Shown: positions 1-64,000 of the stretch, in pieces | How the letters are laid out: each line of letters begins with the position of its first letter | Numbering within the stretch: position 1 is the first letter of the stretch | From: a bacterium | Lineage (GTDB): Bacteria; UBA8248 | Reading direction: 5' to 3' | Assembly: GCA_965202625.1 (NCBI GenBank) | Contig: CBDBBI010000010.1 | Location: 608,001-672,000 of the forward strand | Length of the DNA stretch: 64,000 nt | Made by a program: the position numbers and the translations under genes | The notes under the pieces: generated by a model | What the model was told of the DNA's origin: nothing | Seen by the model: the letters and a program-made list of their open reading frames with translations, nothing else | The model's database searches: none

Positions 1-609
1 AAGACGCTTTCTTGGTTCGTCGCGCATCACCGGGTCTTGTACGCGGGTCTGGCGGGTGTTGTCGTGCTAGCAGCCGTTTTCGTAGGATACCACATGTGGG
101 ATCAACGTGCTCGGGAAAAAGCGTCCTTGGCGTATGGCCTCGCCAAAATCGCATCTCCGGACGGCAAGGGCGAAGCGGTAGAGGCTGCGCTTCAAAAGGT
201 GGCCGCCGATTATCCTCGCTCACGTCCAGGGCTTTTAGCGCGCTTGCGTCTGGCGGCCTTGTTGCGCGAGAGAAAGGAGTATCAGGGTGCGCAGGCACAG
301 TATGAGCTCGTGGCCAAGAGCGGCACCTCAGAGAGCGATAAAGAACTGGCCAAGCGCGGAGCGGCGTCTGTCTTGATGCTACAGGGGGCCTGCGACGACG
401 CTGTATCGATCTGGAAGTCGATTCTCGAAAAAGGGAGTCTCTTCGCGCCTGACGATCTGTATTTGTCCATCGCCGCTTGCCAGGAGAAGCTCGGCAAACT
501 TGAGGAAGCCAGAAAAACTTATGAGGAATTAAGCAAAAAACATCCCGATAGTCCATTCCTGAATGAAGTATATTATCCGCCCAAGTCCCCTAAACATGAT
601 TCATCGTAA
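1..609 (+). CDS. YfgM-like tetratricopeptide-repeat membrane protein, 5'-truncated by the window; C-terminus probably altered by the adjacent insertion
   Basis: Frame open from base 1; N-terminal TM helix (LAGVVVLAAVFVGYHMW), 'VAADYPRSRPGLLARLRLA' and TPR-like helices ending 'KHPDSPF'. Confidence 0.8.
   Translation, partial: KTLSWFVAHHRVLYAGLAGVVVLAAVFVGYHMWDQRAREKASLAYGLAKIASPDGKGEAVEAALQKVAADYPRSRPGLLARLRLAALLRERKEYQGAQAQYELVAKSGTSESDKELAKRGAASVLMLQGACDDAVSIWKSILEKGSLFAPDDLYLSIAACQEKLGKLEEARKTYEELSKKHPDSPFLNEVYYPPKSPKHDSS
556..583. other. Degenerate dif-like/att site (left junction)
   Basis: TTCCTGAATGA-AGTATA-TTATCCGCCCA; the right arm read on the minus strand (TGGGCGGATAA) matches the E. 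coli XerC arm GGTGCGCATAA at 8/11. Confidence 0.45.
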
Positions 610-728
610 GGCTGAGTTGACGAGTAGCCTGAGCCTTCTTCGACGAGCCATGCCGCGAAGAAGAAGAACCCGGCGCCTCTAAGTTGACAATAGACTTCAT
701 AACGACGACGACCACGACCCATACGCAT
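573..728 (-). CDS. 51-aa small ORF with Arg-rich N-terminus (MRMGRGRRRYEVYCQLRGAGFFFFAAWLVEEGSGYSSTQPYDESCLGDLGG)
   Basis: Perfect AGGAGG (734-739) 5 nt before the ATG; CGT/GGT codons; stop TAA lies in the att arm; below the ORF-track size cutoff. Confidence 0.5.
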   Translation of the reverse strand: MRMGRGRRRYEVYCQLRGAGFFFFAAWLVEEGSGYSSTQPYDESCLGDLGG

Positions 729-749
729 ATCAACCTCCTGTCAGCCAGA

Positions 750-777
750 GAAAAGCCGAAGGTATGTTATGATCAAG
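750..777 (+). other. Internal dif-like site
   Basis: GAAAAGCCGAA-GGTATG-TTATGATCAAG; shares AAGGTATrTTATG (12/13) with the site at 1159-1186. Confidence 0.4.
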
Positions 778-779
778 AG

Positions 780-881
780 TCAACTACCAAAATACCAAGC
801 CAAGAAACCACCTAAAAAACCACACAAAATACCAAGAGAAACATAAAACAAACAAGAATCAAACCAATGACGACCACGCAT
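780..881 (-). CDS. 33-aa single-TM peptide (MRGRHWFDSCLFYVSLGILCGFLGGFLAWYFGS)
   Basis: Mostly T-ending codons; hydrophobic GxxxG helix; starts 1 nt after the upstream stop (TAG-T-ATG); a diverged paralogous copy lies at ~1066-1128. Confidence 0.55.
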   Translation of the reverse strand: MRGRHWFDSCLFYVSLGILCGFLGGFLAWYFGS

Positions 882-882
882 A

Positions 883-969
883 CTAAACTTCTTTCAGACT
901 TAGACGAGCCAGCATGACGAGAAGAAGTATGAGATGAAGCCAGACGCCCACGAGCGCCGGGACGCTCAT
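883..969 (-). CDS. 28-aa hydrophobic peptide (MSVPALVGVWLHLILLLVMLARLSLKEV)
   Basis: Translationally coupled to the 33-aa ORF; GAGGAG at 985-990 (long spacer); 5' end lies in a GAGCG/CGCTC hairpin. Confidence 0.35.
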   Translation of the reverse strand: MSVPALVGVWLHLILLLVMLARLSLKEV

Positions 970-988
970 GGTCAATCGAATACGCTCC

Positions 989-1128
989 TCACAGCCGAGT
1001 ACCTTTCAACTTGAAAACCTTAATCATTTTCTGGCCACGACGACAGACCCATACGCATATCGATGTCAATCAAAATACCACGTCAAAGTAGCGGCCAAGA
1101 AACCACCCAAAAAAGCAAGAGAAACATA
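989..1128 (-). pseudogene. Degenerate second copy of the module: truncated TM peptide (YVSLAFLGGFLAATLTWYFD*) and frameshifted basic peptide (MRMG/RRRGQKMIKVFKLKGTRL*)
   Basis: Blocks repeated from 716-898; 37-nt deletion between TATG microhomologies; +1 frameshift near 1045. Confidence 0.45.
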
Positions 1129-1158
1129 CTAAACTTCTTTCAGAGAAAGAAATTCAGT

Positions 1159-1186
1159 TTAGATGATAAGGTATATTATGTAAAAT
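1159..1186 (+). other. dif-like XerC/D site, probably the chromosomal dif
   Basis: TTAGATGATAA-GGTATA-TTATGTAAAAT versus E. coli GGTGCGCATAA-TGTATA-TTATGTTAAAT (XerD arm 10/11); KOPS-like octamers seen to the right mostly point toward it. Confidence 0.7.
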
Positions 1187-1191
1187 AGCAA
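1163..1191 (-). promoter_or_regulatory. sigma70-like promoter overlapping the dif site and reading into the insert
   Basis: TTGCTA-17 nt-TATCAT on the minus strand. Confidence 0.4.
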
Positions 1192-1209
1192 AAATTTACG
1201 GGTTTGTTG

Positions 1210-2217
1210 TCACGCCTCGCGCCGTGAGAGGTCCGGGTCGGCGTGACCTTCGACATCGATTTCAAACCCCGCGTTTCGAATCATTTGATGTGCTGCTTCA
1301 GGCTTCTGGCCAGGCGTGGTGAGATAGCCGTCCACGAAAATGGAATTAGCGGGGAAGAGCGCTAGAGGCTGCAATTCCCTCAGCTGCGCCTCCCTTCCCC
1401 CAGCGACCCGAATTTCGGAGCGGGGATTGTAAAAGCGCATCAGGCACAAAAGTTTGAGGCAGGTCGTCGGTCCAAGTAGAGGCGTTCCTTCGAGCGGCGT
1501 GCCACCAATGGGATTGAGAAAATTGACGGGGATGGATTCTGGGCCGAGCGCGCGTAGCACCCGGCAAACGGAAATCACGTCATCGACCCTCTCCCCTTGC
1601 CCGAAGATCACGCCGGAGCATAGCTCGAGATTCGCCCGACGCGCCGTGTTCAGGGTGTCCAGCCGATCGTTGTAGGTGTGCGTGCCGCAAATTTCTGAAT
1701 AATAGCGAGCACTCGTGTTGAGGTTGTGGTTGAGGCGGCTAACGCCTGCCTCGCTGAGTCTCTCGGCTTGCTGAGGGGCGAGCAGGCCGAGGGAGCAACA
1801 TATGGAGAGACTATGGCGCGATTTGATCTTGGAGACGGCGCGGCAGATTTTTTCAATTTCCTCATCTGCTGGCCCCCGCGCGCTGATGACGATGCAGTAG
1901 CGTCTCGAGCCCGCCGCCTCGGCTCGCGCTGCTCCCGCAAGGAGTTGAGCCTCATTCACCAAAGCATATCTCTCGATTTGAGCACCGGAAACGGCCGACT
2001 GCGAGCAATACGCGCAATCTTCTGGGCAAATGCCGCTCTTGGCGTTGATGAGGTAGTGAATCTGCACCTTTTTCCCAAAATGGGCGCGACGAACGGAAAA
2101 AGCGGCATCGAGAAGTTTAAGAATGTCGTCGTCCGGCGCATGAATAACGGAAAGCGCATCCTTCCGGCTGAGGTCTTCATCCGTAAGGCTGCGCCGCGCC
2201 AGCGCATGGTAATTCAA
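1210..2217 (-). CDS. bioB: Biotin synthase (radical SAM)
   Basis: CPEDCAYCSQS motif, YNHNL-like LNHNLNTS, SIPVNFLNPIGGTPL, GYLTTPG. Confidence 0.95.
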   Translation of the reverse strand: MNYHALARRSLTDEDLSRKDALSVIHAPDDDILKLLDAAFSVRRAHFGKKVQIHYLINAKSGICPEDCAYCSQSAVSGAQIERYALVNEAQLLAGAARAEAAGSRRYCIVISARGPADEEIEKICRAVSKIKSRHSLSICCSLGLLAPQQAERLSEAGVSRLNHNLNTSARYYSEICGTHTYNDRLDTLNTARRANLELCSGVIFGQGERVDDVISVCRVLRALGPESIPVNFLNPIGGTPLEGTPLLGPTTCLKLLCLMRFYNPRSEIRVAGGREAQLRELQPLALFPANSIFVDGYLTTPGQKPEAAHQMIRNAGFEIDVEGHADPDLSRREA

Positions 2218-2423
2218 GGCGTTTTCCCTCTCCTGGGCGTGGGCCTTGCACCATAGCGTGCACCCCGTTCTTTAGCAAATGAGGACATAGAACATCGTCG
2301 CAAAATCAAGGTTTCCCTTGTCTTGAACCCCTGCCTGCCCTTATTATGAATGCGAGTACGCAAAACTTAAAGTAACTTATAAACATATACCAACTCCAAC
2401 TTTTTAGATCAAAGAATTATGAT

Positions 2424-5318
2424 ATGAAACCTTATGGAAAACTTGAAGATGAATTGCGCAACGCCATTCAGGGTGATGTGCAATTTGACGTTTTCACCCG
2501 AAAAATATACAGCACAGACGCGAGCATGTACCAGATAGAACCCGTGGGCGTCGTCCTGCCCAAGACGAACGCTGACGTGCGAGAGGCGCTCAAAATCGCC
2601 AAGCACCACCGCGCTGCCATCTTGCCCCGGGGGGGCGGCACCAGCCTTGCTGGCCAGACGGTGGGCGAGGCATTGATTCTCGATTTCTCCAAATATATGA
2701 ACCGGGCACTTGAACTCAACGCCGAGGAGGGATGGGCGCGCGTCCAGCCGGGACTGGTGCAGGATCATTTCAACAATTACCTGAAGCCGCACGGCCTTGT
2801 TTTTGGCCCGAATACGTCCACAAGCAGCCGCGCCACCATCGGCGGCATGATGGGGAACAATTCCTCTGGTTCACGTTCCATCGTTTACGGGAAGACGGTG
2901 GACCACGTCATCGAGGTGGCCGGTTATTTCGCCGATGCTGAGCCTTTCTCCTTCGGTCCAAAGGATACGCGTTCTCTCGAATCTCTCATGAATGAGGATT
3001 CGCGTGTCGGCGCGCTTCATAAGGCGATTAAAGATATAGTGGACGCGCATCGAAGCGAGATTGAAGACCGATACCCTAGGATCATGCGCCGCGTGAGCGG
3101 ATACAACCTTGATGAACTCGCCAAGGAGACGCAGCTCTTTAACCTCGCTAAGCTCATGGTGGGCGCCGAGGGCACGCTGGCCGTGACGACGGAAGCCAAA
3201 GTGCGCGTGTGTCCTCTTCCGAAGGCGCTCGGCGTTCTAGTCGTTCACTTCCAAAACATTGAGGAAGCCCTCGCCGCGAGCACGACGATTCTCGCCCACG
3301 ACGTGGCGGCGATAGAGCTCATCGACAGGGTGATCATCGATCTCGCGAAAAAAAATCTCGAAGCCCAGCGCCTCATGCGCAGCTTTGTTGTGGGTGATCC
3401 GGATTGTTTTCTGACTATAGAGTTTTTCGCCGAGAACGACGTTGAAGCGAGGGAAAAGGTCAGACGCCTTCAAGATGAACTGGAGGTGAAAAACGTCGGC
3501 TACGCGCGTGTTCCTCTGGATAACCCCGCACATCAGCAAGATTGCCTGAACATGCGAAAGGCGGGACTAGGCTTTCTCCTCGGACGGCGTGGCGACTGGA
3601 AGCCCTACGCCTTCGTGGAGGATTGTGCGGTGGCACCCGAGCGTCTTTTGTCCTATTACCAGCGCTTCGAGGCTATCCTGAAAAAGTATGGCACGGCTAC
3701 CTCCTACTACGGGCATACGAGCGTGGGCTTGCTTCACCTACGCCCGCTCATCAACATTAAAAACGACGTGGAGGTCAAAAAAATGGCATCCATCGCCGAG
3801 GAGGTTTCCGAGCTTGTGCTCGAATACGACGGGGCCATGAGCGGGGAACACGGGGACGGGCTGGCAAGAAGCCAGTGGGTGCCCAAATTCTTTGGCGAGA
3901 AGCTCTATGACGCATTCTTAGAGGTGAAACGGCTCTTTGACCCGGAGAACCGTATGAACCCGGGAAAAATCGTGAACGCGCTCCCCTTCACCCAGAATCT
4001 GCGCTTTGACGGCTCTTACCAAACCCCTGAGATACCGACCATCATGGATTTTTCGGGCGACGGCGGATTTGCGCGTGCGGTGGAGCTTTGCAACGGGGTG
4101 GGGGCCTGCCGAAAGCGAGACGGCACGATGTGTCCCTCCTATCAGGCGACGCTAGAGGAGGAGCACTCAACGCGCGGGCGGGCGAACGCGCTTCGGGAAG
4201 TCATCGCGAACGGAATCCCCGGAGAGGATTTGGGCAGCGAGCGCCTTTATGAGGTGCTGGACCTTTGCCTGTCCTGCAAGGGCTGCAAGGCGGAGTGCCC
4301 ATCGAGCGTGGACATGGCGAAAATCAAGGCAGAAGTGCTTCAGGCCCACTACGACAAGAATGGGACCCCACTCCGTGCGCGGTTGATGGGACGCATCGCG
4401 CGCGTCAATCGCCTGAGTGCCCCCGTGGCGCCTATCGTGAACTGGACGCTCGCCAACCGCTTCATGCGTTCCCTGCTCGACAGGTTCTTAGGCATAGACA
4501 AGCGCAGGATGCTCCCTCCCCTGGCGACACCCACATTTGAGGAATGGTTTCGAAGCCGCCCCACCGCTCGAAACGCGACCCGCAGAGGAGAGGTTTTGTT
4601 CTTGAACGATACCTTTACGAACTTTCATTACCCGGAGATCGGCAAAGCCGCGGTCAAGGTGCTGGAGGCGGCCGGCTTCGAGGTGGCGCTCGCCGAGACG
4701 GGCTGCTGTGGACGGCCCATGATATCGCACGGCCTTCTGCGCGAGGGCCAAAAGCTGGCGCAGGAGAACGTCGCCCGTCTCTCTCCTGCCATAGAAGCGG
4801 GTTTGCCAATCGTCGGCGTCGAGCCAAGCTGCCTGTTGACTTTTCGGGATGAATATCCAGATCTCGTGGCGGGCGACATGGCCAGGCGCCTGGCGAAAAA
4901 TTCCTGGATGCTCGAGGATTTTTTGCAGAACCTCCATCAAAGGGGCGCGCTCGCCCTGAAATTCAAGGCCCAGCAGCGAGATGAACCGATGAAAGCCTTG
5001 TTTCATGGGCATTGCCATCAAAAGGCTTTGGTCGGCATGGGGGCCTCCCTTGAAGCTCTGGAGATGATCCCCGGTTTGGAGGTGAGCCAGATTCCTTCCG
5101 GCTGTTGCGGCATGGCGGGCTCGTTCGGCTACGAGAAAGAACACTTCGATATCTCCCTCGCCATCGGCGAGACGAAGCTCTTCCCCGCCCTGAGAGAAAG
5201 CGAGGCGAACGCCACGGCGATTGCGAACGGCGTCTCCTGCCGACAGCAGATCGCCGCCGGCACGGGAAAAAAGGCGCTTCACCTCGCCGAAGTGCTGGCG
5301 AACGCACTGGATGAGTGA
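2424..5318 (+). CDS. FAD-binding and (Fe-S)-binding oxidoreductase (YdiJ / GlcD-GlcF fusion type)
   Basis: PRGGGTSLAGQ, SGEHGDG, CNGVGAC, CLSCKGCKAECP and CCG domains. Confidence 0.9.
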   Translation: MKPYGKLEDELRNAIQGDVQFDVFTRKIYSTDASMYQIEPVGVVLPKTNADVREALKIAKHHRAAILPRGGGTSLAGQTVGEALILDFSKYMNRALELNAEEGWARVQPGLVQDHFNNYLKPHGLVFGPNTSTSSRATIGGMMGNNSSGSRSIVYGKTVDHVIEVAGYFADAEPFSFGPKDTRSLESLMNEDSRVGALHKAIKDIVDAHRSEIEDRYPRIMRRVSGYNLDELAKETQLFNLAKLMVGAEGTLAVTTEAKVRVCPLPKALGVLVVHFQNIEEALAASTTILAHDVAAIELIDRVIIDLAKKNLEAQRLMRSFVVGDPDCFLTIEFFAENDVEAREKVRRLQDELEVKNVGYARVPLDNPAHQQDCLNMRKAGLGFLLGRRGDWKPYAFVEDCAVAPERLLSYYQRFEAILKKYGTATSYYGHTSVGLLHLRPLINIKNDVEVKKMASIAEEVSELVLEYDGAMSGEHGDGLARSQWVPKFFGEKLYDAFLEVKRLFDPENRMNPGKIVNALPFTQNLRFDGSYQTPEIPTIMDFSGDGGFARAVELCNGVGACRKRDGTMCPSYQATLEEEHSTRGRANALREVIANGIPGEDLGSERLYEVLDLCLSCKGCKAECPSSVDMAKIKAEVLQAHYDKNGTPLRARLMGRIARVNRLSAPVAPIVNWTLANRFMRSLLDRFLGIDKRRMLPPLATPTFEEWFRSRPTARNATRRGEVLFLNDTFTNFHYPEIGKAAVKVLEAAGFEVALAETGCCGRPMISHGLLREGQKLAQENVARLSPAIEAGLPIVGVEPSCLLTFRDEYPDLVAGDMARRLAKNSWMLEDFLQNLHQRGALALKFKAQQRDEPMKALFHGHCHQKALVGMGASLEALEMIPGLEVSQIPSGCCGMAGSFGYEKEHFDISLAIGETKLFPALRESEANATAIANGVSCRQQIAAGTGKKALHLAEVLANALDE

Positions 5319-5365
5319 TAAATAATCACCAAGAACTTGCCCTACCAGAACAGGAGACCGTCGTC

Positions 5366-7053
5366 ATGTCGCAAACAATCGAGGCTGAGCAACGAAGACT
5401 GGGGCAGATATTCAGCGATGCTTATGATTTTATTATACCTCCATATCAACGCCCTTACGCATGGGCAACGGAACAAACATCCGCTCTGCTTGATGACCTC
5501 CAGACAGCTTCCGAAGCTAAAGAGATAGAGGATATGCCACCCTATTTCCTGGGAAGTATTGTTATTATCAAGAAAAAAGAGAAAGCATTATCCGAAGTCA
5601 TTGATGGCCAACAACGTCTCACGACTCTCACAATCCTACTTTGTGTCCTGCGCGAGCTCATTGAAGACGATGGAGTGCGAGATGCTCTTGATGAGCGCGT
5701 GGTTGCAAAAGGAGACGCTCTTAGGAACGTTGAGGATAGGATGAGATTGCAGTTGCGAGACCGGGACGAGATGTTCTTCAGGGAAAAGATACAGTCCAAG
5801 GGGCATCTGAAAAATTCTTGTTTGAAAGCTCACAGAAGAAGTTGTCGGATAGCCAGAAAGGAATATGCGAAAACGCCCGCTATTTGTGGGATAAACTTAA
5901 GAAAATTTCGAATTCTGACCAATCAAGCCTTGAGAAGTTGGCAAGGTTTCTTGACCAGCGTTGCTATCTGGTTGTCGTTTCCTCCTCAGACATAGATTCC
6001 GCATATCGCATATTTTCCGTGATGAACGATCGGGGCCTCAATCTTTCTCCTACCGACATCCTCAAGGCCGAAATTATTGGCCTGTTACCTGAGAATAGGC
6101 GTTCCACCTACACAAAAAAATGGGATGACCTCGAGGAAGGATTGGGACGCGAGAATTTCAGAAATCTCTTTGCGCATATCCGGATGATCTATATGCAGAG
6201 CAAACAGCAACAAACCTTGGCTCAAGAATTTCGAGAAAGCATCCTAACTCAGACGGAAACGAAAGGCGGAAAATTTATTGACGATGTGCTTATACCGTCC
6301 TCAGAGTCATACCTCATAGTTTTAAACGGGATTGCTCAAGACACCAAAAATGCCGAGGAGGTCAACAAGTATCTTAGGTATCTTCGTCGTCTCGACAATT
6401 CCGATTGGGTCCCGCCCGCAATCGCTTTCTTCAAGCGTTATGAGAATAATTTTGATGCGATTCTTAAGTTTGCACGCGATCTTGAACGTTTGGCTTATGC
6501 GTTATTTATCCGAAGAGCTCGCATCAACGAACGTATCAGCCGCTATGTGGATGTCCTACGCTCGATTGAGAAGGGATACGATCTTTATGAAGAAGCGTCA
6601 CTCCAATTGCAAGATCAGGAAAAGTCTGAGGTTCTTGAAGCACTCGGCGGCCCCATCTATAAGACCCGTTTTTGCAAGCCGTTACTCCTCCGCCTGGATA
6701 GTTTATTGGCCGATGCAGGAGCCAGATATGATCACAAGATAATCAGCGTCGAACATGTCCTTCCGCAAGACCCAAGCCCAGGGTCGAAATGGTTGGAATT
6801 GTTCCCCTGTGAGGAGGAGAGGAAAAACTGGACACACAAGATAGCCAATCTTCTTCTCCTATCGCGGTCAACAAACACGAAAGCGCAAAACTACGAATTC
6901 GAGCGTAAAAAACGAGAGTATTTTGAAAAAAGGGTCGTCACTACCTTTGCTCTCACATCCCAGGTGTTAAACGAATCCGAGTGGACAGTGGATGTCCTGG
7001 AAAAACGCCAACGAGAACTCTTGGAAAAATTGAAAAAAGAATGGCGTCTCTAG
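5366..7053 (+). pseudogene. DUF262/DUF1524 GmrSD-type (type IV) restriction protein, split by one frameshift at ~5810-5814
   Basis: IPPYQRPYAW, VIDGQQRLTT, FSVMNDRGLNL, and HNH-like VEHVLPQ...IANLLLL...N; AGGAG before ATG 5366. Confidence 0.85.
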
Positions 7054-7114
7054 CTGAGGGACTCACCGAAAGAGTTTGGAAGATCCCCCCAGAGCACCAA
7101 TCATTTCTCCTATA

Positions 7115-8210
7115 CTAATCCGGATTCCGGATGACGGAGCGCAGCGTTTCGCCGCGCTCCATGGCCTCAAAGGCAGGCTCCACGTCCTCCAGCCCGATGA
7201 CTTTTGTGACCATGCGATCGAGGTCCAGCTCCCCCTTCTCATACCAGTCGGCGAGGAGCGGGAAATCCCTTGAAGGCAGGCAATCCCCATACCAGGACAC
7301 GCGCAGCGCACCGCCCAAGCCGAAGAACTGGAGCATGGGCAACTCCATCATCATGTCGGGAGCCGGCACACCGATGAGCGTGCAGGCACCGGATAAGTCG
7401 CGCGACCAGAGGGCTTGAAGAAGCGTCTGGGGCGTGCCCACGGCCTCAAAGGAATAATCGACGCCCCGCCCGCCGGTGAAGTCCTTTATCGCCTCTACCG
7501 GATCGGATTTCCGAGGCGTTGACGGTGGCGGTGGCACCGAACTCCCTTGCCCAGGCGAGTTTGTTCTCGGCGACGTCGACACCGATGATCTGAAACGCGC
7601 GCGACATCTTCGCCCCCATAATGACGCTGCATCCGACGCCGCCGCATCCATACACTGCCACGCTGCTTCCGCGTCTGACCTGGGCGGTGTAGAGTGATGC
7701 GCCCACGCCCGTCATCACCCCGCAGCCGATCAGACAGGCTTGCTCCGGCGTGCAGACGGTGGGCACCTTGATTGCCTGCTTCGCCGAGACGAGGGTGTGC
7801 GTGCAGAACGTGCCGATGCCGATGGAGGGGTTTAAGGCTTGTCCGTCTTTCTTCGCCCGCATCCTGGAGACCGCATTCAGACTCGCGGCACAAAGGTGAG
7901 GCTGACCGATGGCGCAGAACCGGCAAACGCCACAGGGTGCGCGCCAGGCGAGAACGACGTAATCCCCGACGCCCAGGTCGGACACGCCCTCCCCCACCTC
8001 CTGAATGACGCCCGCCCCCTCATGACCGAGGAGGTAAGGAAACTCATCCCCGATCTTTCCGAGCTTATAATGTAAGTCCGTGTGGCAGACGCCGCTTGCC
8101 TGGATTTTCACGAGAACCTCACCGGCCCCCGGGGAATCCAGTTCGATCTCCTCCACTTCCGTGCGCTCGCCAGCCTTCCTTGAAATCACGCCGTGGCCGA
8201 TGATGCTCAT
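7115..8210 (-). pseudogene. Zn-dependent alcohol dehydrogenase, S-(hydroxymethyl)mycothiol dehydrogenase (MscR)-like, frameshifted at ~7508
   Basis: GVCHTD, GHEGAG, CGVCRFC, GCGVMTGVG in one frame; DPVEAIKDFTGGRGVD and SWYGDCLPSRDFP in another. Confidence 0.85.
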
Positions 8211-8313
8211 GCGCTCCCTCCTGGTTCGCGTATTGTCCATGCACCCGCTACAATAAAATTTTTCTTAATGGGGTTATTCTCTCCTAGAAGGGGGGCTCAC
8301 ACAAGGAGGCGAT

Positions 8314-8790
8314 ATGACCGAGGAGTGGTATCCGCGTTTCTCGAAAGAAGGAGATAAGCTGGCGAGAGTTCTGACAAAAGCGGAAGGTCTCGACGCCTTT
8401 TTGTTCTTCAGACTTGGGGGACAAACTGCAACGCCCAAGCGAACATCTATTGGCTCTTCTGCTACAGGGATTTCAACCACTGCTCCCTCATTTTCCGAAA
8501 GAAGGTTCCCCTTCCCTATTCACGGGCCTTTACAACCATCTACACAACGCGCAGGTGTAATGCATCTTCGAGGACATGGGAAGCGATTCGGTTCGACGGA
8601 TGATACAGTCGCGCCTCATCGCCCCTCAGGGGATCTCATAATGAATGGGCACCGAGCGCGCGGAGCGATAGACGGAGGCCGACGCACGATATAACATCGC
8701 GCATGAATCGGGAGTGCATCCCGCAATCGAGAGCTCCGAGGACGCGGACACCCTCGCCGCCATCACGCTCGACGACCTGCTTGAGCGACT
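8314..8790 (+). pseudogene. Degraded gene remnant, possibly the N-terminus of an M24 peptidase
   Basis: Strong AAGGAGG then MTEEWYPRFSKE...EGLDAFLF, after which coding plausibility is lost. Confidence 0.25.
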
Positions 8791-9067
8791 TTTTCAGCGC
8801 CCTTTCACAGCGTTTTGCCAGGGCGTTTCACCCCGGAAAATCCGCTGTTTTTCTAGGCCATTCGTAATTATTTTTACTTGGATATACTCATGCGTTTCCC
8901 CCTTCTCCGATCATGTACGCACATCCTCGTATTTCGCCCTCAACCGGATGCGGCTCTACTCTGGCGATGCGCACCACCCGCTCCGCTCGTTGCGTGAGGG
9001 CGCATTCAAGCGTAGTTTAGGGAAGTTAGGCGCGGCAGTCGGACGACAAAGCTAGAGGGAAAATTTT

Positions 9068-9685
9068 ATGGAATTCGCCATCAAGATTTACGATAGATCA
9101 GAGGCCGGCGCCTTGCGGGACGCGCATCGAAAAGCACACCTCGATTATCTGAAGCGCTTCGAGGGCGTCACCCGTTTCGCGGGTCCATTTCTCACCGATG
9201 ATGGGGAAGGTGAGCTAGGTAGTTTTCGCATTCTGAATTTAGCGGATCGCGCCGCCGCGGAGAGGCACGTGGCGGATGAGCCTTTCATCATCGAAGGGGT
9301 TCAGGAGCTCCCCTCAATTCATCGCTGGCGCGGTACCACGCCCCATTCATGGCGCGACTGTCCGCGAAAAAAGGGAAACCTTCAATTTTATATCCATGCA
9401 ATGGACAAACCGGATGGCGTCGTGATTCGGGAGGCGCACTATGAAGCGCACGTGGCTTACCTAAGCGAGAACGGCGATTCCGTGATGGCGCGCGGCCCGC
9501 TTCTCAGCGATGACGGACAGACGAGAAACGGCAGCGCGCTGTTGCTCGATTTTCCCGATATCGGATCGGCACGGGCGTTTTGGGCGGAGGAGCCTTACCA
9601 TAAGGCGGGCTTGTACGAGAGGGTGGAATTCTACGCTTGGCGCTTCGGGCGGGTGTTCGATCGGTTCAAGGTCCCTGCGCGGTGA
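9068..9685 (+). CDS. Tandem two-domain YciI family protein
   Basis: Two repeats of 'R..H..HL.YL...GP.L.DDG...GS....D.....A......EP(F/Y)'. Confidence 0.85.
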   Translation: MEFAIKIYDRSEAGALRDAHRKAHLDYLKRFEGVTRFAGPFLTDDGEGELGSFRILNLADRAAAERHVADEPFIIEGVQELPSIHRWRGTTPHSWRDCPRKKGNLQFYIHAMDKPDGVVIREAHYEAHVAYLSENGDSVMARGPLLSDDGQTRNGSALLLDFPDIGSARAFWAEEPYHKAGLYERVEFYAWRFGRVFDRFKVPAR

Positions 9686-9706
9686 TGCGCGATGCATCGG
9701 CCATTC

Positions 9707-11164
9707 TCAAAAAACCTCGGCTGTGAATTCCATGCGCACCCTATCCTGAAGAGAACGAATAGCCTTGAGCGACATTCGAAGAATGTGTTTTTCTCTTCTG
9801 GATATTTCCGATTTTCTGACGTAGGGCGTCGCCTTTTGAAATCGCTTGAAATCCCTTAGCTGCTGGCGCAGCAATATGGTTGCGAGATGTTCGAGGGCGG
9901 CGAGATATTCATCCGCCTCATCGTCGCTGAATACACCCGCCTCATGCAACAGCCCGATGCGTTTGTGGGTGGAGGTCGCCTTCAGTCCCTCCTTGAGGGC
10001 GAGCAGCCTCACAGCTCCCGCAAGGGGAAGGATGCCCCCGTGCTTGAGGTTTATCTTCAAAATCCCCTCCTGCGTTCTCTCCGAGTGCAGCCTGCCTAAC
10101 AGGCCGAGGGCGACGCGCCTGTCGGCCTCGGTTTGCAACATGGCATGAAACAGGACGCGTTCTCTTTGAACGAACCGCATGATGTGATCCCGCAATTCCC
10201 GTCCAAACGACAAAACGCCATAGGCGGTGTCAAAATCGAAGAAGACATCGCTCAACGGGACCTGGAACATGCTGCGTTTCTGAAACCACCGCAGGGTCTG
10301 GTGCTTCCACTCCGAGAGCGATTTGCGCCAGAGCGGGTTTGTCGCCATAACTTAGCCCGCACACAGAGGGAAACCGATGACCTCTAGGGTCTGGGTAAGC
10401 AGTTCTGAGAATCTTATGAAATACGCATTAACTTCGTCGTGCCGCCCCAAGGGGTAGTCTTCGAGGATCATACCGTTGTCCTGATCCGGATTGATGAAGT
10501 TTTCCCCCCGACCGGAGGAACCCATGACGATTACCGAGAAGCGAACGGGCGGATCGCCTCCCCTCTCCTCCTTGATGAACGCAATCGCTCTCACACACAC
10601 CCTTCGGTAGATGTCGTTATTCACGTGGGTGAGCAACGCCAAAATTCCGGGTGCCGGAAGGTTATCCTCAAGCAAGCCTTGCGCGACATCCACCTGTGCG
10701 GCTTTCACCTCATGCAGCCCGTAAAGGTCAGAGTCCTGCGTGAAAGCGTCGATGTGTCCCATTATCTGCTCCGCCGCTACAGCCATGGCGTCTTGAAGAT
10801 CGAGCAAGCCAAGAGGGCGGTTCGCCTCATCCACTACGGGCATGTGGCGGTGGCCGAGACGCCGCATACTCGCCATCGCGCGGTAGAGATAGTCCTCTCT
10901 CGTGGAGACATGGACGGGGGTCGTCATGACTTGCTGAATCGTCTCCGCGCCATCGCATCTCAAGGCGACACGGCGGGTCACGTCCTTTTCCGTAAAAATG
11001 CCGGCTAATGCGTCATCCTCATCGGTGATGAGAACGCAGGCGGCATTCTTCTCCGCCATCTGGGCGATGACGTTCTCAAGATTCTCCGAAGCCGGAAATA
11101 TGAGCGGATCCGATCGCAGGAAATCATTCACAAAGCAAGAGAAAATTCTCGTCTGAGATTGCAT
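9707..11164 (-). pseudogene. CBS + DUF294 nucleotidyltransferase-like protein interrupted by an in-frame TAA (10352-10354)
   Basis: CBS pair, MGSSGRGE..PDQDNG, FPLCAG*VMATNPLW, NLKHGGILPL; both ORFs share one frame. Confidence 0.85.
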
Positions 11165-11227
11165 GAGATTCTGAACCCATATTCACTGCGCCCGCTCAAG
11201 GGCACGGCACCCTACCCCTAGCGTCCT

Positions 11228-12205
11228 TCAATCTTTCAGGTATTTGGCCAAATAGGCGATGCTCGTCTCAATCGCCGCTTCTTGGATTTCATCGACGATG
11301 TATTCTCCATCCCCTCCCCTTTCAGGAAAGACGTATCCGTGCATTCGATGATCGTAGGAAACCCACTCGACCTCGTTTCCCGCTTCACGCATCAGATCAT
11401 ACGTGACCCTGAATACGCCTTGGAGGTGGTCCCCATCCCTTCCCATGAAGAGAATCGGGGTGCGAATGCGCGCCATCCTCTCAAGCGCGAGGTTTTCGTT
11501 GACGCGTGTCCTGACTTTTTCGACCTCCCGCATCATCATTCCTTCTATGTTCCTCAGGCGCGTCTCCTTTTTGACGAACGCGGTCGCGTCCGGCAAGAGG
11601 TCCAAAAACTCATGAGCGGCCGGCTCGCAGGCCACGCAGGCGCGGACACCCCCATATTCGGAGGTGATTTTGAGGATCATCTCACCTGCGTGGCTCACAC
11701 CTATAAGAGCGATGCGGGACGCATCCACCTCGGGCAGACTTTTCAGGTGCTCGATAATCGAAATCTCATCCTCATATTCCAGAGGAGAGCGATTCAGGAG
11801 CTGTCGGCCCTGTCGCACGTCCTCGACCAAGCGTCCCCCGTTGTTGTAGCCGAGTTCCACTTCCGATCGGTACCTCAGCCAAGCGCAGGCGTAGCGCGCC
11901 TCCAGTAGGCATTCCTGAATATAGCTCTTGTTACGGGTCGCCTCACGCACCCAAGCCATGCCGCCGCCGCCATTTCCACTTGCGAGCAGCACGACGGGAT
12001 GCGGCCCCTCGCCCTCAGGTATTCTGAGCCCTATCGGAGCGTATACGCCATCAAGAAGCTCGACGTACATGAGGTGAACCGGATACTCAGAGCCCGCCAC
12101 CTGTTCCGTGATGACGACGCGCTCGGGGTCGATTCCGCCTTTCAAGAGACACTCCTCGCTCGTTTTCCACAATCGGCAATAGTATTCATCATCCCACAGG
12201 ATCAT
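11228..12205 (-). CDS. Alpha/beta hydrolase (dienelactone hydrolase / peptidase S9-like)
   Basis: GLRIPEGEGPHPVVL, VDASRIALIGVSHAG nucleophile elbow, C-terminal HGY. Confidence 0.7.
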   Translation of the reverse strand: MILWDDEYYCRLWKTSEECLLKGGIDPERVVITEQVAGSEYPVHLMYVELLDGVYAPIGLRIPEGEGPHPVVLLASGNGGGGMAWVREATRNKSYIQECLLEARYACAWLRYRSEVELGYNNGGRLVEDVRQGRQLLNRSPLEYEDEISIIEHLKSLPEVDASRIALIGVSHAGEMILKITSEYGGVRACVACEPAAHEFLDLLPDATAFVKKETRLRNIEGMMMREVEKVRTRVNENLALERMARIRTPILFMGRDGDHLQGVFRVTYDLMREAGNEVEWVSYDHRMHGYVFPERGGDGEYIVDEIQEAAIETSIAYLAKYLKD

Positions 12206-13029
12206 TGAAAACAAAAAGGACGAAGCGTCAGGTTGAGCCCCTTTAAGATTTAGGATATCACCCTGTTTTCTTGACTGGATTGGTTCAGGGGCGAGACGAT
12301 TCTTTGTTTGTTTCTTCTTATGAAATCTCAATCACATGAAATTAGGAAGCCGATGGTGTTATTTCAATCCCCCATCATCTTGAATTGGTTAGCTCGCTCA
12401 AAACGAGACACCGTTAGACCCAGCATGGCAACTTGCTTATGCCGAATCCGTAGGCTCGCAGGCACTGTTGGGCCTACCCGCATTGAAACGCCTAGTTGAG
12501 GACCCGCAGACTCAAAATTGCGCCGTTGTTTGTCCCCTCCAAACAAGTTTGCGAGTGCCTAATGTGCCAGTTGTCATCGCCGAAATCTATCTTTCCCTTC
12601 TCAAGACAGAAAGGCAGAGATAAAAAGTCACAAGGGAAATGATGAGGAGCTCGACTCCGCCCAGGTTCGCGTGAACGCAGAGGCGTTTGCACGACTGGAC
12701 GCTCTAGGACTAGAAGGCTTGGTGCCACTTCTCAAAGGTGCGCCGGGGCCTCACATCTGACAAACGCAGGCTCATTGAAACCGAAGAAGCCTGGATATTC
12801 AGCCTCGCATGGAGATGCGATCCGCCATGTTTTGGGCTTGCGCTAGCGACGCCTGCAGAAAGAAGGAATTCGTGGAATCTCTGCGCTCTACCTCGCCCCT
12901 TGAGTGCGAATTCCATGCAGTGAGATGAACTCTCAGCACTTTTTCCCCTCCCTATAGTATGAGAAAATACTATCATGTGAGAGTAAACTTCCTCCTAGAT
13001 TGTCGGTTTTTTGAGTCGTGAGCGAAGAG

Positions 13030-13311
13030 ATGTCCGAGACCCAGTGTCCGAAATGCGGCGTAAAAACTTCCGGCGCAGGCCCCTGTCCTATCTGTGGCAG
13101 CACGCTCAACGCGAAAGTTGGGGACGATAGGTCCTTGAACATCGTAGACGCCAAGGAGATCGTCGTGAAAGTCATGTGGGGGACGGGTGCTCTGATGATT
13201 TGCGGAGGCCTGGGCGCTCTCTCTGCGGGCGCGACGAAGCCTGCGGTCGGTCTGCTGGGCTTGGGCGGCTTCCTCTTCGCAGGCTCCTACGCGCTTGATT
13301 GGTGGACGTGA
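13030..13311 (+). CDS. Small zinc-ribbon membrane protein
   Basis: CPKC...CPIC followed by two hydrophobic helices. Confidence 0.6.
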   Translation: MSETQCPKCGVKTSGAGPCPICGSTLNAKVGDDRSLNIVDAKEIVVKVMWGTGALMICGGLGALSAGATKPAVGLLGLGGFLFAGSYALDWWT

Positions 13312-13328
13312 CCCTCAGCACATCGGGT

Positions 13329-13405
13329 TGGTGCCCCCGGCAGGATTCGAACCTGCGGCCTACGGATTAGGAATCCGGCGCTCTATCCTGCTGAGCTACG
13401 GGGGC
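13329..13405 (-). tRNA. tRNA-Arg(CCT)
   Basis: 77-nt cloverleaf, anticodon loop TTCCTAA, GGTTCGAATCC T-arm, encoded CCA. Confidence 0.95.
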
Positions 13406-13433
13406 TTGTGAGCCGGGGCGCGGCGTTTTTCAC

Positions 13434-13958
13434 TCAATATCGTATCAGGGACTTCACGGAGTGCGGAGCGAGACGCTCCCGTCCTTTTAAAAAAGCAAGC
13501 TCGACGAGGAACGAGAGGCCGTGGACGCGCCCGCCGAGAGATTCGACGAGCGCCACGCAAGCGGATGCGGTGCCCCCTGTAGCGAGTAGATCGTCAGCGA
13601 TGAGCACCTTCATACCGGGCTTGATGGCGTCGTTGTGAATCTCCAGAGCGTCGGCGCCGTACTCGAGTTCATAGGCGGCTTGGGTCTTCTCCCAGGGGAG
13701 TTTTCCCGGTTTTCTCACCAAGGCGAAGCCCGCTCCGATCTTGTAGGCAAGGGGCGCTCCAATGACGAAACCGCGCGCCTCCGCGGCCAGGACGACGTCG
13801 ATCCCCTGACCAAGCAAAGGCTCCGCCGCCAAGTCCACCGCCGTTTGAAAAGCCTCGGCATCTTGGAGCATGGGGGTGATGTCCTTGAACATGATGCCTT
13901 CCTTGGGGAAATCAGGTACATCCCGAATATGTGGCAGAAGCCGGCTAACTTTGGACAT
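13434..13958 (-). CDS. apt: Adenine phosphoribosyltransferase
   Basis: PDFPKEGIMFKDIT, RKPGKLP, YELEYG, DDLLATGGT. Confidence 0.97.
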   Translation of the reverse strand: MSKVSRLLPHIRDVPDFPKEGIMFKDITPMLQDAEAFQTAVDLAAEPLLGQGIDVVLAAEARGFVIGAPLAYKIGAGFALVRKPGKLPWEKTQAAYELEYGADALEIHNDAIKPGMKVLIADDLLATGGTASACVALVESLGGRVHGLSFLVELAFLKGRERLAPHSVKSLIRY

Positions 13959-14144
13959 GAAAACCCTCTCTCGCCGGACGAAGGCACCGTTGACGTTTTA
14001 TCGTGCCCCTATCTTGGCGATTCTCCGGAACATGAAATGAAATGCCCCCGACGGGCAAGACCATTCCAGGTTTTCTCTCCTCACCTTGCTTTTATGTGCG
14101 ATCGTTGTTCATCATAAAAATCTCTTAGAGGATAGGGAAACCTC

Positions 14145-14981
14145 TCACGGCAGATAGGATAGCGGGTTTTGGGGTTGCGTGCGATGCCTGATCTCGAAAT
14201 GAACGTGCGGCCTCTTAAAGCCCCTCGTGCGGCCCGCCAAGGCGATGGGTGTTCCACGCGAGACCTGCTGGCCCTTGCGTACGAGATTCTTGGCTATGCG
14301 GGCGTAGACAGAATGATACTCGCCTTCCTGGTGTCTGAGAATGATGAGACGACCTAGTCTTCCAGGGCCAAAGTCGGAGAATATGACGCGGCCCTCGGCG
14401 GCGGCGCGCACTTTCGCGCGCTCGCGAGTGGCGATCAAGATACCATCCGTCTTTTTGCCTCCGCGCGTGCCGAAGCGGCGAACCACGCGCCCGCGCAGAG
14501 GCCATGAGAATTTGGGTCGATTCTTGTTTCTCGTCCTCCATTTTACGTGGCGTGTCCGGTCAGAGCTTTTGGGTTTCGGGGGCGCGCTCCAGTGCACACG
14601 GCGTTTGGGTGGTTGATGGTCGCCGTCGCCGCTCGTTTGGGCACGACGCAGGTTCCTCGCGCCCAGAATGAAGATGCGGGAGCCCGCTCGCAGTCGATCC
14701 GGATCCGCGATGCCATTCAGGACAGCGATCTGTTCGACCTCCACCCCGTAGGCACGTCCAATACGCCAAAGGTTCTCGCCGCGCTGCACGGTGTGATATA
14801 CGCCGCCCAAATCGCGGCGAGTTTTATTCGGCCAAAGCGCCTCAAGCGGCGCACAGCCGGTCGCCAAAATCAGGGAGAATACACATACCCCGCACCACGC
14901 CGCGCGTCCCCTCCACGAACGCTGAAGGGACGAGAAGTCACGTGTGAAAGCGCGCGTCCATATTCTATCCTCATCAGGCAT
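14145..14981 (-). CDS. LysM + M23 peptidase lipoprotein (NlpD-like)
   Basis: Lipobox LATGC, LysM YHTVQRGENLWRI, WPLRG, HVHFEIR. Confidence 0.85.
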   Translation of the reverse strand: MPDEDRIWTRAFTRDFSSLQRSWRGRAAWCGVCVFSLILATGCAPLEALWPNKTRRDLGGVYHTVQRGENLWRIGRAYGVEVEQIAVLNGIADPDRLRAGSRIFILGARNLRRAQTSGDGDHQPPKRRVHWSAPPKPKSSDRTRHVKWRTRNKNRPKFSWPLRGRVVRRFGTRGGKKTDGILIATRERAKVRAAAEGRVIFSDFGPGRLGRLIILRHQEGEYHSVYARIAKNLVRKGQQVSRGTPIALAGRTRGFKRPHVHFEIRHRTQPQNPLSYLP

Positions 14982-15018
14982 CGGAAAGCATTCCTGCGAA
15001 TCCAAGATGATCGAGAGG

Positions 15019-15501
15019 CTACGAGTGGGCGTGTCCATGCCGTGCGCGTCCAAGCTGGGAATCAAGCGCCATCCTAACGGCCTCCTCGGGGCTGGAGACG
15101 AGAATCACACCCTCTGGGTTGCTTTCACGTCCCAAGGCGATCACCCTCCTTCCGAGTTTGAGTCCTAAAGCGATTTCAGAGAGCGTTCCGTGCGATCCCG
15201 GCAGGGCGACGAGCGCTTGGGCCGTGGCCGCGATAATAGCGTTTCGGGCGTGGCCCATACCGGTGACAACAGGAATGTCGATGAAGGGATTCGCGGATTT
15301 CGCGTCATAGGAGGGCAGGACACCAACGGTAAGGCCGTCCGCCTCCTTCGCCCCCCGTGCGGCGGCGCACATGACACCACCCAGCCCTCCACAGACGAGC
15401 ACAGCCCCCGCCCGCGCGATGGCAGCACCCGTCGCCTCGGCCAGAAGGGATATTTCCGGCCCGGGGTCAGAATCTCCAACCACGCCGATTATGATTTTCA
15501 T
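15019..15501 (-). CDS. TIGR00725 / LOG-fold protein
   Basis: IGVVG, LVCGGLGGVM, TGMGHARN, GTLSEIALG. Confidence 0.9.
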   Translation of the reverse strand: MKIIIGVVGDSDPGPEISLLAEATGAAIARAGAVLVCGGLGGVMCAAARGAKEADGLTVGVLPSYDAKSANPFIDIPVVTGMGHARNAIIAATAQALVALPGSHGTLSEIALGLKLGRRVIALGRESNPEGVILVSSPEEAVRMALDSQLGRARHGHAHS

Positions 15502-15709
15502 CAGATGATCCTGGGTCGAAGTCTCCTGCCTGATCTTATAGAGCGCGGGCGCCATGTCAAGTCTTTTATGTGGCCAGCCCGCTGACGCTATTCTTTGAGG
15601 AGAGGGGGTTCTCACTGCACCGCCTTGTCCGAGGCTTCATACGGCCCAAGCCTTATCGCCGCGTCTTTTGCCTAATCCTCTTGCAAAAGGCGCTTTAACG
15701 CCTCCTCCC

Positions 15710-16897
15710 CTACCCCCCATCGGGAACGCTCACCTTCTTGTTGTACTCCGCCGGCAACCCATTGTTCAACGTGTGAAGGATCCAGTCCGCTATGGCGGGG
15801 TACATGTCGGCCGCCACCTCGCCCATGGGATGGAATACACCTTCATAGAGCCACAGCTCGCGCGGGCAAGTGAGGTGCGCGAAAAACACCTCAATGTCGT
15901 CCGGCGTGCAAAGCTCGTCCATGTCGCCGGCCACGAGCAGATAATTCGACTTCATCTTGCTCACCATGGGGAGCCAGATGCTGTCACGCTCCTCGACGAA
16001 GGCGTCGAAAGCATCCTCGTCCAGGATGTTTGTCATATACATGTAGATTCTCTTGAAGTTGGGCTGGGCCTGGTTGAAGATGATGTCCGATGGCCCCACA
16101 TTCGCCATCTGCCCGACTACGGTATGAACGCGCTCGTCATGGGCGGCGATCTCCACAGTCCAGCGGCTTCCCATGCTCATGCCCATGAGGCCGATCTTGG
16201 AGGAATCCACCTCTTTTCGAGCGACGAGCCAGTCGATGACCCGGCTGCCCGCGTGCGCGTAGTTGGAGTGATCCACCCATACTTGGTTGAGGTTGCACTC
16301 ACCCTGTCCCGGGCCGTCCATGATCGCGAAGTTCATGCCGCGCTCCCGGAACCAGTTGTTATAGGGTAAAAGCCCGTCTTCCTTGATCATGTCCATGCCG
16401 GGGATGAGCAGGACGGTAGGTTTGGGACCTTCGCCGTCCGCCGGCCAGAAATAGAAATACGCGCTCTTGCCTGGCTCGAATTCCACCTGGCGCTTTTGGA
16501 TGCCGCCGCCCATGAGTTCGCGCATCCTGTCGAAGCAACGCGACACGCCTGCGTAATATTCCTTCTTGCGAGGATGCCCGTCCACGGGGATGAGATGCTG
16601 GCCACGCCCGTAGCAAAGTCCCGCGCGGTTGTAGTGCATCGCGGCGGTCACATGGTTCCCGACCTCGGCCGCCGCTACAGCCTTTTTCTCCTGAAGGGCA
16701 GCCTGCTTCCCCCATAAAAGGGGGATGGAGCGCCTTCCGGAGACCTTTGCGTAGACCGCCTGCAGGTCCTGGTGCCGGAAACCTCTCTCGTAGCGCGTGC
16801 CCATGATGCCAGGATGGAGAACGTCCTCGTTCTCCGAAAGTTTGAGGAAATTGTCGAAAATCCAGTTTTGATTCGCGCGCGACGCCTGTCGTCTCAT
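15710..16897 (-). CDS. Alpha/beta hydrolase, 2,6-dihydroxypseudooxynicotine hydrolase / DUF1100-like
   Basis: PGMDMIKE, DGPGQGE, GMSMG. Confidence 0.75.
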   Translation of the reverse strand: MRRQASRANQNWIFDNFLKLSENEDVLHPGIMGTRYERGFRHQDLQAVYAKVSGRRSIPLLWGKQAALQEKKAVAAAEVGNHVTAAMHYNRAGLCYGRGQHLIPVDGHPRKKEYYAGVSRCFDRMRELMGGGIQKRQVEFEPGKSAYFYFWPADGEGPKPTVLLIPGMDMIKEDGLLPYNNWFRERGMNFAIMDGPGQGECNLNQVWVDHSNYAHAGSRVIDWLVARKEVDSSKIGLMGMSMGSRWTVEIAAHDERVHTVVGQMANVGPSDIIFNQAQPNFKRIYMYMTNILDEDAFDAFVEERDSIWLPMVSKMKSNYLLVAGDMDELCTPDDIEVFFAHLTCPRELWLYEGVFHPMGEVAADMYPAIADWILHTLNNGLPAEYNKKVSVPDGG

Positions 16898-17052
16898 GCC
16901 ACTACCTTCTCCTTTCCCGTCCGATGAATGGGGGCGAGGGCCTCATCCTCGCCGCTCACAGAAGACAAAAAAACAATTCAGCCCGCATCTTCCAGCCCTT
17001 AGCCGCTCAGGTCAACCGCTCATCGCCGTGAGGATGATTTTATGGCCCCACC

Positions 17053-17081
17053 TTGACAAGTCCGTCGCTCTTGCGTAGGTT
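17053..17081 (+). promoter_or_regulatory. Putative sigma70 promoter of metY
   Basis: TTGACA-17 nt-TAGGTT. Confidence 0.4.
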
Positions 17082-17184
17082 TAGCCTCTTTTTTGGAAAT
17101 ATGGAGGATGGTAAACTTCAAGACATAGGAGCGATGTGTCTTCCGTCTCAAACATCTTTTTTAATGAGGAATGAGGAGCTGACA

Positions 17185-18477
17185 ATGGCAGTCGAATCAC
17201 GCAAAAAGGAAACAATCGTCCTTCATGCCGGACACCGAAAGGATGACGCTACGAACTCCGTAGCCGTACCAATTTACCAGACGTCTTCCTACCAGTTTGA
17301 CAGCACGGAGCATGCCGCCAGTCTGTTCGCGCTCAAAGAGTTCGGCAACATCTACACCCGCATCATGAATCCCACGAACGACGTTCTGGAGAAGCGGCTG
17401 GCCGCTCTCGAGGGCGGCGTCAGTGCCCTCGCCGTCTCCTCGGGCCAGTCGGCCTCAATGATGGCCGTGATGAACGTGGCGCGCACCGGCGACAACATTG
17501 TGAGCTCGACCGATCTCTACGGCGGCACGTGGAATCTCTTCGCCAATCAGTTGAAGGACGTCGGCATCGAATGCCGTTTCGTCGACCCGGAAGAGCCGGA
17601 GAATTTTGCAAAAGCGACCGACAAGAAAACGCGCGCCTATTACGCCGAGACGCTGCCGAATCCGAAGCTGCACGTTTTTCCCGTCAAGGAGGTCGCCGAC
17701 ATCGGATGCGAGATGGGGATTCCCCTCATAATGGACAACACGGCGGCGCACGGCCTCTGCAAGCCCTTTGAGCATGGCGCGGCCGTCATCGCTTCATCGT
17801 GCACGAAATACATCGGCGGGCACGGCAACTCCATCGGCGGCATCATCATCGACGGTGGAAACTTCGACTGGGCAGCACACCCCGAAAGGCAGCCCTACCT
17901 GAACCAGCCGGACGCAAGCTACCACGGCGCGGTGTGGACGGAGGCCGTCAAGCCGCTTGGCCCCATCGCCTACATCATCAAGGCGCGCGTCACTCTCTTG
18001 CGCGACTCTGGTCAGGCGATGAGTCCCTTCAACACCTTCTTGTTTCTCCAGGGGCTGGAGACTCTGCCCCTGAGGATGGAACGCCACTGCGAGAATGCCG
18101 CAGCCGTGGCGGATTTTCTGAGCACCCATCCAAAGGTAAGTGCCACGATCTACCCCGGTCTCATGGAAGGGGAGTATAAACGCCGCGCCGACGTGTACCT
18201 CAAGGGCGGCTACGGCGGCCTGTGCGGCTTCGAGCTGAAAGGCGGAAACGAGGCGGGTCAGAATTTCATCAACGCCCTCCAGATGTTCTACCACGTGGCG
18301 AACATCGGAGACACGAGAAGCCTCGCCATCCACCCAGCGAGCACCACACACTCCCAGCTGAGCGCGGAGGAGCAGGCACAGACGGGCGCCACACCGGGCT
18401 ATGTGCGCCTGTCTATCGGCATCGAGCACATTGACGACATCATCGCCGACCTCTCCCAGGCACTGGACGCAGCCTAA
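17185..18477 (+). CDS. metY: O-acetylhomoserine aminocarboxypropyltransferase / cysteine synthase
   Basis: PIYQTSSY, GNIYTRIMNPT, TKYIGGHG, HPASTTHSQL; GAGGAG RBS. Confidence 0.93.
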   Translation: MAVESRKKETIVLHAGHRKDDATNSVAVPIYQTSSYQFDSTEHAASLFALKEFGNIYTRIMNPTNDVLEKRLAALEGGVSALAVSSGQSASMMAVMNVARTGDNIVSSTDLYGGTWNLFANQLKDVGIECRFVDPEEPENFAKATDKKTRAYYAETLPNPKLHVFPVKEVADIGCEMGIPLIMDNTAAHGLCKPFEHGAAVIASSCTKYIGGHGNSIGGIIIDGGNFDWAAHPERQPYLNQPDASYHGAVWTEAVKPLGPIAYIIKARVTLLRDSGQAMSPFNTFLFLQGLETLPLRMERHCENAAAVADFLSTHPKVSATIYPGLMEGEYKRRADVYLKGGYGGLCGFELKGGNEAGQNFINALQMFYHVANIGDTRSLAIHPASTTHSQLSAEEQAQTGATPGYVRLSIGIEHIDDIIADLSQALDAA

Positions 18478-18486
18478 GGCTGAGAG

Positions 18487-18528
18487 CGCAAAGAAAGGGC
18501 ACCCCGTCTGGGGCGCCCTTTCTTTGCG
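18487..18528. terminator. Strong hairpin downstream of metY
   Basis: CGCAAAGAAAGGGC ... GCCCTTTCTTTGCG inverted repeat. Confidence 0.75.
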
Positions 18529-18932
18529 TCGAAATAAATACCTGAAGTAGCCTATGACATATTCCTTATACCACACTAAAAATATGAAGTGAACGAGAAA
18601 ATTCAATTGGCAATCCACATCGGATCATGAAAGCATCAAATGAAGTATTTGTTGGGGCCCCGAGCGCAACTTCCCGATATTCTCGACGCTTCCCGACGGT
18701 TGTTTTTAGGTTTTCTATCTTGACCCATCTGCCGTGTCGAGGGGGAGGGGTCTTTCTCCCCTCTTTCAAAACCGCAGTTTGGATTATTCTTATGACGCAC
18801 GAAGCCTCGCCCCTTCAGGTCTCGCGCAAGATCGCCTTTACACTCTGGACATACTATAGTTGTAGCGTTCAGCAGTAGAGGTTCGTAGCAATTTTATTCC
18901 TTTTGACTTTTGATCAATATGCAGAGAAAAAA

Positions 18933-19009
<77 letters not shown>

Positions 19010-19049
19010 ACACGGGCGATTCAGACGGGATGACGGACTCCCCCGCCCC

Positions 19050-19736
19050 CTACGGCTTCTCCCATCCGTACTTGCCCACCAATTTCACAAAAACACAGTT
19101 CACCAACTCCTCCGGCGTGAGCATCTCTCCCGTTTCCGAGGCGCGATATCGAACAAGAGTTTGTTTCTTCCCTTCTCCCAAAGGCATGACGATGCGGCCA
19201 CCAGGGGCTAATTGCCCAATCCACGGCACCGGAACGCGAGGCGCCGACGCCGCGCTGACGATGACATCAAAGGGTGCCTCTTGCGGCCAGCCGTACGTAC
19301 CATCCGCCGTCCAGAGCATATAGTTCGTCACGCCAAAAGAGTCCAGACGCTCCCTGGCCTTCATCGACAGCTCGACCACCCTCTCAATCGCGCGGACTAC
19401 GCCTGCGAGCCTCGCCAGAAGCGCGGTAAGGTAACCTGAACCCACTCCAATCTCAAGCACCTTCTCGCCGCCCCTCAGCTCAAGGGCCTCAAGGGTGGCC
19501 GCCACCATGTAGGGCTGGGAGATCGTCTGTCCGTGTCCGATGGGCAGAGCCTTATCGGCGTAGGCGTTCTCCTTGAATATATCGGGGGCAAAATGATGCC
19601 TCGGCACATCCCGCAGCGCTTCGAGCACGCGGGCGTCCCCGATGCCCCTGGCGACGATTTGCTTCTCCACCATCTCATCACGCGCGCGCCGCCAAGGACT
19701 TCTCGCGTCCTCGCGCCCGTTTAATGGAACCGCCAT
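19050..19736 (-). CDS. pcm: Protein-L-isoaspartate O-methyltransferase
   Basis: [27 protein letters not shown]. Confidence 0.95.
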
Positions 19737-20476
19737 CCTTCAAGCCCTTTCATCGCATCATAATCTGTCAAGTCAAGTCGAAGGGGCGTTATGGAGACTT
19801 TGTTCTTCGCTATCGCCTCAAAATCGGTGTCGGGCTCATCCTCCCACCGCAAGCTGTTTCCCCCTATCCAGAAATACTCACGGCCGCGCGGGTCGATCTT
19901 CTCCACGATCGATTCTTCATAAACGCGCTTGCCTTGGCGGGTGATTTTCTCTCCTAGGCATTGGTCCGGCGAGACGTTCGGGATGTTGATGTTCAACAAA
20001 ACACCCGGCACCAGCCCTCGAGATAATACTTGTCTTGCACTGACGCGCGCAACTTTTTGTGCCAATTCGTAGCCGAGCGCCTCCCCTTCCTCGTGGACGA
20101 GGGAAAGAGCCGCCGCTGGAAGTCCCAGGAGCGTAGCCTCCATCGCGGCGGCCACGGTTCCCGAATAGGTGATATCATCGCCTAGATTTCCGCCTCGGTT
20201 GATGCCGGAGAGCAGAATATCCGGCCGATTGTCCTTCAAAAGACCATTAAGGGCCAAGTTGACGCAATCCGTAGGCGTTCCATCCACGGCAAACCAGTTT
20301 TGTTCCACCTCGTTGACGCGTAGGGGGCGGTGCAGGCTCAAGGAATGACCTGCTGCGCTTTGTTCCCTGTCCGGGGCGACGACGATTAATTCTCCTAGGG
20401 GAATGAGAGCCGCGTGCAGGGCGCGCAACCCCTCTGAGTCGATCCCGTCGTCATTGGAAAGCAGTATTCGAACCAT
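19721..20476 (-). CDS. surE: 5'/3'-nucleotidase SurE
   Basis: ILLSNDDG, GTPTDCV, SGINRGGN, YSGTVAAAME. Confidence 0.97.
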   Translation of the reverse strand: MVRILLSNDDGIDSEGLRALHAALIPLGELIVVAPDREQSAAGHSLSLHRPLRVNEVEQNWFAVDGTPTDCVNLALNGLLKDNRPDILLSGINRGGNLGDDITYSGTVAAAMEATLLGLPAAALSLVHEEGEALGYELAQKVARVSARQVLSRGLVPGVLLNINIPNVSPDQCLGEKITRQGKRVYEESIVEKIDPRGREYFWIGGNSLRWEDEPDTDFEAIAKNKVSITPLRLDLTDYDAMKGLEGWRFH

Positions 20477-20849
20477 CGTTCTTTCATGCCGCGCGTCCCG
20501 GGGCAAGGAGGCGCATTATTACGTGAGGGGCGAGGAATCATTATGGCGCGATCTCGGCTATAAAATCAACACCCCGGGGTGGAGTTGACGGACGTTCTTG
20601 AGGCGAGTGATGAGAGAAATGGCGTGAGGGAATGAACGTCGACGCCTCTCGCCACACATGGAGTGTGCTGAATCGGCAGTTTCTCACCACCGTTTACGCC
20701 CTTACATAGTCTCCGTCTTATAGCCCGCCACATGGTAGGAGGGGGGCGTGGAAACCCAGGATGGCTTCGAGTGCTTCGCTTGCTTTCATGAGTGTTGAGG
20801 AGAGGATTCCTCCCCCCCAAGAAGCGTCCCCAGAGCATTTCACTTCAAT

Positions 20850-21267
20850 ACGAATGCCCTCCGTGCGGGTGCGCGGCCCGACACCGCCACTGGCGCCCGA
20901 ACGGTTCCGATCTGTGGCATATTATCTGCCAAGGATAGGTTTCGATGTCATCCCCGTGAAAACGAGATACGAGCGGATACTGATCAGAAAATCCTATCCC
21001 GACGTCAAGTCGGTACCCGATCCTCCGGAAGTGGTGGACGTTTTCGCAACCGGAGGTCTGCTGGTCGGGGCCAAATCCATTTGGCTGCAATTTGGCGTGG
21101 TGAACGAAGCGGAAGCCAAGTCCGCGAAAACCGGGGGCCTCATCGTCGTCATAGACAGGTATATGAAAATCGAGCACGGTCGTCTGGGAGGTAGTCTGCA
21201 TTCGGCGGGTATGATTGGCCGGCTTTATCACGACGCGCCGAAGCCTGCTCGCCCCTTTGGTCCGTGA
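20850..21267 (+). pseudogene. Degenerate CoA-binding (YccU-like) protein
   Basis: GFDVIPV, YPDVKSVP..VVDVF, GAKSIWLQFGVVN, IEHGRL; N-terminus and a central segment appear lost. Confidence 0.65.
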
Positions 21268-21378
21268 TGCGGCGGGCACCAATTTTTCCGCCGTTTCGAG
21301 ACGCTTGCAAAGCTTTGAAATATCCTTTACAAAATGTTCTGGGGTTTGGGAACTTCGGCACCTCCTCTCAGGAAGAAC

Positions 21379-22077
21379 ATGAACAACCTCAGAATCCTAC
21401 TTATCGGCCTTCCCCTCCTCCCCGTATGGATAACGACATCCGCCCAGGCGGAAAGCACCTTTCTCGTGTATACGAAGACGCTATCCGGCCAGCCCCGTAT
21501 CGTTCTCCCACACGGAGAGAAAATTTTTCTCCAAGGCAAACGCTTGATACGTCCGGGCGAGCGTGTCGTCACGAGCGAGGGTTCGCGAGTGCTCATCCAT
21601 TTTTTGCGGCGACCAGGTTGTCGGCTCGTCCTGGAGCCGAATAGCTCCTTCCAATTGATGGACATGAAACCGGGCAACACGTATTTCACAAAACTGCACC
21701 GGGGAGTCGTGAAATGCGAGAAATCCACTTGCGGGCTCAACCTGAGCGTCGCAACGCCGACGGGAATGCTGCGCGGCAAGGGCGCGGAATTCGCCCTGCA
21801 AGCCTATCGCCATTCCACCACCGTGATACTGAAAAGGGGACAAATGCGTTTGCTCGTCGGCGGCCAGGCTATCGCGCTGCGCGAAATGACGCGCACCACG
21901 GTTTCAAGGACGGGGGGACACCGAATCGCCACAATGTACAGCGGTGATTTTCGGATATATCGCCCGCGCGACGCCTTCCCCTCCCCGCCTCCAAAATCTC
22001 GCTCGTTTTCCACCAATCGCCGGCTTCCTAAAAACCGTATCTCGCCAGTCTCAACGCCAACAACGCGCAGCCCTTGA
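21379..22077 (+). CDS. Exported FecR-domain protein
   Basis: Signal peptide; 'GERVVTSEGSRV...LEPNSSF...VATPTGMLRGKGAEF'. Confidence 0.65.
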   Translation: MNNLRILLIGLPLLPVWITTSAQAESTFLVYTKTLSGQPRIVLPHGEKIFLQGKRLIRPGERVVTSEGSRVLIHFLRRPGCRLVLEPNSSFQLMDMKPGNTYFTKLHRGVVKCEKSTCGLNLSVATPTGMLRGKGAEFALQAYRHSTTVILKRGQMRLLVGGQAIALREMTRTTVSRTGGHRIATMYSGDFRIYRPRDAFPSPPPKSRSFSTNRRLPKNRISPVSTPTTRSP

Positions 22078-22183
22078 CGAAAAACTGCTTTACCTCTACT
22101 AAATGGTGGAAACTAGCTTTTCTGCCTTCGGACCGATGTAATCGTCGGTCGTCAGTTTTTTTGAGAAACGCCATATTTTAGGT

Positions 22184-22260
<77 letters not shown>

Positions 22261-22351
22261 TCTTATCTCGCAACATTGCTCGCAGTCGGCCGTCTCCCGC
22301 ACCCAAATCGAGAGAGATGAACAAATCGCACGTTCGGTCAGGTCTCAGCAG

Positions 22352-23263
22352 GTGGAGCTCGGTTTCATTGGCCTAGGAAGAATGGGGGGCGAGATTTGCG
22401 GCCACCTGCTTCGGGCCGGTCATACGGTGACCGCCTACGATGTGCGCGAGCAGGCCGTCTCGGAAGCAGAAAAAAAGGGGGCGCGCCCCGGAAAAAGTGC
22501 AGCAGATGTCGCCTCCCACTCCGATGTCATCTTCACATCTCTGCCCCATCCAAGAATATCGCGCGAGGTGATTCTCTGCGAAGAAGGCGTTCTGGCGGGC
22601 GCGCGTGAGGGTGCTCTCCTAGCGGAGACGAGCACTGTCTCCCCTTCTCTCATCAAGGAATTGGCTCCCCGGACGAAGGCGCGAGGAGTCGAGTTGATAG
22701 ACGCCGCTGTGAGCGGCGGCGTGCAGGGGGCCCGTGCCGGAACTCTCACGCTGATGGTAGGCGGGAGCCAGGCGGGTTTCGAGAAGCTTAAGCCCCTCCT
22801 CGCGCACTTCGGGAGGAACCTCTTTCATTGCGGCGCACCGGGCATGGGCATGTTGTTCAAGGTGGTAAACAACATGCTCTCTCACGTGAACCTCGTGGCG
22901 TTGGCGGAAGCCATGTCTTTGGGCGTCGCGGCGGGGGCCGATCCCGATTTGCTCTGCGACGTCATCGCCGTCAGTTCGGGCCGCAGTCGCCAAGTGGAGG
23001 ACAGGCTCAGAAAGCACATATTGCCGGGAGAATTCACTCCGGGGATGACGACCGACCTCGCAACGAAGGATTCTGAGCTGTGCCTTGAACTGGCGCGCGA
23101 GTTACGCGTTCCCACCTTCATCGCCAGTGCATCCCATCACGTCTATGAAATGGCAATTCAGAAAGGATACGGGGAGGAAGAATACGCCGCACTCATCAAA
23201 CTCTGGGAAGAATGGCTGGATATTGAAGTGCGCTCTTCGAAAAGAGAACGAGACACCACATAG
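22352..23263 (+). CDS. NAD(P)-dependent beta-hydroxyacid dehydrogenase (3-hydroxyisobutyrate dehydrogenase family)
   Basis: GFIGLGRMG, DAAVSGG, GTLTLMVGG, KVVNN. Confidence 0.9.
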   Translation: MELGFIGLGRMGGEICGHLLRAGHTVTAYDVREQAVSEAEKKGARPGKSAADVASHSDVIFTSLPHPRISREVILCEEGVLAGAREGALLAETSTVSPSLIKELAPRTKARGVELIDAAVSGGVQGARAGTLTLMVGGSQAGFEKLKPLLAHFGRNLFHCGAPGMGMLFKVVNNMLSHVNLVALAEAMSLGVAAGADPDLLCDVIAVSSGRSRQVEDRLRKHILPGEFTPGMTTDLATKDSELCLELARELRVPTFIASASHHVYEMAIQKGYGEEEYAALIKLWEEWLDIEVRSSKRERDTT

Positions 23264-23853
23264 GAGGCGTTCGATGACACCCGGCTTTTCAGGCGAGACC
23301 TTGGCGTGAAGGATTCCTGAAATGGACCCAGAGGAAATGGCGGCTCCCACATGCGCTGAGACCGCGGATCTCGCCTTGGCCGCGATTTGTGGCATGGATA
23401 CGGGCGGCTCTTATGGGGCTCGGCGGATATCAAGCCCACGAACGGTCTCATGGAAACGGCGACGGGACGATGGCACCCTCCTGGACGCTGATTCACAACC
23501 CTTTGCAACGGCTAAAATATCCCGTTAAAAGCCCTTGAAAACGGGTGAAAAACGCTCTGTTTTGTCTTTTCATCGCAAAATTCGTAATTATCTTGTTCCT
23601 ACACAACCTTCCCAACGGCACCACTCTCAAGTTTGAGGTAAGCGTCCGGCATCAGAACTGCAATGCCTCCTTTCTCCGCTTGAAACAGCCGAAGAATTGT
23701 AACGCGCTTAGATGAGAATTTCAGATCATTTTCATTGCAGGAATGAGTGAATAAGATATTGATATCTAATAAAAATATATCTATCCGATGCTATCGGAAA
23801 AGTTGTAAAAATTGGACGGAAGGCCCTATGCAGAGTTGAGACAGAAAGGAACG

Positions 23854-25719
23854 TTATGATGCGTCCTCTTCGTTTTCCTCCTCTTTCTCCCAGCTTTCCA
23901 CCGATTTAGGGAGGTTATCCTCGTTGAATCCCTTCTTCATGCGGTAAATTTTTCCGCCTTCTCTCACATAAATAAATGGCGACCCCGCCTTCCGAGCGAA
24001 TATGAACGGCCCCCATCGCTCATGGCGAATGTCCTTGCCGGACAGCTCGACGATGAAGTTCTTGAAGTCAGGCACCTCACCCAGCTCTGCCTCCCCTTCT
24101 TTTTCAAAATCTCTAAGAGCACCTATCAGGTTGTCCACCTTGCTGAATTCGATCTTCTTCCCTTCTGGAGCGAGGAATTTCCATTTCTCGCCAAAACGCT
24201 CTAGTCTCATAGAGGATTCGTCAGGAAAGCGGGCCATAACCTGCGTTATTTCCTCATCTTTCTCATAAACCACGAGTCGCCGTTCGCTTAAAAAATAAGG
24301 TGTTTTTGTAATTTTATCATAATCCTCTTTCCTGATGGCGAATAAACGTTTCTCATCGTCGATGCGGCCATAAGCCCGATTCTTATCTTTCAAGAATCGC
24401 CCGACGATAAAGGACTTTTTTTTAATTCGCCCATCTTTTATCTCTTTGAGCCACAAAGTATACCGAAGTGGCGCGTCCCCCCCCTCGCCTCGGGTTAGCG
24501 CGTATTTCGACAAATCCTCACCCGGAGCATCCACATATTCTATTGACGTGATCCATTTGATATCCCACAAGAGATCATCCACATGCTTATGGCGGCCAAC
24601 AAACTGCTTTTTTTGCGTTCCATTGGGCGTGGTGAGGTCGAGGTCCCACTTCTTTTTTGCTTTCCGGTGAATGTTGAGCCCTTGGGATTTCGATTCAATC
24701 AAAAGGCGCGTGATGTGGTCTACGTCATAGTCGATGACGCTCTTGTGTCTTAAGGAGAACACGGACTTTGGCAGATCTTTGAACGTCTTCTCGTTGATCA
24801 ACATCACGGGACCGCCAGAGAGCCGCCTGGCATAATAATAGACCTTTGCCTTTTTGTCAGGGTTTTTAGGGGCGGGCACTTCCATTTTTTGTTTTCCTAG
24901 GATGACGCCGTCTTCCGCCTTCTTATTGTCCTTAGTGAATATGCGCACAGTTATTATGGGTTGATCGAGGCCATAAGGAGCCAGCTTCTCTGGGTTTTCA
25001 TCCACAAATCTTTGCACCTTGTCCCATCTCAAAGTCGATACGATGCCCTCAGAATCAATCGCGTCGGCCCTGTCCTCGATCGGATTCACCAATTCCCATT
25101 CATCTTTTCCTCTTCGGACGACGGTAAAGTCACCGCCATCCAGAGGTTCGACGATTACCTTTTGGGCGCGCTCGGGCATGATGGGAACAATCGACCTGTC
25201 CCGAATGCTGAACACCGTCTTGTCGAATTTAGCGACATCGGAAAGCTGAAGAGTGAAAATACCAGGGGTTTTTCCCAATTCTGCATATCGAAATTCACGT
25301 GTGGGGGTCCTGTCCCCAATGTGAACCGAAACGTCCCCCTTATCTTTCAGCCCAAATGTGATTTTCATCTTTGGTTTGTCCATTCCGAATTCGGATTTAT
25401 TAGTTACGCTCCCAATACGCCGACGCTCCCTCAGATGGGCCGCCGCCTTCAAAAGTTTTTCCGTTTCCTCCTCATCTAGAGCAGCGTCCACAGGCTTGAC
25501 GAAACGCCAACCCTCCTCCGTTCGGATGATCTGATAGGGCTCTTCCTCTTTCAATACGTCAATGCGTATGAGTGCCTTCTCGTCGATTCCTTTGAGAAGT
25601 TTCACTTCCCGCTCCTTGGCGGCTTGCTCTTGCGCGGCCCATTTCACATCGTAGAAGTAGTACGCACCACCCATGAGCACCAAAACGAGAAGCAATATGA
25701 GGTTTTTCCTAGGGTTCAC
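23854..25719 (-). CDS. Multi-DUF4340 membrane-anchored protein
   Basis: N-terminal TM; repeated 'W.(F/L)..P...D...', 'YGLDQP' units; GTGA overlap with the upstream gene. Confidence 0.8.
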   Translation of the reverse strand: MNPRKNLILLLVLVLMGGAYYFYDVKWAAQEQAAKEREVKLLKGIDEKALIRIDVLKEEEPYQIIRTEEGWRFVKPVDAALDEEETEKLLKAAAHLRERRRIGSVTNKSEFGMDKPKMKITFGLKDKGDVSVHIGDRTPTREFRYAELGKTPGIFTLQLSDVAKFDKTVFSIRDRSIVPIMPERAQKVIVEPLDGGDFTVVRRGKDEWELVNPIEDRADAIDSEGIVSTLRWDKVQRFVDENPEKLAPYGLDQPIITVRIFTKDNKKAEDGVILGKQKMEVPAPKNPDKKAKVYYYARRLSGGPVMLINEKTFKDLPKSVFSLRHKSVIDYDVDHITRLLIESKSQGLNIHRKAKKKWDLDLTTPNGTQKKQFVGRHKHVDDLLWDIKWITSIEYVDAPGEDLSKYALTRGEGGDAPLRYTLWLKEIKDGRIKKKSFIVGRFLKDKNRAYGRIDDEKRLFAIRKEDYDKITKTPYFLSERRLVVYEKDEEITQVMARFPDESSMRLERFGEKWKFLAPEGKKIEFSKVDNLIGALRDFEKEGEAELGEVPDFKNFIVELSGKDIRHERWGPFIFARKAGSPFIYVREGGKIYRMKKGFNEDNLPKSVESWEKEEENEEDAS

Positions 25720-28262
25720 CGCAGTCGCCTTCTCCTGACATAGACGGCGGCTCCGGCGAGAACGATGAACAAGGGCATCATCCAGACGGTGAATATGTGA
25801 ACGAATCTGCCCTCTCCTCCGGCCAGCACGAGAGGTTCGCCTGTGCGGCGTTTGGGGCGAATTGTGATCAGGTCTTTCTCGCCACCGAGCCAATTTACAG
25901 TATTGAACACGAGATTCGCGTTGCCCTGGGCGCCAATGAAAGCGTCGCTCGCAAAATCGGTATCCCCGAACACAACAATTCTGGCTTCGGTTTTCTCATC
26001 GCCGCTGTTTCTCTTCTCAGCCCCACTCGTCCGCCCATCGTTTTGTGCATCTTGCCCTTGCCCGAGCTTGTACAGATCCAAGGTGACGGTGACAGCTGCC
26101 CCTACCGGGACGGGGCCTTCTTTCTTGGTTTTCGGATCAAAGACGAGCTCGCCATCCTTGAGAGATACACTCTCGACGGTAAAACTTCCCGGGCCTGTTT
26201 TCACTAAATCCTCGGAGTGTAGTCCCGCCTTGGGCATGCCTATAGCAGATACGTGCCGAGCGGTAGGGAACACCGTCGCCAGTCCCCTAAGCTGTTTGGT
26301 AATGTCGTGTAATCCATAGTCCACGGCAAACGGAGTGATGACGTTTCCACCAGCTAGGGCGAAGCGCACCGCTTGGGGATCGACGACAAAGGATGTGGGA
26401 ATTTTGAACCCGTATTTTTCCAAGAGCACGGTCAGGCGGCCCCGCTTCATGTCAGGCTCCAGGAACACGAGAAGACGTCCGCCAGATTTGATGTAACCGT
26501 CAATATATTCGATTTCAATTTCTTCTAATTCTTTTTTTGGGGCAGAGATAATCAGCAAGTTGGCGTTTTCAGGCACACCTTTTTTTCTTAAGAGCAGAAG
26601 TTCATCCACTTGGTAATTGTCATCTCTCATGCCAATAGCCAGCGTTCTCATCACCTCGCGCCCTTGGCCGGAGAAGAGGCGCTCTCCATGACCAGTGAGG
26701 TAATATACGCGTTTTTGTGCGGTTTGAATGGTTTTCAATATCGCGTTGGCAAACGAGTTTTCCGAAAGATCGAAGATTTTTTCCGATCGAAAGAGCTTTG
26801 TTTGCTCCGCGTCCCCGGAGCTTGCCTTGTTCAACCGTTCCATTTCTTCTTTGCCTTTGCTGAAATGATGAATCACTACCAGCGTACCATAGGCATCCAC
26901 ATCATATTTTCGAGCGGCCCGCGGGGAGGCGTCCAAATCCAGGAAGCGAAAAGTGAGTTGTTTAGACGCTTGCGCGTATTGCTCTAAGATTTCCGTAATC
27001 GCGGGTTGTTCGAGCTTTCGGGTAAAAGCGATGATCTCGATGCGCCTTTTCTCTCTATCCAGTTTGTTCAGCAAATTCCTGGTTTTCGCAGATAGGCTAA
27101 AAAAATTTCCTGGGGTGATGTCCCATCGCTTGAAGTGCTTCACGCTCACAAGTTCAACGACGATCAAAATAGCTACGACTACGATAATCATCAAGCCAAC
27201 TTGTATGTTTGTGCTTGTGGAACGGAGTCCTATCCCACCTTGGAATTTTCGGCGCGAAATCCAAGTCGTGTACACAAAGCAGATTATTCCCAAGGCGATG
27301 GTGGCATAAGCCCATTTGGGGGGGGGGGAGAATTGGTCATTCCCGGCCCAGCCAGAGATGCCAATCATCAGTAATGCGGCCGAGGCGATGAACAGATAAA
27401 GGCTTCTGCTTTCCCAATCTCTTCTCCCTTCGCCTGCAACACTCAAGGGGACTGGGCGTCCCGCTGGTTCTTTCGTCGTTGAGACAACCTCTTTCCATTT
27501 ATAGTACTCTAGGGATCTGAGCACAAAAAAAACGCACAAGATATTGACGTTCAAGAGATAAATAATATCGCGGGTGTCTATGATGCCGCGTATGAAATTT
27601 CGCAAGTGCATTCCGAAGGAAATATGCCTGAGAATCGTGTTTATCGGCGCACTCGCCGACGCCGCAAGAAAATCGACTAAGAAAGTCGCGAGAAGCACCA
27701 TAAAAGCGACCATAGCGGCGACAATCTGATTTGAAGTCCAAGAGCTAGCCAGCAATCCAACGGATAGAAACGCCGCACCAAGCAATAGCATTCCAAGATA
27801 GGCGGAGGAGACTATGGACCACTCTACTTTGACGAAAGCACTCAGAATGACGGGATAGATGAGCGTTATCGCTAGCATCACCAAATAGAAGGACAAAACA
27901 GAGAGGTATTTCCCAGCGAACATCTGCCCGTTGCGCAATGGAAAAGTGAGCATCAACTCCATCGTCCCCTGCTTTTTCTCCTCGCTGAACAGGCGCATCG
28001 TGAGCAATGGCGCGACGAACAAAAGGATGACGGTGACACTGGAGAACACGGGTTCGAGGATGGCGGAGGTAGGGGTGATGTTGTATTGCGCAGCTGCCTG
28101 AGGGTTCCTAGCCAGCTGCATCGAAACGGCGGCATACGTCAGAAACGCGCCAGAATAGAATATGCCCATCAATACCGCCCACGCCGAGAGAATCACGTAA
28201 GCGATAGGCGAGAAAAAAAACGAGGCGATCTCGCGTCGGCATATCCAAAAAGCATTATGCAT
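25716..28262 (-). CDS. Fused ABC-2 permease (GldF-like) and GldG-family auxiliary protein
   Basis: FFSPIAY, TMRLFSEEKKQGTMELMLT; then WDIT...FSLS, YYLTGHGE, VFGDTDF. Confidence 0.85.
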   Translation of the reverse strand: MHNAFWICRREIASFFFSPIAYVILSAWAVLMGIFYSGAFLTYAAVSMQLARNPQAAAQYNITPTSAILEPVFSSVTVILLFVAPLLTMRLFSEEKKQGTMELMLTFPLRNGQMFAGKYLSVLSFYLVMLAITLIYPVILSAFVKVEWSIVSSAYLGMLLLGAAFLSVGLLASSWTSNQIVAAMVAFMVLLATFLVDFLAASASAPINTILRHISFGMHLRNFIRGIIDTRDIIYLLNVNILCVFFVLRSLEYYKWKEVVSTTKEPAGRPVPLSVAGEGRRDWESRSLYLFIASAALLMIGISGWAGNDQFSPPPKWAYATIALGIICFVYTTWISRRKFQGGIGLRSTSTNIQVGLMIIVVVAILIVVELVSVKHFKRWDITPGNFFSLSAKTRNLLNKLDREKRRIEIIAFTRKLEQPAITEILEQYAQASKQLTFRFLDLDASPRAARKYDVDAYGTLVVIHHFSKGKEEMERLNKASSGDAEQTKLFRSEKIFDLSENSFANAILKTIQTAQKRVYYLTGHGERLFSGQGREVMRTLAIGMRDDNYQVDELLLLRKKGVPENANLLIISAPKKELEEIEIEYIDGYIKSGGRLLVFLEPDMKRGRLTVLLEKYGFKIPTSFVVDPQAVRFALAGGNVITPFAVDYGLHDITKQLRGLATVFPTARHVSAIGMPKAGLHSEDLVKTGPGSFTVESVSLKDGELVFDPKTKKEGPVPVGAAVTVTLDLYKLGQGQDAQNDGRTSGAEKRNSGDEKTEARIVVFGDTDFASDAFIGAQGNANLVFNTVNWLGGEKDLITIRPKRRTGEPLVLAGGEGRFVHIFTVWMMPLFIVLAGAAVYVRRRRLR

Positions 28263-29238
28263 TTATGATAGTTTCCTCAGAAATTTCCTCATCATGCTTC
28301 TGCTCTCCGCTGACGATCCGGACGAAAATATCTTCCAGCGTGAGTCTTATTTGGCGGAGTTCAGTGAGATTTCCCCCCGCCGCGGACACGGCGGCCACGA
28401 GATCGGGGCGAACATCGTCCCCACCTTTTGCGTGAACCTCGAAATGCACCTCTTCTCCCGTGGACGTGCCGAGCAATTCCACACTCTCTACTCTCGATAC
28501 GGCTCGCATCTTGCTGAATAAGGCGTCCGCCCTCCCGATGGCCGAAATGCGGATAGTCGAATCCGCCTGCATATCTACCGCAAGCGTATCAAGCGCGCCC
28601 TCGGCCGCCACTTTTCCGTGATGGACGATAACAACGCGGTCGCAAACCATGGTAACTTCCGGGAGAATGTGCGTGCTCAAGATGATTGTTCGATCGCCCT
28701 TGAGCTCCGAGATTAGGTTTCTGATTTCCACGATCTGGGCCGGATCCAGCCCCGACGTAGGCTCATCAAGAATCAATACGGGCGGGTCGTTCACCATGGC
28801 TTGGGCAAGACCGACCCGCTGACGATATCCTTTGGAGAGATGGCCAATAATGCGATGGGCGACGTCATCTAGGCCGCAACTGCCGACGACTTTCTGGATT
28901 CCGGCGTCCTTATCCGCCCCACTCATGCCTTTCATGGACGCCACGAAGCCCAGATATGATTTTACAGTCATATCGGCGTACAAAGGATTGTTTTCAGGAA
29001 GATAGCCCAAGCGTTTTTGCACCTCCAAAGGTTCTTGGGAAATGCTGAAATTCGCCACCCAGGCCGAGCCGGAGCTCGGAGGCATATAGCCTGTCAAAAT
29101 ACGCATGGTGGTGGACTTCCCGGCACCATTTGGGCCAAGAAAGCCCAACACCTCTCCTGCTTCGACGTGAAACGATACATCAACCACGCCTCGAAGGTTG
29201 CCGTAGTATTTTGTGAGGTTTTCAACTCGTATCAACAA
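28255..29238 (-). CDS. ABC transporter ATP-binding protein (GldA-like)
   Basis: GPNGAGKST, LSKGYRQRVGLAQA, LDEPT. Confidence 0.92.
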   Translation of the reverse strand: MLIRVENLTKYYGNLRGVVDVSFHVEAGEVLGFLGPNGAGKSTTMRILTGYMPPSSGSAWVANFSISQEPLEVQKRLGYLPENNPLYADMTVKSYLGFVASMKGMSGADKDAGIQKVVGSCGLDDVAHRIIGHLSKGYRQRVGLAQAMVNDPPVLILDEPTSGLDPAQIVEIRNLISELKGDRTIILSTHILPEVTMVCDRVVIVHHGKVAAEGALDTLAVDMQADSTIRISAIGRADALFSKMRAVSRVESVELLGTSTGEEVHFEVHAKGGDDVRPDLVAAVSAAGGNLTELRQIRLTLEDIFVRIVSGEQKHDEEISEETIINA

Positions 29239-29407
29239 AAAATTCCTTGAGAGAGCTTATTTGCCGGAAAATGATACACTGACTTCCAAGCCGCTATTAT
29301 ACTCTGAAAAATCAAGTTGCTGAGGTCTCTTGATGATTGAAAACACCTAATGAAAATTCAAGAGACACTAATAGATCAAAAAAATAAACCTTTTATTTAT
29401 CAATATG

Positions 29408-29434
29408 TTGGCACTCAATGTCCTAGAATGCCAG
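29408..29434. promoter_or_regulatory. CIRCE-like HrcA operator
   Basis: TTGGCACTC-N9-GAATGCCAG versus consensus TTAGCACTC-N9-GAGTGCTAA; abuts a minus-strand TTGACA (29435-29440). Confidence 0.6.
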
Positions 29435-29520
29435 TGTCAAAATAGTCACTTGCCCCTTTTTTGTCAACTGAATTTGAAAACATTTTTTTCTCTCGGAAAT
29501 CGGTGGGAGTTTTTGACCCC

Positions 29521-30525
29521 TTAATTTTTCGTCCGCAGGTCCCCTCGAGTAGCCGCATTTTTCAAGATAGCGGGAACGTTCAGTATCGTCGGCCCATCCA
29601 AGCGCAACGATATTTCTATATCCTCCCCCTTGCCCAGAAGGTCTTCCCGCTCCCCATCAAAGGCAAGGATACTATCCTCAGAGGCTTGATAATGAACGCA
29701 TTCTCCAACTTTGATTATCTCATGTCTTTCCACAAGCGCGGAGACAACCTGACCAGGGCCAATAGGAGATAAAATAAGATGTCCACTTTTTTTCTTCATT
29801 CCCAGCTTCAGCCAAAGCCCTATGGGGTCGCTCGAATCAATAGGGCACAAACTCGCGCCCAAAGAGGAAAGTCCCAAACGTCCAGGCTCGCTTCTCGTCA
29901 ATGCGATTGAATCCACCCGCCTTACGTCCCAAATCGCGCGCGACCCAGAAAATGATTCCTTGATGATGGCAATATCCACCAAAGCGTTTTCAAAGCGACC
30001 GCGAAGATTCACGTGAAGCTGTTTTGTCGCTTTTTTCTCACTTTCATACGGTTTTGGATGAAGGGCATACAAGCCAGCGGCCATGCCCGCCACGGTGCCT
30101 TCCCAGGTAAAGGGAAAGGCGTTGTTTGTTCCGGTCGATAAGGGGATCAGGGACGTTTTTCCGCATCCTTTGGCAACGGCTCGACATGTGCCGTCGCCTC
30201 CAAGGACAATGATGCACCGGACACCCAGTCCAGCAAGTTTTTGAGCCGCTTTCGTGGAGTCGGCCGTCTCCCCTCTCGCGTCGACTTCAAAGAGCTTCGC
30301 GTTCACGGTTTTGTTCTCATGTCGGGACCCATCAAGTGCGGCAGCCCCCAGAGAGCCGAGATCGTTAAACATCCATATTTCATCCACGCCTATGGAGACG
30401 AGACCTGCTATCACGCGGCGAAGCATCAAGACCTTCTCGTTATTGCTAAAAGAGCTTGCCAGTGCGACCAGCCTTCGAATGTCCTTGCCCGATTGTGGAT
30501 TCGCTATTATTCCAACACTCGCCAC
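29521..30525 (-). CDS. ATP-NAD kinase family protein (AcoX-like)
   Basis: GIIANPQSGKDIRRLVA, LGGDGT, STGTNNAFP, AFDGERE. Confidence 0.85.
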   Translation of the reverse strand: MASVGIIANPQSGKDIRRLVALASSFSNNEKVLMLRRVIAGLVSIGVDEIWMFNDLGSLGAAALDGSRHENKTVNAKLFEVDARGETADSTKAAQKLAGLGVRCIIVLGGDGTCRAVAKGCGKTSLIPLSTGTNNAFPFTWEGTVAGMAAGLYALHPKPYESEKKATKQLHVNLRGRFENALVDIAIIKESFSGSRAIWDVRRVDSIALTRSEPGRLGLSSLGASLCPIDSSDPIGLWLKLGMKKKSGHLILSPIGPGQVVSALVERHEIIKVGECVHYQASEDSILAFDGEREDLLGKGEDIEISLRLDGPTILNVPAILKNAATRGDLRTKN

Positions 30526-30677
30526 CGTTTCCCCCTCATTTTCCCACCATGAGAAAGTTTTCTCACGATGAGAAAGAATGCGCGTATTCATGTAACATAA
30601 AGGGTACATGGAATCGACGAAAAGGGCGATGCGTCGGCCACGTTTCCCTTTCCCCATCAAATGCGCTGAGCCGCAAT

Positions 30678-32027
30678 ATGAAATCGACACGCCAAAGAGC
30701 GCTGAAAAAAGAGGCGCGCGCCATATTCAGGGCCGGACTCGGTGCCGTTCATGCTGGGGAAGCCGTTTATCAATATGTGAAAACCGAAAAGAAACATGGT
30801 GAAGAAATTCTGGTTTGCGGCGGACAAAAAATATCTTTGGAGGAAAAAAAGCGAATCATCGTTCTGGGAGCGGGCAAAGCGAGTTCTCAGATGGCGCGCG
30901 CGCTTGAGCGGCGTCTCGGAAATCGAATTGATGGCGGCGCTGTCGTCACCCAATATGGCTACGCGGAAAAATGTAAGCGCCTTGAAATCTTAGAAGCCGC
31001 GCACCCTGTTCCCGACAGCTCTGGAGTAGAGGCTTCCAAGAAAATAGAAAAGTGGGCTGCTCGCGCCCGGAAAGAAGATTTAGTGATGCTCTTGCTCTCC
31101 GGCGGAGGCTCCGCTCTGATGACCGCACCCGCGTCCGGAATTTCTCTTGAAGACAAACAATACGTCACGGCCTCGCTGCTCCAAGCGGGTGCTCCCATAG
31201 AAGCTCTTAATTGTGTGCGAAAGCATTTGTCCGCTTTGAAGGGTGGGAATTTGGCCCGAACAGTCTTTCCTGCGCGCATTCTCGTTCTTCTCATCTCCGA
31301 CGTGATTGGCGATCCTCTCAATGTCATTGCTTCGGGCCCTGCCATAGGGGATTCGTCCACCTTTGCCCAAGCGAAAGCGTATTTACAGCGCTACGACGTG
31401 TTTCGCAGAATGCCGGCATCCATCAAAAAAAGGCTCAAGGCTGGTTGCCGCCACACTATTCCAGACACTCCTGCTCCCGGCAACAAGATATTCAGCCGTG
31501 TAAGCCACCATATCGTGGCAAACAATAAAATTGCCCTTGAGGCGGCGCGTCGAAAGGCGCAATCAGTGGGCTATCGCGTTCAAATACAAACCCATTCATT
31601 GAGCGGCGAAGCCAGTAAGGTAGGAAAATCGCTAGCCGAATACGCGAAGAAGATTGCGCGCGATTCTCGTAAAAAAAAGCCACCGAAATGCCTGTTATAC
31701 GGCGGCGAAACGACGGTGAGGGTGCTAGGAGATGGGTTAGGAGGCAGGTGCCAGGAACTTGCGCTTTCATTTGCCATTCAGATTAGAGGTCACGAGAACA
31801 TCTGCTTGCTTGCGGCGGGGACCGATGGGAAGGACGGTCCTACAGAAGCCGCAGGCGCGATTGTCGATGGAATGACGGTTGAGACCGCCCAAAATCAAGA
31901 GATTGACCCGGATACCTATTTACGAGATAATAATAGTCATAGTTTTTTCCAGCCCCGAGGCGCATGTATGATTACTGGACCTACAGGCACTAACGTGATG
32001 GATATAGTAATTATATTGGTGCGTTAA
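30678..32027 (+). CDS. Glycerate kinase (MOFRL / DUF4147)
   Basis: GAGKAS, AAHPVPD, LSGGGSAL, GGETTV, GTDGKDG, TGPTGTNVMD. Confidence 0.92.
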   Translation: MKSTRQRALKKEARAIFRAGLGAVHAGEAVYQYVKTEKKHGEEILVCGGQKISLEEKKRIIVLGAGKASSQMARALERRLGNRIDGGAVVTQYGYAEKCKRLEILEAAHPVPDSSGVEASKKIEKWAARARKEDLVMLLLSGGGSALMTAPASGISLEDKQYVTASLLQAGAPIEALNCVRKHLSALKGGNLARTVFPARILVLLISDVIGDPLNVIASGPAIGDSSTFAQAKAYLQRYDVFRRMPASIKKRLKAGCRHTIPDTPAPGNKIFSRVSHHIVANNKIALEAARRKAQSVGYRVQIQTHSLSGEASKVGKSLAEYAKKIARDSRKKKPPKCLLYGGETTVRVLGDGLGGRCQELALSFAIQIRGHENICLLAAGTDGKDGPTEAAGAIVDGMTVETAQNQEIDPDTYLRDNNSHSFFQPRGACMITGPTGTNVMDIVIILVR

Positions 32028-32114
32028 AGTTGGTGTCCGTTCCCAAATCACATCGGTTATTTAAGAGACTACAGTTCGTCCATTTAAAGTGAGGCAGTTC
32101 ACCAGAGGATATCT

Positions 32115-32870
32115 ATGAGGAATGCGAAAGCGACTATTCTTGTCATACTGACGATCTTCATGCCCCTTCAATTTCCCGGGCTTGCTTTTGCTCAGAAGCA
32201 AAAAATAGTTGTGATGGACCTGACCGTGAGTCGGCCTAAAAAGAATTTCAATGAATTGCCGAAGGGTTGGAGACTTAAGGTATGGCAAGGAAAAGCTGAT
32301 ATTCAATTGGTTCAGGATGAAGACGAGGATGCAAAAGTGCTTCGGATGCGCAGCGAAAAAGCATCTTTTTATATTTACAGGGAAATGAACATGGACGTCA
32401 GGAAGTTTCCCCTGCTCTCGTGGAAATGGAAAATTACGAAGCTTCCCGAAGGTGCGGATGCAAGAAAGAACACATCTGACGACCAAGCGGCAGGTATTTA
32501 CGTTATCTTTCCTAAATTTCCCAGTTTCGTCAACAGTAAGTTGATCGCGTATGTTTGGGAAACGAGTGCTCCCGTAGGCGCGATTGTCAAAAGCCGCAAG
32601 AATCCAATGGTTCACTATATCGTCGTCAGGAGCGGCACGAGAAATCTCGACGAATGGATAACTGAGAAACGAAATGTATTGGATGATTACCGAAGGGTTT
32701 TTGGCTCTGAGCCGCCGGAACTTGGTGGCGTCGCATTAGCCGTAGATGCAGACGATACCTTTTCGAACGCAGAGAGCTATTTCGCGAAGATCGAGTTCAA
32801 CAGTCATCCCTCAAGAGTTGCTGCTGCTCCTGAATATACCCGCCTCGCTCAACTGACCAAGCTCCCTTGA
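32115..32870 (+). CDS. Exported DUF3047 domain protein
   Basis: Signal peptide; LSWKWK, DDQAA.IYV.F, YVW, W.TEKRNV..DY...FG. Confidence 0.85.
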   Translation: MRNAKATILVILTIFMPLQFPGLAFAQKQKIVVMDLTVSRPKKNFNELPKGWRLKVWQGKADIQLVQDEDEDAKVLRMRSEKASFYIYREMNMDVRKFPLLSWKWKITKLPEGADARKNTSDDQAAGIYVIFPKFPSFVNSKLIAYVWETSAPVGAIVKSRKNPMVHYIVVRSGTRNLDEWITEKRNVLDDYRRVFGSEPPELGGVALAVDADDTFSNAESYFAKIEFNSHPSRVAAAPEYTRLAQLTKLP

Positions 32871-32975
32871 TGGGTGCTCCTATTACTAAAAAGTTTACTT
32901 GCATGCTCCCTTGCTCTCGTGGAGGGGGGGGGATACATACTCATGCAACTAGAAAGATCCGAGGTTTTCTTATAA

Positions 32976-33914
32976 GTGCCTAGTGCTGAGATAGAGATAT
33001 ATGCTGGCTTTGATCTTGGAGGCTCCTTTCTTAAGGCGTCATCCTTTAGACTGGATGGAGCATTGCGGCAAAATTGCTCTATGGACGCGACGCAATGCCG
33101 CAAAGCAGAGGATTATATCGCTCTTTTTGAGAATGCGAGAGAATTCCTCGCCTTGAATGAGCGCATCAGAGGCGTCGGGATCGCTGTTGCGGGCGTGCTT
33201 GATCTGAATGAGGGGCGAATCGTTGACTCCCCCAATTTACCCCATCTTCGTGACGTTTGTCTTTTAGAACTCTTAAAAGACGTGTTTCCCCTCGTTCCGA
33301 TTCATATGATGAACGATGCAAATGCCGCTGCTCTGGGTGAATATTTCGCGGGCTCGGGCTCAGGATATCAGAGCATGTTCATCATAACGTTAGGCACGGG
33401 CATCGGCGGAGGCTTTATTCAAAGCGGAGAAATTTGGAAGGGCGCATCAGGGATGGCGGGGGAAATTGGCCATATGGCCATTGAACGGAATGGAGAGATG
33501 TGCAATTGTGGTGCTCGAGGATGTTTGGAGGCATATTTTTCGAGCTGGGCGCTGAAGAGAGACGCGAAGGCGTATGCAACGCGACATCCAGATTCCACCA
33601 TCGCAATGCGAGACAAAACATCACCCATCTCTTTATCTGATCTCGCCAGATCCGGAGACCATGCTGCAAAAACAATATGGGAAGATGGAGGACATGCACT
33701 TGGCGTCGGGATCGCCAACATAATGAATTTAGTGAATCCTGAAAGTATCGTTCTGACGGGAGGATTGATGAAGGCGAAAGAACATTTTCTGCCGGCTGCG
33801 CAAAGGGCTTGGGAGGTGAACTCTTTTGAGCGAGCGAGTGCTTCGTCCAAAGTATCTTTAGGAGAGTTAGGAGAGTGGGCGGGCGCGAGAGGCGCCATTC
33901 AGCCTTTCTTATAG
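32976..33914 (+). CDS. ROK family sugar kinase (glucokinase-like)
   Basis: DLGGS, NDANAAALGE, TLGTGIGGG, GEIGH, CNCGARGCLE. Confidence 0.92.
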   Translation: MPSAEIEIYAGFDLGGSFLKASSFRLDGALRQNCSMDATQCRKAEDYIALFENAREFLALNERIRGVGIAVAGVLDLNEGRIVDSPNLPHLRDVCLLELLKDVFPLVPIHMMNDANAAALGEYFAGSGSGYQSMFIITLGTGIGGGFIQSGEIWKGASGMAGEIGHMAIERNGEMCNCGARGCLEAYFSSWALKRDAKAYATRHPDSTIAMRDKTSPISLSDLARSGDHAAKTIWEDGGHALGVGIANIMNLVNPESIVLTGGLMKAKEHFLPAAQRAWEVNSFERASASSKVSLGELGEWAGARGAIQPFL

Positions 33915-34093
33915 AAAGACCGATGCAAGCAGCTTGCGAGTCGTTTTCTCTTGATTTTCATCAGAAATGGATGACAAGAATAAATTAAATAGCGGTTTAT
34001 GATATGTGAATGAAAGCAATATCTATCCATCTCTCTCCCTCCGTGTTGGACACTATCCGGTTGTGAATCTTTGAAAATTTTCTACTTTTACTC

Positions 34094-34139
34094 TTGACAT
34101 ATACAATAGAAACGCACGATAGTGTTAATCTGAATTAAC
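34094..34139 (+). promoter_or_regulatory. Promoter plus palindromic operator upstream of the DtxR-family gene
   Basis: TTGACA (34094) - 18 nt - GATAGT, immediately followed by the perfect palindrome GTTAAT-CTGA-ATTAAC (34124-34139). Confidence 0.6.
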
Positions 34140-34191
34140 TTTATTCTACGCAGATAACAGTTGGATTTTCAATTCATAAGGAATTTACGCT

Positions 34192-34740
34192 ATGGATTCA
34201 CAACGTTCTCATGAGGCGCTCTCGCCAAGCTTGGAGCACTATCTTCGCGCCATATACGAGCTACAGGAGAGGAAGGGGTATGCACGCGTGACGGATGTTG
34301 CGTCCATTCTGGGCGTCGCGAAACCGGCCGTTTCAGCCGCAGTGAAAACCCTTCGCTCAAATGGTTTCGTGTCCCACCGTGTTTACGAAAGTGTTCTATT
34401 GACGGAAGAAGGCGCAAAACGCGCAAAGGGAGTATCCGGAAAATTCTCCGTTTTAATGCACTTCCTCGTAAATGTTCTCGGTGTTCAAGAAGAGCAAGCC
34501 CTCATAGACGCTTGTCTAATGGAGCACTACGTCAGCGGGAACTCGATAGACAGATTTCTCGATTTGCTACGCTTTTTCGAGGAGCCGTGCAATCAGGAAA
34601 TTTTGGAGAAATTTCATCTGTTTCGTCGTTCATGCGAGAGCACTAATACATGCCCGACATGTTCTTACCACTGCGATATCAGCGTCATCGACTTCGACGA
34701 CATGGCGAAGAAAACAAATAAAACGCGCCAACGGGTTTGA
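34192..34740 (+). CDS. DtxR/MntR family metal-dependent repressor with Cys-rich C-terminus
   Basis: LEHYLRAIY, ARVTDVA, LTEEG, DACLMEH. Confidence 0.9.
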   Translation: MDSQRSHEALSPSLEHYLRAIYELQERKGYARVTDVASILGVAKPAVSAAVKTLRSNGFVSHRVYESVLLTEEGAKRAKGVSGKFSVLMHFLVNVLGVQEEQALIDACLMEHYVSGNSIDRFLDLLRFFEEPCNQEILEKFHLFRRSCESTNTCPTCSYHCDISVIDFDDMAKKTNKTRQRV

Positions 34741-34849
34741 ATCTGCTGGCGTCATAAAGATTTATTCTCTTCTCCCACGACTCAAACTGAAGTCGAATTC
34801 ACGGGAAGTAGGCCAAATGGCTACCATTCTCTAAAAGGAGGTAGAACCA

Positions 34850-35920
34850 ATGTTTGTAGCGTTCTACAGAAAAAAACAGGCGAGATTATGTCTGTGGATT
34901 TCTATGCCCGCTATCCTGATCGCGCTCACCCTAGGCAAAGCCACAGCAGGCACCGAAGAGAGCGTGAACCTCTACTCTTACCGACAGCCTTTTCTCATCC
35001 AACCGATTTTGAAATCGTTTGCTGAGAAAACGGGGATCAAGGTCAACATCGTTTTTGCAAAAAAGGGTATGCTGGAGAAAATCAAGGCGACGCCCGGGGC
35101 GGCTGACGCGGTCCTCACTGTGGACATCGGACGTCTACATGATATGGACGAAGCTGGATTGCTGCAACCGGTGAAGTCGAGAGTGTTGGAACGCAACATC
35201 CCTTCGGCCTATCGCCATCCCAAGGGACACTGGTTTGGCCTCACACTTCGCGGAAGGGTCATATACGCCAGCAAAGAGCGCGTAAAGCCGGGGGAAATTT
35301 TTCGCTATGAGGACATGGCCGCTCCGAAGTGGAAAGGCAGAATTTGCCTGCGCTCGGGCAAGCACGTCTATAATATCTCCTTTTTCGCTTCCATGATAGC
35401 GCATCGGGGCGAGGCGGAAACCAGGAAATGGTTGTCCGCGCTCAAGTCCAACCTAGCCCGCAAACCCAGTGGGAACGACCGTGCACAGGCGAAGGCCATT
35501 TACGCGGGACAATGCGACATCGCTGTGGGCAACACCTATTACATGGGAAAAATGTCGACAAATCAGAAAAAGAAAGATCTGAGAAAATGGGCGAAAGCGA
35601 TATACCTCGTTTTTCCCAATCAGAAAGATAGGGGCGCACACGTTAACGTTAGTGGCGCCGCCGTCACAAAGCATGCGAAAAATCGTAAAAACGCGGTTCA
35701 ACTCATCGAGTTTCTAAGTGGAGAATATGCGCAAAAATTGTATGCTGGTCAGAATTTTGAGTATCCGCTGAAAAAGGGAGTGAAAACCCATCCTTTGGTC
35801 GCATCTTGGGGGAAATTCAAGGCGGATAATATCAACCTCGCCAAGGTGGCGAATTTTCGGGCCTTGGCCTCTCGGCTAGTGGATCAGGTAGGTTTCAATA
35901 GCTTCAGGCCAAGCAATTAG
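34850..35920 (+). CDS. Fe(3+) ABC transporter substrate-binding protein (FbpA/FutA)
   Basis: VNLYSYRQ, TVDIGRL, GNDRAQ, NTYY. Confidence 0.92.
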   Translation: MFVAFYRKKQARLCLWISMPAILIALTLGKATAGTEESVNLYSYRQPFLIQPILKSFAEKTGIKVNIVFAKKGMLEKIKATPGAADAVLTVDIGRLHDMDEAGLLQPVKSRVLERNIPSAYRHPKGHWFGLTLRGRVIYASKERVKPGEIFRYEDMAAPKWKGRICLRSGKHVYNISFFASMIAHRGEAETRKWLSALKSNLARKPSGNDRAQAKAIYAGQCDIAVGNTYYMGKMSTNQKKKDLRKWAKAIYLVFPNQKDRGAHVNVSGAAVTKHAKNRKNAVQLIEFLSGEYAQKLYAGQNFEYPLKKGVKTHPLVASWGKFKADNINLAKVANFRALASRLVDQVGFNSFRPSN

Positions 35921-35989
35921 CAATAGTATCAAGCCCCCCCAATATCCGCATTGCGTGTGCGGGCTTGGGAGCACCTTACAATAAAGCCA

Positions 35990-37690
35990 ATGAGCACAGA
36001 CGTCGAATTTTACACAGACGCCTCTCCGAGGCGTTTCAAAAAGTGGATTCATCTGGATTTTTGGACGAGCGTATCTCTTCTGCTCACATTTCTCATTGCG
36101 ACTCCGCTCCTGTCTGTGGGTATCCTCGCGCTCAAGCCTAGCGGCGACATCTGGCGTCACCTAATCATGACTGTACTATCACGCTATATGAGCACCACCA
36201 TAGGCCTAATGGTGGGTGTAGGCACTGGCGCGTTGATCATCGGAGTGTGCAACGCGTGGCTTGTGACAATGTGTCGCTTTCCGGGACGACGAATTTTTGA
36301 ATGGGCGCTTCTCCTGCCCTTAGCGATGCCCACATACGTGGTGGCTTACGTCTACACGGATGTTTTTGAGTACGCGGGTCCCGTACAGACACTGTTGCGA
36401 GACATCTTCGGGTGGGAATCAGGTCGAGATTACTGGTTTCCGGAAATACGCTCTCTCGGCGGTGCGATTTTCGTGATGACGATTACGCTTTATCCATACG
36501 TGTATCTACTTGCGCGCGTCGCTTTCATCCAGCAATCGGTTTGCATATTGGAAGTGAGCAGAACTTTGGGCAAAACCTCGTGGCGAAGCTTTTGCTCTAT
36601 CGCCCTGCCCTTAGCGCGCCCATCTCTCATCATTGGGGTGAGTCTTGTCTTAATGGAGGTGCTGAATGATTTCGGAACGGTTGATTTCTTCTCTGTGGAA
36701 ACGCTCACGGCCGGCATCTTTGACGTATGGCTCAACTTAAACAATATCTCGGGTGCCGCCCAACTTGCCGTTGTCGCTCTGTGTTTTATTTTACTTCTTT
36801 TGTGGGCAGAGAGAAAATCGCGCAGTAATCAGAGATACTTCCACACTTCCACCAAGTATCAGACGCTCCCAAGTTATCAACTGGTTCGCGCGAAAACGTT
36901 GGGTGCGGTGATTTCATGCCTGCTACCGATTGGATTCGGATTTATCCTGCCATCTTGTATCTTGGCTTATTACGCTTGGATTTTTTATGAAGAGAGTATT
37001 TCGCGGCACTTTTATTCGATTCTTTCCAACAGCCTGATTTTGTCATCCCTTAGCGCAATCTTGTCCCTTTGTGCAGGCTCTTTTCTAGCCTATGGAGTCC
37101 GCCTGAAGAATAATGCGGTTCTGAGGTCAGCCGCTAGGTTCGCCCACACAGGGTATGCCGTTCCAGGGGCGGTTCTCGCCGTCGGCGTCCTGATTCCAAC
37201 GGGAAAGCTCGACGTCTTCATACAAGTATTTCTTAAAGACATCTTTGACATATCCACCGGCTTATTCTTTAGCGGCACGATCATGGCTGTTAGTTATGGG
37301 TATCTGGCGCGTTTCCTAGCACTTTCCTATGGTGCCGTAGAAGCCAGTCTGATGAGAATCACTCCCAACATGGATGGGGCCGCTCGAACGCTGGGTATGG
37401 GGCCCGCCAGAACTCTAAGACGCGTTCATCTGCCCATGATCAGGGGCGGCATTCTGACGGCGGCCATATTGGTGTTTGTCGACACCATGAAAGAACTTCC
37501 TATGACGCTCATCTTGCGCCCATTCAACTTCGAAACCTTGGCTACCCATGTGCATCAAATGGCCTCAGATGAGCTCCTGGAAGAGAGCGCGCTCGGTTCG
37601 TTGAGCATCGTGGCGGCCGGACTGTTGCCTGTCATCTATTTGAGCCGCACCATCCGGGGATCGCGCCCGGGAGGAGAAAAACAAGGATGA
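35990..37690 (+). CDS. Iron ABC transporter permease (FbpB/FutB)
   Basis: PLAMPTYVVAY, YPYVYL, two EAA-like loops, MKELP. Confidence 0.92.
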   Translation: MSTDVEFYTDASPRRFKKWIHLDFWTSVSLLLTFLIATPLLSVGILALKPSGDIWRHLIMTVLSRYMSTTIGLMVGVGTGALIIGVCNAWLVTMCRFPGRRIFEWALLLPLAMPTYVVAYVYTDVFEYAGPVQTLLRDIFGWESGRDYWFPEIRSLGGAIFVMTITLYPYVYLLARVAFIQQSVCILEVSRTLGKTSWRSFCSIALPLARPSLIIGVSLVLMEVLNDFGTVDFFSVETLTAGIFDVWLNLNNISGAAQLAVVALCFILLLLWAERKSRSNQRYFHTSTKYQTLPSYQLVRAKTLGAVISCLLPIGFGFILPSCILAYYAWIFYEESISRHFYSILSNSLILSSLSAILSLCAGSFLAYGVRLKNNAVLRSAARFAHTGYAVPGAVLAVGVLIPTGKLDVFIQVFLKDIFDISTGLFFSGTIMAVSYGYLARFLALSYGAVEASLMRITPNMDGAARTLGMGPARTLRRVHLPMIRGGILTAAILVFVDTMKELPMTLILRPFNFETLATHVHQMASDELLEESALGSLSIVAAGLLPVIYLSRTIRGSRPGGEKQG

Positions 37691-37695
37691 TATAA

Positions 37696-38769
37696 ATGGC
37701 CAAACTTGAGATCAAGAATGTATCGCATTCATACGGCACAAAAGAAATCATCAAGGATTTATCTTTCACCGCCGAGCTGGGAGAAATTGCATGTCTACTG
37801 GGCCCTTCTGGATGCGGCAAGACGACTCTTTTGCGTCTGGTGGCTGGACTCACTCCGCTACAGTCAGGACGGATTCGCCTCGACGAAAAGGTCGTATCTG
37901 AACCTGCGCGCGGAATCGAGACGCCGCCGGAGAAGAGAAACGTGGGCTTCATGTTCCAAGACTATGCTCTTTTTCCGCACTTAAACATTTTTCAGAACAT
38001 CGCTTTTGGGGTAAAGAACCCCTCGCTAGAAAAGCTTGCCGAAATACAAAGAAGCATGATTCAAATGGATATCGTGGAATTGACCGACGCATATCCACAT
38101 ACTCTTTCCGGTGGCCAACAGCAGCGTGTCGCCTTGCTTCGGGCGTTGGCACCCATCCCCCGGCTCCTTCTTTTGGACGAACCGTTCTCCGGTCTTGATA
38201 TCAATCTCCGAACCCAAGTGCGCGAGGATACACTGGGATTACTCAAGCAAACAGGCATCACTACGCTCATGGTCACACATGACCCACAGGAAGCGATGTA
38301 TATGGCCGACCACATATTGGTCATGAAAGATGGAAGAATTGAACAAAGCGGATCGCCGCGTGAAATTTATCAATTTCCCACCACCGAATTTGCTGCTCGC
38401 TTTGTTGGCCAGACCAACATTTTGCAAGGCATCATTCTATCGACCAATTACGATGAAGTGATGACAACCATTGGGGCCGTGCCGTGCCTCTCTATGCGCG
38501 GTCTTGAATTCGGCACAGATGCCTTCATTTCCATTCGGCCAGAGAGCTTTGAAATTGACCCGAATGGACCCTTTCGAGCCAAGATTTGCAGCATTCGCTA
38601 TGTAGGACAATCCATGTTGCTAGAAGTCGAGATAATCGGCGAAATCGGTAAGGGACACCGGTTAAAAATAGGCGTGCACCCCAATTCAAGGGTAGATGTT
38701 GGAGAAGAGATCCGATTCCGCATTATGCCAGATTTTGTCACGGTGATTGAATATCCGCTCGATGACTAG
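37696..38769 (+). CDS. Iron ABC transporter ATPase (FbpC/FutC)
   Basis: GPSGCGKTT, FQDYALFPHL, LSGGQQQR, TOBE-like tail. Confidence 0.92.
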   Translation: MAKLEIKNVSHSYGTKEIIKDLSFTAELGEIACLLGPSGCGKTTLLRLVAGLTPLQSGRIRLDEKVVSEPARGIETPPEKRNVGFMFQDYALFPHLNIFQNIAFGVKNPSLEKLAEIQRSMIQMDIVELTDAYPHTLSGGQQQRVALLRALAPIPRLLLLDEPFSGLDINLRTQVREDTLGLLKQTGITTLMVTHDPQEAMYMADHILVMKDGRIEQSGSPREIYQFPTTEFAARFVGQTNILQGIILSTNYDEVMTTIGAVPCLSMRGLEFGTDAFISIRPESFEIDPNGPFRAKICSIRYVGQSMLLEVEIIGEIGKGHRLKIGVHPNSRVDVGEEIRFRIMPDFVTVIEYPLDD

Positions 38770-38829
38770 TCGCCTCTCTCAATGTCGCTTACTTTTTTCG
38801 GTGAGAGACTACGTTTGGCATTCCCCCTG

Positions 38830-39870
38830 AATTTTTGATGAAGGTCTTCGTCCGTCAGCGAATTTTCAGCACATCCTTGTTGATGTTCTTTTTCAATGAA
38901 GGCGTTTCCGTCATAGAGTCGAACTTCCACGCTCCCGGGAAAAGGTGAGGAAAACCCTGCGCGTCATCTTGAACGTAAGAGACTTTATTCGTCAGAGTCA
39001 GCACATCGCGATCTTCTATGCACTTCCTCGAAGTCATCCACCCCTCACCAAAATGCTCGCTCAACAATACGCAAGGAGAGTTTGGCTTCATATTCACCTC
39101 TTAGTTTTCGGAATCAGGTCAAGAACCCAGTCTATCGTTCATTCGCAGCGTGGCAGATGAGGCTTTAGATTTTTGCGCGATATATTTCTTCTTGATTCCT
39201 GAGCCGAATACAAGCGTCCATAAATACATTGATCACATGGCCGCAAGGATAGGATTTGAAGCCACCAGACAGAGTTTCTCATATGTCGCCAAGATATTTA
39301 TTTGGTGAAAACCTCGACCTTGAATTCCTCATCGGCGATGATGCGCCGAAGGTTCCGGCAATAGCGGTCATGTGAAAATCCCAAGCGTGGAATTTACCGG
39401 AGGTGGTTCATCCGATTCGAATCTATGATTCAAACCCCGCCCGCAAGCGCGAATGAAATCTGGCCTGTTTTTGGAGAATGCTTCATCTACCGAAAAACCG
39501 CAGGAACGACCGCCGCTGCGATTCGGATGATCGATTTGCACGTTTATACTTAAAAGGCAGAGCATGGTCAGAGTGCATTCAAAAAAGCGGCGTTCGCCGC
39601 GAGGATTCAAGATTTCTCACCTATCGCACTGCAAGGATCCAAGTCATGGAAGGAGTGGTTTTCGTACTCTGGTATCTTTCCTATGATGTTTTTCGTCATC
39701 GCCGCAGGGCACATCAATTTCCATTGAGCGGGCAGCAAGAGTGATTCCGATGAAGTCAAGGGTCAGGAATTTTGCTTGGTGGGCCATTCAGCGAAGAATG
39801 TTATTGAAGTCCAAAGTTTTGGGAAATTAGCACAGAGCCTCACTGGGCGTCGGAGACACGTTATTTCAAC
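38830..39870 (-). pseudogene. Heavily decayed MmgE/PrpD family gene
   Basis: Minus-strand LGDI*ETL..FKSYPCGHVINVFMDAC (~39190-39295) and 'DVLTLTNKVSYVQDD..FPHLFPG'; many stops and frameshifts; boundaries approximate. Confidence 0.65.
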
Positions 39871-39872
39871 TC

Positions 39873-40877
39873 TTATGAAATTTTGGGGAACACTTCCTCC
39901 GCCATCATCTGCATGGTCTCCAGAACGAGCGACTGAGGCATCCCCGGCCACTGCATACTCATGACAAGGTGATTGACGCCAAGACTAGCCAGCTCCAACA
40001 TGCCCTCTGAAACTTCATCTGGCGATCCAAGGAGAAACCGTTTTTGTAATAGATCATCAAACTGTTGGCCCAAGTCGTCATCTCCTTTGGGCATGGCCTT
40101 ATCTTGTCCCCAACGATGATATTCTCGATATTTAATCTCCAGATATGGTTTAGTGAGCCGAATGGCCTCCGCCTTGTCGCGCGCGACAAACACTTCGCGC
40201 CGCATCGGAAATTCAGCGGGAAAAGGTTTGCCGAGATCTTCGAGAGTCTGGCGATAAAGCGCGATTTGACGCCTGGTCGTGTCAAGCCGATTGTGTGGGT
40301 TCACATAGTAGCAGTCGCCCAACCTAGCCGCCCGACGAATGCCTGCATCGCTGTTCGCCCCAATCCAAATGGGGGGATGCGGCTTCTGAACGGGTTTAAG
40401 AGGACACGACGCCTCAAGCAATTCAAAGTGAGAGCCTCGCATCGAAACCTTATCTTCTGACCAAAGACGCTTGATGGCCTCGAGATTCTCCTCCAGGCGT
40501 CTCGCCCTCTCCCTCTGCGTCGTGCCAAATCCCCTGAATTCCACTTCTCGGTAGCCGAGACCCGCGCCAAATATGAGTTTCCCATTCGACATCACGTCAA
40601 TCGTTGCCAACTGCTCCGCTATGTCCATAGGTTTATGAAGCGACAACAACACGATGCCAGCATTGAGCCGAAGAGCTGGTGCCTCCGCGTTCACTCGGGC
40701 GAGAAAAGGTAGCTGCTGAAAATCCTGAAGAGGATACGCACTATAGTGATTTCCTTTAGTGATCGAGGCGAACCCTAATTCCTCCGCCCTTCTCGCTTGC
40801 TCCATCAATTCATGGAAGCGAACCCGCATGTCATCTTCTAAGGTGAATTGACCTCTCAGCATTATGCCGAATTGCAT
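39873..40877 (-). CDS. LLM-class flavin-dependent oxidoreductase
   Basis: AEELGF, AEQLATIDVMSNGKL, PVQKPHPPIWIG. Confidence 0.9.
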   Translation of the reverse strand: MQFGIMLRGQFTLEDDMRVRFHELMEQARRAEELGFASITKGNHYSAYPLQDFQQLPFLARVNAEAPALRLNAGIVLLSLHKPMDIAEQLATIDVMSNGKLIFGAGLGYREVEFRGFGTTQRERARRLEENLEAIKRLWSEDKVSMRGSHFELLEASCPLKPVQKPHPPIWIGANSDAGIRRAARLGDCYYVNPHNRLDTTRRQIALYRQTLEDLGKPFPAEFPMRREVFVARDKAEAIRLTKPYLEIKYREYHRWGQDKAMPKGDDDLGQQFDDLLQKRFLLGSPDEVSEGMLELASLGVNHLVMSMQWPGMPQSLVLETMQMMAEEVFPKIS

Positions 40878-41064
40878 TTTTCTTCCTTCGCCATAAGAAA
40901 ATTTTTCATTTGGATAGGATGGTTAACAGCGCCATGATTGGTACATTATGGTTGCGTATTCGACGATGCTAAGCGATACTTATCGAGTAAGCTACCGCAT
41001 CGCATGCCGCTTGACAAGCAGGTTGTATTTTCATAATCGGAGATTGTCATTCGATTTTCTGCAA

Positions 41065-41604
41065 TCAAACTAGGTGTTGGTTCTCATTTATCATCTCACC
41101 AGCGAAATCGCGCTTGTAAAGTCGTTCGTCGTATCCTCGGTAGTTCACTTCTGCTGGACTCGGGTTATAGAATTCACAGATCAGAACATACTTGTTCGAC
41201 AATTCGTATAAATTTCTATAGAAGGCAAAGAGATGATCCGGATTGATGTGAATGAGAACGGTCCTCGTGGACGTGAGGTCGTATTTTCTATCAGCTGGAA
41301 TGGCTTTAAGAATAGAATTGTTTACAATTTCAGCGATGCTACGGGACCTTGCGATGTTCGCGGCGGTTTCATTAATTTCATAGCCGCGAAGATCTAGGTT
41401 CGGATAAATTCCATAAAACGCTTGCGGATTAATACCGATATTACAGCGGAGCTCAAGAGCTGACTTCACATTCAGAGCGCACTTTAGAATGTTCGCAAAT
41501 CGAACCATATGGGTTGTTACAAGGTTTTCCTCTTGATTCCGAGTAATGTATTCATTTCCGAACTCACCCGCCCAAAATGCTTCTTGTTCGGTCTGATATT
41601 TCAT
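41065..41604 (-). pseudogene. Pseudaminic-acid-biosynthesis-associated methylase (TIGR03587-like), probably truncated
   Basis: YQTEQEAFWAGEFGNEY..RN, VLIHINPD, LYKRDFAGE; SAM motif reads ELRCNIG; short C-terminus. Confidence 0.7.
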
Positions 41605-41785
41605 CGCTCATTCCTATGTTAGTGACATTGGCGGCATCTAAAAAATCGCCAACCCCGTCGTTCCTCTTTTGAGATATTCTCTCTTAGGCATATCCGGGAA
41701 GAGACAACGCTGCTGATACGCCATATTCATCTCTTTTCTTTCCGGGGAGACACCTACAACAAGAAAATACGCTTTGCATAGGGCG

Positions 41786-44608
41786 TTATGACCTTCCGTG
41801 GCAATACTTGTATTTTTTCCCACTTCCGCAGGGGCACGGCTGGTTGCGGCCAACCTTGGGCGTGGCGCGCCTTACCGGAGTAGGTGTTTGTATTGCCTCT
41901 CCGGCGGTTTCATTTCTAAATCCCGATGCGTCTGAATGGGAGAATACCATCTCTTCCTCCTGGCGGGATTCTTCCAACGCGATATCCTCGTCTGAGACAT
42001 CAAGCCGGTACATATACAGAACCGTCTCCACTTCAATCTTTTCCGTCATTGCCCCGAACATATCGAATGCTTCTTGCTTGTATTCATTCAAGGGATTCAC
42101 TTGCGCATAGCCCCTCAGGCCGATTCCTTCTTTGAGTTGCTCGATGTTGGTGAGGTGATCCTTCCATTGCGTATCCAGTATTTGGATATAAACGAGTTTT
42201 GCGAGTTCCAAAATGTTTTCAGGATCAAAATCTCTATATTTCTCATCCAAAACGACTCGTATAAGATCCCGCACCCTCTGGACAAGTTCATCTCTCGGTT
42301 CTTTCGCTACATCCACCACTACCGGCGCGAAAGCAGAAAAAATGACCTTTTCCCCCTCTACAGTTGCGGGGATGCCATATTGTCTCTCTACGGCACCTGC
42401 AAAGATTTCTATGTCCCAATCCTCAAAATGTTCGGATTCCGGCAAATGCAAGTCCGCGATGGCGTCGAGTATCGTGGAGGCGGTTTCCTTGATTTGGTCG
42501 AGTGCGTCGGAGGATTCCAGAATCTCTCGCCGCATCGAATAGATGACTTCGCGCTGTTTGTTCATCACGTCGTCATATTCGAGAAGATGTTTTCTCATCT
42601 CGAAGTGATGCGCCTCAACGCGCTTCTGGGCGTTTTCGATGGCGCGCGTCACCATCTTGGCCTCAATGGGCACGCCCTCCTCCATTCCCAGTTTCTCCAT
42701 CAAGCCTTTAATCCTGTCGGAGCCGAAGATCCGCAATAGGTCATCTTCGAGAGAGAGGAAGAATCTCGAACTTCCCGGGTCTCCTTGCCTGCCCGATCGA
42801 CCACGTAGCTGATTGTCAATGCGACGACTTTCATGTCGTTCGGTCCCCACCACGTGAAGCCCGCCCAATTCGACTATTTTGTTATGCTCCTTTTCGCAGA
42901 GTGCCTGAAACTCCTTCAGCGCATTTTCATATTCAGTGCCTTCGTCCGCGCCCGCTTTCGACGAGGCAAGAAAATCCGGATTGCCGCCAAGTAGGATATC
43001 TGTTCCACGCCCCGCCATATTGGTTGAGATGGTGACGGCGCCCTTGCGTCCCGCTTGGGCGATGATCTCCGCTTCTTTACTATGGTTTTTTGCGTTGAGA
43101 ACGTGATGCGGAATGCGTCTTCTTTTGAGCATTGAGGCAAGTTTTTCGCTCTTCTCGATGTTGATTGTTCCTACCAGTACCGGCTTTCCACTTTTATGAC
43201 ATTCGAATATCTCGTCCACTACAGCATCCATCTTTTCTCGCTCCGTGCGATACACCACATCAGGATTTTCGACCCGAATCAATTCACGGTTCGTCGGCAC
43301 GATGGCCACGTCTATTTTATATGTGGAATTAAACTCCGCCGCCTCGGTGTCCGCCGTCCCTGTCATGCCGGCCAATTTATCGTAAAGCCTGAAATAATTC
43401 TGGAACGTGATAGTCGCTAGGGTCACGTTTTCTTCTTGAACCCTGACACCCTCTTTCGCCTCAAGTGCTTGGTGTAGGCCATCGCTGAAGCGCCGCCCGG
43501 GCATCATGCGGCCCGTGAATTCATCGACAATGATCACCTCGCTGTCCTTCACCACATAATCAACGTCTTTGGTGAACAGCACATGCGCCTTGAGAGCCTG
43601 CTCCACATGATGGAGCACAGTGATGCTGTTCATGTCATATAAGCTTTGATCATCCGCCATAATGCCAAAGCGACGTAAAAGCTTTTCCGCCTCATGCCCG
43701 CCTGCTTCTTTTAAGTTTACCGTGCGGCTTTTTTCATCGACAATGAGATATTCATATTTTTTCTTGCTGACGATATCTTTGCCGCCTTCAACGTAGCCAT
43801 CATCCTCTTCTACTACACCTTCCTCAATTATGCCTTGTTGTTCCTTGAGCAACGGGCATATGACACGGTTCACGATGCGGTACAAGCGCGTAGCCCCATC
43901 CGCCGGCCCGCTGATAATGAGAGGAGTTCTGGCCTCATCTATCAGTATACTGTCCACCTCATCCACGATGGCGTAGTTCAATTCGCGCATGACGCAACTG
44001 CCGGGTTCAAGCTTCATGTTGTCTCTGAGATAATCAAATCCAAACTCATTGTTGGTGCCGTATGTGATGTCGCAAGCATAGGCGCAACGACGCGCTTCAT
44101 CATCCATCTCGTGTTGAATGCATCCGACAGTAAGTCCGAGCGATCTGAACAGACGACCCATCCACTCAGAATCACGACGCGCGAGATAGTCGTTTACCGT
44201 GACGATGTGAACGCCCTTGCCTTCCAAGGCGTTCAAATACGCGGCAAGCGTGGCGACGAGGGTTTTTCCTTCTCCGGTTTTCATCTCGGTAATCGTTCCG
44301 CTATGGAGGATGACACCCCCGATGAGCTGAACATCGAAATGCCGCATCTGGAGGCGACGCCAGCCTGCTTCACGCACCAAGGCAAACGCTTCCGGCAAAA
44401 TGTCATTCAAAGTCTTACCAGCGGCGAGGCACTTCTTGAAGCGATCGGTCTCCTCGCTCATTTGCACGTCCGTCATTTTTTGAACACGGGGTTCGTGAGA
44501 ATTTATTTCCTCGACTATCGGTTGTATCTTTTTGAGGAGGCGGTCATTCGCCGTCCCGAATACGGACTTAAAGAGCAACATGCCTGACTGAAAAACCGAC
44601 CCTATCAT
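41786..44608 (-). CDS. secA: Preprotein translocase ATPase SecA
   Basis: [54 protein letters not shown]. Confidence 0.98.
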
Positions 44609-44722
44609 TTATCACTCCACTGGGATTTATTCACCCGAATCAGCTTCCTTAATTAGGTAGGTTATCATGGTGTTTTAGGGGGAAAAAGCAAATGTCTCAT
44701 GCGGGCTGGCGCGTTATTCGAC

Positions 44723-45590
44723 TTACTCTACAATATAGAGTTGGGAATTGACGGCGACTTTGTTTACTTGAATTTCATAGTGGAGATGCGGACTGGTCGC
44801 TCTACCCATAGAGTCGACTTTGGCGATGATATCACCTCTTTTTACGTGCTGGCCGACTTTCAGCAGATTCACGCTATTGTGGACGAATTTCGCAACAATG
44901 CCCTGTATGTGCCAAATTGCAACAATTCTCACATGCCCGCCCTTTCTGCTGGCCAGAATGACAACACCATCCGCCGGGACGAATATAGGCGTTCCTTCTC
45001 TCGCGACAACATCAATGCCCTGATGAAATTCTCGCTGATTCGTAAATGGGGAGCGCCTGTATCCAAAACCGGAGGAGAGCCACCCTTTGACGGGCCATAT
45101 GGAGGGCGTGTGAGAGAGCAATACGTTTTTGTCTCGAAAGGCTCTCAGTAAGCCATTGAACCCGTTTTCTTGTTCAGAGGCGCGTCTTTCAATGCCCTAA
45201 AACTGACGATTTAGACTCCGTATGAACCTTTGCACAGACGGAGTGAGTTGTCCAAGTTCATCAGGTAGCGGACCTTTCGTAACGCCTCCTACGCCCGGAG
45301 TGTCATTTCGCTTGCCCAGATTCAATGAAGCCATAATGCGAAGATGGCATTTAAATTGATGGAGTTGGGTCCATCTATTATGGAAGGATCGGAGTTGGCA
45401 CTGAATGTCTCCAGCAGTCGCTTTTGTGTTTTGTTTTAATGTTTGAGGAGCGAGAGTTCGGCCACATGTATCTCACTAAGAGTATCCTATATTTCGTAGG
45501 GCTATCATTTCTCGTGATGTTAAAGAGTCGGGTAACACTGGAATTACTTGGTATCACGATGATGGTGTCCTTCTTGCCCATCGCAGGCAT
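44723..45590 (-). pseudogene. Decayed M23 peptidase
   Basis: TPSIWPVKGWLSSGFGYR..FHQGID..PHLHYEI retained; N-terminal part fragmented by stops. Confidence 0.75.
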
Positions 45591-45700
45591 TCCCAGAAGC
45601 TTCCCGAAATCTTTTTTTATTCAGAGTCGCATATAGCTATTGAGGATCAAAACCCTAAGTCAAATGACCCCTGAAGTAAAGAATCGGCGAAGAAATAAAT

Positions 45701-46531
45701 TCAACGCATCACAGCCCCTGAGTCGACCAGAATCGCTTGACCCGTGATAGTTTTCGCATCATCACTCGCCAGGAATGCGACTGCACGCCCAATGTCCTCA
45801 ACCGATTGCTCTAATCCCAAAGGCGTTTGTTCCACAAAGTGATCGAAAACTTCTCTTGGCGTTTTTCCGCTGAAGTTTGGGAACTTTTTGATGAGCTGAG
45901 CGGATAGATTCTTCCACATCGCGCTCCAAATCAAGCCCGGACAAACCGCGTTCACTGTAATGCCCTCGCGCGCTACCTCGCGTGCGAGGGCCTGAGTGAA
46001 TATGATAACCGCCGCTTTGCTGGCACTATAATGGGGTATGGTTTCTCGGCCATCGCGTCCGGCACGCGAGGAAATGTTTATCACGCGCCCCCAGCCCTTG
46101 CCCTTTACTTTATCAAGCGCGGCTTGGCACAGCAAAAAAACGCCCTTCACGTTCACGCTATACGTGTCGTCCCAATCATCCTCAGTGATGTCGGACAAAG
46201 GCGGACCAAGTTTGAAGTCCACCCCACCGATGACGCCCGCGTTGTTGACTACAATATCGAGGCCGCCGAATTCCTTGGCGACCACATCCACGACTTCCAC
46301 GCACTCGCTTTTGTTCGTTACGTCAAGGGCGTAAGGGATGGCGCGCACCCCCAATGTTCTTACCTCCTTCGCCGTCTCCTCCGCAGCGGCCGGCGAGATG
46401 TCGGCCAACGCCACATGCGCGCCCTCTTCCGCCAGGCACCGGGCGATACCGCGCCCTATTCCTCCTGAGGCGCCAGTGATGAGCGCGACTTTTCCCCTCA
46501 AGCCTCGCTCTCTGGGTAGAGGAGAAACCAT
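45701..46531 (-). CDS. SDR family oxidoreductase
   Basis: TGASGGIG, NNAG, YSASK. Confidence 0.92.
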   Translation of the reverse strand: MVSPLPRERGLRGKVALITGASGGIGRGIARCLAEEGAHVALADISPAAAEETAKEVRTLGVRAIPYALDVTNKSECVEVVDVVAKEFGGLDIVVNNAGVIGGVDFKLGPPLSDITEDDWDDTYSVNVKGVFLLCQAALDKVKGKGWGRVINISSRAGRDGRETIPHYSASKAAVIIFTQALAREVAREGITVNAVCPGLIWSAMWKNLSAQLIKKFPNFSGKTPREVFDHFVEQTPLGLEQSVEDIGRAVAFLASDDAKTITGQAILVDSGAVMR

Positions 46532-46534
46532 CGT

Positions 46535-46930
46535 TTATTTTCCGTATCCCGTCATAGTCCCGCCCGTTTCCAACCAATCCTCAAATACTTGGAGGCTTTC
46601 CAGAACGGCGGGAACGCCACCGTAGGGCGACATCTGAAAGATGACCTCCATGATCTCTTCGTCTGTCGCGCCATAACTCCTCAAGGCCGTGAAATGAGAG
46701 CGCATCTGGTTGAATCGGCCCGTTACGCACAAGGCCGCCAGCGCACAGAGCTCTCGCGTTTTGTGCGGGAGTACATTACGATCATACAAGCCACCATGAA
46801 CGAATCGTTGAAACAACATGGAGAAATCAGGGTCGAGTTTATTCAAGCGACCAAACAGTTTTTCCGTATAGCCTTCTCCATACTGCGTATTGCCGCGTCT
46901 AATCGCCGGCGGGTAGAATTCTCCGGTCAT
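46535..46930 (-). CDS. Carboxymuconolactone decarboxylase family protein
   Basis: LPHKTRELCAL, EEIMEVIFQMSPYGGVP. Confidence 0.85.
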   Translation of the reverse strand: MTGEFYPPAIRRGNTQYGEGYTEKLFGRLNKLDPDFSMLFQRFVHGGLYDRNVLPHKTRELCALAALCVTGRFNQMRSHFTALRSYGATDEEIMEVIFQMSPYGGVPAVLESLQVFEDWLETGGTMTGYGK

Positions 46931-46964
46931 TTATGACTCTCCTCAGTTGGCACACGAAAATCCG

Positions 46965-47894
46965 CTAGTCGGCTTCGATGATTTCGTTGCGCAATCGACC
47001 CAGGCCGCCAATTTCCACTTCCACCACGTCGCCCGGAGTGAGGAACGAGGGCGTTTCTCGTGCATAACCTACGCCCGAGGGCGTACCCGTCAAAAAGATA
47101 TCGCCCGGCTCCAAGGTAAAACCTTCTGAAAGGACTGAAATCATGGATGGAATATCGTGAATCATCATGTTCGTGTTGGAATCCTGGCGCGCTTTGCCGT
47201 TCACCCAGCTCTTGATGGTTTGGTTCATCGGATCGCCATAGTATTCTTTTGGAACGATGTACGGCCCAAGAGGGCACGTGCTATCAAGGGTCTTGCCCTT
47301 GAAAATCTGTTTGTGTCGCCTCTGAATATCTCTTGCGGAGATGTCGTTTGCGCAACAATAACCAAAGATGTGCTCATAGACTTTATCTTGATGTATGTTT
47401 TTTCCACTTTTACCGATAATGACGGCGATTTCGGCTTCATAGTCGAGCTTTTCGGTCACCCCCCGGTGGGCGGGTATGCCCTGATTATGTCCGATGAGCG
47501 CACTTTGCGCCTTGGTGAAGAAGATGGGATGGTCGAGGTTGACCCTTGTCGTCTGCGCATCCTTCGCTTGCAACCCCTCATTCACATGATCCTGATAGTT
47601 GAGTCCCATACACAGAACGTGCTTGGGGGGAACGGGAATCGGGGAGATGTGTTGGACGTCCTCAGGGAGCATGAGAATGGGTGCCAACTCTACGGCGTTC
47701 TCTTCGGCTTGTGATATCAAATTGTGCAACGCCGAGCTATGAGCTTCCCACGTCTTGATGATTTCAATCATGCTGTCGAACGCCAGCTCTTTTTTTCCCA
47801 GAACTCCGGCCAGACGCGAGATGTGAGCGATTCTATCGCCCACATAAACGCCGACTCTCTGAAGACCCCTGTAATTGTATGACAACAGTTTCAT
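46965..47894 (-). CDS. Fumarylacetoacetate hydrolase family protein
   Basis: GLNYQDH, LDYEAE, NDISARD, TGTPSGVG. Confidence 0.92.
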   Translation of the reverse strand: MKLLSYNYRGLQRVGVYVGDRIAHISRLAGVLGKKELAFDSMIEIIKTWEAHSSALHNLISQAEENAVELAPILMLPEDVQHISPIPVPPKHVLCMGLNYQDHVNEGLQAKDAQTTRVNLDHPIFFTKAQSALIGHNQGIPAHRGVTEKLDYEAEIAVIIGKSGKNIHQDKVYEHIFGYCCANDISARDIQRRHKQIFKGKTLDSTCPLGPYIVPKEYYGDPMNQTIKSWVNGKARQDSNTNMMIHDIPSMISVLSEGFTLEPGDIFLTGTPSGVGYARETPSFLTPGDVVEVEIGGLGRLRNEIIEAD

Positions 47895-47942
47895 ACGTAT
47901 CTCCTATTCATGCGGCTCTCCTGGAGGTGGTGATTTTGAGAT

Positions 47943-49031
47943 TCAGGAAACCTTGTAGCGGGCAAGCGCATCCGACGTGAACTCGACGCCATGCCCTGAC
48001 ACTTCAGGAACGTTAACGCACCCATCGCGCACGGAAAAATCTTCCGTGAGATCATCTGACGAGAAGAATTCCATATATTCGACCATATATCCCCTAGGCG
48101 TCGCGCCTACGAGGCTGACCGACAGTTCATGGACCAAATGACTGCTCAGGGAAACGTTGAAAGCATCGGCTAGGTGCGCAATTTTGATAAACTCCGTCAC
48201 GCCCCCGCAGCGACAAACGTCTGGCTGTAAGAAACCCACCGCCCGGCGTTCACATATTTCTCGAAATCCCCAACGCATGTAAGCGTTCTCACCCGCCGCG
48301 ATGGGGACCATACTCCTCTCAGCCACTTCGGCAAGATCGTCGACACAATCGGCAAGGACGGGTTCCTCAAACCAGGCGACGCCGTGTTCCGCCAACATAG
48401 TGGAGACTTCAATCGCCTCGCGCACGTTGTAGTTTTGGTTCGCGTCGCAGAAGAAGATAAAATCCTCCTCTACATTTTTTCTGAGAAATGCGATACGCTC
48501 CTTATCCCTCTCCGTTCCGATCTTCAGTTTATAACCTCTCATGCCGAGTGCGGCGGCCTCTTCGGCTTCTTCGAGCAGTTCAGCGTCCGAAAGCGTATGC
48601 CACCCGCCACTACCATATACTGGCACTTTTTGGCGAAATCCACCCAAAAGGCGATTCAACGGCAGACCAGCAGATTTCGCCACCACGTCCCAACAAGCGA
48701 TGTCCACCGCAGAGAGAGAATATAAACCTAACCCCCCGCGCATTCTCGCTTTGTTTGGCGCCCACATTCGGTGCCAAAGCGCCTCAGGGGCCAAAGCGTC
48801 TTGCCCTATCGCCAACGGGGCCAATTCATTGTCAATGTAAGGCCGCATCGCAGCGGTGCCCTCCCCGCCCAGACCCATCGTAAAACCCGTGCCGGTTGGG
48901 CCGCCTTCGGTATGAAGATGGACCACAATGACGTCAAGGTGCGTATAAGCTCCAAGCGAACTTTGAAATGTTTTCTTAAGAGGAACTTTAAGGGGAATAG
49001 AATCAAGGGAGCGTATTTTTAGTTTTGACAT
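47943..49031 (-). CDS. Mandelate racemase / muconate lactonizing enzyme family protein
   Basis: KLKIG, DANQ, WFEEP, AAGEN, QPDV. Confidence 0.9.
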   Translation of the reverse strand: MSKLKIRSLDSIPLKVPLKKTFQSSLGAYTHLDVIVVHLHTEGGPTGTGFTMGLGGEGTAAMRPYIDNELAPLAIGQDALAPEALWHRMWAPNKARMRGGLGLYSLSAVDIACWDVVAKSAGLPLNRLLGGFRQKVPVYGSGGWHTLSDAELLEEAEEAAALGMRGYKLKIGTERDKERIAFLRKNVEEDFIFFCDANQNYNVREAIEVSTMLAEHGVAWFEEPVLADCVDDLAEVAERSMVPIAAGENAYMRWGFREICERRAVGFLQPDVCRCGGVTEFIKIAHLADAFNVSLSSHLVHELSVSLVGATPRGYMVEYMEFFSSDDLTEDFSVRDGCVNVPEVSGHGVEFTSDALARYKVS

Positions 49032-49043
49032 TTCCTCTCCTGT

Positions 49044-50219
49044 CTACAAAAACCGCATGGAGCGAATGCGCATGGCTTGGTTCGTCCCGTCTGAGTGCAA
49101 AAAGCTGGTTACGTCTCTTAAATATTTTTCCATTGGCGCGTCCGTCATATAGCCAGTACCGCCCCAGACCTCTAGGGCGCGCGTCGCGATTCGGTATGAT
49201 GACTCGGACACGAAACATTTGGTCATAAAACCCATTTTGGGGTCATACAAACCCTCTTGGCCTGCTGTCCAGGCCGCATAATGGAGCAATCGTCTGCTCG
49301 CTTCATATTCGGCGAAACAATCCGCGAGCAAGAAACCGACCGCCTGGTGCTCGATAATCGCTTTGCCCCCTTGAATTCGATTTCGAGCGTGTTCGAGGGC
49401 GTCTTCGTAGGCTGCCCTGGCGGTGCCGAGAACCGTGGCGGCGGCCTCTATATTCGAACCCGGGACGAAATTTCGGCGCACCGCCATAGCATTGTTCACT
49501 TCCGAGATGCGATTTTCATCGGGTATCCTACAGTTCTCAAAAACAAGCTCTGCGTTCAAAGAGAGCCGCTGTCCCATTTTGTCATGAAATTTTCCGTAGC
49601 AAAAACCCTCCATGTCAGGTGTGATGAGGAAATACGTCATCCCTGCCGACACGCCTTTTGTCGTGTCCGTTCTCATGGCGACGATGCAAAGTTTAGCGAT
49701 GCCGCCGTTGCTGATATATCGCTTCTTCCCGTTTCCTATCCAATCATCTCCATCGCGCACTGCGGTCGTGCGCACGCCAGCGTCAGGGCTGTCGTAGGGA
49801 ATGATGTTATCCGATCCGCCCGACTCCTCCGTCATCCCAACGGCTAGATGAAAAAGATGATCTTCCAGAAAAGGTCTCAGGTAACGTTCTTTTTGCCCTT
49901 CATTCGTCAACTTTTCAAACAGATGGGTAATCTTCCACGTTTGGTCAAATGTGACGGCCGTGCCCAGGTCTCCCCAGGCGAGTTCCTCGCCCACGATGCA
50001 TAAGGTGAGAACATCGCAGCCGCCACCCCCTATCTCCTTGGGCGCAGCGAGAGTCCTCAAACCCAGTTTGCTCCCCTTCTCTAAAACATCCCATGGGAAG
50101 CGCTTTATGGGGTCGGGTTCTTTGTCCAGAGTAGCGGCGACGGGGCGAATCTCCTGTTCGGCAAAATCGCGTGCTGTTTTTTGCAGTTTTTTTTGCTCGG
50201 CAGTGAGCGTGAAATCCAT
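49044..50219 (-). CDS. Acyl-CoA dehydrogenase family protein
   Basis: MTEESGGSD, NGKKRYISNG, KMGQR, GGTGY..EKYLRD. Confidence 0.92.
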   Translation of the reverse strand: MDFTLTAEQKKLQKTARDFAEQEIRPVAATLDKEPDPIKRFPWDVLEKGSKLGLRTLAAPKEIGGGGCDVLTLCIVGEELAWGDLGTAVTFDQTWKITHLFEKLTNEGQKERYLRPFLEDHLFHLAVGMTEESGGSDNIIPYDSPDAGVRTTAVRDGDDWIGNGKKRYISNGGIAKLCIVAMRTDTTKGVSAGMTYFLITPDMEGFCYGKFHDKMGQRLSLNAELVFENCRIPDENRISEVNNAMAVRRNFVPGSNIEAAATVLGTARAAYEDALEHARNRIQGGKAIIEHQAVGFLLADCFAEYEASRRLLHYAAWTAGQEGLYDPKMGFMTKCFVSESSYRIATRALEVWGGTGYMTDAPMEKYLRDVTSFLHSDGTNQAMRIRSMRFL

Positions 50220-50428
50220 TGTTTCGCCCTTTACTTTGTGCAAAGTTGTCCATGAGATAATAGAATATGCCTATGCGCCAAAATTCATTCAAAATAACAT
50301 AGGCATGTTGAATAATATCTTTTCATTCTTTTGTTCGCAATAGTGAGCAAGGTGAGAATAGGCGAGCATTTCTACATATCGTAATTATAATCTGTGGATG
50401 AAAGTCGCTTAGTTTCAATTGGTTATTA

Positions 50429-51211
50429 TCAATATGAGCCTTTGTCTTCTCCTTTCCACATACGCCATCTCACGATGATGGCGCCAAAAACGATGAGGAG
50501 GACAGCGCTCGCAAGATATGCGGCGCGAACCGAACCAATCAAAAGACTATCCGCGCGAAAACCGCTTACCGAGGCACGGCCAAATGAATACAAAACAAAA
50601 TAGAGACAAAATATAAATCCGGGCTTGTGATTCGTCAGCCGCAATCTTCGGAGGATAAAGAACCACAACAGATTCAAAATCAGCTCGTATAGCATCACGG
50701 GATGCGTTGCTTGGCTAGGGAACTCCCTGCCCGCAATAGAGATTAGGGGAAACTCAACGCCCCACGGCATCGTTGTCGGGACGCCGTGGGCGTCGCCATT
50801 CATGAAATTTCCAAATCGCCCAAACGCCTGCCCGAGCACCACGGCGGGAGCCACTGCATCGCTAAATTCCCACATAGAGACGGGGTGTTTTCGGAGATAG
50901 ACGTATCCGGCCAGGGATCCGCCCAGTAGGCCGCCATGTATCGCGAGACCGCCATGCCATACGGCGATGATCTCCCACACATTTTTGCTGTAAAATTCCC
51001 AGTTGAACAAGACGTAATAGATTCTGCCGCCGGCGATGCCAGCGAACATCGCGATGAGGCCAAAACTCATCACCTCATCCGAGGTGATGGGCATATTTTT
51101 CCGTTCTGCCTCTTTGCTCACCAGCTGCGCTCCGACTAGAACAGCAGCGACATACATGAGTCCGTACCAACGCAACGAGAACGGACCAATTTCAAATATA
51201 ACGGGGCTCAA
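50429..51211 (-). CDS. lgt: Prolipoprotein diacylglyceryl transferase
   Basis: LRWYGLMY, GGLAIHGG, GRFGNFMN, HPVMLYE. Confidence 0.95.
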   Translation of the reverse strand: MSPVIFEIGPFSLRWYGLMYVAAVLVGAQLVSKEAERKNMPITSDEVMSFGLIAMFAGIAGGRIYYVLFNWEFYSKNVWEIIAVWHGGLAIHGGLLGGSLAGYVYLRKHPVSMWEFSDAVAPAVVLGQAFGRFGNFMNGDAHGVPTTMPWGVEFPLISIAGREFPSQATHPVMLYELILNLLWFFILRRLRLTNHKPGFIFCLYFVLYSFGRASVSGFRADSLLIGSVRAAYLASAVLLIVFGAIIVRWRMWKGEDKGSY

Positions 51212-51335
51212 ATGTTTGATTCCTCATCCGATTGGAGATGAGCGCGAAGCGGCATCTTTGAGCAAAGGGCGACTTTGCGCTTCTGATACGAATGGCGTCG
51301 CTTGATTCCATTCCCGATACGATGTGTCGGCCCGA

Positions 51336-52427
51336 TTATTTTGGGTGGCGATAGATATAGCTTTCCGGATAATAGTCCTTCCACCCGAACCAAAACGAGA
51401 GCGTACTGGGGAGCTGACGCAACCGAGCGCCTTTTAGCGGCCCATGAACCGCAAGGCCGGTTAAGCGTTGCCAACGTGAACCCGTTTTTGTGTCTTTCAT
51501 GAACCGGCAAACGGTGGAGTCTTTCCCATCGCTCTCTTCAAGAACCGCGAATTGTAGTATCTCTCCATTCAAAGAACGATCAAAAACAACGCCTGAGCCC
51601 GCACTGTCGCAATAGGTGACCAAAACTTCTCGCCCAGAAAAATGGTCGTTCACTAATCCGGCGCGATTCAAATCAGCAAATGGATATACCTTGGCCACCT
51701 GTTTTTCATTCTCCTTTGGAACGTCAAGGACAAGGCCAACCAGCAAGGTTTTCGGATGCAGACGATCGTCTCGATATTTAGAGGGGATAACGCCCGTTTT
51801 CGAGCTGTAGTAGTAGCCTTCATAGGGATCTCGAGAAGCACCGCGAAACATTCCACTAAGCCCGTTACCCTCTTTTTTCAAGACCAGGGTGTCGGGATAA
51901 AGTTGCTTCCATTCAGAATAGCGAAGCATGGCTGCGGGATAAATTTCTAGGCGCTTGCCCTTCAGAGGACCAATAACAGCCTTGCCCGTGAGATGGCTCC
52001 ATAGAGAATCCGTTTGCCGATCATACATGATGAGGGCGTTCTTCCAAAGTTTGCCCGAAACCCCAAAAGTGAGTTTCTTGCCTTCTAAATCACGGCTATA
52101 CACGATGGCCGTATAGCAAAGCGGTCACCACGTAACGGCTATGGATCGTCCCCCTACAACGTCGTTGACAATCTCGTGAGAACTGAGAAGGGGAACCGAA
52201 TAGGCCCTCTTATCTCCTTTGATATTGACGCCGATGACCATTTCACTGGGCTGCATGAACTTGTCCGCATCTTTCGCCTTAACGAATTTTGGTGCATCAA
52301 TTGAGGGTATCGCATCTTTCGGCAATAAGGTGCGGATTTCACCTTCCGGATTGGCAGCACCAAAAATCGGAAAAATGAGGAAAACGAGGAAAAATGAAGA
52401 GAAAGAAACGCATCGTATCAGCGTCAT
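51336..52427 (-). CDS. Exported DUF3179 protein, probable selenoprotein (UGA at 52125-52127)
   Basis: The two track ORFs are in frame across TW-UGA-PLC; DAIPSIDAPKF, FGVSGKL, MYDRQTDSLW, FWFGW. Confidence 0.8.
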
Positions 52428-53852
52428 GAGCTCAACCTCCGCAAGCAGCGAAAACTATGAAGGACCGCAAAGAAAGTCCGTTCTCCGAGGGGTGTTCCGC
52501 GCACCATCTGGGCTAAAACATCTACGCCTATAGGAATTTCTTTCAATAAATGTTCGATATCTTCTAATCTTTTTATCGTCACGCGCCTCCGCGTTTTTTC
52601 GTCCCCGGGAACGCGATACGATAGTTCCCTAATTACCATACCCGCGCGCGCAAGCCATCGGCGAAGGCCCGGCTCCCTGTTTTCACCTTGCGTATGTAGA
52701 CGCCGCTTGCTTTTAACCTGTTTTTCTCCCGCAGTTCATCCGTGAGATTCCCTAGCTCCATTCCGTAACTTTTATGTTTTCCCAGTCCATCAGTTTTTCT
52801 CTCAGGCGCTTTTTTCGCCGCAACTCCAAAATCAGGCAAGTGGACCATTTTGACCGAAAATCTCCTCCTGCGGGCATTGCGCACCACTTCCACAGCCACA
52901 GTTTCTCCCGGCGGCGTCCAGCCAACGAGGCGCTGGAGATGAGACGTATTCAAGACAGACGTGCCATTGAGGCTGACGATAACGTCTCCCGTCTTGATGC
53001 CTACTCCCTCGGCCGGCCCATCCTTTAGCAGTGAACCCACGAGTTCGCCTTTTGGTTTCGACAACCCCAACAGGTGGGCGATGTCCTGGGTCACTGGCTG
53101 TATTGTCACCCCTAAGTACCCGCGTGGAAAATTTCCGCTTCGCTTCAGATATTTGACGACGTCTTTCGCCATGTTGACGGGAACGGCGAAACCAATGCCG
53201 CTGCCAGGCATTGGAATGGCGGTGTTTATGCCAATGACTTCGCCGTCGATGTTGAATAAAGGCCCACCGCTGTTGCCCCGGTTTATGGCAGCATCGGTCT
53301 GGATGAAGTCCTCTATAACGGGCGACGCCAACACCGGTGCGTCCGATTCCACTCACAACGCCCACCGTGAATGTTCTCGTAATGCCGAATGGGTCTCCGA
53401 CAGCTATCGACCACTGCCCCACCTGCACTTTATCAGAGTTTCCCAGAGCCGCCACAGGGAGCGGACGATGTGGATCAATTTTGAGAAGTGCGAGATCCGT
53501 ATATTTGATCCGTCCCGATGACCTTCGCCGAATATGTGGACCCATCAGAAAGCCGCACGCGTAATCTCTCTGTGTTAGCCACCACATGATTGTTCGTCAA
53601 AATATAGCCTTCTGGATCGATGATCACGCCTGAAGCAGACGAATATTGCGGTATATCCGGGTGTGGTATTTTTGGGTCCCGTTGGGCGGGTTTCTTTATC
53701 CTCTCTGAGCGTATGCTTACAACCGTTGGCTTTACTCTTTCTGCAATGCCCGTGAATACCGTTTCGATTTTCTTCATGAAATCAATGCCAAGGCTCGCAT
53801 AAGCGGATGCGCCTAAATTGAGGGAAAATACGAAAAAGATGGACACAGACAC
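52424..53852 (-). pseudogene. DegP/HtrA serine protease with PDZ domains, about three frameshifts
   Basis: [14 protein letters not shown] and [15 protein letters not shown] lie in three different frames; second PDZ shifted again. Confidence 0.85.
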
Positions 53853-54020
53853 AATGCTTTGATAAATTATCGATCCCTCTTGCCTTACTTCAAGATCAGA
53901 GAATTTTCTTACAAATTATACAGTGATGTTTGTATCTTTGGGGAAGCGCGCGCGAGAAATATAAAACGCCTTAAAGAGGACAATGCGGCTCCCAGAAGCC
54001 GGTAACGGAGAGGAGCCCGA

Positions 54021-54806
54021 TTAGAAAGAAATCGTATTGCTTTTGAATATATCGCTCATCAAATTTTTCTCGCCCGCAAAGTCCTCTACGATGAAGGCGA
54101 AAAACCACGCGCCCTTTTTCCAAAAAGCCAAGCGGTAACCATCTTTTTCAGCTTCATACACATTTTGCCCTTGCACTCGAAAACTGGCCAGCATAGGCAT
54201 GGGATAAGTGATGCCTTTGCTATCTCCGATAAGCAGGGCTGTATTCCTGCCCCCAACTCGGTAGCGAACAAATGCTCCTTTTTGTCCTGCGAATGGGCAT
54301 AGGCGCACACCGATTAGCCTCCCCTGCTGAAATTCAACTGGTCTCACCTCCTGCTGGAATTTTTCATGTAGCCAAGAGGCTACTTTGTTGATATCAGAAG
54401 ATTTGAGGTCGAGTGGATTTTGGATTTCCACCTTATAAATTGTCATTGTTGCAGCAACCAAGCCAGCAGGCATTGTAGCGATGCGGCTATATGTCGTCCA
54501 TCCTCCTATCACCAAGACAAATACAGCAGCTACTACCAGGACAATTCTGCGTGTCGAATGGTGTTTCCGCCATTCGGCTCCCATTGCGCGATGCGCGCGT
54601 TTTTTAAGCATTTCGGAGGCTCTTGGCACGGAATCTCGCATTGCTTCACGAAAAATACGCTTTTGAGTAACTACCCGGTCATGTTCGGCTCGGCACTCAG
54701 CGTCTCTTCGTATCCAAGCCTCTACATCAAGGGTATCCTTGACGTTGAGTTCATCATCAACGTAGGCATCAACGAATCTCATGGCATCTTCACGGTTCAT
54801 ATTCAT
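54021..54806 (-). CDS. Transmembrane anti-sigma factor
   Basis: DAYVDDEL N-terminal ASD-like helix, one TM, 'GRLIGVRLC'; follows an ECF sigma. Confidence 0.8.
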   Translation of the reverse strand: MNMNREDAMRFVDAYVDDELNVKDTLDVEAWIRRDAECRAEHDRVVTQKRIFREAMRDSVPRASEMLKKRAHRAMGAEWRKHHSTRRIVLVVAAVFVLVIGGWTTYSRIATMPAGLVAATMTIYKVEIQNPLDLKSSDINKVASWLHEKFQQEVRPVEFQQGRLIGVRLCPFAGQKGAFVRYRVGGRNTALLIGDSKGITYPMPMLASFRVQGQNVYEAEKDGYRLAFWKKGAWFFAFIVEDFAGEKNLMSDIFKSNTISF

Positions 54807-54942
54807 CTATCCAAAATTGAATCTATTTCATTGTGCCAAAACTTCTTTCGTCAAAGCCAGCGTAGACGAAATTCATCATTACTGTTATCAACATGATGAT
54901 TTCAAAATAATTTCCTGCGCATGCGATATCTCATGGATTTTG

Positions 54943-55515
54943 CTATCCCGAATTATCATAGGTGCTCAAAATGCCGCGCAGCATCCTTCTCGCTCGATAC
55001 AATCGAGACATCACCGTGCCGAGTGGACAATCCTCTATGTCGGCAATCTCCTTGTATGAAAACCCCTCGACATCGGATAAAATAACGACTCTTTGAGATT
55101 TTTCTGGCAAACTCGACAAGGCATTTTTGATTTCTTCACTCGTTCGTCGATTGAGGAAATCCGTCTCCGGCTCTTGCCTTAAATGAGATTGGACGACTGC
55201 ATCAAGTTCGTATCTATGAAACTCGGGCTCGTCGATCCCCACCGTATTCGGTGTTCGCGCGTGTTTCCTGAATTGGTTGATATAAGTATTTTTCAGTATT
55301 TTGAATAGCCAGGCGCGGAGATTCGTCCCAAGTTGAAATTGTTGATAGAATCGAATAGCTTGCACGTACACATCCTGCACCAAATCCTCTGCATCCTGTT
55401 GGTTTCCCGTCATGTGGACGGCACTGCGATAGAGCGCATCTATATGTATTAAGGCTTGGGCTTCAAAATCTTTTTTTGATCTAGTCACTTCGGGCGAACA
55501 ATCTACTAATTTCAA
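54943..55515 (-). CDS. ECF sigma-70 factor (SigR/SigH-like)
   Basis: DAEDLVQD, GTNLRAWLFKILKNTYIN, SYKEIA..CPLGTVMSRLYRAR. Confidence 0.92.
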   Translation of the reverse strand: MKLVDCSPEVTRSKKDFEAQALIHIDALYRSAVHMTGNQQDAEDLVQDVYVQAIRFYQQFQLGTNLRAWLFKILKNTYINQFRKHARTPNTVGIDEPEFHRYELDAVVQSHLRQEPETDFLNRRTSEEIKNALSSLPEKSQRVVILSDVEGFSYKEIADIEDCPLGTVMSRLYRARRMLRGILSTYDNSG

Positions 55516-55960
55516 GTATTACTTCAAGTTCTACAGGGGCTCCCAACGGGAGTTCAGCTACGCCGACCGCTGTTCTGGCGTGTCGGCCTTTCTCTCCGAA
55601 GATGTCGATAGCCAAATTGGACGCCCCATTCAAGACAAGGGCTTGATCTGTAAAACCTTCCGAAGAAGCCACATAACCACTTATTCGGACGATTCTCTCT
55701 ACATGCTCCAGATCGCCGAGAGCCGCCTTCGCCTGGGCCATAGCATTCAAAAAACAGACCCTGGCACATTCTTGGGCCTGAGCCACGTCGATGACATGCG
55801 AAACTTTTCCCATATAAAGCAATTTGCCGTCTTTTAGTGGAATTTGGCCTGAAATGAACATCAAAGATTGAGAGATGACATATGAAACATACGCCCCGAC
55901 AGGTGTTGGCGCATCGGATAGTTCTATTCCCAATTCATTCATTCGAGTAGAGACGTTCAT
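55481..55960 (-). CDS. RidA/YjgF family protein
   Basis: PVGAYV, SGQIP, NGASNL, HARTAVGV.ELPLGAPVE. Confidence 0.9.
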   Translation of the reverse strand: MNVSTRMNELGIELSDAPTPVGAYVSYVISQSLMFISGQIPLKDGKLLYMGKVSHVIDVAQAQECARVCFLNAMAQAKAALGDLEHVERIVRISGYVASSEGFTDQALVLNGASNLAIDIFGEKGRHARTAVGVAELPLGAPVELEVILEISRLFARSD

Positions 55961-56580
55961 TTCGTTTTTCCTGTTGCCCACATTGCTTGTATCTTTTCGA
56001 ATTCTTCTTTTGTGTTCGCGTTTAAGAAAGACGCCGCATTTGGATCCCATACTCTCCATGTCGCCTCGTCCACCTTTCTGACACGCGCCTCGGTGTGAAA
56101 ACCTACCATTTTCAAGTCTCCTGTCGAAATGGATTTTTCAATATACGTTTTACATTTTTTCCCGTAAAAAGCACAAAGTGGCTCAGGGTGATTATTTTTT
56201 ATGGGGATAACCACATCCCAATCGTTCACCATGGAGGCGATGCCAGATATGAGATTAGGTTTTAGCAATGGCATATCACATCCCACCACGAAAACATGGG
56301 AGCCTTTAGCGATCGCCACAGCCGAATGCAGTCCCCCCAACGAGTCATAGCCCGGATAAATGTCCCCCACTACGGAAAAACCCATTCGCTGATATTTTTC
56401 TTTTTCGTTTGCTATGACGAAAACTTCTGAAAATATCTCGTCCAAGATGTTTGCTATGTGTTGAATGATGGGAAGTTTCCCAATCTTGAGCATCGATTTG
56501 TTTCGGCCCATTCGGCGACTCTGTCCGCCCGCTAAGATAGCAGCCGAAAAAGGTAATTTACCCTCTGTTTCTGTGCTCAT
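55957..56580 (-). CDS. mobA: Molybdenum cofactor guanylyltransferase
   Basis: ILAGGQSRRMGRNK, GCDMP, EPLCAFY, NANT. Confidence 0.9.
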   Translation of the reverse strand: MSTETEGKLPFSAAILAGGQSRRMGRNKSMLKIGKLPIIQHIANILDEIFSEVFVIANEKEKYQRMGFSVVGDIYPGYDSLGGLHSAVAIAKGSHVFVVGCDMPLLKPNLISGIASMVNDWDVVIPIKNNHPEPLCAFYGKKCKTYIEKSISTGDLKMVGFHTEARVRKVDEATWRVWDPNAASFLNANTKEEFEKIQAMWATGKTK

Positions 56581-56626
56581 GATATGTTTCAGGCAGCGGA
56601 CACACGATCCTGAATCAAATGGTATT

Positions 56627-57898
56627 TCAGGTATGCGTCCGCTCAAGGGAATCCACTTTGAGGCGCTCCACAGGTGTTTCAGTAGATGATTCATTCAACA
56701 GAATCACCTGGACGCGACTCCCAGTGGCGAGTTCTGTTTCAAACTCCGGGAATATGACCAGCCCATTCGCGCGAACCATGGAATGCAATATATTGGAACC
56801 TTGAGCTTCGATTGCTCGGACCACCCACCCTCCTTGCTCTCGGTATGCGACAGAGCGCACATAGTGGCGCCTCTCGGGCGATTTGGTAAGCGGATGAAGA
56901 AGACGCGCCTCTACTGTCGTGCGGAACAACCTTTTTTTGCGTTGCATTTTTAAGAGGGCTGGCCGGACAAACAATTCAAAGCTGACCATTGTGGAAACGG
57001 GATTTCCCGGCAAGCCGAACACAGGCTTGCCATTTAACGTTCCAAAAGCCATCGGCTTACCGGGTTTCATGCGGACACGCCAAAACCGCATATCGTTGCC
57101 AAGACCGCCCAATGTTGATTTGACCAAGTCGAAATCGCCTACCGACACACCGCCACTTGTTATCATCAGATCAGCGACTAGCCCATCATTGATGTGGCGC
57201 TTTAAATCTTCCGGGTTGTCCCGGGCAATGCCCAACAGAGTAGGTATGCCCCCGGCCTCAATAACCTGGGCAGCTAGGGCATAGGAATTAGAGTTGAATA
57301 TCTGCCCAACACGAGGGACATCTCCAAGATCGATCAACTCCTCTCCCGTCGCCAGGATCGCCACCCTTGGTTTTTGATAAACATACGCGCTTGCCCGGCC
57401 GATGTTCGCCAGCATACCAACTGATGCCGGCCCTAAGCTCATTCCTTCCGCGAGAACGGTTTCACCTATCTTCACATCTTCGCCCGACGGCCTAATCGCC
57501 TCTCCTCTCTGAACCTCAAAAAAAACATGAACTTCATCGCTTGAAATTCTTTCCGTCTCCTCAATCAATACAACAGCATCTGCTCCATCGGGAATAGGGG
57601 CTCCCGTCATAATTTTAATTGCATCGCCTGGCCCAACTTTATGCCCCGCTATGACGCCAGCTTGAATCTCTTCTATTACTTTCAACTTCCTGGGAGTTTT
57701 ACGAGTGGCGTTCCTGACGTCCTCCGCCCGCAAAGCGTATCCATCCATCGCCGAATTATTCCACGGCGGGATGGGACTCAATGAGCGCACATCTTCCGCT
57801 AGCACCCTGCCCAAACAATTCAGCAAACCTACTCTTTCTCTACCCATCGGTTGAATGAATTCTAGTATGGCCCTTTGGGCATCTTCTACGCTAATCAT
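56627..57898 (-). CDS. moeA: Molybdopterin molybdotransferase
   Basis: SAMDGYA, IMTGAPIP, SGGVSVGDFD, KPGKP, LPGNPVS. Confidence 0.95.
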   Translation of the reverse strand: MISVEDAQRAILEFIQPMGRERVGLLNCLGRVLAEDVRSLSPIPPWNNSAMDGYALRAEDVRNATRKTPRKLKVIEEIQAGVIAGHKVGPGDAIKIMTGAPIPDGADAVVLIEETERISSDEVHVFFEVQRGEAIRPSGEDVKIGETVLAEGMSLGPASVGMLANIGRASAYVYQKPRVAILATGEELIDLGDVPRVGQIFNSNSYALAAQVIEAGGIPTLLGIARDNPEDLKRHINDGLVADLMITSGGVSVGDFDLVKSTLGGLGNDMRFWRVRMKPGKPMAFGTLNGKPVFGLPGNPVSTMVSFELFVRPALLKMQRKKRLFRTTVEARLLHPLTKSPERRHYVRSVAYREQGGWVVRAIEAQGSNILHSMVRANGLVIFPEFETELATGSRVQVILLNESSTETPVERLKVDSLERTHT

Positions 57899-58459
57899 CC
57901 ACAACTCCAAGCACTCAAAAGAAATCGGCACCATCCTAAATGCAACTATTATAACCTAAGGCGGTCAAGGAACAATCGAAACAACATGCAATTCTAAAAC
58001 GAAACTTCACGTTTGCGAGGTAATGAAATTTTGATTTGAAATGCTCTATGCCCAAATAGGAATTTAAATTTAGATACAAAAGTGAAATACGTGTTCGGTT
58101 TGGAAGGGAGTTGTGTTTACCCATTGGGAAAAGTACGAAAGTGCCCGTCCCTGCCTACATTCACGATGCAATTAGAGAATCCGAATCACAAGCAGACTTT
58201 GAATAGACGTAATCACCTCAAGCGGGGGAGAAAAACACCCAATTGTTCGTATTCCATCACGTAACATTATTAACCAAACGACAACTTACAAATCTCTTTT
58301 CTTTTCAAGTTGTCATGGTCGCTTGCTATAAAAGGTGTTTGGGGCGCAAAAGAGAAAACAGAAGGGGTTGAGTTCGTCTTTGTTTAACGTTAGATAGGGA
58401 TAATGTCTTTTGCGTCGGAGCCGCACAGTATCCCGCAACATACAAAAGGAGGAAGCACT

Positions 58460-59458
58460 ATGAAACTGCTCCAAAGTTCGAGGGGGACCATTAGGATTCT
58501 TACTCTCGCGCTGAGTCTGTTCATCACTGCTGCCCTTGGAGCGGGACAGGCTTTCGCTGAGTGGAAGCCGATGCGCCCAATCGAGTTCATCATTATGGCG
58601 GGCAAAGGTGGCGGTGCGGATCGCATCGCTCGCTTGATGCAAAAAATTGTTACCGAGAACAAATGGTCGCCACAGCCCCTAGTTCCAATCAATAAAAAAG
58701 GAGGGTCTGGTGCTGAGGCCATGCTCTATCTTTACTCCAAGAGAGGTAACCCCCACGTGATTCTCGTTACCTTGAACAGCTTCTTCACCACTCCCGCCTT
58801 GCGAAAACTTCCCGTCAATTACACGAAACTGACGCCAGTCTACAGGTTGGCTATGGACACTTTCCTTCTTTGGGTGAACCCTAAATCAAGGATCAAGAAT
58901 ATCGACGATTTCGTGAAGGCTGTAAAAGCCAAAAAAGGGAAATGGACGATGGGCGGCACAGGGAAAATGCAGGAGGACCAGCTCGTCACCAACATGTTGA
59001 TGCAGGCGTATGGTCTTGAAGGCATGATCACTTACGTGCCTTTCCGTGGTGGGGGCACCGTCGCGAAAAATCTTGCAGGTGGACATATCGATTCCACAGT
59101 GAACAATCCATCCGAGGGACTTCCCCACTATCCGGGCAAAATGAGGCCGATCGCCGCATTGACGCCGGAACGGATTCCTGCATTCGGCGAGGTTCCCACT
59201 TTCAAAGAATTGGGGAAGCCACAACTCGTGTATTTCATGCAACGCAGCATCAATGCGCCTGGAGGCATCTCGAAAGACGCTCTGAACTGGTATGGTGATT
59301 TGTTCTCCAAGCTCTGTAATTCTGACGAATGGAAATCTTATACGAAAGAGAAATCGTTGAATCGCGCTTGTTTGAGCGGCGCTCCCCTCGGGGCATTCTT
59401 CGCCTCTGAGGATGTAAAACACAAGCAACTGCTCAAAGGCATGGGACTGCTGAAATAA
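58460..59458 (+). CDS. tctC: Tripartite tricarboxylate transporter substrate-binding protein
   Basis: Signal peptide, GGGADRIAR, YVPFRGGG, VPTFKELG. Confidence 0.88.
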   Translation: MKLLQSSRGTIRILTLALSLFITAALGAGQAFAEWKPMRPIEFIIMAGKGGGADRIARLMQKIVTENKWSPQPLVPINKKGGSGAEAMLYLYSKRGNPHVILVTLNSFFTTPALRKLPVNYTKLTPVYRLAMDTFLLWVNPKSRIKNIDDFVKAVKAKKGKWTMGGTGKMQEDQLVTNMLMQAYGLEGMITYVPFRGGGTVAKNLAGGHIDSTVNNPSEGLPHYPGKMRPIAALTPERIPAFGEVPTFKELGKPQLVYFMQRSINAPGGISKDALNWYGDLFSKLCNSDEWKSYTKEKSLNRACLSGAPLGAFFASEDVKHKQLLKGMGLLK

Positions 59459-59475
59459 CTTGGAGAAGAATGTAG

Positions 59476-59967
59476 ATGCAACGGGCGGATAGGGTTGTCG
59501 CCGTTGGACTGATTCTTCTATCCCTTGGCGTCGCCTGGAAATCAACGGAGCTACCCGTTGGCATCCTCCCCAAAGAGGGGCCAGGAGGAGGATTCCTCCC
59601 CTTCTGGCTCTCTTTGGGGATAGCTGTCGTGTCGTTGCTCATATGGCTTGAATCGCTTTTTTTCTCGAACCGAAAAAAATCCCAAAGAGATGACTCGAAA
59701 ATTTTCGTGAGTAAAGAAGGTTTGCGAGATTTATTGCGCGTTGGCATCCCCAGCATGCTTATGATTCTTCTCGTCCCCATCATCTCCGTGTATTTCTCCG
59801 CATCTCTTTTTATCTTTTATTGCTTGTTCCGCGTCGGACGACACGGATACAGCACAAGCCTCGCCGTATCGGTAAGCGTTCCTGTCGCAGTGTATTACAT
59901 GTTTGAGAAGTTTTTGATTATCCCCTTACCAAAAGGATATTTGGATTTCTTATTTTATTGGAATTGA
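59476..59967 (+). CDS. tctB: Tripartite tricarboxylate transporter small subunit
   Basis: GPGGGFLPFW, four TM helices, PLPKG. Confidence 0.85.
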   Translation: MQRADRVVAVGLILLSLGVAWKSTELPVGILPKEGPGGGFLPFWLSLGIAVVSLLIWLESLFFSNRKKSQRDDSKIFVSKEGLRDLLRVGIPSMLMILLVPIISVYFSASLFIFYCLFRVGRHGYSTSLAVSVSVPVAVYYMFEKFLIIPLPKGYLDFLFYWN

Positions 59968-60055
59968 TGATTGTATTCTATTTGCTTCCTTACCATTGAA
60001 AAAAAAGATCTGCGACCGGAAAGGAAAGCGAAATTTATCATAAGGGCCAAACAAG

Positions 60056-61588
60056 TTGGAAATTCTTGGAAATCTATTTTACGGCTTAGGAATTGCACTT
60101 TCTCCTCAAAATCTTTTGATGGCTTTGTTCGGCGTTATCTTGGGCGTTGCTATTGGCGCGATGCCAGGACTGGGTTCTGTAAACGGGGTTGCCATCTTGC
60201 TCCCCATCACTTTTGCCGTTCCTCCTACTAGCGCCATCATATTCTTGGCGGCTATCTATTATGGCGCCATGTATGGAGGCGCGATTAGCTCAATCACTCT
60301 AAATATTCCGGGGGCATCTACCGCCGTTGCGACTACGTTCGACGGTTACCCACTGGCGAGAAAAGGAAAAGCCGCCGATGCCCTTGTCACCGCTGCGGTG
60401 GCCAGTTTTTTGGGCGGAACGTTGTCCATTGTCCTCTTCACTTTTTTTGCACCGCCCCTAGCGGACTTCGCTCTGCGCTTCGGTCCGCCTGAGGAATTCG
60501 CCGTCGTGCTATTGGCCTATGCCACATTTGCGGGATTAGGGGGTGAAAATCCTCTAAAAACGATAATCGCCACCATGCTGGGTCTACTCATGTCCACCGT
60601 GGGTACCGACATCGTGAGCGGCTCGCCACGCCTGATATTCGGAGGCATTACAGGCTTCTATCACGGTATCAATTTTCTCGTTTTAGCGATCGGAATTTAT
60701 GGTATCGGCGAAATTTTTTACACCCTAGAAGAAGGGATGTCCAAAAGAGAAAGGTATCAGACAAAACTCGGGGTCAAAGAGGTCGTCTCTACCTTAAGGG
60801 AACTTTCTAAGTACTCTACCACTATCTTGAGAGGGTCTGTTTTGGGGTTTTTTGTCGGAATGCTTCCCGCCGCCGGCGCAACGCCGGCGAGTTTCATGAG
60901 CTACAGCATCGCCAAAAGATTTTCAAAAAATCCAGATGAGTTCGGTCGAGGCACCATCGAAGGAGTCGCTGCGCCTGAGTGCGCCAATAATGCTGCGAGT
61001 ACAGGGTCGATGCTCCCTATGCTGACCTTGGGAATTCCAGGCTCCCCGACCACGGCAGTGATGCTCGGAGCTTTGTTTGTATGGGGGCTTGTGCCAGGGC
61101 CCCGGTTGTTTGTCGAAAACGCAGAGTTTGTTTGGGGTCTTACCGGGAGCCTCTACATCGCCAACACGCTGGCGGTCATAGTCGCCATTTTCGCCGTTCC
61201 TATTTTCATCTGGATGCTCAGAATGCCCATGACGATCCTTGCTCCGGTCATTCTGGTTGTTTGCGCCGTGGGGGGTTTCTCGCCGACTCAGGATATGTTT
61301 GACGTCTATCTAATGTTCATATTCGGCGCGGTTGGATATGTGTTCCGAAAGCTGGACTATCCCCTTGCGCCGATGGTGTTGGCTTTGGTTCTAGGAGGCC
61401 TTACCGAACGCACTTTTCGGCAGAGCATGATCATGAGCCATGGGAGTCCCGGCATTCTTTTCGATTTTGTGGGACATCCCATCGCAGCAACACTCATGAT
61501 GATTTCCATCGCCTTATTCATCACACCGCTCGTGCCCGTGATTTTCAAACTCAAAATTTCTCGCAAAGGCACGACATCCTCATCCTGA
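60056..61588 (+). CDS. tctA: Tripartite tricarboxylate transporter large subunit
   Basis: GAMPGLG, YYGAMYGG, APECANNA, LGIPGS. Confidence 0.92.
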   Translation: MEILGNLFYGLGIALSPQNLLMALFGVILGVAIGAMPGLGSVNGVAILLPITFAVPPTSAIIFLAAIYYGAMYGGAISSITLNIPGASTAVATTFDGYPLARKGKAADALVTAAVASFLGGTLSIVLFTFFAPPLADFALRFGPPEEFAVVLLAYATFAGLGGENPLKTIIATMLGLLMSTVGTDIVSGSPRLIFGGITGFYHGINFLVLAIGIYGIGEIFYTLEEGMSKRERYQTKLGVKEVVSTLRELSKYSTTILRGSVLGFFVGMLPAAGATPASFMSYSIAKRFSKNPDEFGRGTIEGVAAPECANNAASTGSMLPMLTLGIPGSPTTAVMLGALFVWGLVPGPRLFVENAEFVWGLTGSLYIANTLAVIVAIFAVPIFIWMLRMPMTILAPVILVVCAVGGFSPTQDMFDVYLMFIFGAVGYVFRKLDYPLAPMVLALVLGGLTERTFRQSMIMSHGSPGILFDFVGHPIAATLMMISIALFITPLVPVIFKLKISRKGTTSSS

Positions 61589-61602
61589 TAAGGACCATAA
61601 CG

Positions 61603-62496
61603 CTAGATGTCCGTTGCACAGCGAAAACCAATGTTAAAATTCTTATACCATGGCTCGAAACCCTCTCGTGCCGAACATCGTAAACTGTCTTCGATATAAT
61701 CCCAGCCGCAACCACGTGCGACTTTAGCAGTCCAGGCATAACCCGCCCTGCGCGGGAGCCAACCTTCATTATCTCCAAAGCGAATCTTGTAGCTGTCTTT
61801 GTCTCGCTGGAGGATTTCGTAACGCTCACCCCTCTTGACTTCACCGATCCTCAGCGTTCCTCCACCTGGAACCGCAAATACGGGAACCTTCGACATCGCC
61901 ACTTCAAAGGTTGGCCGATCAAGCCCTCGTGGGTTTTTCGAGGGGCCTGTCTGATAATAGAAACCATCAAACCAATCTGAGACCCACTCAAATACGTTCC
62001 CCGCCATCTGCACACACTTATAGGGAGAGGCGTTTTCTGAGAATTCATGCACATTTACGGGGCAATGGATATCAATTCCCGTATAAACAGCTCGTTGATG
62101 AGTAGGTTCATCTTCTCCCCACGGATATTTTCGTCCATCCGTTCCTCGAGATGCTTTTTCCCATTCCGCCTCAGTAGGCAAACGCTTGCCCACCCATTGA
62201 GCATAAGCGTTCGCCTCCTCCCAACTAATGCTGACGATCGGCTGGTTTGGTCCCACGAAATCATCTTTTGAAAATGACGGGGGGGGAGGAAACGCGCTGC
62301 TTCCGTCCAAAAAGGCGCGATACTGCGCATTGGTTACGCAATATTTGTCGATCCAAAAGGCGTCAAGCGTGACCTCGCGTTGTGGTCGCTCGTCTGCGTT
62401 TCCGGTATCTGAACCCATCAAAAATGGACCGGCTGGCACATACAACATCGTAGAGCCGTTTTTCCCTCTTACCTCAGATATTTCATTCATCTCCAT
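61603..62496 (-). CDS. FGE/SUMF1 family protein with an inserted SH3-like domain
   Basis: FLMGS, RLPTEAEWEKASRG, MAGNVFEW, NIGFRC. Confidence 0.88.
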   Translation of the reverse strand: MEMNEISEVRGKNGSTMLYVPAGPFLMGSDTGNADERPQREVTLDAFWIDKYCVTNAQYRAFLDGSSAFPPPPSFSKDDFVGPNQPIVSISWEEANAYAQWVGKRLPTEAEWEKASRGTDGRKYPWGEDEPTHQRAVYTGIDIHCPVNVHEFSENASPYKCVQMAGNVFEWVSDWFDGFYYQTGPSKNPRGLDRPTFEVAMSKVPVFAVPGGGTLRIGEVKRGERYEILQRDKDSYKIRFGDNEGWLPRRAGYAWTAKVARGCGWDYIEDSLRCSAREGFEPWYKNFNIGFRCATDI

Positions 62497-62533
62497 CCCT
62501 ATGTTCTATCCGTTCGTGTTTTCAGATTAGGAG

Positions 62534-62563
62534 AAAAAGGACGGGGCCCCTCCAGGCCCCGTC
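62534..62563 (-). terminator. Rho-independent terminator after the oxidoreductase beta gene
   Basis: GACGGGGCC/GGCCCCGTC stem followed by a T-run on the minus strand. Confidence 0.75.
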
Positions 62564-62598
62564 TCAAAACTTGCTCGTGAATATATTTCCACATACCA

Positions 62599-63627
62599 CT
62601 ACTTTTCGCTGGGGTCATTCACCTTAAAGGGAATCACTCCGGGAACCATCCAGTCGTTCCACATTTTATCGACTTCCTCTTGGAAGTATTCGTAGTCTTG
62701 ATCCTCGAAATGATGGAAGCGACCCTGCGTCTCCAGATATTCACGAACCAGCTTGCGGGAACGCTTGCCGTATACTTGCCGCGCGGAAATACCTGTATAG
62801 GTGAGCTCCCCATCCATCATCTCCCACAGCGGGAAAAGACCAGTTTCCACCGCCAATTCGCCGAGTTTGTGAGAATAAAAAGGATCATAATCCCAACCCT
62901 TTGGACATGGATCCAGTGTGTGTACGAACGCCGGGCCCTTCACGGCGAGTGCCTTGCGCACTTTGTCAATTAAGTCCGCGGGATAAGAAGCATCTGCTGT
63001 CGCCACATAGTTGCAACGCGTATGTCCGACAGCATACATGGCCGCAATGTTCTTTTTCCAGCAATCATGCATGATGCGAAATTTTTTGCCCGGTGGCGTG
63101 AAGGTCGTGTTCGCACCCCATGGGGATGCTCCTGAAATTTGGATGTCTGTGTTCGCATATGATTCGTTGTCGTAGCAAATGATCGCCAAGTTGTATTTCG
63201 CGTGCATCAGCGCCGCGGATATGGACGATACGCCCATATCGATACCGCCTCCATCTCCGCAGAAAGCGATGACGTTAATCGGCTCTTCCTTCATTTTTCC
63301 CTTTCGCATCAACGCCCGAAGGGCCGCCGCCGTGCCCGTCGCGGCTGAACCAGAGGAGCCCAACTGCGTGTGCATCCACGGCACCACCCAAGGGGTGCTG
63401 TAATACGTGGTATTCGCCACGTACATACACCCCGTGCTTCCCAGGATAATAGAGCGAGGGCCCGCCGCTTTGGCCATGAGGCGCATGATGAGAGCACTCT
63501 CACAACCCTGGCAAGTTCTGTGCCCACTGGTAAAATACTCTTCTACCGCTTTCTGCGGGATTGCATTCACTTTCCCCATCAAGGGAAGTTCTTGTGTTCC
63601 AATGTTGTACTCAGAGGTTTCCGCCAT
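62599..63627 (-). CDS. Pyruvate/2-oxoacid:ferredoxin oxidoreductase beta subunit (TPP-binding)
   Basis: GHRTCQGC, GDGGG...YDNESYANT, PCPKGW. Confidence 0.9.
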   Translation of the reverse strand: MAETSEYNIGTQELPLMGKVNAIPQKAVEEYFTSGHRTCQGCESALIMRLMAKAAGPRSIILGSTGCMYVANTTYYSTPWVVPWMHTQLGSSGSAATGTAAALRALMRKGKMKEEPINVIAFCGDGGGIDMGVSSISAALMHAKYNLAIICYDNESYANTDIQISGASPWGANTTFTPPGKKFRIMHDCWKKNIAAMYAVGHTRCNYVATADASYPADLIDKVRKALAVKGPAFVHTLDPCPKGWDYDPFYSHKLGELAVETGLFPLWEMMDGELTYTGISARQVYGKRSRKLVREYLETQGRFHHFEDQDYEYFQEEVDKMWNDWMVPGVIPFKVNDPSEK

Positions 63628-63629
63628 GA

Positions 63630-64000
63630 TTAATCCCTCACTCCGATCCAACCGACTTCGTTGTCGGCGCTATCGTTATGGACGATGGAAAATACTTTAT
63701 CAGCCATCAATTTGACGTCTTCAAGCAATACTTCTCGGCCACCGAGGCCACAAACAAATCCTTTCATGTAAGGCGCCTTTTCCGCCCCATACATAGCGGC
63801 TTTCACTTCATTAAAAAGGATACCACCATGATAGGGTGAACCGAAAGAATAGTCGCGGTCAATAACGCCGACTGCCTTGAAGCGCGAAAGCGATTCTCGC
63901 AACTCTTCCGTCGGGAATGGGCGAAACCATTTTAGGCGAACCAGTCCAACTTTTTTGCCTTCTTTGCGCATTTCACGGATGGCGACTTTCACCGGCAGGC
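63630..64000 (-). CDS. 2-oxoacid:ferredoxin oxidoreductase alpha subunit, C-terminal part (runs off the window)
   Basis: KVGLVRLKWFRPFP, VIDRDYSFG, GLGGRE. Confidence 0.85.
   Translation of the reverse strand, partial: LPVKVAIREMRKEGKKVGLVRLKWFRPFPTEELRESLSRFKAVGVIDRDYSFGSPYHGGILFNEVKAAMYGAEKAPYMKGFVCGLGGREVLLEDVKLMADKVFSIVHNDSADNEVGWIGVRD

Follow-up and report, generated by a model that had tools for sequence, protein, structure and literature searches.

Background

Inoviruses of the CTXphi, TLCphi and VGJphi types and dif-type double-jelly-roll prophages of Vibrio are described, in the portions of the literature cited here, as integrating at dif without an integrase of their own, and Vibrio IMEX arrays as having one working dif at one end, stacking in direct orientation and degraded members (PMC12715192, PMC6744903, PMC4246890). 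The cited parts of the sources also report that dif elements have one intact dif together with a modified copy, and that tandem arrays occur at dif (PMC7062461, PMC9765430, PMC12715192). Enterogokushovirus prophages depend on XerC/XerD for integration next to a bacterial dif that stays unchanged, and their second, phage-derived dif motif varies, most of all in its spacer and XerD arm (PMC7062461, in the part used here). For Legionella LME-1, which enters at dif/XerL, the portion cited describes a duplicated att site that gives an intact dif and a modified copy stabilising the insert, and places the site at the GC-skew maximum (PMC9765430). Acinetobacter pdif modules are portrayed, in the excerpts concerned, as small, bounded by Xer sites and thought to be moved by host XerC/XerD (PMC7399989, PMC5790767).

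Here we analysed an insert of 586 bp beside the dif site of an uncultured, sponge-associated member of the Nitrospinota with a genome of 3.09 Mb. All positions are those of the window, by which we mean the whole stretch of 64,000 nucleotides examined. The original prediction had described the region as a dif-anchored, XerC/D-mobilised cassette of ssDNA-phage-like small ORFs, and this mobile-element interpretation is, overall, partly supported by the present results. We lean towards regarding the insert as what decay has left of Xer-dependent elements (IMEX), either scars or stacked fragments, now non-autonomous.

Location of the insert and the chromosomal dif site

The insert (573-1158), which has low GC and a strong strand skew, lies between a YfgM-like TPR gene on its left and the single strong dif site of the genome (1159-1186) on its right, and the features of the locus are as follows.

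1..609, plus strand: YfgM-like TPR gene (PF09976 and TPR families), chimeric at its 3' end
556..583, plus strand: S0, leftmost dif-like remnant, TTCCTGAATGA AGTATA TTATCCGCCCA
573..637, plus strand: left piece of candidate unit E1, 65 nt
584..749, minus strand: candidate unit E1, with a 51-aa ORF (573..728) whose start, MRMGRGRRRY, stands behind AGGAGG
750..777, plus strand: S1, inner dif-like site, GAAAAGCCGAA GGTATG TTATGATCAAG
778..914, minus strand: candidate unit E2, with a 33-aa hydrophobic ORF (780..881) and a right-end module (876-910)
915..942, plus strand: S2, weak and uncertain dif-like remnant, core AAGAAGTATGAGAT (921-934)
943..1158, minus strand: candidate unit E3, adjoining dif, with degenerate ORF copies, a copy of the 20-nt repeat and a hairpin
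1159..1186, plus strand: chromosomal dif, TTAGATGATAA (XerC arm), GGTATA (centre), TTATGTAAAAT (XerD arm)
1210..2217, minus strand: bioB (Radical_SAM and BATS domains), its end 23 nt from dif

The names of the XerC and XerD arms at 1159-1186 are carried over from E. coli dif, a correspondence that we presume to hold. When a matrix built from the 28-bp dif sequences of 20 congeners was scanned over the genome, 1159-1186 scored 39.8 bits and the runner-up 18.2 bits. The site lies at contig position 609,159, within the plateau of the cumulative GC-skew maximum (606-618 kb). The true dif of the chromosome is the one on the right, at the terminus, and the cassette is anchored at it as proposed, the insert abutting a 28-bp dif that is unique in the genome. 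In most congeners an RtcB-family gene stands between dif and bioB; it is missing in this genome.

A genome-wide profile search recovered XerD (TIGR02225, 345 bits; cut-off, 329.6) and a XerC-like protein (TIGR02224, 318.9 bits, under the cut-off of 335). These two are the only PF00589 matches in the genome, and no further tyrosine recombinase was found; the insert, whose ORFs have at most 54 aa, has no integrase of its own. Both proteins matched best as Xer and were far under the integron-integrase cut-offs; an integron array of attC-bounded cassettes was rejected because there is no IntI-type integrase among them.

Composition, small ORFs and searches for homologues

With a GC content of 45.4%, the insert lies below both the TPR gene (56.3%) and bioB (57.8%); its AT skew is +0.37. 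In 150-nt windows the GC fraction went down to 0.33-0.53, the AT skew up to +0.54 and the GC skew to -0.37, in keeping with the strong strand skew noted originally. The composition supports a foreign origin. The coding strand is T-rich, as is that of ssDNA phages. The plus strand folds better than its shuffles (z -3.6; none of 100 shuffles as good), and TRF made a single call, a 12-nt repeat of 2.8 copies at 801-834.

Between 556 and 1191 there are zero start-to-stop ORFs of at least 60 aa, as had been stated. The longest have 54 aa (plus strand, 968..1132) and 51 aa (minus strand, 573..728), and further minus-strand ORFs have 33 aa (780..881) and 28/30 aa (883..975), which recovers the predicted minus-strand set of 28, 33 and 51 aa. 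The minus-strand promoter proposed to overlap the dif fared less well: it amounts to no more than two 9/12 matches to the consensus on that strand, and the scan gave 3 sites in 1 kb against 0.8 +/- 0.9 in shuffles.

Searches of PHROGs, Pfam, phage, plasmid, viral-contig, metagenome and protein collections gave no homology to a phage or to any family. With 20 six-frame peptides of the insert as queries, the best PHROG match was phrog_16172 (function unknown, E 0.011) and the best Pfam match Mid2 (E 0.0064, below its cut-off), and both were read as matches of composition. Two frames compared with phages by tblastn gave E values of at least 4 or no match, in a search whose low-complexity filter blinds such queries, Chp2 ORF8 having failed to find itself. 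A word-based protein search with the 51-aa ORF gave no candidate. The full HMMER search returned a 2206-aa protein (E 1.5e-4, 7 stretches) and an 806-aa protein (E 9e-4, 3 stretches), which were not accepted as homologues because the multi-stretch alignments read as repetitive or compositional. The resemblance of MRMGRGRRRY to gokushovirus ORF8/VP8 (Chp2 ORF8) was dismissed, its best score of 34 being equalled in 45 of 300 shuffles, as was that to a phiMH2K J-like protein, which scored worse than shuffles.

Nucleotide searches were likewise negative. From phages, blastn returned 24 records, and among the 20 matches listed E was at least 2 and none was longer than 55 nt; from plasmids it returned zero matches. 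Rfam gave 4 matches over 400-1400 (E 4-8.7), all far under the gathering scores. Exact-seed scans of viral contigs hit 12 loci with a 16-mer, 1 locus with a 20-mer and 39 loci with a degenerate 19-mer; these agreed over the seed length only and were extended neither by blastn nor, at the 39 loci, by tblastx.

The peptides thus proved to be without a phage homologue or a homologue of any kind, and what is left of the ssDNA-phage likeness is base composition, because the peptide and ORF8 tests came out negative. A Microviridae/Gokushovirinae prophage, which would bring a major capsid protein, a replication initiator and a small Arg-rich DNA-binding protein, was rejected in view of the missing PHROG match and the chance-level ORF8 likeness. 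The capsid family PF02305 (Phage_F) also had no match in the genome, a weak test in that the control matched no genome either. An Inoviridae prophage, with a Zot/pI-type assembly ATPase and genes for coat and replication, was rejected as well, there being no Zot (PF05707) in the genome and no phage family in the 21 flanking ORFs. The cassette does lack integrase, Rep and capsid, as had been claimed: the ORFs of the insert have at most 54 aa, and the 21 flanking ORFs scanned, within about 12 kb to the left and right, contain no match to those families.

These searches weigh on the boldest part of the original proposal, the idea of a functional record or immunity locus, in which ssDNA-phage fragments would be stored at dif and expressed against superinfection. 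The layout agrees with it, in that foreign fragments are stacked at a recombination site and vary between samples. Nevertheless, no fragment matches a known or metagenomic virus, the units are homologous to each other and not diverse, the flanking ORFs contain no integrase, Rep or capsid family, and 80 other dif loci showed nothing comparable; we regard such a function as very improbable.

Left boundary within the TPR gene

On the left the original proposal is not supported: the boundary is no clean att site and is placed inside the TPR gene. Homology of this gene to its relatives ends at about 562, and the final 15 codons and the stop (563-609) come from the insert. The resulting protein tail is common to no homologue, because none of the 70 other TPR homologues aligns over more than 93% of the query. 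At this junction the host has also lost some 80-90 nt of its own sequence.

Repeated units and dif-like sites

Alignment of the insert with itself suggests a stack of about three related units of 165-245 bp. There are three homologous right ends, including that of E1 (723-757), each directly before dif or a dif-like core. A 20-nt perfect direct repeat has one copy in the right-end module of E2 (879-898) and the other in E3 (1125-1144), where a 14-bp hairpin is also found (1128-1158). The small ORFs are not kept intact from one repeated unit to another: in E3 the Arg-rich start is frameshifted and limited to 12 aa, and the hydrophobic ORF has 14 aa. We infer that the small ORFs are non-functional.

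The nonamer GTATATTAT occurs at 568-576 and 1171-1179, with 8 occurrences on both strands of the 3.09-Mb genome. The 13-mer AAGGTAT[AG]TTATG has 2 copies genome-wide, both in this locus and on the same strand, and the 9-mer GTAT[AG]TTAT has 11 genome copies, of which the three at this locus are all on one strand. S0 matches dif in its core alone (563-576, 12/14; allowing 2 mismatches, the genome has 8 such sites, and this locus has 2 of the 8); as a 28-mer it scored -23.3 bits with 29,131 better positions, which is not above chance, so only the core stands out. The local dif shares the 13-nt core of S1 (759-771), which also has the same sequence as the core in the dif of a congener (G022); the whole 28-mer of S1 scored -5.3 bits, with 455 better positions on that strand and about 0.09 expected in 600 bp. 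S2 aligns with the dif cores in the alignment of the three right ends, and by eye it agrees with S0 at 10/14 positions and with dif at 8/14; the genome matrix scan gave it no support. The module starts at 638 and 899 were considered as decayed dif sites and rejected (-62.6 and -40.9 bits). The dif-like repeats of the original prediction therefore stand as directly oriented cores, the 13-mer being confined to this locus, but the inner sites are weak as full 28-mers. With respect to direct dif-like flanks, the right one is perfect, the S1 core is unique in the genome and the left one is a 12/14 core only. The IMEX model expects the XerC arm to be the well-kept part, yet at the inner sites this arm is poor.

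Tandem units of this size could also have arisen independently of Xer. Type I toxin-antitoxin loci (Ldr, Ibs/Sib and Hok-type) form tandem arrays in intergenic DNA, with modules of a few hundred bp that vary between strains; in each module a structured leader is followed by a short hydrophobic ORF, a conserved toxin gene that an antisense RNA overlaps. The insert might accordingly be a fast-evolving AT-rich intergenic island, such as modules of this type or a 3' UTR or sRNA of bioB, produced by one illegitimate acquisition and a subsequent tandem duplication that chanced to copy part of dif. The left junction, an illegitimate join inside the TPR gene, fits this account, as do the tandem arrangement with its 20-nt perfect repeats and the folding of the plus strand. 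Here the hydrophobic ORFs (33 aa and its 14-aa copy) share the perfectly conserved 20-nt sequence as a leader, sequestered in E3 in the 14-bp hairpin, but unlike in those loci the ORF does not stay intact from copy to copy, the Arg-rich ORF is broken in the second copy as well, and no Rfam, Pfam or PHROG family was matched. A metatranscriptome contig (run X7) spans 641-808, although neither the strand nor real transcription can be read from a contig of an RNA library. Moreover, plain duplication leaves unexplained both the three dif cores, each after a homologous end, and the fact that no other dif flank (0/70 left and 0/69 right, or 0/139) has a low-GC skewed segment like that of the insert. 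Taken as a whole, we consider this account unlikely.

Variation between relatives and samples

In 20 of 20 congeners the insert is absent and dif is 22-43 nt past the TPR stop, compared with 549 nt here. A metagenome scan with the dif consensus showed that this dif type is common to many unrelated contigs, and the TPR/BioB context was present at 3 of 80 loci; in all three, dif is about 85 nt past the end of the TPR match, and in none was the insert found. The insert DNA had no match among 40 relatives and is single-copy in its own genome, and 50 other genomes of the phylum gave chance matches of 20-36 nt only, the best of them (24-36 nt, E 0.001-0.004) in loci without a dif-like site. An AT-rich metagenome contig (L140) with a second dif-like site 593 bp off was rejected as a chance match in AT-rich DNA.

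A comparison of the yfgM-bioB interval across related genomes had been suggested originally as a check; the congeners are without the cassette, and its content differs between samples of the same species. A second allele (run X4, and a minor form in run X1) has the same sequence at 1-893 and from 1159 onward and differs only in 894-1158; the shared sequence resumes precisely with base 1 of the 28-bp dif, although this exact stop could just reflect selection for an intact dif. The joints of the alleles are 893/944 and 725/1159, and the breakpoints at 893/944, 987 and 1159 miss the proposed inner sites. The contigs of the second allele have a depth of 2-2.6. A 95-nt contig of run X5 connects 637 back to 573, a sign that this sample has either a local duplication or a different arrangement here.

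Among the three findings that had been named beforehand as speaking against the proposal, two were not obtained, because the relatives are without the interval and the dif does not lie elsewhere; the third, peptides without phage homologues, is what we found. The empty site and the circular junction, which had been suggested as a check, were seen in none of the contigs of 4 runs, although contigs miss rare forms and cannot show absence, and the predicted circle junctions had 0 and 0 matches in viral contigs by an exact-pattern scan, which is a weak test. A circular transmissible form was consequently not found by these weak tests, and no copies occur elsewhere. As for mobilisation by XerC/D, the host XerD, the XerC-like protein and the dif cores agree with it; a circle, an empty site and an intact left att do not appear.

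The same data bear on whether the units are themselves mobile, as gene-less mini-IMEX or satellites of 150-250 bp, the Xer equivalent of miniature transposons, that would leave the chromosome as small circles and integrate at dif again by host XerC/XerD or a helper phage, the array growing and turning over by unit between strains; this was the main idea of the original proposal. In favour of this are the dif-like cores that bound the units in direct orientation, the Xer genes of the host, the shortness of both alleles (about 590 and 655 nt, neither a full-length prophage) and their occurrence together in run X1 at depths of 7.4 and 2. Nevertheless, the circle junctions are missing from the viral contigs and the contigs of the 4 runs, other copies from this genome and the 50 others of the phylum; the inner sites look too degenerate for activity, the units are mosaic and many indels apart, and the allele breakpoints fall off the sites. 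We consider this scenario improbable.

Origin of the insert

We return to the reading that we prefer, in which the insert is a stack of scars of Xer-dependent elements. An element with a dif-like attP would recombine at dif via host XerC and XerD, regenerating a working dif on the bioB side from its own XerC arm and the host's XerD arm and leaving a crippled hybrid site on the TPR side, so that units would accumulate beside the XerC arm of the chromosomal dif. Repeated rounds, or the formation of tandem copies that then lost internal parts or were partly excised, might leave element ends only, with three homologous right ends and a dif core after each as the outcome. A later deletion may have taken the 3' end of the TPR gene, the spacer and most of the oldest site. 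The insertions were presumably made by Xer, and the units probably derive from larger elements.

This reading is preferred because the dif is unique and at the GC-skew maximum, the insert is absent from relatives and foreign in composition, the dif cores repeat, the unit ends are homologous, an allele rejoins at the first base of dif, and xerD and the xerC-like gene are the sole PF00589 matches of the genome; known dif elements, moreover, leave an intact dif with a modified copy and form tandem arrays. Against it, no parent element and no homologue was found in any library searched, the inner XerC arms are poor and small deletions (GATAAG to GAAG) must be assumed, the left boundary is within a gene and allele breakpoints are off the inner sites, and no excision circle or empty site was seen while the second allele has a depth of 2-2.6.

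As far as the cited portions of the sources go, the locus shares with the Vibrio IMEX arrays its placement at dif without an integrase, the intact dif at one end, the direct stacking and the presence of degraded members. The Vibrio units are phage or satellite genomes of several kb (Zot, RstR, coat), whereas those here have 165-245 bp and no recognisable gene. Enterogokushovirus prophages of 4.3-4.7 kb, as described there, differ similarly from an insert of 586 bp in which no capsid or Rep was found, and LME-1, as portrayed, is large, gene-carrying and dependent on a single recombinase, in contrast to gene-less units in a host with two Xer genes. The pdif modules of those accounts are plasmid-borne with resistance or other genes, whereas this insert is chromosomal, at a real dif, and without cargo.

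The sites bounding pdif modules alternate in orientation. A pdif-type module was rejected, all cores here being on one strand in direct order in a chromosomal, cargo-free insert. The literature searched, by element and site and not by phylum name, contained no phage or IMEX of Nitrospinota.

Conclusions

If the units were only old debris, the locus would represent ordinary genome decay at a known hot spot. If the reading of stacked Xer scars is right, it would give the first indication that Nitrospinota harbour mobile DNA exploiting Xer, and it would mean that IMEX traffic leaves short, gene-less, strain-variable scar arrays that prophage finders miss and that even alter how an adjacent gene ends. 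In metagenome-assembled genomes, scars of this kind could point to dif sites and to earlier infections, and the polymorphism of the dif-proximal unit offers a concrete place for seeking ongoing Xer-mediated exchange in natural populations.

The insert and its setting

Between the YfgM-like TPR gene and dif lies an insert of 586 bp (573-1158), composed of units (E1 to E3) and dif-like sites (S0 to S2) in the following order.

Features of the dif-proximal region
1-609, plus strand: YfgM-like TPR gene; the window begins inside it
567: core at the left edge (S0), AGTATA TTAT
584-749 (approximate): unit E1
761: core of S1, GGTATG TTATG
778-914 (approximate): unit E2
926: core of S2 (weak, its place in the order questionable), AGTATG AGATG
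943-1158 (approximate): unit E3
1159-1186: dif, TTAGATGATAA GGTATA TTATGTAAAAT, 39.8 bits on the congener matrix; core GGTATA TTATG at 1170
1210-2217, minus strand: bioB

The GC content of 573-1158 is 45.4%, compared with 56.3% for the TPR gene and 57.8% for bioB, and its plus strand is rich in A (37%) and poor in T (17%), so that AT skew is +0.37 and GC skew -0.20. The insert DNA had no match in 40 relatives, only chance matches of 20-36 nt in 50 other genomes of the phylum, and does not recur elsewhere in its own genome. The window corresponds to positions 608001-672000 of contig C10 in an assembly of 3.09 Mb. Sponge metagenomes are among the public runs that contain the stretch. The A/C-rich plus strand of 577-1165 is predicted to fold more stably than its shuffles (z -3.6; 0 of 100 as good), and the T/G-rich minus strand is not (z -0.65).

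The dif site and Xer recombinases

A conserved 28-bp site, nnnnnYGATAA GATATG TTATGTAAAAT, was present in the same gene context in all 20 congeners compared (related MAGs of uncultured Nitrospinota / Nitrospinaceae). On a matrix built from these 20 sites, the next best position in our genome after 1159-1186 reached 18.2 bits, and cumulative GC skew along the 2.9-Mb contig has its peak plateau at 606-618 kb, with the right-hand site at 609,159. The true dif is therefore this right-hand site, located at the terminus, and the original prediction that the insert is anchored at dif was borne out by the site's matrix score and its place on the plateau. The genome encodes XerD, which passes the TIGR02225 cut-off with 345 bits, and a XerC-like protein, which at 319 bits falls just short of the TIGR02224 cut-off; these gave its only two Phage_integrase-domain matches.

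The second-best match, at 2415-2442 (AATTATGATAT GAAACC TTATGGAAAAC, 18.2 bits), lies 1.26 kb from dif on the same strand and overlaps the start codon of a 964-aa FAD-oxidase/Fe-S gene, so that bioB has dif on one side and a dif-like site on the other. The leader and the first seven or so codons of this gene differ in the 15 relatives aligned, which makes the site particular to this genome; an AT-rich leader may have produced it by chance.

Comparison with related genomes

The distance from the TPR stop codon to the start of the 28-bp dif is 22-43 nt in all 20 congeners and 549 nt here; in three more metagenome loci with the TPR/BioB context, dif lies about 85 nt past the end of the TPR match. 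Homology to the relatives stops near 562, within the TPR gene, where ...SPFLNEVYYPPKSPKHDSS stands in place of the conserved tail ...SPFLTEQIRAKLGxxKAAK, and none of the 70 other TPR homologues in a large protein collection covers more than 93% of the query. The insertion was therefore accompanied by a loss of about 80-90 nt of host DNA, and its left junction does not form a clean attachment site. Among the relatives compared, the insert is specific to this genome.

An RtcB-family RNA-ligase gene (about 407-424 aa) directly follows dif in 14 of the 20 congeners (loci L022-L041) and is absent from this genome and from G004, G006, G007, G015 and G019, and the TPR gene and bioB lie between 167 and 1729 bp apart. 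The neighbourhood of dif is thus a variable spot in the genus, with gain and loss also on its XerD-arm side.

An exact scan with the dif consensus found the 22-nt core GATAAGRTATRTTATGTAAAAT in at least 120 metagenome contigs, indicating that this type of dif is common to many unrelated organisms well beyond the genus. Among the 80 matching stretches read (loci L065-L144), 77 lacked the TPR/BioB context and none had anything like the insert; a low-GC, AT-skewed 500-bp segment occurred in 0 of 70 left flanks and 0 of 69 right flanks of other dif loci.

Anatomy of the array

Self-comparison showed that the insert is made up of related pieces, with three homologous right ends (723-757, 876-910 and 1122-1156), each followed after 12-27 nt by a dif-like core, which supports the earlier idea of stacked fragments. 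The motif AAGGTAT[AG]TTATG has exactly two copies in 6.2 million positions, both in the insert region, and three of the 11 genomic copies of GTAT[AG]TTAT are here on one strand. Scored as 28-mers, the sites at 750-777 and 556-583 reached -5.3 bits and -23.3 bits, the latter no better than chance. The statistics favour dif-like cores, not whole 28-bp sites, and we therefore describe the array as an order of sites and units. The observation itself is real and beyond chance. A perfect 20-nt repeat closes each of the units E2 (879-898) and E3 (1125-1144). The E3 copy and 1145-1158 make up the two arms of a 14-bp hairpin, with a T-rich run after it; this hairpin could equally be the bioB terminator.

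Variation between samples

Logan contigs of four public runs were aligned to 1-2500. The left junction was confirmed in three runs from two studies, and the piece 641-808 was present in an RNA library of a third study (sequence presence only). A second allele is known from low-depth contigs: run X4 has it in a contig of 3102 nt at depth 2.6, and run X1 in a minor contig at depth 2, alongside the main allele at 7.4. This allele is identical through 893 and continues with 187 other letters, a 944-987-like piece with four differences, about 67 other letters, a copy of 702-725 and nine letters, before rejoining the window at 1159, where dif begins. Strains therefore differ in the dif-proximal unit and have the distal part in common, as expected if changes enter at a working dif; selection to keep dif would likewise halt any rearrangement at its edge. 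The breakpoints of this allele lie off the proposed inner sites.

A 95-nt contig of run X5 runs to 637 and then returns to 573. At 1173, within the centre of dif, the main X1 allele reads G (GGTGTA instead of GGTATA), where all 20 congeners have A; this G was seen in one contig, 31 nt from its end. Neither an empty site nor a circle joint was seen in the contigs of the four runs, which are unable to show rare forms. This is a weak test of the mobility that marks an IMEX (integrative mobile element exploiting Xer), and only half of the expected flanking-site arrangement was found.

Small ORFs and the search for a phage origin

The original prediction listed no ORF of 60 aa or more between the TPR gene and bioB, and minus-strand ORFs of 51, 33 and 28 aa in the insert; both statements were confirmed, the smallest ORF measuring 28/30 aa. 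In E3 the Arg-rich start (ATGCGTATGGGTC...) is reduced to a frameshifted 12-aa copy and the hydrophobic ORF to 14 aa, both broken, and hydrophobic peptides result from all frames of the T-rich strand. As real genes the small ORFs do not convince.

PHROGs and Pfam searches with 20 six-frame peptides of the insert, phage tblastn, a word-based search of proteins and HMMER run in full against 1.8 billion representatives were all negative or gave compositional matches. The tblastn negatives are weak because the BLAST low-complexity filter masks such peptides; the HMM searches and a shuffle test are free of this weakness. A candidate resemblance of MRMGRGRRRY to ORF8 of Chlamydia phage Chp2 did not rise above chance, since 45 of 300 dinucleotide shuffles scored equally well against the ORF8 sequence. 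Zot was not found in the genome, nor was Phage_F, whose control also matched nowhere. A scan of 21 ORFs in the flanking regions, up to about 12 kb away in each direction, gave no match to an integrase, Rep or capsid family, and those with family matches look housekeeping. The proposed phage identity of the micro-ORFs is not supported.

A GmrSD-type (type IV restriction) gene at 5315-7050 appears to be split into two overlapping ORFs (5315-5992 and 5818-7050) that divide its GmrSD_N domain, suggesting a frameshift or a pseudogene.

Origin of the insert

Gokushovirus prophages (PMC7062461) and LME-1 (PMC9765430) have one intact dif and a modified copy, and Xer-exploiting elements stack in tandem at dif, where some of the members are degraded (PMC12715192). 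Since the layout of the insert agrees with this literature, we favour, with moderate confidence, the reading that Xer-dependent elements left it behind as scars or truncated ends. Such elements would have stacked on the XerC side of dif, and a later deletion would have reached into the TPR gene. There is more support for saying that the insert acts like the remnant of an IMEX than for calling it an IMEX. Among other readings, it is conceivable, if rather improbable, that the insert is an Xer-independent, fast-evolving island of small ORFs or RNA expanded by local duplication; a self-mobile mini-IMEX seems unlikely, and a functional 'memory' array is very improbable. As IMEX-type debris at dif it would be of a known kind, for which our searches turned up no earlier case in this phylum; its miniature, gene-less form is unusual and leaves room for a bolder reading.
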